Positions 1 through 21,479 of a DNA stretch of 21,479 bases are shown piece after piece (positions within the stretch are counted from its first letter, which is position 1; every line of letters starts with the position of its first letter). The notes beneath the pieces were generated by a model. It searched no databases and had not been told where the DNA came from. It saw only the letters and a program-made list of their open reading frames with translations. The translations under genes and the position numbers were made by a program. The stretch is from Marine Group I thaumarchaeote (GTDB lineage Archaea > Thermoproteota > Nitrososphaeria > Nitrososphaerales > Nitrosopumilaceae), in the NCBI GenBank assembly GCA_013390375.1, contig JACATA010000018.1, forward strand, positions 1 to 21,479, given 5' to 3'.

Positions 1-234
1 TTCTCCTGTTGTTTTTTCAAGTGTTTTGTTTGCTGCGAGCCTAGTTGACTCAATAGCCATATGTGTTATCTGCATTTTTTCGTTAATCAAAAGCTGTACG
101 CTATAATCATAGTCTTGCAATCTATCTGCACTACCACTTTGAAATTTGGTGATTTTGATTTGGGGTTTGCCTTTTATGTACTCCTTTCTAGTGTATGGTT
201 GTCCATTGCCTTTTCTGTAGCATTGACCGTGCAT
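1..234 (-). CDS. rpl10e: 50S ribosomal protein L10e (uL16), N-terminal part; gene runs off the left edge
   Basis: Minus-strand ORF with ATG at 232-234 and an in-frame TAA immediately upstream. It translates to MHGQCYRKGNGQPYTRKEYIKGKPQIKITKFQSGSADRLQDYDYSVQLLINEKMQITHMAIESTRLAANKTLEKTTGE, which matches the conserved L10e N-terminus (CYR..G.PYTR.EYI.G.P..KI..F). It is absent from the ORF track because no stop codon lies in the window. A TATA-like TTAAAATA (258-265, minus) sits 23 nt upstream. Confidence 0.85.
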   Translation of the reverse strand, partial: MHGQCYRKGNGQPYTRKEYIKGKPQIKITKFQSGSADRLQDYDYSVQLLINEKMQITHMAIESTRLAANKTLEKTTGE

Positions 235-310
235 AGTTTACAGATATTTTTCAGCCATATTTTAACGGTTATACTTAAGACCTTATATGGTAAAAAATAA
301 CAAATTTTTC

Positions 311-883
311 ATGTCGATTGAAGCAGAACCAGAAATACAAGGCGTTTTGATAAAAAACCAGACCATAATTTTAGAACCTAATAGACAACAAGAACTTGAG
401 CGGAAAGGTTACGGGGAAATAGAGAAAGATAAATTATTCCTAAAATCATTTGAATCTCTTTATCTTTTATACACTAGTAGACTAGCTCTTTTTAAGGGAA
501 AAAAGAACATAGGCTTTGATTCATTTTTGCAAATTTGCAAAAAACAAGATGAGGCCATTCTAACAAAATTTTTAGTTTATCGCGATTTAAGAAACAGAGG
601 TTATACTGTTAAGGATGGATTTGGTTTTGGTTCAGATTTTAGAGTTTACGGTAAAGGAGATTTTGGAGAAAAGGGAGCCAAGTTTTTGGTCTTTGGTCTT
701 AATGAGGGTAAACAGGAAAAGATAGGAAAATTACAAAAAAAAGTTGAAGAAATAACCAAGATGGGTAAAGAGCCAATCATTGCAGTGATACAACGACAAG
801 GCGAAATAATTTATTATAAAATTTCAAGAATGAATTTTAATCAAAACACCTCAAAAATGGATATGAAAGACTTTGAATTCTAA
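311..883 (+). CDS. endA: tRNA-splicing endonuclease homologue (EndA family); likely non-catalytic/structural paralogue
   Basis: The C-terminal half aligns by eye to M. jannaschii EndA (LVYRDLRNRGYTVKDGFGFGSDFRVY ... IIAVIQRQGEIIYYKI). I prefer the ATG at 311 over the ORF-track ATG at 287, because 287 lies inside a TATA-like CTTATATG (282-289) that sits 21 nt upstream of 311. The protein contains no His (see findings). Confidence 0.85.
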   Translation: MSIEAEPEIQGVLIKNQTIILEPNRQQELERKGYGEIEKDKLFLKSFESLYLLYTSRLALFKGKKNIGFDSFLQICKKQDEAILTKFLVYRDLRNRGYTVKDGFGFGSDFRVYGKGDFGEKGAKFLVFGLNEGKQEKIGKLQKKVEEITKMGKEPIIAVIQRQGEIIYYKISRMNFNQNTSKMDMKDFEF

Positions 884-887
884 TCCA

Positions 888-1574
888 CTATGTATATACT
901 GCCCACTCTGTTGTATACTTTAAAAGATTTTTTTTCTCTGCGTATACCAGGTCATATATTTCAACATAATTTGTCTTATTAGTCCAGAGGTTTTCAAAAT
1001 TCTTTATCTTAGTATCTACACGTGATTTGTCATCCCACGATGTAAAAACATCAACTGACTCAAAGTTTCGATTTTCTGCATCAAAAGTAACATTTGACGT
1101 ACCTGAAAAAGCAACAACATCATCATTTGTATCCCTAAATATTCCCATACGTTCCTCAAAAACCCCATCTACATATTCTGAATTTGGAATAGCAACTTTT
1201 ACTTCAAGTTTAAAATCTTCTATTACCTTCTTTAGCTGTCTAATTTTATTATCTTGAATAAGATTACTAATCTTCTTATCAAGATAAAGTCTGCCGTTTA
1301 ATCTACTAGGATTATGATGGTCAAAGAGCTTTACTATGGCATTCAAGTCAGAAGTAGTAAATCTGTGCCCTGAAACCAGTCTGATCTTGGCGTGATGGTC
1401 TTGTATATTTTCCAAACCAAAAGTCAATGTACTCAAACTTTTTACCGAGATAAATTCTATCGTTCTGTCATACTGAATGCTATTAGTTAAACAAGGAATG
1501 AAAAATTCTGACACAACATCATCTCTATCTGACCTATATTCCTGTTTTAAGGACAAATCACGTAAAGTCAACAA
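888..1574 (-). CDS. Stand-alone phospholipase-D-like (PLD/HKD-fold) domain protein, probably catalytically degenerate; no attached helicase
   Basis: The N-terminus YRSDRDDVVSEFFIPCLTNSIQYDR, then ERMGIFRDTNDDVVAFSGTSNVTFDA and FENLWTN, resemble from memory the N-terminal PLD module of PLD-helicase fusion proteins. The only available start is TTG (1572-1574); the first internal Met is about residue 153. A 228-codon open frame is unlikely by chance in AT-rich DNA. Confidence 0.55.
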   Translation of the reverse strand: MLTLRDLSLKQEYRSDRDDVVSEFFIPCLTNSIQYDRTIEFISVKSLSTLTFGLENIQDHHAKIRLVSGHRFTTSDLNAIVKLFDHHNPSRLNGRLYLDKKISNLIQDNKIRQLKKVIEDFKLEVKVAIPNSEYVDGVFEERMGIFRDTNDDVVAFSGTSNVTFDAENRNFESVDVFTSWDDKSRVDTKIKNFENLWTNKTNYVEIYDLVYAEKKNLLKYTTEWAVYT

Positions 1575-1622
1575 AATAAAAACAATTACGAATTATTTAA
1601 GCAAACCAATTGAAATGAAATA

Positions 1623-1698
1623 TGCTCCCGTCGGGATTTGAACCCGAGATCACTGCCTTGAGAGGGCAGTATGCTTGGCCGGACTACACCACAGGAGC
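1623..1698 (-). tRNA. tRNA-Glu: tRNA-Glu (anticodon CUC), 76 nt, no intron, no encoded CCA
   Basis: Manual cloverleaf of the reverse complement: acceptor GCTCCTG/CGGGAGC (one G-U), D-arm GTGT-AGTCCGGCCAA-GCAT, anticodon stem CTGCC/GGCAG with loop CT-CTC-AA, variable TGATC, T-arm TCGGG-TTCAAAT-CCCGA, discriminator A. Confidence 0.9.
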
Positions 1699-1721
1699 TT
1701 GTAAAAACGAGAATCAATTAC

Positions 1722-1729
1722 AATTTAAA
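1722..1729 (-). promoter_or_regulatory. TATA-box-like element for tRNA-Glu
   Basis: TTTAAATT on the minus strand ends 23 nt upstream of the mature tRNA 5' end. This spacing is canonical for archaeal promoters. Confidence 0.5.
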
Positions 1730-1824
1730 GCAATAGCTGACTCTCGTAACCACCTGCATTTACATTAATGGTAAAAAATTATTATTTTGAAACTTTATAC
1801 AAAATCTAATCTCTTGATTTTTGC

Positions 1825-2700
1825 TTGGAAGCTAAAAAGATATTAGAAAAACTTTCAATTGAAAATTGTCCTGTTGGCATGGGTGGTTGTAAGAACCAGG
1901 GACCTAGCTATGATTGCTGTGAATATGATATAACAGTCTTTGATGGGAAAAAACAAAAAGAATCTTTTATTGAATTTGACGGATCTTTTTATCATATTTA
2001 TCATGGAACATTACAAGAAACCTCGCCTGATATTTTATTGCAGTATGATGGTATGACTATTTTGCTTGACGAACAATGGGAACTTCGTATGTTATTATCA
2101 AAAATTAAAGAAAAAAAAGAACAAATTTTTAATGCCTACATTAAAAGTTGTTTAGTAGAAGCGGGAGTATGTGTAACAAAGACAAAAAATGGATTGAATA
2201 CTGATCCATATTCTTCTTCATGGCTAAAATGTGCAGCGTATTTTCTCGCTGATGCTGTATCTGTGTTAAATTTTCATCGTCCCAGCCCTGTACATATGCT
2301 AAAGATACTCCGTGAGTTCGACAGAAATAAAATCAACGAGTTAATCTCACCAATAACCGAGTCGATTGGAATAGAAAGAGCTACACCCTCTCTCCTTTCA
2401 AGGATGTTAAAGTCAACTAAAGGATTTTCAGATTTGGTAGAGGATAATCTCCACTCGAAGATGATTTCCCAGAAATATCGCTATATGATAGACAATTCAT
2501 TATTTTCTGATTGTTACTTTTATTTGGGATACATTAACAGAAACAATTTCATAAAAATTCCAGATCTTCATAGAAAGCCAGAACTAATACATATGCTGAA
2601 AACTGGATTTGATCTGGAAAGTGATACTACTAAGATCGAGTCAGAGGCAAATAAATTACATCAGGCCACAAATTCTTTGCTTTCTTTATCGCATGAATGA
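1825..2700 (+). CDS. Hypothetical protein; possible nucleotidyltransferase-fold (KNTase/MNT-like) N-domain plus helical C-domain
   Basis: 291-codon ORF with a TTG start. TATA-like TTTATACA (1794-1801) lies 23 nt upstream and supports that start. VGMGGCKNQGPSYDCCEYDITVF loosely fits the pol-beta NTase signature hG[GS]x9-13[DE]h[DE]h, and ILLQYDGMTILLDEQ resembles the KNTase ILPIYDSGGYLEKV segment. The functional call is low confidence. Confidence 0.6.
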   Translation: MEAKKILEKLSIENCPVGMGGCKNQGPSYDCCEYDITVFDGKKQKESFIEFDGSFYHIYHGTLQETSPDILLQYDGMTILLDEQWELRMLLSKIKEKKEQIFNAYIKSCLVEAGVCVTKTKNGLNTDPYSSSWLKCAAYFLADAVSVLNFHRPSPVHMLKILREFDRNKINELISPITESIGIERATPSLLSRMLKSTKGFSDLVEDNLHSKMISQKYRYMIDNSLFSDCYFYLGYINRNNFIKIPDLHRKPELIHMLKTGFDLESDTTKIESEANKLHQATNSLLSLSHE

Positions 2701-2762
2701 TTTTTGGCATGACGCTCAAAATAATAAAAAACTAGTATAACGGTGTGATTTTTTTCATAAAG

Positions 2763-2770
2763 TTTTAAAA
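2763..2770 (+). promoter_or_regulatory. TATA-box-like element for the small Cys-rich ORF
   Basis: TTTTAAAA ends 22 nt upstream of the ATG at 2793. This is the same spacing seen for most genes in the window. Confidence 0.45.
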
Positions 2771-2792
2771 CCCTGTATGTGATCCACTTTGC

Positions 2793-2939
2793 ATGACAGA
2801 TCAAGCATGTGGCTGTGAAGCCGCTACTGGTGATGACACTTACAAATGTGATTGTGAAATGCAGGGAGCCTGCATTTGTAGTGCAGATTGTTCCTGTGGA
2901 TGTAGCATCTGCAAAGAAGCTGTATCAGGACTGAAATAA
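2793..2939 (+). CDS. Small cysteine-rich (metallothionein-like) protein, 48 aa; not in the ORF track
   Basis: ATG..TAA translates to MTDQACGCEAATGDDTYKCDCEMQGACICSADCSCGCSICKEAVSGLK, with 10 Cys in 48 residues arranged as CxC/CxCxC/CxxC, no His and one aromatic residue. The ORF is visibly less AT-rich than its flanks. It has a TATA-like box at the correct spacing and T6/T5 tracts right after the stop. Confidence 0.6.
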   Translation: MTDQACGCEAATGDDTYKCDCEMQGACICSADCSCGCSICKEAVSGLK

Positions 2940-2948
2940 ATTTCACAA

Positions 2949-2961
2949 TTTTTTCCTTTTT
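2949..2961 (+). terminator. Oligo-T terminator-like tract after the small Cys-rich ORF
   Basis: TTTTTTCCTTTTT starts 10 nt after the TAA. Archaeal terminators are typically oligo-T runs. Confidence 0.4.
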
Positions 2962-2996
2962 ATTAAAATATGTGTAAAATTTTGTTATTTGAAAAA

Positions 2997-3182
2997 TTAT
3001 TCCTCTTCTTGCTCAAATCCCCATGAGCTGACTAGTTCTTTTTGAAATGTGTCAGCTTGTTTTTCATTTAATCTATCTCCACAGTTTTTATGCGTTGGAA
3101 CCACAATCAATCCATCAAGCTTGAACTCAACTTCGTAAAAGTGTATTTTTGGGCATTCACACATATCTAATAAATCGAACAT
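2997..3182 (-). CDS. Small hypothetical protein (61 aa) with CxC...H...H..C and an acidic tail
   Basis: ATG-started ORF MFDLLDMCECPKIHFYEVEFKLDGLIVVPTHKNCGDRLNEKQADTFQKELVSSWGFEQEEE. A T5 tract follows the stop. It lies convergent to the Cys-rich ORF. I recognise no family. Confidence 0.45.
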   Translation of the reverse strand: MFDLLDMCECPKIHFYEVEFKLDGLIVVPTHKNCGDRLNEKQADTFQKELVSSWGFEQEEE

Positions 3183-3241
3183 TATCCTCTATATTTGCTT
3201 ACTTGGAACATTTAACTAACTTTGACGGGTATTAACATTGT

Positions 3242-4765
3242 ATGCGCAATACAATTTTTATAATTTTATTTTCAATGATTCTTGTTAGTGGTAGCGTTCT
3301 TCCAGCAACATTTGCGGAACATTTGTCTGCTGGTTCTGGTATTGGTGCAGGTCTTGCTGGTGTTAATCTTCCTGGAGCCTGGTATGCGGGCGAAAATCTC
3401 AAAATTGGCGATTACTTCAAGTACAAATTGTGTCATGAGTCATACAAAGACTGCACAGAGTTTTGGTTTTCAATGTGGTTAGAAAAAGAAATACTTGATG
3501 GTCCTGAAGAAATGTTTCGTTTTCAAGTTCTAGTTGAAGACGGAAACAAGGTACTAAAAGGTCATATGGATGTAGGTAAAATTGCTCCCGAGCCTATAGG
3601 TGGTACTGTCAGCGATAATATTTTGCGGTATGCATCTGTATACAAATCATCAATAATATGGCTCTCTTCCTTTGCTACTGCAGACATTGATCAGCCTGGT
3701 AAGGGACCAAAGGCATTCTCCAAGGTTTCATGGGGCAAGATTGCAAATATTGGTGGTGAACAAATTGGGGCTATAGGAATAGAAACCATGACCGTTCCAG
3801 CAGGTGAATATGATACAGTTGTCATTGGTTGGAAGAGTGGCGGCATAACAAGTCACATTTACGTTGTTGATGAATTTCCCTTCCCAGTAAAGGCCAGCAC
3901 ATGGGTTCAGGTGACGGCAGGAATACCTCCGCAGGAATACAGATTTTCATTACATGAATACAAAGAAAATGTTTCTTCAAGTCCGTTTGCAGGTTTTACA
4001 GATACGGAAGAAGCAAAGAAGGATGTTGGTTGTATTACTAATTATAAACTGGTAAAAATTTTTGAAAATACAAATACAAACTCAATGGTTATTAACATAC
4101 AATATGGTCCAGAAAAACCTAGAATTGGATGTGACATTGAATGGGTTATAAATTTTAAGAAAGCATTTTCTACTGACCTGTGGGAAAACCAGGTGCATTA
4201 TGATATTTTAAAAGTTAATCTGATAGATGGCCAAACAATACCAATAGCTTCTGCTGCTGAAGATGAAGGATATGACAAGTTCTTTTCTACCTCAGGACAA
4301 GTGCACAGATATTGGCTTATGCAAGGAGATCCCGGATTGCAAAAATTTGCTGTAATTGTTTATGGCACAGGTCCGGCATACAGCGTACCCAATTCTGAAT
4401 CATTTGGTTATGTAATTCTTGATATTGATCTACAAAGCAAGAAACCAGTATCTGGTAGCCTAGAAACTCTTATTCCCACACAAACAGAACCTGAAATTTC
4501 TATTCCTAGCTGGATTAAAAATAATGCGGGATGGTGGGCTGATGGATTGATTGATGATGCTTCGTTTGTCTCCGGCATACAGTGGCTAATTTCAAATGGT
4601 GTGATAACTATACCACCTACTGAACAAGCAACAGAATCTGACAATGTAATTCCAAGTTGGATTAAGAACAATGCTGGATGGTGGTCTGATGGATCGATTC
4701 CTGATAATGCGTTTGTTTCTGGTCTTCAGTGGCTTATCTCAAACGGCATCATAACGATTTCGTAA
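3242..4765 (+). CDS. Secreted/surface hypothetical protein with two C-terminal 37-aa repeats
   Basis: N-terminal signal-like segment MRNTIFIILFSMILVSGSVLPATFA. TATA-like TTTAACTA (3211-3218) lies 23 nt upstream. The C-terminus carries a tandem IPSWIKNNAGWW.DG.I.D..FVSG.QWLISNG.ITI module. Confidence 0.8.
   Translation: MRNTIFIILFSMILVSGSVLPATFAEHLSAGSGIGAGLAGVNLPGAWYAGENLKIGDYFKYKLCHESYKDCTEFWFSMWLEKEILDGPEEMFRFQVLVEDGNKVLKGHMDVGKIAPEPIGGTVSDNILRYASVYKSSIIWLSSFATADIDQPGKGPKAFSKVSWGKIANIGGEQIGAIGIETMTVPAGEYDTVVIGWKSGGITSHIYVVDEFPFPVKASTWVQVTAGIPPQEYRFSLHEYKENVSSSPFAGFTDTEEAKKDVGCITNYKLVKIFENTNTNSMVINIQYGPEKPRIGCDIEWVINFKKAFSTDLWENQVHYDILKVNLIDGQTIPIASAAEDEGYDKFFSTSGQVHRYWLMQGDPGLQKFAVIVYGTGPAYSVPNSESFGYVILDIDLQSKKPVSGSLETLIPTQTEPEISIPSWIKNNAGWWADGLIDDASFVSGIQWLISNGVITIPPTEQATESDNVIPSWIKNNAGWWSDGSIPDNAFVSGLQWLISNGIITIS
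4502..4759 (+). repeat. Intragenic tandem duplication: two 111-nt (37-aa) units at 4502-4612 and 4649-4759
   Basis: IPSWIKNNAGWWADGLIDDASFVSGIQWLISNGVITI versus IPSWIKNNAGWWSDGSIPDNAFVSGLQWLISNGIITI. The protein units are about 80% identical, while the DNA differs at many synonymous sites. Confidence 0.9.
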
Positions 4766-4811
4766 TACAATTGTTAAAATCTAACTAGAATTATCTAAAT
4801 ATTGAAAAATT

Positions 4812-5171
4812 TTGGTCGGCTTATTTTCCTACCCAAAAAGAAAACTACGAAAACTAATCAAAGAGGGTGAATTTGAAGAAGCCATCTCATTAGGAAATAG
4901 CATGGAAGAAAAATACCAATATGATCCTGATTTTATTTTTATCATGGCAAGTATATTCTACATTCTACAAGATCCAAAAAAGACTCTGCAGTATGTTGAT
5001 CGCGTTTTAGCAATCAATGAGTATGATACTGAGGCACTTGGTCTGAAATTACGTATACATCAGCATTTTAAGGAAAATGACAAAGTAATAGAGTGCTGTA
5101 AAAAAATTCTAGAAGTTAATTCTGATGCCTTTGACGTTAGGGACATTCTTAATGAATTGGAAGGAAAGTAA
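4812..5171 (+). CDS. Small TPR-like repeat protein (hypothetical)
   Basis: 119-aa ORF with a TTG start. It has a helical-repeat pattern (EEAISLGNSMEEKY, KKTLQYVDRVLAINEYDTEALGLKLRIH, DKVIECCKKILEVN). The start is uncertain. Confidence 0.5.
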   Translation: MVGLFSYPKRKLRKLIKEGEFEEAISLGNSMEEKYQYDPDFIFIMASIFYILQDPKKTLQYVDRVLAINEYDTEALGLKLRIHQHFKENDKVIECCKKILEVNSDAFDVRDILNELEGK

Positions 5172-5173
5172 TA

Positions 5174-5695
5174 TCACACGTTATTTTTCTCTGGCTGTAT
5201 ATCTCTTATTAAATACACATTTTCCAAAAGCCAATCACAAAATTCTGTTACCTTATCTGTAAATTCATACCATACATGCAAAGAATGTGGCAGAATGTCA
5301 ATTCTGTCCTCTTTCCTTCCACTTTCGTTTGCCGGGCCAAGAAACACCTTGACGCCTTCTTTACCCTCATACATGTAAGCATCTTCTGTTTCCACATCTC
5401 CAAAAATTTCCTTTGCTTTTTCTTTGATTATACTACGCTTAATTGGGAACCTTGTTTTTTTCATGTCCACAATGAAGCTCAAATCCTGTTTTCCATACAT
5501 GTCAAAATTTTCTATTTTTCCTCTATGAGGAAAATTTACTAATAGCTCAATGTTGTATTTTTTCCCAACTTCTTTTCCTATATCTCCTATCTTTTTGTAT
5601 GCAATTGCAGGTTGTTTTTTTAATAAGACCATGATTTGTGGCATGTTTGATTTTAGTTCCTTTTGTAGATCTTTTGTAATTGTTGTGAAGATCAC
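5174..5695 (-). CDS. Hypothetical protein
   Basis: 173-codon ORF with a GTG start at 5695; an alternative ATG at 5644 (MPQIMVLL...) gives 156 aa. I recognise no family. Confidence 0.55.
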   Translation of the reverse strand: MIFTTITKDLQKELKSNMPQIMVLLKKQPAIAYKKIGDIGKEVGKKYNIELLVNFPHRGKIENFDMYGKQDLSFIVDMKKTRFPIKRSIIKEKAKEIFGDVETEDAYMYEGKEGVKVFLGPANESGRKEDRIDILPHSLHVWYEFTDKVTEFCDWLLENVYLIRDIQPEKNNV

Positions 5696-5766
5696 ACAGA
5701 AATTATTTATTCTTTAAATATATTGATTGAGATTGGGTTTTTTAGTTATTACAATACGAGTAATTT

Positions 5767-6411
5767 ATGGCATTGCCAATGGACGGTGATTTTGTTCCTG
5801 ACGATGAAAATTCAGAACGAGCTCCGAATGTAGACAGTTATAGAATTACTTGCATTGATTTCATCAAGGATATTTCACAGGACTACATTGCTTGGGTGGA
5901 TCGCTACGAGTTGCCAGAGGAAGAGGATAAAAAAAGACGAACCGAAATAGCTGCAGTTATTGAACGAACCAACGAATGGATTGCCAAAGTTCCACAAACT
6001 TTCAAGGCTGTTGATGTGGTAATGAATGACGGATTACAAAAAATGGCAGAGGCTACAGCTGGAAAGCCATTTCAGATTGGTGTTTTTGTGGACAAAAAGT
6101 CTGGCTATACGCTGGCAAAACCTGGAATTATTGATGTAAACATCAAGGCTTCAGGCAGGGAGAACAATAAAGCGAAGCTTGGGGTCCACGCAAAGGATCA
6201 AAGGTTTAGAATAGAAGCAACTGGGAAAGCATATTTTGATGAGTCAAACATTCCAAAAGATGAGTATGATCTTTTGGACATTAATTTGAAGCTAAACGCT
6301 GAAGAATGTAAACAGCGTGACGTGATATCATTCACTGTTATTGTGAGCGAAATGAAAGATGGAATGGAGATTGATCGACGGGGAGTTAGTACCGTCATTC
6401 ACATTGTTTAG
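5767..6411 (+). CDS. Hypothetical protein
   Basis: 214-codon ATG-started ORF, divergent from the previous gene across 71 nt. I recognise no motifs. Confidence 0.6.
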   Translation: MALPMDGDFVPDDENSERAPNVDSYRITCIDFIKDISQDYIAWVDRYELPEEEDKKRRTEIAAVIERTNEWIAKVPQTFKAVDVVMNDGLQKMAEATAGKPFQIGVFVDKKSGYTLAKPGIIDVNIKASGRENNKAKLGVHAKDQRFRIEATGKAYFDESNIPKDEYDLLDINLKLNAEECKQRDVISFTVIVSEMKDGMEIDRRGVSTVIHIV

Positions 6412-6425
6412 TTTTGATTTAAGAA

Positions 6426-6869
6426 TTAGATTTTATCAAGCAGCTGTTTCTTTTTTGCCTGAAATTCCTTATTGCTAATAATACCTGCCTTTTTCAACTC
6501 GCCTAGTTTTCTGATCAATTCCACATTATCTTCAGAAGATCTAATCATACGTTTTGCCTTTGTGATTTTTTTTGAGACTGTCTTTTTGGCTTGTGCTCTG
6601 ACTTGTTTACTCAGTTTAAGGCCTCTTATTTTTGCCATCTTGCCAATTTTTTGACCCTTCCTCTTAGCTTCGTCTACAGATTCCAAAAGCTTCTCTAAAA
6701 ACTCTTCATCATTTGGCTTGAAACGTCTCTGAAATTCTTTTATGACAAGAATAGGATATGGCGTCCATTCCACATCATTGTAAAATTGTTTGATGTGTTT
6801 ATCCGGAAGTGTCTTTAGATATTTGATAAGAAAGTCCTCAGATTTTTCGTCCACGGATGTATTTTTCAC
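6426..6869 (-). CDS. Hypothetical protein with a C-terminal SHOCT-like domain
   Basis: The C-terminus VELIRKLGELKKAGIISNKEFQAKKKQLL matches the SHOCT consensus (L..L..L...G.I...EF...K..LL), preceded by a Lys-rich linker. GTG start, 31 nt downstream of the rhodanese stop on the same strand, so the two may be co-transcribed. Confidence 0.55.
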   Translation of the reverse strand: MKNTSVDEKSEDFLIKYLKTLPDKHIKQFYNDVEWTPYPILVIKEFQRRFKPNDEEFLEKLLESVDEAKRKGQKIGKMAKIRGLKLSKQVRAQAKKTVSKKITKAKRMIRSSEDNVELIRKLGELKKAGIISNKEFQAKKKQLLDKI

Positions 6870-6900
6870 TCTAGTTATTAATAATGTTCTAAAACATCAC

Positions 6901-7197
6901 TCACGCCTTTTGCCAGGCCATGAATCCGCCTTCAAGGTTCTTTACATTAAATCCTGCCTTGGCTAATTCATCTGCTGCAATATTTCCGCGGTATCCAGAC
7001 CCACAAAAAGTACAAATCTTTTTTTCTTTGAGATCATCAATCTTGCCCTGTTTGATATTTCTTATAACAAGACCCAAGGGCATGTGAGTTGAGCCATCAA
7101 TCGTGCTATTGGCAAATTCATCTTGCTCTCTCACATCAATTACTACGAATTGGTCAAGTGTCTGCTTTAGCTCCGATGCACTGACTGTATCTGCCAT
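6901..7197 (-). CDS. Single-domain rhodanese-like sulfurtransferase
   Basis: VIDVREQDEF...G..H.P and the active-site loop CGSGYRG (CxxGxR), plus GGFMAWQ at the C-terminus. I prefer the ATG at 7197 (MADTVSASEL) to 7206, based on spacing from the shared AT-rich promoter. Confidence 0.85.
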   Translation of the reverse strand: MADTVSASELKQTLDQFVVIDVREQDEFANSTIDGSTHMPLGLVIRNIKQGKIDDLKEKKICTFCGSGYRGNIAADELAKAGFNVKNLEGGFMAWQKA

Positions 7198-7243
7198 AGG
7201 TAACATGGTTATACTTGATATATTAATTCATTATACTAGAAGT

Positions 7244-8302
7244 ATGGCAAAAGAAGCTATCCTTTATGAAAAAAGACCTAATGACAAGGTTTTGTGTACA
7301 GCGTGTGCTAGGTATTGTGAGATAGGGAAAGGACAGATTGGCCTTTGTGGTATAAGGGGAAATGAAAATGGGAAGCTTGATCTTTACGTTTATGGTAAAG
7401 TTATCGCAGGTCACGTTGACCCAATAGAAAAGAAACCTGTAATTCATTATAATCCTGGAAGCAAGATTTTCTCAATCGCAACCACCGGATGTAACTGGCT
7501 TTGCAAGTATTGTCAAAATTCAGACATCAGCCAGAGACGCAAAGTCGAGGGTGTTGATATGACACCAGAAGAGGTAGCAAATACTGCAGTTGAGTATGGT
7601 GCACAAGGGATAGCGTATACCTACAACCAGCCCTCAATATTCATCGAATTTGCTCGTGACTGTGGCATAGCTGCTAGAAAGAGGGGTCTCTTTAACATCT
7701 TTGTCTCAAATGGCTATGATACGCCAGAAGTAGTCAAGATGATGGATGAGTTCTTGGATTGTATCACTGTTGACTTTAAGGGAAGTGCAGAGCCAGACTT
7801 TACCAGAAAATTCATTGGGGTACCGGATCCCCAGCCAATATTTGACACCATTCTGGAAATCAGAGACAAGACAAAGATTCACACGGAGATTACAGACTTG
7901 ATAGTTCCACAGGTAGGTGACAACCTTGAGCATGCAAGAAAGCTTGCAAAGTTTGTCTATGATGAGTTAGGTCCGGAAACTGTAATTCACTTTTTGCGGT
8001 TCCATCCTGATTACAAGATGATGGAGTATCCATCTACGCCGGTCAAGACTTTGGAAAAGCATTATGAAATTGCAAAAAGCGAGGGACTTAAGTATGTATA
8101 CCTGGGAAACGTTCCGGGACATCCGTGGGAACACACCTACTGTGCAGGATGCAACGAAATTGTCGTGAAAAGATTTGGCTTTGACATACAGGAATGGCAT
8201 CTTGACAAAAACAACAAGTGCAAATTTTGTGGAAATCAGATACCAATTACAGGTCAGCTCGCCAAGGGCTACAAGCAGGAAAGATTTCAGTTTGTGGTAT
8301 AA
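7244..8302 (+). CDS. amrS: AmmeMemoRadiSam system radical SAM enzyme
   Basis: MAKEAILYEK...CTACARYCEIGKGQIGLCG (N-terminal Cys cluster), EKKPVIHYNPGSKIFSIATTGCNWLCKYCQN (CxxxCxxC) and the C-terminal CAGC...CKFC ribbon. The ORF-track N-terminal extension (7103-7243) is antisense to the rhodanese gene and I reject it. Confidence 0.85.
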   Translation: MAKEAILYEKRPNDKVLCTACARYCEIGKGQIGLCGIRGNENGKLDLYVYGKVIAGHVDPIEKKPVIHYNPGSKIFSIATTGCNWLCKYCQNSDISQRRKVEGVDMTPEEVANTAVEYGAQGIAYTYNQPSIFIEFARDCGIAARKRGLFNIFVSNGYDTPEVVKMMDEFLDCITVDFKGSAEPDFTRKFIGVPDPQPIFDTILEIRDKTKIHTEITDLIVPQVGDNLEHARKLAKFVYDELGPETVIHFLRFHPDYKMMEYPSTPVKTLEKHYEIAKSEGLKYVYLGNVPGHPWEHTYCAGCNEIVVKRFGFDIQEWHLDKNNKCKFCGNQIPITGQLAKGYKQERFQFVV

Positions 8303-8339
8303 TCTATCTGCTAGTGTATAATTTTCAAACTGGCGTTGA

Positions 8340-8347
8340 TTTTTTTT
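8340..8347 (+). terminator. Oligo-T (T8) terminator-like tract after amrS
   Basis: A run of 8 T starts 38 nt after the amrS stop. Confidence 0.35.
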
Positions 8348-8390
8348 CTTTATGGAATATTTCTTTTTAAAGATCATCAAAGATACTATA

Positions 8391-9341
8391 ATGTTGAAAT
8401 CTAATTCGGCAAATCTACTGTTGATACTTACCGCTGTCTCCCTATTTTTGATTACAAGCATTGTAACTGTTCAAGCAGAAATGAAGAATGGCGATAACTT
8501 GAACCTACACTATACTGTAGGTGATAAGGTTACGCTCTCATTTTCACCAGTTTTACCTGTAATTCACGTTGATCATCAAGTCGTGGTAGCAAAAGACGGT
8601 AATGAGATATGGAGTCAAACCTTCCATGATCATGACGGGAACTTGGAAATTGAAATTACACCTACTGACAGTTCATCGTTTTCAGTAACAGGCGGTGCAG
8701 ATATTGGTGGCAAAACCTCGACTGGCGCTTTTATGGTTTCTGGACCTGTTTTTAACGAAATGGGTACATATTCTGTCACGGGCACTATAACAGGAATAGA
8801 ATTCATTCCGTTACCAATTCCATTAGCAGACGAATTTAGTATCGAGATTGCTGGTAGTGAAGAGATGGACATGGGTGGCATGGAAATGAAGAGCATGGGA
8901 GAGCATCAAGTAAGTGCCATTTCTTCTGATGGTTCACTCATAGTTAACGTAGATACAAGTGACCCGGTTGCAGGAGAAATGATGTCAGTCACGGTCACAA
9001 TTACTACTGACAAGAAAGTTCACCAGACGAATGCAAACTATGACATTATAATCACCCAAGATGGAAAAACAGTTCTTTCAGAAACAGATGTGTATACAAC
9101 TCACGGCGAGGGTGAACACATGACTGATGTACTAGAATCTAGTAATCCAGTAGACGTTCAAGTCACCTTACAGGGAATCGGAAAGCCTGGTGAGCTCAAA
9201 ACTGGTGCAATGGGCGAAGCAATATCATTCCACGTAGTTCCAGAATTTGGAACAATTGCCATGATAGTATTGGCAGTGGCCGTAGTCAGCATCATAGCAA
9301 TCACTGCAAAGACAAAGATAGCCCTAATCCCAAAACTTTAG
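8391..9341 (+). CDS. PEFG-CTERM sorting-domain secreted protein, Met/His-rich, two related beta-rich domains
   Basis: Signal peptide MLKSNSANLLLILTAVSLFLITSIVTVQA from the ATG at 8391. The C-terminus VVPEFGTIAMIVLAVAVVSIIAITAKTK is the PEFG motif followed by a TM helix and a basic tail. Internal motifs are HVDHQVVVAKDGNEIWSQTFHDHDGN and NANYDIIITQDGKTVLSETDVYTTHGEGEH. Confidence 0.8.
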   Translation: MLKSNSANLLLILTAVSLFLITSIVTVQAEMKNGDNLNLHYTVGDKVTLSFSPVLPVIHVDHQVVVAKDGNEIWSQTFHDHDGNLEIEITPTDSSSFSVTGGADIGGKTSTGAFMVSGPVFNEMGTYSVTGTITGIEFIPLPIPLADEFSIEIAGSEEMDMGGMEMKSMGEHQVSAISSDGSLIVNVDTSDPVAGEMMSVTVTITTDKKVHQTNANYDIIITQDGKTVLSETDVYTTHGEGEHMTDVLESSNPVDVQVTLQGIGKPGELKTGAMGEAISFHVVPEFGTIAMIVLAVAVVSIIAITAKTKIALIPKL

Positions 9342-10174
9342 ACAAAAATTATAGAAGCATAGCCAACAACAGAACTTTTGTCACCAGAGACATCTCCGCT
9401 TGTGGCATACTTTAGCAATTTTCCCTCACTAGCACCCAGTTCCTTGCAGGCAATCATGGTGGATGCAATTGCACCAAACCCACATGCAGTTACATTCCTT
9501 TCATACAAAATCTTGTAAAACTCGTCAACATCTAATTTCAAGATGGGCTCAATTAGCGCAAGATCTTGTCTATGAGCAAACTCATTTTCTTCATAGTGTG
9601 TAAAGTCGGATGAGCCAATCAACAATGCGTCTTTTTTTTGTGCAAGTTTTGCAATTGCAGAGCCCACTTGTGTTGCTATTTTTTGTTCTTGGGTAATTAG
9701 CGAGATAGGGAGAATTTTCATTTCATTAGGAAATGTTTCCTGCAGCATAGGAATTTGAACTTCGATGCTATGTTCTTTTGAGTGAGAAAAAGAATCAAGT
9801 TCCAATATGCCCAAGTCTTCCCTTAATTCTAGTGCTGATTCCGAATCCACTTCAACCAAACCAAGGGGAGTTTTCCAACTGGAGTCAACCATTGACGCAA
9901 CGTTTTGACCAATTCCGTAATGATTGGGCCCAGTGATTATTGCCAGCTTGTTTGTTGATGATGAGATTGAATAAAACGAATGGCATGCAACAGGGCCAGA
10001 ATACACAAACCCAGCATGTGGGCATATCACTCCGTAAATCTTTTGATCAGAATCTGTAGGTGGTATTTTACCAGGACCTAGTTCGTGCAAAAAGCATTCA
10101 TGTATGAGATCTTTTAGCTCCTTTTCATCTCCCGGATAAAACGTTCCAGATACCGCAGGCGTTCTAACTTCCAT
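9338..10174 (-). CDS. amrB: AmmeMemoRadiSam system protein B (MEMO1-like)
   Basis: N-terminus RTPAVSGTFYPGD. The conserved putative metal-site residues are present: CPHAG, GPNHYG, SSDFTHY, TACGFG. The start ATG overlaps the amrA stop by 1 nt (TAATG). Confidence 0.85.
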   Translation of the reverse strand: MEVRTPAVSGTFYPGDEKELKDLIHECFLHELGPGKIPPTDSDQKIYGVICPHAGFVYSGPVACHSFYSISSSTNKLAIITGPNHYGIGQNVASMVDSSWKTPLGLVEVDSESALELREDLGILELDSFSHSKEHSIEVQIPMLQETFPNEMKILPISLITQEQKIATQVGSAIAKLAQKKDALLIGSSDFTHYEENEFAHRQDLALIEPILKLDVDEFYKILYERNVTACGFGAIASTMIACKELGASEGKLLKYATSGDVSGDKSSVVGYASIIFV

Positions 10175-10785
10175 TAGGTTTCCTCTCTTACAATCGCTCC
10201 ATTAGGCGTTTCTTCTTTGAATATAATACCCTCAAACTTTTCAATTTTTACGTCTTCATTTTTCCAAAAGTCCTTTAATAGCCCAGCTTTTTCACATGTG
10301 TGTTGCAGAAATTCTTCCACATTCCAACCATATTCGACAGGAACCTGTGGCAAAAGCAAGCCAGAGGAAAAAGAGTGTCTTACAATGAGACCGTCTCTTC
10401 CAACTTTAATTTTTGACAAATATTCCAACGGATCCGACACATCGATTTCAACTGGCGGTGTAAGTACAGTTACTTCAAACACAATGTCATCCAGTTCCTT
10501 TATTTTTACTGGTGAGAATCTTGGATCCTCAGTGGCAGCAGCGATGGCTCCATCTACTATTGCATGTGACAGTTTTTTTTCAGGCATGGGAAATCCAATG
10601 CAGCCACGTAACCCGTCAGGATTGTTTAAGGTAACAAACACACCGGAATTAAAAGAGAATTTTTCTTCAAGATCTGATTCCAATTTAATTCTATTACCAT
10701 TTGAAAGAAGTTCGGTAACTGCTCTCCTTGCAGCCTTGACCAAAAGAACTCCATCTGAATCAGATAATTGAATGTCCTTGGACAT
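10174..10785 (-). CDS. amrA: AmmeMemoRadiSam system protein A (AMMECR1 domain)
   Basis: GVFVTLNNPDGLRGCIGFPMP, ATEDPRFSPV and LLPQVPVEYGW are AMMECR1 hallmarks. Confidence 0.9.
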   Translation of the reverse strand: MSKDIQLSDSDGVLLVKAARRAVTELLSNGNRIKLESDLEEKFSFNSGVFVTLNNPDGLRGCIGFPMPEKKLSHAIVDGAIAAATEDPRFSPVKIKELDDIVFEVTVLTPPVEIDVSDPLEYLSKIKVGRDGLIVRHSFSSGLLLPQVPVEYGWNVEEFLQHTCEKAGLLKDFWKNEDVKIEKFEGIIFKEETPNGAIVREET

Positions 10786-10844
10786 ATGTGATCAACTGGC
10801 ATGTATTAAAAAAACATTAAATTTTACAAAGCATCCTGTAACAC

Positions 10845-11054
10845 ATGCCGCAACCAATTATGGCAATAGCCGCGTTGGCTGTTATCACTATCGCATTAAT
10901 AGGTCAGGCACGTGAAATGCGAAAGATACGTACAGGAACATATGGCGAAGACTCGATAGGTCACCCAAACATATTCTTGAATAAAAGAAATTTCAAATGG
11001 TATGCACTAATTGCCATTGGATTTGGTTTGGCATATACAGCACAGTTTCTTTAG
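10845..11054 (+). CDS. Small two-TM membrane protein (hypothetical)
   Basis: 69 aa with hydrophobic segments IMAIAALAVITIALIG and WYALIAIGFGLAYTAQFL. TATA-like ATTAAATT (10816-10823) lies 21 nt upstream. Confidence 0.5.
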   Translation: MPQPIMAIAALAVITIALIGQAREMRKIRTGTYGEDSIGHPNIFLNKRNFKWYALIAIGFGLAYTAQFL

Positions 11055-11368
11055 TTATAATCCACTTCTAAAACTACTCTAGATTCATTTGCACGCTTTT
11101 CATCTTCATACTTTAACTGAGATATTTTCTTGCAAAGCGAGATATCATTCACCAAACTAGCTTTACCAACAAAACTTTGTCCACCAAATTCTATTCTCAC
11201 ATCTGGATTTTTTTGCGCATTTCTTAACCAATCACTGTTAGTATTTCTTCGCGAGAAGTATAGCTTACCATTGTACTTTACTGCAAGTAACCATACTTGA
11301 TGTGCTTTTCCGGTCTCTCTTCCTTTTGTTTCCAAAATTGCCTTAAACTTAGTTTCATTATCATTCAT
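11051..11368 (-). CDS. Small split-barrel protein, possibly of the deazaflavin-dependent nitroreductase (DUF385/DDN-like) family
   Basis: ILETKGRETGKAHQVWLLAVKYNGKLYFSRRNTNSDWLRNAQKNPDVRIEFGG resembles the family pattern T.GR.SG......L.....G.......g...dW..N...nP.V.v. The match is from memory. Confidence 0.5.
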   Translation of the reverse strand: MNDNETKFKAILETKGRETGKAHQVWLLAVKYNGKLYFSRRNTNSDWLRNAQKNPDVRIEFGGQSFVGKASLVNDISLCKKISQLKYEDEKRANESRVVLEVDYN

Positions 11369-11381
11369 ACTTTCTTTTCAC

Positions 11382-12524
11382 CTAAGACAATAATTTTAGA
11401 ATCTCATCAATCCTGCAATCTGTTCTGAATCCAGTTGGGTTTAATGAGGTTGGACTTGCCATAAAGCCAGCGTCTTGAAGTTTTTTAATCGCATTTTTCA
11501 TTTTCAATGGAGACTTTTGCATTTTTGATGCAATCTCATCAAGTGTATAGTACGTTGCCGGCATTTCTGATTCTAACGCACATTTTTCTAAGATTTTTCC
11601 ACACCGCTTATCCACTACAAATTTTGGAGCAATCTCTATCATATTCACAACGAATTTTTTTTCGAACAGTTGTCCTATCCATAGTGGACCTCCTATATCG
11701 AGCTTAGAATTGCAGATTTGGCAAATTTCCTCTTGTTTCATAACAGCTTTTCTATTTCCACAAGATTTGCAATGTATAATGTATCCCAGTTGTTCTTTTT
11801 GCCCTGGCTTGTTTAAAATTTTAAGATACACTCTGTAATAATGCATATCATGATGTACAAACTGTGGAATTATCTGAATCCCTAATCTTCCCGCAACAAA
11901 TTCCAAGCAGCCCAAAATTAGCCTAATTGCAATTTCATTAGAATATTCTGTTTTTATTGGTATGCCGTGGTATTTTCTTTGACATGATCTTTTTGATAAT
12001 CCATGTAAGACCTGCAAATCTGTAGCGGTAACTGATAGCATGCCACCATGCATTGTGGCCCTAATTGCACAGTCAAAATATTTTGTTGGTGAACCAAAAG
12101 GATCAACATCAACAATTGAACCTCTTTTGCCTTTCTTCGAATACGAACTGAAAAAGCGACATATCTCGTCCTCAGAAGTATCAAAGTTTGAAATTTCATT
12201 TAGTTTCACAGAATTTTGTGCAATGTTTAGTCCTTCAGAATTTACATCATTAGCTATAACCTTTTCCACATCGGAAATTTCATTTGCAACTCTCAGGGAT
12301 CTAGCACCAAGACCTGCTAACCCATCTAGAAATATTTTTGGTTTGTCAAAATTTTCCCAAAATGCAGAATAAGCTAAAATTGAAAAATCTCGATTAAGTT
12401 TTGCTACTGGATTGAAAAACGCAGGTTCCTTTGGCGGAACTTTCTCCTCAAGTGACTTTTCCGGAACAAGAATTTTAGTGGTACCTTCAGTTATTTCCAC
12501 CAGTTTTTCTTCTATTCTTTGCAA
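11382..12524 (-). CDS. trm1: tRNA (guanine26-N2)-dimethyltransferase Trm1
   Basis: ITEGTTKILVP...FFNPVAKLNRDFS...DGLAGLGARSLR (SAM-binding region), the CKSCG...CQIC zinc motif and a Trm1-type C-terminal domain. I prefer the TTG at 12522-12524 (380 aa). The ORF-track ATG at 12584 would abut or overlap the rnhB coding sequence and has no upstream promoter, whereas ATTATAGG (12547-12554, minus) lies 22 nt upstream of the TTG. Confidence 0.85.
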   Translation of the reverse strand: MQRIEEKLVEITEGTTKILVPEKSLEEKVPPKEPAFFNPVAKLNRDFSILAYSAFWENFDKPKIFLDGLAGLGARSLRVANEISDVEKVIANDVNSEGLNIAQNSVKLNEISNFDTSEDEICRFFSSYSKKGKRGSIVDVDPFGSPTKYFDCAIRATMHGGMLSVTATDLQVLHGLSKRSCQRKYHGIPIKTEYSNEIAIRLILGCLEFVAGRLGIQIIPQFVHHDMHYYRVYLKILNKPGQKEQLGYIIHCKSCGNRKAVMKQEEICQICNSKLDIGGPLWIGQLFEKKFVVNMIEIAPKFVVDKRCGKILEKCALESEMPATYYTLDEIASKMQKSPLKMKNAIKKLQDAGFMASPTSLNPTGFRTDCRIDEILKLLS

Positions 12525-12572
12525 TAGATTTCTTGAATTCTTTTTACCTATAATGGTTAATACTCTTAAAAA

Positions 12573-13211
12573 ATGAAAAATCATATGCGGGTCTGTGGTG
12601 TTGACGAAGCAGGAAGGGGTTCTATGTTGGGTCCTTTAGTTATTGCGGGCATCACCATAAATAGATCAAAAATTAATCTCTTGAAAAAACAGGGCATTCG
12701 TGATTCAAAGAAACTTTCTCCGGCAACAAGAGAACGTCTTTACAAGAAAATCATTAGTATAGTTGACGACTATTATGTGGTAAAAATTCCTCCACGCGTA
12801 ATTGACAAAAGCGTCTTAAGTCATTCTTTAAATCATCTGGAGGCAAAATATATGGCAAAAGTAATATCCAAACTTTCCCCATCAATCGCTTTTGTTGATT
12901 CATGTGATGTCAATTCCAAAAGATTTGGAAAAGAGATTTCAAAACTTACCTCAAACACAAAGATAAGATCATATCATCATGCTGATAGTAAATTTATCAC
13001 AGTTTCTGCCGCATCTATCCTTGCTAAAGTTTCTAGGGATAGGGCAATAACTAGACTGAAGAAGAAACATGATATTGGCAGCGGCTATCCATCAGACCCA
13101 AAAACCAAAGTCTTTGTGAAAAAATCAATACGAAGAAATCAGAACCTGACTTTTCTTCGAAAAAGTTGGAAGCCTGTACAAATCTTAATGAAGAAAAGAA
13201 AATTATCCTAA
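12573..13211 (+). CDS. rnhB: Ribonuclease HII
   Basis: VCGVDEAGRGSMLGPLVIAG, DSKKLS, VDSCD and SAASILAKVSRD...GSGYPSD are RNase HII motifs. The start is either the ATG at 12573 or at 12585. Confidence 0.9.
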   Translation: MKNHMRVCGVDEAGRGSMLGPLVIAGITINRSKINLLKKQGIRDSKKLSPATRERLYKKIISIVDDYYVVKIPPRVIDKSVLSHSLNHLEAKYMAKVISKLSPSIAFVDSCDVNSKRFGKEISKLTSNTKIRSYHHADSKFITVSAASILAKVSRDRAITRLKKKHDIGSGYPSDPKTKVFVKKSIRRNQNLTFLRKSWKPVQILMKKRKLS

Positions 13212-13874
13212 CAATGTTGCTATTACCATCGCATGATCCTTATCGTATGGATGCAAATCAATTGTCTGTTTGATTTCAAAAAATGATTCCAGTTTTTTTA
13301 TCTCATTTTTAATTACTCCTTTTGGGTCTTTTGTAACATCTATGCTTCTGGTTTTTATAACCAGAAGCAAGTAACCGCCAGATTTTAGATATAATTTACA
13401 GTTTTCAATAGCTATATCTGTTTGATCTGGTTGGGCAATGTCTACATATACGACATCAACTTTCTTATAAACCGAAAAAAACTCTTCTGGCCTTCTTGCA
13501 TCCTGAATTATTGGCACAATGTTTTTTCTATGTGATGCCACCCTGTCTAAAAAATCTCTAGCAACTCTAGTTGCATGCTCAATTCCAAAGATGGTTCCGC
13601 TTTGGCCGACAATGTCTGAAATATGACTAATTGTGGTGCCAGTTGATACTCCAAGGTACAACACATCAGTTTTTTGGTTAAAGGGAAAATCCTTCAATCC
13701 ATTCATTACCGCAGCAGCTAGTTTGCTTCTAAAAGGATTCCAAACTCTATATTCAACTCCTTTGGATTGTACAAGCTTTTCATTGTAAACCTGATTTCCA
13801 GGTACCAAGTTTTGAGTTGCTAATTTTTTCTCTCCCTCTACTTGAACCCAAAAAAATGCTTGTTTATCTACCAA
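13203..13874 (-). CDS. flpA: Fibrillarin-like rRNA/tRNA 2'-O-methyltransferase
   Basis: YRVWNPFRSKLAAAV, VLYLGVSTGTTISHISDIV, IVPIIQDARRP and VVYVDIAQPDQ. The TTG start overlaps the nop5 3' end by 11 nt, consistent with an operon. Confidence 0.9.
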   Translation of the reverse strand: MVDKQAFFWVQVEGEKKLATQNLVPGNQVYNEKLVQSKGVEYRVWNPFRSKLAAAVMNGLKDFPFNQKTDVLYLGVSTGTTISHISDIVGQSGTIFGIEHATRVARDFLDRVASHRKNIVPIIQDARRPEEFFSVYKKVDVVYVDIAQPDQTDIAIENCKLYLKSGGYLLLVIKTRSIDVTKDPKGVIKNEIKKLESFFEIKQTIDLHPYDKDHAMVIATLLG

Positions 13875-15063
13875 AACTCTTCCGTCTTCGTTTCATAAAT
13901 CGCCCTGATTTTTTTCTTTTTACTTTGGGCTCTGGTTTTAATTCTTTTATCACAGGTTTCTTGTATTTGTCTCCAATTTCCTTCACTCGAACGTTTAGTT
14001 TCTCCAAAAGTGTCTCGTTTAATCCCGCCTTAAAGAGATCAACTCTTGCAGCAATTGCTGCCTTTGCAGCCACTGCTCTTGCAATCTTTCCCCTTTGCCA
14101 TCTCGGAGCTGCATGAACTGCTGCATGCTGAAAAAGAATTCCATGCTTGGGTGGATTTGCGCCAGTTTTTAAAGAACGAAACAGCGCTTTTTCTGCTCCC
14201 AAAATTTGAATTGTGCTTGCCGGCATCCGCCCTAATCTATTCAAGCTTCCTGCATGTGCCAAAATTCTGGCTCCCACCGCAGTTCCAAGAATCGCAGAGA
14301 TATTTGGCGCTTCTTCTTTCATTTGTTCATCAACATGCTCTTCAATGTTTTTTCTTAACTCAAAAAGATTCAAAATCTGTTTGGCTAAAGATTGTACTAT
14401 GACAAAGTTTTTTTCCGAAATATTTCCTCCCCTGCTTTTTTCTTTTATTAAAGAAAGCATTTCGACTTTGTCCTTAGAAAATCCAGCCTTTTCAAAATCT
14501 TCTTTTGAAATATTTTCTCGCGTACCTGATAACACTATCTGTGAGTATCCGTTTATGCTGTCAATTAAATTATCAAGCTCTGGAAAGTGTAAACCGTACC
14601 ATTCTCGTAGCCTTGAACTAATGCTGTTTATTATCTTGTCAGTTTCATCCAGTGTGTTTATTGCTTGAATAATATGAAGGTCTGGACTCTGTGAAACTTC
14701 AGTTACTTTGGATGATGAAAGTTGTATGGCAAACTCACGTAGTTTTTCCATTGCGTCATTTTCATCGTTGGCAAATCCTGAATTTACCAAGAGTTTAGTC
14801 TTTGTTGATTGTATATTGTCTATTTGTTCAGCATCCATCAATTGTACATCAATTGATTTTTTTTTCAAAATATCCAGTAACCCATGATCATTCACAATTA
14901 CATTTTCACCATTTGCAAGAAATTTTCCAAGCTCGCTAAGTTTTGATTCATGTTTTTTAACTAAAACATATTCTTCGGCTGGATTTTCAAAAGGAAATGT
15001 TTTCAGACATTTCTTGTCGTCAAAGACTGCAATTCCTAACTCTGTAAGAATGGTTGAATACAT
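13864..15063 (-). CDS. nop5: Nop5 (Nop56/58) C/D box sRNP core protein
   Basis: LREWYGLHFPEL, GARILAHAGSLNRLGRMPASTIQILGAEKALFR, KHGILFQH and a basic KK-rich C-terminal tail. TTTTTAAT (15088-15095, minus) lies 24 nt upstream. Confidence 0.9.
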   Translation of the reverse strand: MYSTILTELGIAVFDDKKCLKTFPFENPAEEYVLVKKHESKLSELGKFLANGENVIVNDHGLLDILKKKSIDVQLMDAEQIDNIQSTKTKLLVNSGFANDENDAMEKLREFAIQLSSSKVTEVSQSPDLHIIQAINTLDETDKIINSISSRLREWYGLHFPELDNLIDSINGYSQIVLSGTRENISKEDFEKAGFSKDKVEMLSLIKEKSRGGNISEKNFVIVQSLAKQILNLFELRKNIEEHVDEQMKEEAPNISAILGTAVGARILAHAGSLNRLGRMPASTIQILGAEKALFRSLKTGANPPKHGILFQHAAVHAAPRWQRGKIARAVAAKAAIAARVDLFKAGLNETLLEKLNVRVKEIGDKYKKPVIKELKPEPKVKRKKSGRFMKRRRKSFGR

Positions 15064-15153
15064 AACAAATAACGACGCTCTGTCCTCATTAAAAAGTTAA
15101 CAACACAATTTGATAATCAACTGTTATATGAGAATGGAATCAAACTATTCAAA

Positions 15154-16065
15154 GTGAAAGCCAGCCTCTCAACTTCAATAGGAACATTAACTCTCGAGAG
15201 GCCAACTATCCTTGCTTCTGGGATTTTAGGTATATCACTTAATATTTTTGAACGATTGTACCGCGCTGGAGCTGGGGCTGTTGTTACAAAGTCGTTAAGC
15301 AAGGAACCTTGGGATGGCTATGCAAACCCAACAATCTTTAGTGTGAAGGGTGGTGGGTGGCTAAATGCAGTTGGATTGTCAAATCCCGGCGCACCAAATT
15401 TTGCAAAAATGATTACCTCAAACAAAGATGTCCCAATAATTGTTAGTTTAGTTGGTTCAGTGGAGGATGATTTTGATTTTATGGTCAGGCAGTTTGAAAA
15501 CTGCAAGGTTTCAGCCTATGAACTGAATTTGTCTTGTCCACATGTAGCCAAGGTTGGTCTAGAAGTTGGTGATGATGTTGAACTTGTAAAAAAAATTGTA
15601 AAAAAAGTAAAATCACTTACTGATGTGCCTGTTATAGCAAAAGTAGGTTTAGGTACTACAAACTATCTAGATACCGTTGGTGCCGCATGTGAGGCAGGAG
15701 CTGATGGCATTACGGCGATTAACACTATTCGTGCAATGGCAATAGATGTTGAAACTAGAAAACCAATCCTAAGTAACAAAATTGGCGGTTTATCTGGAAC
15801 TCCTATTAAGCCAATTGCTGTGAGATGTGTTTACGAAATTTCATCCAAGTTTGATGTTCCCATTATTGGATGCGGTGGTATTTCTACATGGCAAGATGCT
15901 GTTGAATTTATTCTTGCGGGTGCATGCGCTGTACAGTTTGGCAGTGTATTGGGTGAACATTGGACAGAAGTTTTTGCGGAGATAAACAGTGGAATTCAAA
16001 ATTATATGGAACAAAAGGGATATTCGAGTATAGGTGAGATGGTTGGACTGGCAAAGGGATCCTAA
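15154..16065 (+). CDS. pyrD: Dihydroorotate dehydrogenase, class 1B catalytic subunit
   Basis: ILASGILG, NAVGLSNPG, YELNLSCPH, GITAINT, GGLSG.PIKP and GCGGI. GTG start, supported by GTTATATG (15123-15130) 23 nt upstream. Confidence 0.9.
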   Translation: MKASLSTSIGTLTLERPTILASGILGISLNIFERLYRAGAGAVVTKSLSKEPWDGYANPTIFSVKGGGWLNAVGLSNPGAPNFAKMITSNKDVPIIVSLVGSVEDDFDFMVRQFENCKVSAYELNLSCPHVAKVGLEVGDDVELVKKIVKKVKSLTDVPVIAKVGLGTTNYLDTVGAACEAGADGITAINTIRAMAIDVETRKPILSNKIGGLSGTPIKPIAVRCVYEISSKFDVPIIGCGGISTWQDAVEFILAGACAVQFGSVLGEHWTEVFAEINSGIQNYMEQKGYSSIGEMVGLAKGS

Positions 16066-16075
16066 TAGCCATCAC

Positions 16076-16861
16076 ATGTGTACGATTGAAAAAATTATTG
16101 ACGAAACACCAACTGTACGTACCCTGATCTTCTCTGACCAAGTATTATCCAAAGTTTTACCTGGTCAATTTGCAATGGTGTGGATTCCAGGCGTTAATGA
16201 ATTACCCATGAGTGTAATGATCACACAAGAAAATGGCAAAGCTGCATTTACAATTAGAAAACGTGGTGAATCGTCAACTGCAATGTATAATCTTTCTGTG
16301 GGTGATTATATTGGAGTTCGAGGTCCATATGGGAACCATTATGACATCAAAGATGGAAAACTATTGTTAGTTGGTGGAGGAACTGGACTGGTTCCTTTGT
16401 TGCGATTGATAACTTTCTGTAAGCCTTCACATGATATTACACTGTTGATGGGTTCTCAGACGAAGAAAGAAGTTTTCTTTGAAGATCTAGCAAACAAATT
16501 ACTTGAAAAGAATAAACACCAAATAATTGTCGTGACAGAAGATGGAACATATGGGAAAAAAGGATTTGTTACTGATGTATTAGAGGAATTACTTGACCAG
16601 AATAGTTTTGATGCAGTTTATACTTGCGGACCGGAACTTATGATGTATAAGACAGTGAACTTGGCAAGATCAAACCAGATTTTTGTTCAAGCAAGCCTTG
16701 AACGCATGATGAAATGTGGTGTAGGCATCTGTGGAAGCTGCTGTATTAATGAAGATCTAGTGTGTCGAGATGGCACTGTTTTTGATGGGGATCATTTAAT
16801 GCAAAATGACGAATTTGGTCACCACTCTAGAGCAAAATCTGGAATATTAGAGGACGTATAG
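16076..16861 (+). CDS. pyrK: Dihydroorotate dehydrogenase electron-transfer subunit (FAD / 2Fe-2S)
   Basis: PGQFAMVWIPG, RGPYGN, LVGGGTGLVP and the C-terminal cluster motif CGVGICGSCC...C. I prefer the ATG at 16076 (10 nt after the pyrD stop) over the overlapping ORF-track start at 16034. Confidence 0.85.
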   Translation: MCTIEKIIDETPTVRTLIFSDQVLSKVLPGQFAMVWIPGVNELPMSVMITQENGKAAFTIRKRGESSTAMYNLSVGDYIGVRGPYGNHYDIKDGKLLLVGGGTGLVPLLRLITFCKPSHDITLLMGSQTKKEVFFEDLANKLLEKNKHQIIVVTEDGTYGKKGFVTDVLEELLDQNSFDAVYTCGPELMMYKTVNLARSNQIFVQASLERMMKCGVGICGSCCINEDLVCRDGTVFDGDHLMQNDEFGHHSRAKSGILEDV

Positions 16862-16907
16862 AATTCAAAACGTTTAACATAAATAACTTAAATCGAACGT
16901 TAGCACA

Positions 16908-18635
16908 ATGCCAAGTCCGAAGATTGTTTTAACCGCAGATCGAACACTAATGTCTTTATATCGTGGACTTTCGTTGGCTACGTTTTTTGGATGCGCACCT
17001 GCACTCGATCCAAATCGTGATAAAAGCAGTATTTGGTACAAAATTTTAGGAAATCAGGTAACACCAAAAATTTTGTTTGATTTTATCTGCAATTATGCGC
17101 CTCATACTAACGGCGTGGCAAAATTTGCTCCATATGGTTTACGCAAAGTAGAAGCTGGATTACTTCGTGACGGTTTCAAACGTGAGGACGTAGTAGTTGC
17201 TCACCCTGATCATATTGAAAAATTCATTGGACCTGAAACCGAGGTTGTTGGAACTCATGAAATGGATCCACTTGGAATGGGACCCGTAACCATGACGTTC
17301 ACCTATGGAAGAAGGCAGACGTCTTATGACGAGTTTTACTGTGCTGAACTCCACAGACGAATCAATGCGGCAAAGAAAAAGAATAACAGTCATGCAAAAG
17401 TTATTGCTGGTGCTTCCGGCACTTGGCAGTACAACTATGCGCCTGAAAAAATTGAAGAATATGGTTTGTATGCAATTTTAGAAGGGGAACTTGGTGGAAT
17501 TGCACCAGAGATAGACGGACATGCTGGTCGCTTCTTTAACTATCTAATAGACGGTCAGTTTGAAAATATGGATCCCTTCAGAAAAAGAAAGGATTTCAAA
17601 GTTGACATTAAAGAGTTTAAACATGATGACAAGACAATTCATGGAAGATTTATCAATTTTTGGTCTAGACCAGACCTAGATGAGATTCCAGAAATTGTTG
17701 AACCAACCATGCACGGTATGGTCGAGGTGATGCGTGGATGTGGAAGGGGTTGTAAGTTTTGTGATGTTACGTTAAGATCATTAAGGTACTATTCTCCTGA
17801 AAAAGTGGTAAAAGAAATTGAAGTGAACATAAAGAAGGGTGGCATTGATAGAGCGTGGGTTCACAGCGATGACATTTTTGTTTATGGAATGGATCCTACT
17901 ACCACAAAAAACATGGAGCCAAATCGTGATGCCCTTGAAGAATTATTTACTGTAATTATGTCTACTGGTGTTAAACATACCAATCCAACTCATGGAACAC
18001 TTGCAGGTGCAATTGCAGATGAGAAATTGATTCCTAACTTATCAAAGATCATCAATGCTAGTGCAGACAACCTGATAGGAATTCAATGTGGTTTGGAAAC
18101 TGGAAGCATAAGATTAATTGAAAAATATGCTGATAGGAAACTTGCTCCATACCAGCCAGAAGAATGGCATTGGGTTGTAAAGGAGGCAGTTAAAACTTTC
18201 AATGAGAATCATTGGATTCCGGCATTTACATTAATCATGGGCCTTGATAACGATGAAACACCAGAAGATGGTTGGGAAACAATCAGGCTCATTAACGAGC
18301 TTGAACGAGAGCAACCTGATTCTATGTTTACAGCCACTCCATTAACATTCATTCCAATAGGTTTACTTGAAAAATCTGAATTTTTTGATATAGGCAATGA
18401 TTCAGATCCAACACAACTTGGTGTAATGTACAAGACATGGCAACATAATTTTAAATATGGAATAAAGAAGTTTATGTCAAAAACTGGCCAGCGTGGTTTC
18501 ATTAGACGAAAAGCATTTAATGGTATAGCCAGAACTTTGGGCGGCGTTCCTCTTGGCTACATGGAAAGATATGCAAGACGAAAGGGTAGAGAGCATGAAA
18601 GAGTACTTGAAAAGATCAAGGCGCAATACTGGTAG
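16908..18635 (+). CDS. Radical SAM protein with an N-terminal Rossmann/B12-binding-like domain; specific function unknown
   Basis: VEVMRGCGRGCKFCDV (CxxxCxxC), GIQCGLETGS, and an N-terminal KIVLTADRTLM...YGLRKVEAGL...VVGTHEMDPLG layout typical of class-B-like rSAM enzymes. There are only 7 Cys in total. CATAAATA (16878-16885) lies 22 nt upstream. Confidence 0.8.
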   Translation: MPSPKIVLTADRTLMSLYRGLSLATFFGCAPALDPNRDKSSIWYKILGNQVTPKILFDFICNYAPHTNGVAKFAPYGLRKVEAGLLRDGFKREDVVVAHPDHIEKFIGPETEVVGTHEMDPLGMGPVTMTFTYGRRQTSYDEFYCAELHRRINAAKKKNNSHAKVIAGASGTWQYNYAPEKIEEYGLYAILEGELGGIAPEIDGHAGRFFNYLIDGQFENMDPFRKRKDFKVDIKEFKHDDKTIHGRFINFWSRPDLDEIPEIVEPTMHGMVEVMRGCGRGCKFCDVTLRSLRYYSPEKVVKEIEVNIKKGGIDRAWVHSDDIFVYGMDPTTTKNMEPNRDALEELFTVIMSTGVKHTNPTHGTLAGAIADEKLIPNLSKIINASADNLIGIQCGLETGSIRLIEKYADRKLAPYQPEEWHWVVKEAVKTFNENHWIPAFTLIMGLDNDETPEDGWETIRLINELEREQPDSMFTATPLTFIPIGLLEKSEFFDIGNDSDPTQLGVMYKTWQHNFKYGIKKFMSKTGQRGFIRRKAFNGIARTLGGVPLGYMERYARRKGREHERVLEKIKAQYW

Positions 18636-18679
18636 GTCAATATACAAATACATAAATTCAAACAACTAATCGATTTATT

Positions 18680-18865
18680 ATGCCAACTCACGGTTCACTT
18701 ACTAAGGCAGGTAAAGTTAGAGGTCAGACACCAAAGGTAGAAGGTCGTAAACGTGTAGGCACTTCTGCTAGCCTGCGAAATAAAAGTAACTTTAGGAAAC
18801 GATTTATCCTTTCTAGAGTTCCTGGTCAAAACAAACCTGGACGAAGAAGAAGGAGACGTAGATAA
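18680..18865 (+). CDS. rps30e: 30S ribosomal protein eS30
   Basis: HGSLTKAGKVRGQTPKVEGRKR is the eS30 signature. The protein ends in seven consecutive Arg. CATAAATT (18651-18658) lies 21 nt upstream. Confidence 0.85.
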   Translation: MPTHGSLTKAGKVRGQTPKVEGRKRVGTSASLRNKSNFRKRFILSRVPGQNKPGRRRRRRR

Positions 18866-18931
18866 TCATCAATTTTACACCTGTTTTTGACTTTTAGATA
18901 AAACAAATAAAAGAACAAACTTAAGTATTGG

Positions 18932-18948
18932 TACCGTACAATACGGTA
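18932..18948. promoter_or_regulatory. Perfect 7-bp inverted repeat TACCGTA-CAA-TACGGTA just upstream of the radA ATG
   Basis: Read directly from the sequence. It occupies -18 to -2 relative to the ATG at 18950, between the A/T-rich promoter region and the start. The function is speculative. Confidence 0.3.
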
Positions 18949-18949
18949 T

Positions 18950-20041
18950 ATGGAAGATTTAAGATTAGATATATTACCTGGAGTAGGTCCAGTAACCACA
19001 AAAAAACTCAGTGATGCAGGTATACACAATATAATGGATCTAATAGTACGTGGACCTGTAGAACTAGCAGAAATTTCTGGCATGGATAAGGACACAGCAG
19101 CAAACATTGTGGAAAAGGCAAGGCAAGCTCTAGTTGAAGGTGGACTGTTAGCTAAAGACTTTGTTAGTGCAACAGAAATTTACAAAAGACGACAAGAAAT
19201 TGGCAGAATAACTACAGGAACAGAATGTCTTGATTTATTGCTTGAAGGTGGACTTGAAACACAAGCATTAACTGAAGTTTATGGTGAATTTGGATCTGGT
19301 AAAACACAATTTTGTCATACAATGTGTGTAACTGTTCAAAAACCAAAAGAGGAAGGTGGATTAGAGGGAACAGCACTGTATATTGATACTGAAGGGACAT
19401 TCAGACCAGAAAGAATTGTATCCATTGCAAAAGCACATGGAATGGAACCAGAAAAAGTTCTTGATAGGATAATTGTAGCACGAGCATACAACAGCGCCCA
19501 CCAGACATTAATTTTAGAAGAAGCAAGTCAAATGATTAAAGAAAATAACGTAAAATTGCTTATTGTTGATTCAGCTGTAGGCTTGTTTAGAGCAGAATAT
19601 CTAGGTCGTGGAACACTTTCAGTACGTCAACAAAGATTAAACAAATTCGTTCATTTACTAGTTAGAATTGCAGAGATATACAATTGTGCCGCACTGGCTA
19701 CAAACCAGGTAATGGCATCACCCGATGTATTCTTTGGTGACCCTACACGTCCAATAGGTGGCAATGTGGTGGCTCATACAAGCACATACAGAATATACTT
19801 TAAAAAATCAGGAAAGAAAAGAATAGCACGAATGGTAGATAGCCCACACCATCCAGAGCAGGAAGTTATCTTTGCCTTGGCTGAAGCTGGTGTAGTGGAC
19901 CCTGATTCAGATACAAAGAAAAAATCTACCAAACCTGCAAATCCCTCAAAATTAGAACCAGAAACACAACCTGATGCAAAGGATGCATCTAAAAGCGATT
20001 CTAGTACTGATGTAGATAGTAAAACCGAAGATTCTGAATAA
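18950..20041 (+). CDS. radA: DNA repair and recombination protein RadA, with a 46-aa acidic/Ser-Lys-rich C-terminal extension
   Basis: N-terminal HhH domain (LPGVGPVTTKKLSDAG), Walker A GEFGSGKTQ, LLIVDS (Walker B) and the core end RIARMVDSPHHPEQEVIFALAEAGVVD, followed by a low-complexity tail. Confidence 0.9.
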   Translation: MEDLRLDILPGVGPVTTKKLSDAGIHNIMDLIVRGPVELAEISGMDKDTAANIVEKARQALVEGGLLAKDFVSATEIYKRRQEIGRITTGTECLDLLLEGGLETQALTEVYGEFGSGKTQFCHTMCVTVQKPKEEGGLEGTALYIDTEGTFRPERIVSIAKAHGMEPEKVLDRIIVARAYNSAHQTLILEEASQMIKENNVKLLIVDSAVGLFRAEYLGRGTLSVRQQRLNKFVHLLVRIAEIYNCAALATNQVMASPDVFFGDPTRPIGGNVVAHTSTYRIYFKKSGKKRIARMVDSPHHPEQEVIFALAEAGVVDPDSDTKKKSTKPANPSKLEPETQPDAKDASKSDSSTDVDSKTEDSE

Positions 20042-20131
20042 GTATTTACTCGTAATGAAGCACATCCATCTATTTTCGCGTACAATAAAATCATGCTAAA
20101 TTATTTATTACAAAAAATCAAGCAAAATTGA

Positions 20132-20623
20132 ATGAAGTTATCATTATTCAAAATCAGCATTTTGCTTATAATCATTGGAGCGTTAGGAACAATAATCGTC
20201 TTTTCAGAATCAGAAAAATTAGAACAATTTATGACACTAAAACAAACAGAATCAGACGAAATTAGCTTGTATTTCGAAGCAGGAGATATTGGATATCACA
20301 AAGTTACAATTCCAGAATTTGATGGTCAAGGATTCTTTTACAGGATTGTTGATGATAATTACGATATAATCTCAAAGGGATTAATCCAAACAAAGATGTC
20401 AATCAGATACTTTGATGTAAAAGAATCAGGCATGTACACAATGATTCTGTCAAACACTGCTAAAGAAAAGATGAATTATCAAGTGGAGATTGGAAGTACA
20501 GATAGTATGAATATCAGCATTCCAACCGGGGTCATGTTTGTTGGAGGGTTGTTGCTACTCTTTACTTCCTATATAAAATTAAAAAATTATAGAATAGAAC
20601 AGCCTGATGAAAATATTAAATGA
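20132..20623 (+). CDS. Hypothetical bitopic membrane protein (N- and C-terminal TM helices, beta-rich middle)
   Basis: ISILLIIIGALGTIIVF and GVMFVGGLLLLFTSYI flank a soluble region. TTATTTAT (20101-20108) lies 23 nt upstream. Confidence 0.6.
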   Translation: MKLSLFKISILLIIIGALGTIIVFSESEKLEQFMTLKQTESDEISLYFEAGDIGYHKVTIPEFDGQGFFYRIVDDNYDIISKGLIQTKMSIRYFDVKESGMYTMILSNTAKEKMNYQVEIGSTDSMNISIPTGVMFVGGLLLLFTSYIKLKNYRIEQPDENIK

Positions 20624-21186
20624 ATAGGAATGCATTGAACGTAGTGACCAAAGTATAGAGCAAAATTAAATCCAAGCCAGCTTGTTATGAGTAAGAAGGT
20701 TACAATTGAAAATGGCAAAAATGCCTTAAGATTTGAATTTTGGCGAGCCTTAATTATTAGAAATCCGCCCAGTGCTGAAAGAACAATTCCAATCTCAAGT
20801 GGTTGATGAGTTAATGACAACAGCCCATCAATTCCAAACATATCATGAGAAATAGAATCGCCAAATCCAGAGATAATCTGCATGACAGAGCCAATTATGA
20901 CAAGTTGCATTCCTCTTTTCAAAATTCCATGGATGGAGTTTTTCATTAGCAAGTTAACAGAAAATATAGATGCAATTGCAACCATGAAAACTCCACTATA
21001 TACTACAATGTGTGGGTCAGACCAGAAAAATTCAGGTGAATTTTGAATATGATTAACTGCATCCCATATTCCTGCTACAAGGATTACAAGAGTTCCAATT
21101 ACTGCATGAGTGGAAATTATGGTTAGCCGTGAATTTGAATCTAAAGAAAGATGGTTGAAAACTTTCCCAAGAATTACGGTAAGCAT
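20587..21186 (-). CDS. Hypothetical polytopic membrane protein (about 5-6 TM) with duplicated D-x3-H motifs
   Basis: ATG start, multiple hydrophobic helices and the repeated motifs GIWDAVNH...SDPH and GFGDSISH...SLTH. The 3' end overlaps the convergent upstream gene by 37 nt. Confidence 0.6.
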   Translation of the reverse strand: MLTVILGKVFNHLSLDSNSRLTIISTHAVIGTLVILVAGIWDAVNHIQNSPEFFWSDPHIVVYSGVFMVAIASIFSVNLLMKNSIHGILKRGMQLVIIGSVMQIISGFGDSISHDMFGIDGLLSLTHQPLEIGIVLSALGGFLIIKARQNSNLKAFLPFSIVTFLLITSWLGFNFALYFGHYVQCIPIHLIFSSGCSIL

Positions 21187-21337
21187 GATGTTACGCCAAT
21201 TTTTTTACATTAAAAATCAATCTCATGAAAAAGATTGAAACTAGCATCTAAATCTGTACTCAGTTTTCATAAAAATTAGATATAACGCGTAGCGAATTTA
21301 CAGGTTTTACGGCTATTAAGTAGGACATAAGCGTGAG

Positions 21338-21363
21338 GATTACAGATTTATTCAAGTGTAATC
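21338..21363. promoter_or_regulatory. 7-bp inverted repeat GATTACA-N12-TGTAATC bracketing a TATA-like element upstream of the permease gene
   Basis: Read directly from the sequence. The N12 spacer GATTTATTCAAG contains TTTATTCA (21347-21354), 23 nt upstream of the ATG at 21378. Confidence 0.3.
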
Positions 21364-21377
21364 GCAGACGATTCGAT

Positions 21378-21479
21378 ATGAGCGTGAAAGCCAACTCAAC
21401 TGGGCTTGTTCGTAGCCTTTCCCTTTCACAGGCAATAATGATTGGCGTTGCCTCAATGATTGGTGGGGCTATCTTCGTG
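21378..21479 (+). CDS. Amino acid/polyamine (APC-family-like) permease, N-terminal fragment; runs off the right edge
   Basis: MSVKANSTGLVRSLSLSQAIMIGVASMIGGAIFV matches the typical APC transporter N-terminus (L.R.L....A..IG.G.MIG.GIFV). Only 34 codons lie in the window. Confidence 0.55.
   Translation, partial: MSVKANSTGLVRSLSLSQAIMIGVASMIGGAIFV

Follow-up and report, generated by a model that had tools for sequence, protein, structure and literature searches.

The 48-codon open reading frame (ORF) on the forward strand at positions 2793-2939 of the window, as we call the whole 21,479-nucleotide stretch of thaumarchaeal DNA analysed here, is a real, strongly conserved protein-coding gene under strong purifying selection. 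With a probability that we put at roughly 60%, its acidic and, by prediction, cytoplasmic product, MTDQACGCEAATGDDTYKCDCEMQGACICSADCSCGCSICKEAVSGLK, is a metallothionein-type metal-thiolate cluster module, which would come in a free and in a membrane-tethered form. Our confidence that such a module buffers or chaperones metal is lower than our confidence in cluster binding. The dual free and membrane-tethered architecture is a new finding of this work; it is undescribed, as are the family itself, its signature of nine invariant Cys (Cys9) and its restriction to Nitrosopumilaceae. The existence of the gene and its metallothionein (MT)-like look are not new, as both are found in public annotations, where the protein was automatically labelled “metallothionein 4”.

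The 48-codon gene and its transcription signals

Re-translation of the frame, from the ATG at 2793 to the TAA at 2937-2939, returned exactly the peptide quoted in the original prediction. Ten of its residues are Cys (residues 6, 8, 19, 21, 27, 29, 33, 35, 37 and 40), and the resulting share of 20.8%, announced as 21%, is the highest among the 118 window ORFs of at least 40 aa, the runner-up having 15%. The base composition of the window would lead one to expect 1.4 Cys codons in 48, and the probability of finding at least ten is about 1e-6. The net charge of the peptide is about −6. The ORF is also, as had been noticed, less AT-rich than its surroundings, with a G+C content of 0.41-0.47 inside against 0.23-0.31 in the flanks. 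It had been described as unlisted, and was indeed absent from the ORF list, but the length cut-off alone was to blame: the ORF is listed once the minimum is lowered. Features of the locus are collected in Table 1.

Table 1. Features of the 48-codon gene and its borders, in window coordinates.
Feature	Position	Strand	Remark
Archaeal promoter with TATA box TTTTAAAA (2763-2770), immediately preceded by an A-rich BRE-like stretch	2756..2770	+	ends 22 nt before the ATG
ORF of the 48-aa Cys-rich protein, with its stop codon	2793..2939	+	intact in 80/80 related loci; dN/dS ~0.11
N-terminal CGC motif (Cys6-Gly7-Cys8) within D-Q-A-C-G-C-E-A	2808..2816	+	invariant in 73/73 unique sequences
Core C19-D-C21-x-M23-Q24-x2-C27-x-C29-x3-C33-x-C35	2847..2897	+	six Cys, D20, M23, Q24 and D32 invariant
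Cys37 (lineage-specific tenth Cys) and invariant Cys40, then conserved K-E-A-V modelled as helix	2901..2912	+	Cys37 in 19/73, Cys40 in 73/73
Oligo-T tracts T6 (2949-2954), CC, T5 (2957-2961), archaeal terminator signal	2949..2961	+	start 10 nt past the stop

A pattern scan of GTDB, with one genome per species, found a relative encoded in 112 genomes, and 80 loci were kept. They represent Nitrosopumilus, Nitrosarchaeum, Nitrosopelagicus, Cenarchaeum, Nitrosotenuis and unnamed Nitrosopumilaceae. Over 7.9 kb, the window shares 96.5% identity with the single-cell genome “Marine Group I thaumarchaeote N8 AC-661-N08”. In each of the 80 related loci the ORF is intact, begins with ATG and has 47-49 codons. 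For the 73 unique nucleotide sequences, dN/dS was estimated by the Nei-Gojobori method at about 0.11, with a median dS of about 1.0 and an omega that stayed below 1 for all pairs; the first, second and third codon positions had a variability of 0.09, 0.10 and 0.28, respectively. Identity of the peptide to the window copy had a median of 75% and a minimum of 68%, against 50% and 30% for the 291-aa upstream neighbour at the same loci. Frame, length and nine Cys columns were kept in 80 loci out of 80, and the claim that this is a real gene is borne out. As a check, the original prediction had proposed to look for frame conservation and a dN/dS below 1, both of which were found, and for conserved Cys columns, which were found for nine of the ten Cys but not for Cys37, which is Cys in 19 of the 73 unique sequences and Thr, Val or Ser elsewhere. 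The gene is retained in the streamlined 1.23-Mb genome of N. brevis, which points to a housekeeping role rather than to detoxification.

The gene had further been credited with a promoter and a terminator of its own, and both signals are present and conserved. Each of the 73 unique upstream regions of stand-alone genes has a TATA element of the form (T/C)TTAAA(A), always in the same place: TTTAAA ends 22-25 nt before the ATG in 62 of them and CTTAAAA takes its position in the other 11, for a background of 0.7%. The intergenic sequence around the element diverges freely among stand-alone loci. Nitrosopelagicus leaves just 24 nt between the end of the upstream gene and the ATG, which puts the stop codon of that gene within the TATA element. 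The additional claim that the same element precedes about a dozen genes of the window holds loosely, if any A/T-only stretch is accepted (about 15 of the 25 window genes have one of at least 6 bases ending 18-27 nt before the start), but not for the exact octamer, which is found before no other gene at that spacing and occurs twice in the window, for 3.8 occurrences expected by chance. On the downstream side, the T6 and T5 tracts are where they had been reported, and a run of at least five T within 60 nt of the stop was scored in 74 of 77 unique loci, versus 25% of random 60-nt windows. Taken together, these signals indicate that the 48-aa gene is an independent, single-gene transcription unit with its own TATA box and oligo-T terminator. 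The distance that usually separates an archaeal TATA box from the transcription start would place this start at the ATG or a few bases from it, and no Shine-Dalgarno-like or other ribosome-binding sequence is visible before the ATG. Based on the fact that the TATA box ends 22 nt before the ATG, the usual archaeal spacing, the mRNA is probably leaderless or nearly so.

The free gene is embedded in the order tRNA-intron endonuclease, unknown gene, 291-aa unknown protein, peptide, convergent 55-aa ORF, secreted protein of about 500 aa (given as 507 aa) and TPR protein; L10e also belongs to the conserved gene order. Gene order is kept throughout the region, so that being next to the peptide gene says nothing specific about function. 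The 291-aa upstream protein has no relatives in Pfam, NCBIfam or PDB, and its Cys residues do not form a conserved cluster. No metal-related gene was found beside the free or the fused copy of the gene (see below), the neighbours of the fused copy being a serpin, CofC, CofD and a methyltransferase, which give no hint of a metal.

The Cys9 signature and the membrane-tethered form

Nine Cys never vary among the 73 unique sequences of the stand-alone family, nor does an unusual number of other residues: 26 of the 44 alignment columns are invariant, Tyr17 among them. Invariant residues are M1, D3, Q4, A5, C6, G7, C8, E9, A10, G13, D14, Y17, C19, D20, C21, M23, Q24, C27, C29, D32, C33, C35, C40, E42 and V44. 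The core pattern of stand-alone members is CGC-x10-CDCxMQxxCxC-x3-CxC-x4-C; when divergent and fused members are included, in which A-C-G-C is also kept, the signature becomes A-C-G-C-x9/10-C-D-C-x-M-Q-x2-C-x-C-x3-C-x-C-x4-C. Members thus have four or five CxC motifs, and no CxxC is found outside the Cys37 subclade. Around this fixed frame, the set of likely ligands varies. Positions 26 and 31 are occupied by either Ala or His, so that the absence of His, correctly reported for the window copy, does not extend to the orthologs, which often have His at one or both of these positions. Counting Cys37, His26 and His31 where present, orthologs have between 9 and 12 likely ligands (Cys plus His). 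An AlphaFold2 model of the 48-aa peptide, in which no metal was modelled, had a mean pLDDT of 70, with short helices at residues 20-24 and 38-47, and a Foldseek search of the PDB with this model gave no match.

The product had been described as a free peptide. It is encoded by a stand-alone gene in most loci, but the module is also the regular C-terminal domain of a membrane protein. In six of the 80 loci, all without TATA box, it forms the in-frame C-terminal end of a long ORF. The 461-aa product of one of them (L030) is made, from N to C terminus, of a signal peptide, an ectodomain of about 330 aa without Pfam match, a Thr/Pro stalk, one transmembrane (TM) helix, a basic stretch, a conserved tail of about 90 aa with a Pro/Gln linker and, finally, the Cys9 module. 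This carrier is a widespread type-I membrane protein of about 460 aa in Nitrosopumilus, and its family comprises 2,548 clusters. The best 120 members (448-479 aa) all end in the Cys9 module (120/120). In about 70% of these 120 the module is of the type “EEAACGCAAS...CDCEMQG.CLCD.TC.C....CKEQV”, with no Met at the junction, and in about 30% it resembles the stand-alone protein (“M[LIVT]DQACGCEAD...”). In a rarer third form (P0145), the module follows two TM helices, with an N-in/C-in topology. The positive-inside rule places the module of the carrier in the cytoplasm, which is thus its predicted location. Pfam returned sub-threshold noise only on the carrier, and the AlphaFold2 model of the full 461-aa fusion was unusable (pLDDT 34.5).

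Free and fused copies were then compared within a genome. The closed 1.87-Mb chromosome OZ244732.1 holds a free gene in its usual context and a fused gene about 1.7 Mb away. Their modules are identical at 134 of 147 nt, and the similarity continues for about 30 nt past the stop, into the terminator. In a second genome bin, the free and the fused module share 138 of 150 nt, while free orthologs compared across species share only 125-127 of 147. Such identity within one genome is a signature of gene conversion or recent copying, and it argues that the free and the tethered modules are functionally the same thing. The regular use of the module as the C-terminal domain of a membrane protein would suit a simple metal buffer and a folded cluster domain that has a partner equally well.

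Metal-thiolate cluster reading and its alternatives

Database searches left the protein without an established family. On the window protein, Pfam gave no family at E<=10, and NCBIfam gave nothing. When 30 family members were scanned, three touched PF00131 (Metallothionein), with a best E-value of 0.034 that does not pass the Pfam threshold, and none matched PF02069 (SmtA/BmtA) at E<=10. Against the PDB, a sequence search returned no MT, and the family profile matched no MT chain at E<=10, SmtA included; the sole match there was a marginal one to a UBR-box zinc finger (E=0.019), which we set aside as composition-driven. When 1.84 billion representative proteins were searched exhaustively with the profile, 25 representatives (50% identity) came back, all of them from this family, and no bacterial or eukaryotic MT was recruited. 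Judging from these searches, the Cys9 family is restricted to Nitrosopumilaceae.

A resemblance to vertebrate MTs is nevertheless seen at the level of spacing: the CxC-x5-CxC-x3-CxC of residues 19-35 aligns without gap to residues 5-21 of vertebrate MTs (a 19-column match of residues 18-36 to MT residues 4-22). BLASTP of the peptide against human MT4 gave E=0.006 in a single comparison, and hhalign against six vertebrate MTs gave a probability of 40.7%. The likeness would thus be one of motif and chemistry, from which homology cannot be shown. Orthologs such as AJA92490.1 of Ca. Nitrosopelagicus brevis CN25 are annotated at NCBI as “hypothetical protein”, in keeping with the claim that the family is not an annotated one in this lineage; but JGI/IMG automatically names many of them “metallothionein 4”, probably because the CxC spacing resembles that of the MT beta-domain.

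We propose a small polynuclear metal-thiolate cluster enclosed by the nine thiolates, in which Cys37 and/or His26 and His31 might take part as extra ligands, depending on the ortholog, as might the invariant Met23 and Asp20. Candidates are the M(II)3Cys9 type of the MT beta-domain and a Cu(I)4-6 thiolate cluster. The protein would then be an MT-like cytoplasmic metal binder that buffers metal or hands it over, and the cell would hold a soluble and a membrane-anchored pool of the same cluster module. This proposal is suggested by the nine invariant Cys arranged in CxC pairs, with almost no CxxC and no Fe-S motif, and by the predicted cytoplasmic location combined with extra Cys and His ligands that vary among orthologs. 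Varying ligand counts among members are familiar from MT families, and for a Cu(I) cluster there are parallels in Cu-thioneins and in yeast Ctr1, with its Cys-rich tail. Further points in favour are the MT beta-domain spacing, the count of 9-12 ligands, the JGI “metallothionein 4” label and the occurrence of the module as an autonomous domain, by prediction cytoplasmic, of the carrier. Against an MT stand the lack of significant similarity to any MT family and a gene context devoid of metal-related genes; against a buffering role in particular, the 26 invariant columns out of 44, the charge of about −6 and the two predicted helices fit a rigid domain with a partner equally well.

This last point leads to the first alternative, in which a fixed Zn3Cys9-type cluster, such as those held by pre-SET and Tesmin-CXC domains, would shape a rigid domain whose conserved acidic surface binds a partner, with no buffering involved. 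Free and membrane-tethered forms would then compete for the partner, or recruit it. Non-Cys conservation is exceptional (D3, Q4, A5, G7, E9, A10, G13, D14, Y17, D20, M23, Q24, D32, K41, E42 and V44) and spans a whole family of genera; the placement of the module where the conserved tail of a membrane protein, predicted to be cytoplasmic, ends, the weak match to the UBR-box zinc finger profile and the retention of the gene in a streamlined genome also agree with it. However, when compared with pre-SET and Tesmin/TSO1 CXC domains, the protein has the nine invariant Cys but in a different spacing, and no Pre-SET or TCR/CXC model of Pfam was matched. Ligand number varies through Cys37, His26 and His31, which agrees better with an adjustable metal load than with a fixed scaffold, and no candidate partner was identified. 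We consider this structural role the main rival of our reading, though an unlikely one; that the cluster is of the same chemical type as in Zn3Cys9 domains is possible.

A second alternative, a very small Fe-S protein in which some of the Cys hold one or two Fe-S clusters and which acts as electron carrier or sensor, appears clearly improbable. The size, acidity (about −6) and Cys count do recall small ferredoxins, those of clostridia being acidic Fe-S proteins of about 55 aa, and the distribution looks that of a housekeeping gene. But the protein has no CxxCxxCxxxCP or other known Fe-S motif, and neither Fer4 nor any other Fe-S family was matched in Pfam or NCBIfam (window protein; Pfam also on 30 members). 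Its place at the tail of a membrane protein, on a carrier without redox domains, does not suit this role either. CxC pairs, moreover, are typical of thiolate clusters and not of cubane ligation, and thus speak for the former.

A Cys-rich RiPP precursor of the SCIFF or ranthipeptide type, matured by a radical-SAM enzyme, is very improbable, and the original prediction, which noted the lack of an adjacent maturase, had rightly taken it as unlikely: the peptide is short and Cys-rich and the window has a radical-SAM ORF 4.2 kb further downstream (7103-8302), but that gene accompanies the peptide in only 3 of the 80 loci, no locus has an adjacent maturase, NCBIfam gave no match, SCIFF models included, conservation is uniform along the peptide with no leader/core split, and a module that forms the C-terminal domain of a 460-aa membrane protein is unlike a leader-core precursor. 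We rejected it on the radical-SAM count, the missing maturase and the fused architecture. Finally, a spurious ORF, open by accident of composition, or a region acting as RNA is hardly credible: the short length alone would speak for it, whereas frame +1 is the only one that stays open throughout, in 75 of 75 unique sequences, variation is concentrated at third codon positions with a dN/dS of 0.11, and the ORF region gave no Rfam match and no significant RNA structure (fold z-score −1.5). Because of this codon-level conservation, the spurious, non-coding and alternative-frame readings were ruled out.

The metal of the favoured thiolate cluster could be Cu(I), Zn(II) or Cd(II). Copper is attractive, since ammonia-oxidising archaea (AOA) depend on it. 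A CopA and copper-chaperone cluster has been reported in Nitrososphaera and not in group I.1a AOA (PMC4084955). The soil AOA Nitrososphaera viennensis has Csp, CopZ and CopA1/2, and for N. maritimus an unidentified chaperone has been postulated (PMC7785015). Zinc would suit equally well, given that His is frequent and that oligotrophic, streamlined genomes have retained the gene. In its most far-reaching form, our proposal is that of a first archaeal metallothionein-type family, which would supply the missing cytoplasmic Cu(I) or Zn buffer and chaperone of the most abundant ammonia oxidisers in the ocean, devoid of CopZ and CopA, with a soluble form and a tethered one that receives or delivers metal at the membrane, the two being kept alike by gene conversion. 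We offer this tentatively and regard it, taken as a whole, as somewhat doubtful. A search of the literature found nothing on an archaeal or AOA metallothionein or on the 48-aa protein, and nothing on the expression, proteomics or metal binding of the latter.

The marine Nitrosopumilaceae, which count among the most abundant microbes on Earth, depend on copper enzymes for their energy metabolism. The Cys9 protein is a concrete and easily testable candidate for the buffering or routing of copper or zinc in marine AOA, and its gene could mark metal status in ocean metatranscriptomes. If metal binding proves true, it would represent a new metallothionein family, the first from Archaea as far as our searches show, and a new small metal-cluster domain for databases. 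If the structural Zn-cluster module proves true instead, it would still be an undescribed conserved domain linking a free mini-protein and a membrane protein.

Comparison with known metal-binding proteins

The metallothionein-like reading given by the original prediction stands as far as the 21% Cys, the CxC motifs and the MT beta-domain spacing are concerned, but not as membership in an established MT sequence family, and the protein has non-classical traits. The broad attributes of an MT, low mass, high Cys content and CxC motifs, are all found in this 48-aa protein. The classical ones, few aromatic residues or His and little conservation outside Cys, are not, Tyr17 being invariant, His frequent and 26 of 44 columns fixed.

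The vertebrate MT beta-domain (PF00131, for instance that of human MT4, from which the JGI label derives) is alike in its small size, its Cys-richness, its nine Cys per domain and its CxC-x5-CxC-x3-CxC stretch, although the archaeal Cys 6, 8 and 40 are placed differently. In the MT beta-domain, the nine Cys build an M(II)3Cys9 or a Cu(I)6Cys9 cluster. Vertebrate MTs, however, are made of two domains (a Cys9 beta and a Cys11 alpha, 20 Cys in about 61 aa), whereas the archaeal protein is a single unit of 47-49 aa with 9-10 Cys. They are Lys-rich, in contrast to the acidic archaeal protein with its invariant Tyr and Met and its conserved non-Cys residues; and the archaeal module, unlike them, also serves as the tail domain of a membrane protein.

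Among prokaryotes, SmtA/BmtA and MymT share with the archaeal protein a size of about 50 aa, restriction to particular lineages and a tendency to be missed by annotation. A 2020 review describes bacterial MTs (SmtA/BmtA, MymT) as rare and highly variable and mentions no archaeal MT (PMC7558416); sequence conservation in the archaeal family is much stronger than in these bacterial MTs. The nine Cys and two His of SmtA/BmtA (Zn4Cys9His2) correspond to the ligand inventory of those archaeal orthologs that have both His26 and His31, but SmtA has a zinc-finger-like fold with CxxC elements and no sequence similarity to the archaeal family. MymT of M. tuberculosis, a Cu(I)-binding protein of 4.9 kDa, was discovered as a non-annotated small ORF (PMC7558416). 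It binds Cu(I) in the cytoplasm of an organism that faces copper stress, and the archaeal protein, a predicted metal binder, may be likened to it.

Csp1 and Csp3 are Cys-rich stores of Cu(I), cytoplasmic or periplasmic, in copper-dependent ammonia and methane oxidisers. By analogy, the 48-aa protein could fill the same functional niche, with different means: Csp is a four-helix bundle of about 120 aa with Cys lining its core, against a 48-aa CxC protein, and the two have no similarity.

For the fused form, the comparison is with transporters. The Cys-rich C-terminal tail of yeast Ctr1 binds a Cu(I)4-thiolate cluster, and the plant metal pumps HMA2/4 also have Cys-rich tails; cytoplasmic C-terminal modules of this kind are thought to hold metal and to pass it on at the membrane. 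The fused archaeal protein likewise has a C-terminal Cys-rich module on a membrane protein, for which a cytoplasmic position and metal binding are both predicted. It differs from Ctr1 and the HMA pumps in being single-pass, with a large ectodomain and no recognisable transporter, and there is no sequence relationship. Judged by layout, a Ctr1-type Cys-rich tail would be the closest analogue of the membrane-tethered Cys9 module.

The Cys9 module as the tail of a membrane protein

The nine-cysteine unit of the peptide (Cys9 module) was also found at the end of a second gene, the carrier, with copies at loci L004, L027, L029, L030, L032 and L036 (Table). The carriers form a large Nitrosopumilus family (2,548 clusters) of type-I membrane proteins of about 460 aa, which run from a signal peptide and an ectodomain through a 'TPTPPEGYATTSTG' stalk and one TM helix to a cytoplasmic tail with the conserved pattern GIDPSRL.GYQTSASSGGYQTNRGEAQL.DD..Y..TR.VY. 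In all members checked (proteins P0156-P0275), the Cys9 module was the terminal part. The AlphaFold2 model of the carrier had a pLDDT of 34.5, too low for use.

Free and fused copies were compared within genomes, using L092 4001-4207 versus L030 5001-5207, both on the closed chromosome OZ244732.1, and L011 versus L004. Nucleotide identity was 91-92%, versus 85-86% between free orthologs of different species, and the similarity spanned the ATG and some 30 nt of the terminator. As a free copy is closer to the fused copy of its own genome than to free orthologs of other species, these results point to gene conversion, or to a recent replacement of an older carrier module of the 'EEAACGCAAS' type by the free gene.

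A third architecture of the module is represented by P0145, a metagenomic protein of 129 aa in which an N-terminal pair of TM helices is followed by a His-rich linker (KKYPHGSHVESHSS) and the Cys9 module.

Surroundings of the free gene

Table. Coordinates of the carrier gene and of features in the window
Feature	Location	Strand	Remark
Carrier gene	L030 3762-5147		Cys9 module at end
tRNA gene	window 1623-1698	-	Rfam RF00005, 60 bits; between 228-aa and 291-aa ORFs
Small convergent ORF	window 2997-3182	-	ends 57 nt beyond peptide stop codon
Conserved secreted protein, ~500 aa	window 3242-4765	+	downstream of peptide
SHOCT-domain ORF	window 6426-6869
Radical-SAM ORF	window 7103-8302

In three Nitrosopelagicus loci (L060, L064, L083), a gene of about 300 aa stops 24 nt 5' of the peptide ATG, so that its stop codon lies within the TATA element of the peptide gene (cCTTAAAAc); in this compact genome, the promoter overlaps the end of the upstream gene. 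The peptide gene was also met on a 720-bp contig (coverage 0.73) of the bacterial assembly 'Rosenbergiella sp. YN46' (L015, JAZHEE010000103.1), where this thaumarchaeal gene is almost certainly a contamination.

The secreted protein, which had no match in Pfam or NCBIfam, ends with two tandem repeats of about 36 aa (about 4530-4762; pattern IPSWIKNNAGWW.DG.I.D..FVSG.QWLISNG.ITI). Further on, the region of about 6400-8500 appears to be a variable island. Homologs of the SHOCT-domain and radical-SAM ORFs and of their neighbours were limited to 2-6 of the 80 loci, which are otherwise syntenic.

A conserved convergent neighbour

The convergent ORF is a real small gene of extreme conservation, encoding about 55 aa and likely starting at Met7 (position 3164). 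It was present in 56 of the 80 peptide loci, including the most divergent ones (L090, L094), and absent from that of N. brevis CN25. No match to its product was found in Pfam or NCBIfam. The protein follows the pattern MCEC..vH.yEVEFK..GM.VvPTHKNCG..L.eKQ...KsWG, then an acidic tail; its near-invariant residues C2, C4, H8, H25 and C28 look like a Cys3His2 metal site.

Follow-up and report, generated by a model that had tools for sequence, protein, structure and literature searches.

A standard AmmeMemoRadiSam gene trio and its lineage-specific neighbours in a Marine Group I archaeon

The window, a stretch of 21,479 nucleotides from a Marine Group I (Nitrosopumilaceae) genome, encodes a complete, standard AmmeMemoRadiSam set composed of the radical SAM enzyme AmrS, the MEMO-like protein AmrB and the AMMECR1-family protein AmrA. 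A marine ammonia-oxidising archaeon thus carries this widespread trio, and only the local arrangement is particular. We are highly confident that the locus is best explained as a standard trio with a flexible slot, and that the genes for a PEFG-CTERM protein, a rhodanese and a SHOCT-domain protein lie outside the machine. Comparison of related loci points to the PEFG protein, with its copper-type motifs, and the rhodanese as recent lineage-specific neighbours rather than system parts. As the neighbours are lineage-specific while the trio is widespread, the finding is an ordinary one. An earlier sequence-only reading had suggested a tie to copper or sulfur handling, with chance adjacency in a compact genome as its fallback; the synteny evidence favours the fallback.

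All three genes lie inside 3.6 kb. The product of amrS (7244..8302, plus strand; 352 aa) matches PF04055 and scores 312.3 bits against TIGR04337 (cut-off 220) in an NCBIfam profile search. AmrB (9338..10174, minus strand; 278 aa) reaches 292.9 bits against TIGR04336 (cut-off 26), 298.6 bits against the MEMO1 profile NF001987 (cut-off 295) and 266.6 bits against PF01875 in Pfam. AmrA (10174..10785, minus strand; 203 aa), which contains the RGCIG motif, scores 186.6 bits against TIGR04335 (cut-off 99), 214 bits against TIGR00296 and 178.5 bits against PF01871, and its top PDB match is 1VAJ (PH0010; E = 1.9e-54). The three markers recognised by the sequence-only reading are therefore present above curated NCBIfam cut-offs, and an ORF check found its coordinates correct for all six genes discussed here. 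In AmrS, the CX3CX2C motif (C83/C87/C90) is accompanied by two further motifs, a Cys4 near the N-terminus (C18/C21/C25/C35) and a CxxC...CxxC near the C-terminus (C300/C303/C326/C329). When 29 diverse AmrS sequences are aligned, these cysteine columns are invariant, except for the last, which is conserved in at least 90%. Burroughs et al. (2019; J Biol Chem 294:10211), as cited in PMC7159879, use the name 'Memo-AMMECR1-radical SAM system'.

AmrB contains the motifs PHAG (H53), GPNH (H85), SDFTH (D190, H193) and ACG (C231), so that the residues of the putative metal site are kept, as the earlier reading had it. Residues H53, H85, D190 and H193 align to H49, H81, D189 and H192 of human MEMO1 (structures 3BCZ, 7KQ8) in a distant phmmer match (E = 1.6e-13) that covers residues 47-197 and leaves C231 beyond its end. 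Because the alignment ended at residue 197, the equivalence of C231 and MEMO1 C244 is inferred, and H53/H85/C231 form a putative metal site. MEMO1 binds copper at H49/H81/C244 in vitro, and the same His/His/Cys site also binds iron, which is judged the likely metal in vivo (PMC11081632). The case for copper made through the human protein thus holds for binding in vitro, but it is weakened because the identical site accommodates iron, the likelier metal in the cell.

The three Amr proteins would be cytoplasmic and would most likely act as one complex. AmrS would be a PFL-activase-like radical SAM enzyme that cleaves SAM and abstracts a hydrogen atom, while AmrB, with its LigB/MEMO fold and a His/His/Cys site most likely occupied by iron, would bind and process a housekeeping substrate together with AmrA. 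Burroughs and colleagues reportedly tie the system to nucleotide-base or isoprenoid modification. A literature search found no characterised function for the AmmeMemoRadiSam system, and a search of the PDB found no AmrS structure. That the three act together is supported by a natural single-chain fusion of the radical SAM, AMMECR1 and Memo domains (P0239, 1152 aa), and by the families that recur near amrS.

Gene order around amrS varies within the Nitrosopumilaceae. The layout is divergent in Nitrosopumilus (<amrB <amrA amrS>) and dispersed in most genera; Nitrosopelagicus has <amrA amrS>, and amrS stands alone in Nitrosotalea, Nitrosotenuis and Nitrosarchaeum, in each case without a PEFG or rhodanese neighbour. 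Further afield, 80 diverse metagenomic amrS loci with 548 ORFs were compared, 150 of these ORFs lying within two genes of amrS. Among the 150, AMMECR1 (9 matches) and Memo (6) are the commonest families, and neither rhodanese nor SufS-like proteins appear among the Pfam families with at least two members. Extending to all 548 ORFs, no rhodanese, no SufS-like protein and no cupredoxin neighbour was found.

Among the loci compared, the convergent amrS/amrBA layout is limited to a single shallow clade within the Marine Group I Nitrosopumilaceae, defined by at least 85% nucleotide identity in amrS and sampled as nine genomes or contigs (the window, L001-L006, L081 and L086). The trio is clustered in all nine. 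In L086 the amrS and amrB stops overlap directly and no gene separates them, which agrees with the description of the PEFG gene as inserted between the two. The same junction holds one gene in the window and in L004, two in L001 and L005, three in L003 and L006, and seven in L002. A 565-bp indel adds a GNAT gene to the slot of L001, whose AmrS is 99% identical to that of the window. A gene of the PEFG-anchored blue-copper family occurs somewhere in the slot in eight of the nine, though in L002 and L003 it is two to three genes away from amrB. Eight contigs span the position of the rhodanese, and in five (the window, L001, L002, L006 and L086), both basal lineages included, it is paired with amrS; on the amrS tree it was lost once, in L003-L005. 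Since that tree leaves it uncertain in which order L086 and L006 branch at the base, 'insertion' against 'loss in L086' is not polarised with confidence. Shared ancestry accounts for the adjacencies that persist in the clade. Judged by these contigs, the 3'-3' junction of amrS and amrB is an insertion slot in this clade, and in the window strain it holds one gene, for a predicted surface protein. The synteny comparison urged by the sequence-only reading thus finds the PEFG gene and rhodanese not conserved with the amr genes outside the clade and variable inside it.

An interrupted cluster whose layout varies among close relatives might also be a decayed, non-functional remnant, broken up by insertions in this lineage. 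We consider this scarcely credible, as none of the three ORFs is truncated, each clears its curated cut-off, and the motifs persist among relatives: CX3CX2C in 79 of 80 AmrS sequences, ACG and SDFTH each in 21 of 21 AmrB sequences and RGCIG in 22 of 22 AmrA sequences. Members of the clade share 92-99% identity in AmrS but diverge in the flanks, a pattern that indicates purifying selection, and neither frameshifts nor elevated dN/dS were seen.

The stop of amrA overlaps the start of amrB as TAATG, confirming the translational coupling noted earlier. The two genes are inferred to form a coupled operon, and amrS its own convergent unit. The stop codons of the PEFG gene (TAG, 9339-9341) and of amrB (TAA, complement of 9338-9340) have 2 nt in common, again as first read. 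A T8 run (8340..8347, plus strand) follows the amrS stop ahead of the PEFG gene and is a candidate oligo-T terminator of the archaeal type for amrS, and a TATA-like element, TTTTTAAA, lies 3' of it at about 8366-8374. The candidate terminator fits the PEFG gene as a separate unit, and the GNAT gene of L001 is inserted at the same spot. Divergent from amrA, a 69-aa ORF (10845..11054, plus strand) predicts a two-helix membrane protein. It is conserved with amrA at 68-96% identity in L001, L002, L006, L081 and L086 (tblastn) and has no NCBIfam or Pfam family match.

The gene in the slot (8391..9341, plus strand; the ORF is also readable from 8352) encodes a predicted secreted, PEFG-CTERM-anchored protein. 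Its likely true start is 8391, as in the NCBI annotation of the near-identical P0001. Residues 295-322 of 329 match TIGR04296 at 42.9 bits (cut-off 25), and the C-terminal tail, VVPEFGTIAMIVLAVAVVSIIAITAKTKIALIPKL, consists of the PEFG motif, a hydrophobic helix and a basic end that would anchor an exported surface protein. By inspection the N-terminus, MLKSNSANLLLILTAVSLFLITSIVTVQA, looks like a signal peptide. An archaeosortase gene was not found within the 21-kb window. To our knowledge, descriptions of PEFG-CTERM to date concern ammonia-oxidising archaea. The putative signal peptide is followed by stalk domain A (aa 50-166, counted from 8352), a Met-rich linker, stalk domain B (aa 163-295) and the PEFG-CTERM tail. 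Met makes up 4.7% and His 4.0% of the ectodomain, roughly double what other proteins of the window contain, and Cys is absent. The motifs singled out as soft-metal motifs (MDMGGMEMKSMGEH, FHDHDG and THGEGEH) are indeed present; they are just the interdomain linker of a plastocyanin family and a conserved FHxHDG motif. In the FHxHDGNLE motif of stalk A, H92 is invariant among 33 sequences, and H72, H94 and D95 are each kept by at least 90% of them. A plastocyanin/azurin-type cupredoxin (PF00127) was considered and rejected: the protein has no Pfam match of any kind and no cupredoxin match in Pfam or NCBIfam, and the absence of Cys excludes a type-1 copper site.

Both stalks derive from the PEFG-anchored plastocyanin family, which makes the protein a mosaic. 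Stalk A shares 57% identity with its counterpart in P0012, a plastocyanin-PEFG protein carrying PF00127. Stalk B is 85% identical to P0011, which combines plastocyanin, linker, domain B and PEFG and occupies the identical slot beside Memo/AMMECR1. The slot protein of L004 has only the 41-aa tail in common with it (78% identity), and the DNA homology between the two genes starts at the PEFG codons. By contrast with the window protein, the slot homologues of L002-L006 and P0011 contain FCMVHPWM and have a PF00127 or amicyanin match. Recombination within the family probably gave rise to the window protein: the signal peptide and stalk A of one paralogue type would have displaced the signal peptide and cupredoxin domain of the resident gene, whose linker, stalk domain B and PEFG tail were retained. 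The family is abundant in these archaea, and cupredoxin-less single-stalk relatives exist (P0057 and P0060, 200 aa).

The recurrence of such genes between amrS and amrB could mean that AmrB works with the PEFG protein, or with the related plastocyanins that occupy the slot, the partner serving as copper donor or acceptor, as redox partner, or as a client that AmrS modifies prior to export. The conserved stalk A residues and the Met-rich linkers could bind metal, and AmrB retains putative counterparts of the MEMO1 copper ligands. We nevertheless regard this link as very unlikely. The gene is absent from L086 and does not adjoin amrB in L002 or L003; it is convergent to amrBA and therefore not co-transcribed with them; and the T8 run, in L001 also the GNAT gene, stands between it and amrS. 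The window protein lacks both cupredoxin domain and Cys and would act outside the cell, whereas no Amr protein has a signal peptide. Other Nitrosopumilaceae genera and the diverse loci offer no such neighbour, and cupredoxin genes are dense in these archaeal genomes in any case, with 12 matches in 81 loci at no fewer than three unrelated positions. Iron, moreover, is the likelier metal of MEMO1 in vivo. Finally, PEFG-CTERM is known to date from ammonia-oxidising archaea while the trio spans the 80 diverse loci, so the PEFG protein cannot be a general client. The proposed copper tie, with the PEFG protein as client or partner, is accordingly not borne out.

On the other side of amrS lies a single-domain rhodanese (6901..7197, minus strand; about 98 aa from the second Met, or 101 aa from an ORF start at 7206). 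It matches PF00581 at 62.4 bits (cut-off 22.2), and its active-site loop, CGSGYRG, keeps the catalytic Cys, in line with the intact active site of the earlier reading. The second Met, at 7197, is the likely start, as orthologues begin MAD... The gap to amrS is 46 nt from this orthologue-supported ATG, the distance first reported, and 37 nt from the first ATG. Within the AT-rich divergent region (7198..7243), the element GTTATACTTGATATATTAA is kept in the window, L001, L002, L006 and L086 and partly replaced in L003-L005, where the SHOCT gene abuts amrS. This region may hold shared or overlapping TATA boxes. A gap of 31 nt, as described before, separates the rhodanese from the downstream SHOCT-domain gene (6426..6869, minus strand; 147 aa, GTG start), whose PF09851 match is marginal (28.8 bits, cut-off 27, residues 119-144 of 147). 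Besides the window, only L001-L006 and L086 have this gene among the loci compared. Both genes are clade-specific neighbours that may share promoter DNA with amrS and are dispensable there.

Should the rhodanese share a bidirectional promoter with amrS, it might feed persulfide sulfur to AmrS, for auxiliary Fe-S clusters or sulfur insertion. The closely spaced divergent starts with an element conserved in five clade members, the intact active-site Cys, the ancestry of the pair in the clade and the two extra conserved Cys4 motifs of AmrS would all suit such a role. Of 80 other Nitrosopumilaceae loci, 39 have a SufS-family gene two positions downstream of amrS, which might point to a sulfur connection; this gene lies on the opposite strand, paired with a cyclase/arylformamidase-like gene, which suggests a pathway of its own. 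The rhodanese is cleanly missing from L003-L005 despite an intact amrS, and on Nitrosopelagicus-type contigs the 66%-identical orthologues have DnaJ and EF-2 on either side and lack an amr neighbour. A rhodanese and a SufS-like gene are both missing from the amrS loci of Nitrosopumilus and Nitrosopelagicus, as they are from the diverse loci. A sulfur role thus seems improbable, if somewhat less so than the copper link, and the suggestion that the system is tied to sulfur handling does not find support. Neighbours outside a standard trio remain the preferred explanation.

Compared with the AmmeMemoRadiSam system as defined by TIGR04335 (AmrA), TIGR04336 (AmrB) and TIGR04337 (AmrS), the window matches all three markers and shares the CX3CX2C and two accessory Cys4 motifs, a putative His/His/Cys site of the MEMO type and the RGCIG motif of AMMECR1. 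Its genes are clustered as in many genomes, the domains being fused in some proteins elsewhere. The sole difference is the local layout, with amrS convergent to amrBA and one unrelated gene at the junction. Human MEMO1 (PDB 3BCZ; 7KQ8, Fe-bound; 7L5C, Cu-bound), which takes iron or copper in vitro, belongs to the same fold family, PF01875, and the conserved ACG cysteine of AmrB stands at the expected place of C244; the match is distant, and AmrB is accompanied by AmrS and AmrA.

The PEFG-anchored plastocyanin-like proteins (PF00127 and TIGR04296; P0011, P0012, L004:9152-10033) resemble the window protein in their tail (78-95% identity), their Met/Glu/His-rich interdomain linker and their beta-sandwich stalk types, whereas the window protein has two tandem stalks instead of a cupredoxin domain. 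Like GlpE/PspE-like single-domain rhodaneses (PF00581), the window rhodanese is about 100 aa long with its active-site Cys in a CxxxxR-type loop, but it falls under every NCBIfam equivalog cut-off.

ORF calling of the window recovered all six genes that the sequence-only reading had placed in this region. The radical SAM gene amrS (7244-8302, +) matches TIGR04337 at 312 bits (cut-off 220), the MEMO-like gene amrB (9338-10174, -) matches TIGR04336 at 293 bits and the MEMO1 model NF001987 at 298.6 bits (cut-off 295), and the AMMECR1 gene amrA (10174-10785, -) matches TIGR04335 at 187 bits (cut-off 99) and TIGR00296 at 214 bits. The ORF between amrS and amrB (8352-9341, +) carries the PEFG-CTERM sorting signal at its extreme C-terminus (TIGR04296, 42.9 bits, cut-off 25), and Pfam and NCBIfam profile searches matched no other family in it. 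On the far side of amrS lie a rhodanese gene (6901-7206, -; PF00581, 62 bits) and a SHOCT-domain gene (6426-6869, -), the latter at 28.8 bits barely above its cut-off of 27. Read from the sequence, amrA and amrB overlap as TAATG, the SHOCT gene follows the rhodanese gene after 31 nt, and the PEFG stop codon (TAG, 9339-9341) shares 2 nt with that of amrB (complement of 9338-9340). The gap of about 46 nt between the rhodanese and amrS starts holds when the rhodanese is begun at its second Met, the start indicated by orthologues that begin MAD...; from the first ATG it is 37 nt. Two further ORFs, 7967-8461 (-) and 10217-10771 (+), are antisense to amrS and amrA, have no family match and were rejected as genes. 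Rfam found no RNA element in the amr region, the sole match in the window being tRNA-Glu at 1623-1698. Counts from a promoter and terminator scan designed for bacteria, which is not applicable to archaea, were not above those of shuffled controls.

Several other genes of the window deserve mention. Divergent from amrA is a 69-aa ORF (10845-11054, +) for a predicted two-helix membrane protein, which has no family match in profile searches and stays with amrA in L001, L002, L006, L081 and L086 (68-96% identity). To the right of amrA (11382-15063) are genes for the RNA-processing proteins Trm1, RNase HII, fibrillarin and Nop5, a neighbourhood that synteny comparison found not to be kept in Nitrosopumilus. 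The left end (287-1698) holds a tRNA-splicing endonuclease gene and tRNA-Glu(CTC). A 575-aa radical SAM protein is encoded at 16908-18635 (+); beyond that it matches only the B12-binding/radical SAM family TIGR04013, and weakly (50 bits, cut-off 251).

A scan for amrS in one genome per species returned 80 loci (L001-L080), all from Nitrosopumilaceae and 77-99% identical in protein sequence, the nearest being that of a Marine Group I single-cell genome (L001, 99%). Layouts were compared by tblastn with the window proteins and by clustering of neighbouring ORFs. The window's arrangement, with SHOCT and rhodanese genes divergent from amrS and amrB and amrA convergent with it, recurs among these 80 loci only in L001-L006, and also in L086, an extra contig retrieved via the rhodanese. 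Within this clade (the window, L001-L006, L081 and L086) amrS is at least 85% identical at the nucleotide level. Nitrosopumilus species have amrB and amrA as direct, divergent neighbours of amrS, Nitrosopelagicus has amrA divergent from amrS, and in most other genera (Nitrosotalea, Nitrosotenuis, Nitrosarchaeum and others) amrS stands alone within 8 kb. Neither the PEFG gene nor the rhodanese gene lies beside amr genes in Nitrosopumilus, Nitrosopelagicus or the other genera compared. The sequence-only reading had raised the idea that the trio may be tied to copper or sulfur handling, or that the PEFG protein may be its client or partner, and had named synteny across relatives as one way to check this. 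Synteny with the amr genes is absent outside the clade and variable inside it, and the proposal thus fails by its own yardstick.

In most other Nitrosopumilaceae genera amrS is followed by a conserved block (L007:4540-6669; equivalent sites in 39-46 of the 80 loci) comprising a cyclase/arylformamidase-like gene (PF04199) in convergent orientation, a small AsnC-like gene and a class-V aminotransferase gene of the SufS family.

Inside the clade, the interval between the amrS and amrB stop codons varies and acts as an insertion slot. This slot is empty in L086, where the two stops overlap (GTCTAAACC), and holds one gene in the window and in L004, two in L005, and three each in L003 and L006. L001 has two, its extra gene being a GNAT acetyltransferase (L001:9068-9505, -) that lies between amrS and the PEFG gene on a 565-bp indel missing from the window (compared with 8323-8331), the AmrS proteins being 99% identical. 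Seven genes fill the slot of L002, including a winged-helix regulator, an amine oxidase, a B12-binding protein and two secreted proteins, and in L002 and L003 the PEFG gene does not adjoin amrB. In the window, a run of eight T (8340-8347) follows amrS, and a TATA-like element (TTTTTAAA) lies ahead of 8391, the probable start of the PEFG gene; these features and the GNAT insertion suggest that amrS and the PEFG gene are transcribed as separate units.

Elsewhere in the window, a 507-aa secreted protein (3242-4765, +) has at its C-terminal end a module of about 40 residues in two copies (IPSWIKNNAGWW[AS]DG...FVSG[IL]QWLISNG[IV]ITI). This module matches nothing in Pfam or NCBIfam and also occurs in variable-slot proteins of sister genomes (L002:4799-5485, L002:9589-10545, L003:9120-10043).

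The PEFG protein itself is a mosaic. Beyond near-identical copies, a search with its ectodomain returned about 50 proteins, each roughly 300 aa long, with a plastocyanin/azurin domain (PF00127), and pairwise comparison and alignment resolved two sources. Domain A (residues 50-166) shares 57% identity with the C-terminal stalk of P0012-type proteins, which consist of a signal peptide, a cupredoxin, a Met/Glu linker, domain A and PEFG. For the linker and domain B (residues 163-295) together with the tail, the identity is 85% to P0011, in which a signal peptide and a cupredoxin precede a Met/His/Glu linker, domain B and PEFG. The P0011 gene occupies the same slot in L081, convergent with the Memo and AMMECR1 genes, and in L082 a plastocyanin of the domain-A type is encoded in unrelated surroundings. 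L002-L006 also encode plastocyanins in the slot, with a third type of stalk, an FCMVHPWM motif and PF00127 or amicyanin matches; they have only a 41-residue tail (78% identity) in common with the window protein, and DNA homology with their genes starts at the PEFG codons. These plastocyanins, P0011 and the mosaic pattern indicate that the resident slot gene encoded a PEFG-anchored blue copper protein, whose signal peptide and cupredoxin were replaced in this strain by a signal peptide and domain A. PEFG-anchored plastocyanins of ammonia-oxidising archaea thus shuffle ectodomains while keeping the sorting tail, and variants that lack a cupredoxin can result. When about 1 Mb of loci was scanned with a regular expression, PEFG genes turned up in the slot and in L082 and nowhere else, a result that was rejected as an estimate of background density because of the high redundancy of the loci.

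The soft-metal motifs noted in the protein, MDMGGMEMKSMGEH, FHDHDG and THGEGEH, are present as described, and all are family features: the first is an inherited interdomain linker, the second belongs to the kept FHxHDGNLE motif of domain A, and the third sits in domain B. Among 33 sequences H92 is invariant, and H72, H94 and D95 are kept in at least 90%. The ectodomain is enriched over background in Met (4.7% vs 2.2%) and His (4.0% vs 2.1%) and has no cysteine, which makes a type-1 copper site impossible. An AlphaFold2 model built on a 33-sequence alignment was poor overall (mean pLDDT 57.7), with only domain A, a beta-sandwich, reaching 70-90. The only PDB matches from Foldseek were generic beta-sandwiches of the Ig/FN3-like kind, none at E <= 0.001, and no specific metal-binding fold can be assigned from the model and this search.

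The amrS gene tree puts L006 and L086 at the base of the clade, and each of them has the rhodanese, which indicates that its pairing with amrS is ancestral there; it was probably lost once, in L003-L005, where the SHOCT gene adjoins amrS at about 40 nt. A conserved element (GTTATACTTGATATATTAA) is present in the 46-nt spacer, which plausibly houses putative shared or overlapping TATA boxes. Rhodanese orthologues of about 66% identity are abundant (P0153 is on 175 contigs); they are flanked by a DnaJ gene and EF-2 and have no amr gene in the vicinity. On Nitrosopelagicus-type contigs (L083:5001-6260, L087:5001-6089) the gene after the orthologue encodes another, distinct PEFG-CTERM protein, one with Ig-like repeats (TIGR04296, 42.5 bits), so that adjacency of rhodanese and PEFG genes recurs without an amr gene.

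A broader sample was drawn from an alignment of diverse AmrS representatives (38-50% identical to the window), with which 80 metagenomic amrS loci (L089-L168), 44-61% identical to a distant AmrS, were fetched. Among 150 ORFs within two genes of amrS, AMMECR1 (9) and Memo (6) are the commonest Pfam families, followed by spermidine-synthase-domain proteins and class-I methyltransferases (each about 5). No rhodanese, class-V aminotransferase or copper-binding family is among the Pfam families with at least two members in this set. Local HMMs, narrow and of limited sensitivity, found no rhodanese, SufS-like protein or cupredoxin in all 548 ORFs of these loci. In Nitrosopumilaceae, 81 loci gave 12 cupredoxin matches near amrS, at several unrelated positions, which fits the abundance of cupredoxins in ammonia-oxidising archaea.

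It is conceivable that either neighbour is a helper specific to this deep-water clade. The rhodanese, sharing promoter DNA with amrS, may feed persulfide sulfur to AmrS, a role that may be echoed in most other genera, where a SufS-family gene lies near amrS, and the PEFG-anchored blue-copper-family protein may be tied to the MEMO-like AmrB. Either would be a first physiological lead on AmmeMemoRadiSam chemistry, whether through sulfur or through copper/redox. We regard a real sulfur or copper tie of this kind in the clade as very improbable. Judged from the comparisons of gene order and protein sequence, the neighbours are instead explained by a rearrangement specific to the lineage, a flexible slot for insertions and the shuffling of domains in the PEFG-plastocyanin family. 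The useful outcome is a negative one: the surface protein with copper motifs and the rhodanese should not serve as functional clues for AmmeMemoRadiSam.

In the trio itself, the cysteine motifs of AmrS comprise CX3CX2C (C83/C87/C90), an N-terminal Cys4 and a C-terminal CxxC...CxxC; across 29 diverse aligned homologues all these cysteine columns are invariant except the last, which is kept in at least 90%. A PDB search found no AmrS structure. Of the putative metal-site residues of AmrB, H53, H85, D190 and H193 align to MEMO1 H49, H81, D189 and H192. The cysteine of its ACG motif (C231) is kept in 21 of 21 relatives; the alignment to MEMO1 stops short of C244. The H49/H81/C244 site of MEMO1 binds iron or copper in crystals, and iron was judged the likely metal in cells (PMC11081632), which undercuts the argument for copper. 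A reading of the trio as a decayed remnant was rejected because all motifs are intact.

The AmrS homologue set includes P0239 (1152 aa), in which radical SAM, AMMECR1 and Memo domains are naturally fused in one chain, and this fusion supports viewing the trio as a probable single physical machine. The mechanism we infer is that AmrS, AmrA and AmrB would form a cytoplasmic complex that performs a radical-SAM-initiated modification of a housekeeping substrate, with AmrB supplying a His/His/Cys iron site. Such natural fusions offer constructs for biochemistry, and intein-bearing AmrS genes also exist. P0184-P0187 (63-69% identity, 557-946 aa) are interrupted at about query residue 87/88, within the CX3CX2C cluster motif; a Pfam scan of P0184 and P0185 found Intein_splicing in both and a LAGLIDADG domain in P0184. 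In P0267 (1055 aa), DsbD_2, FMN_bind and Fer4_5 domains are fused to an AmrS-like radical SAM domain.

Public records already include near-identical sequences, among them those of the 99%-identical single-cell genome, where NCBI labels the neighbouring protein a PEFG-CTERM sorting-domain protein. A literature search on AmmeMemoRadiSam, or AMMECR1 with Memo and radical SAM, found no functional characterisation. Burroughs et al. 2019 reportedly linked the system to nucleotide-base or isoprenoid modification. The trio is an already known, catalogued system in an ordinary if untidy arrangement, and the closest characterised relatives of its AmrS are glycyl-radical-enzyme activases and Cfr.
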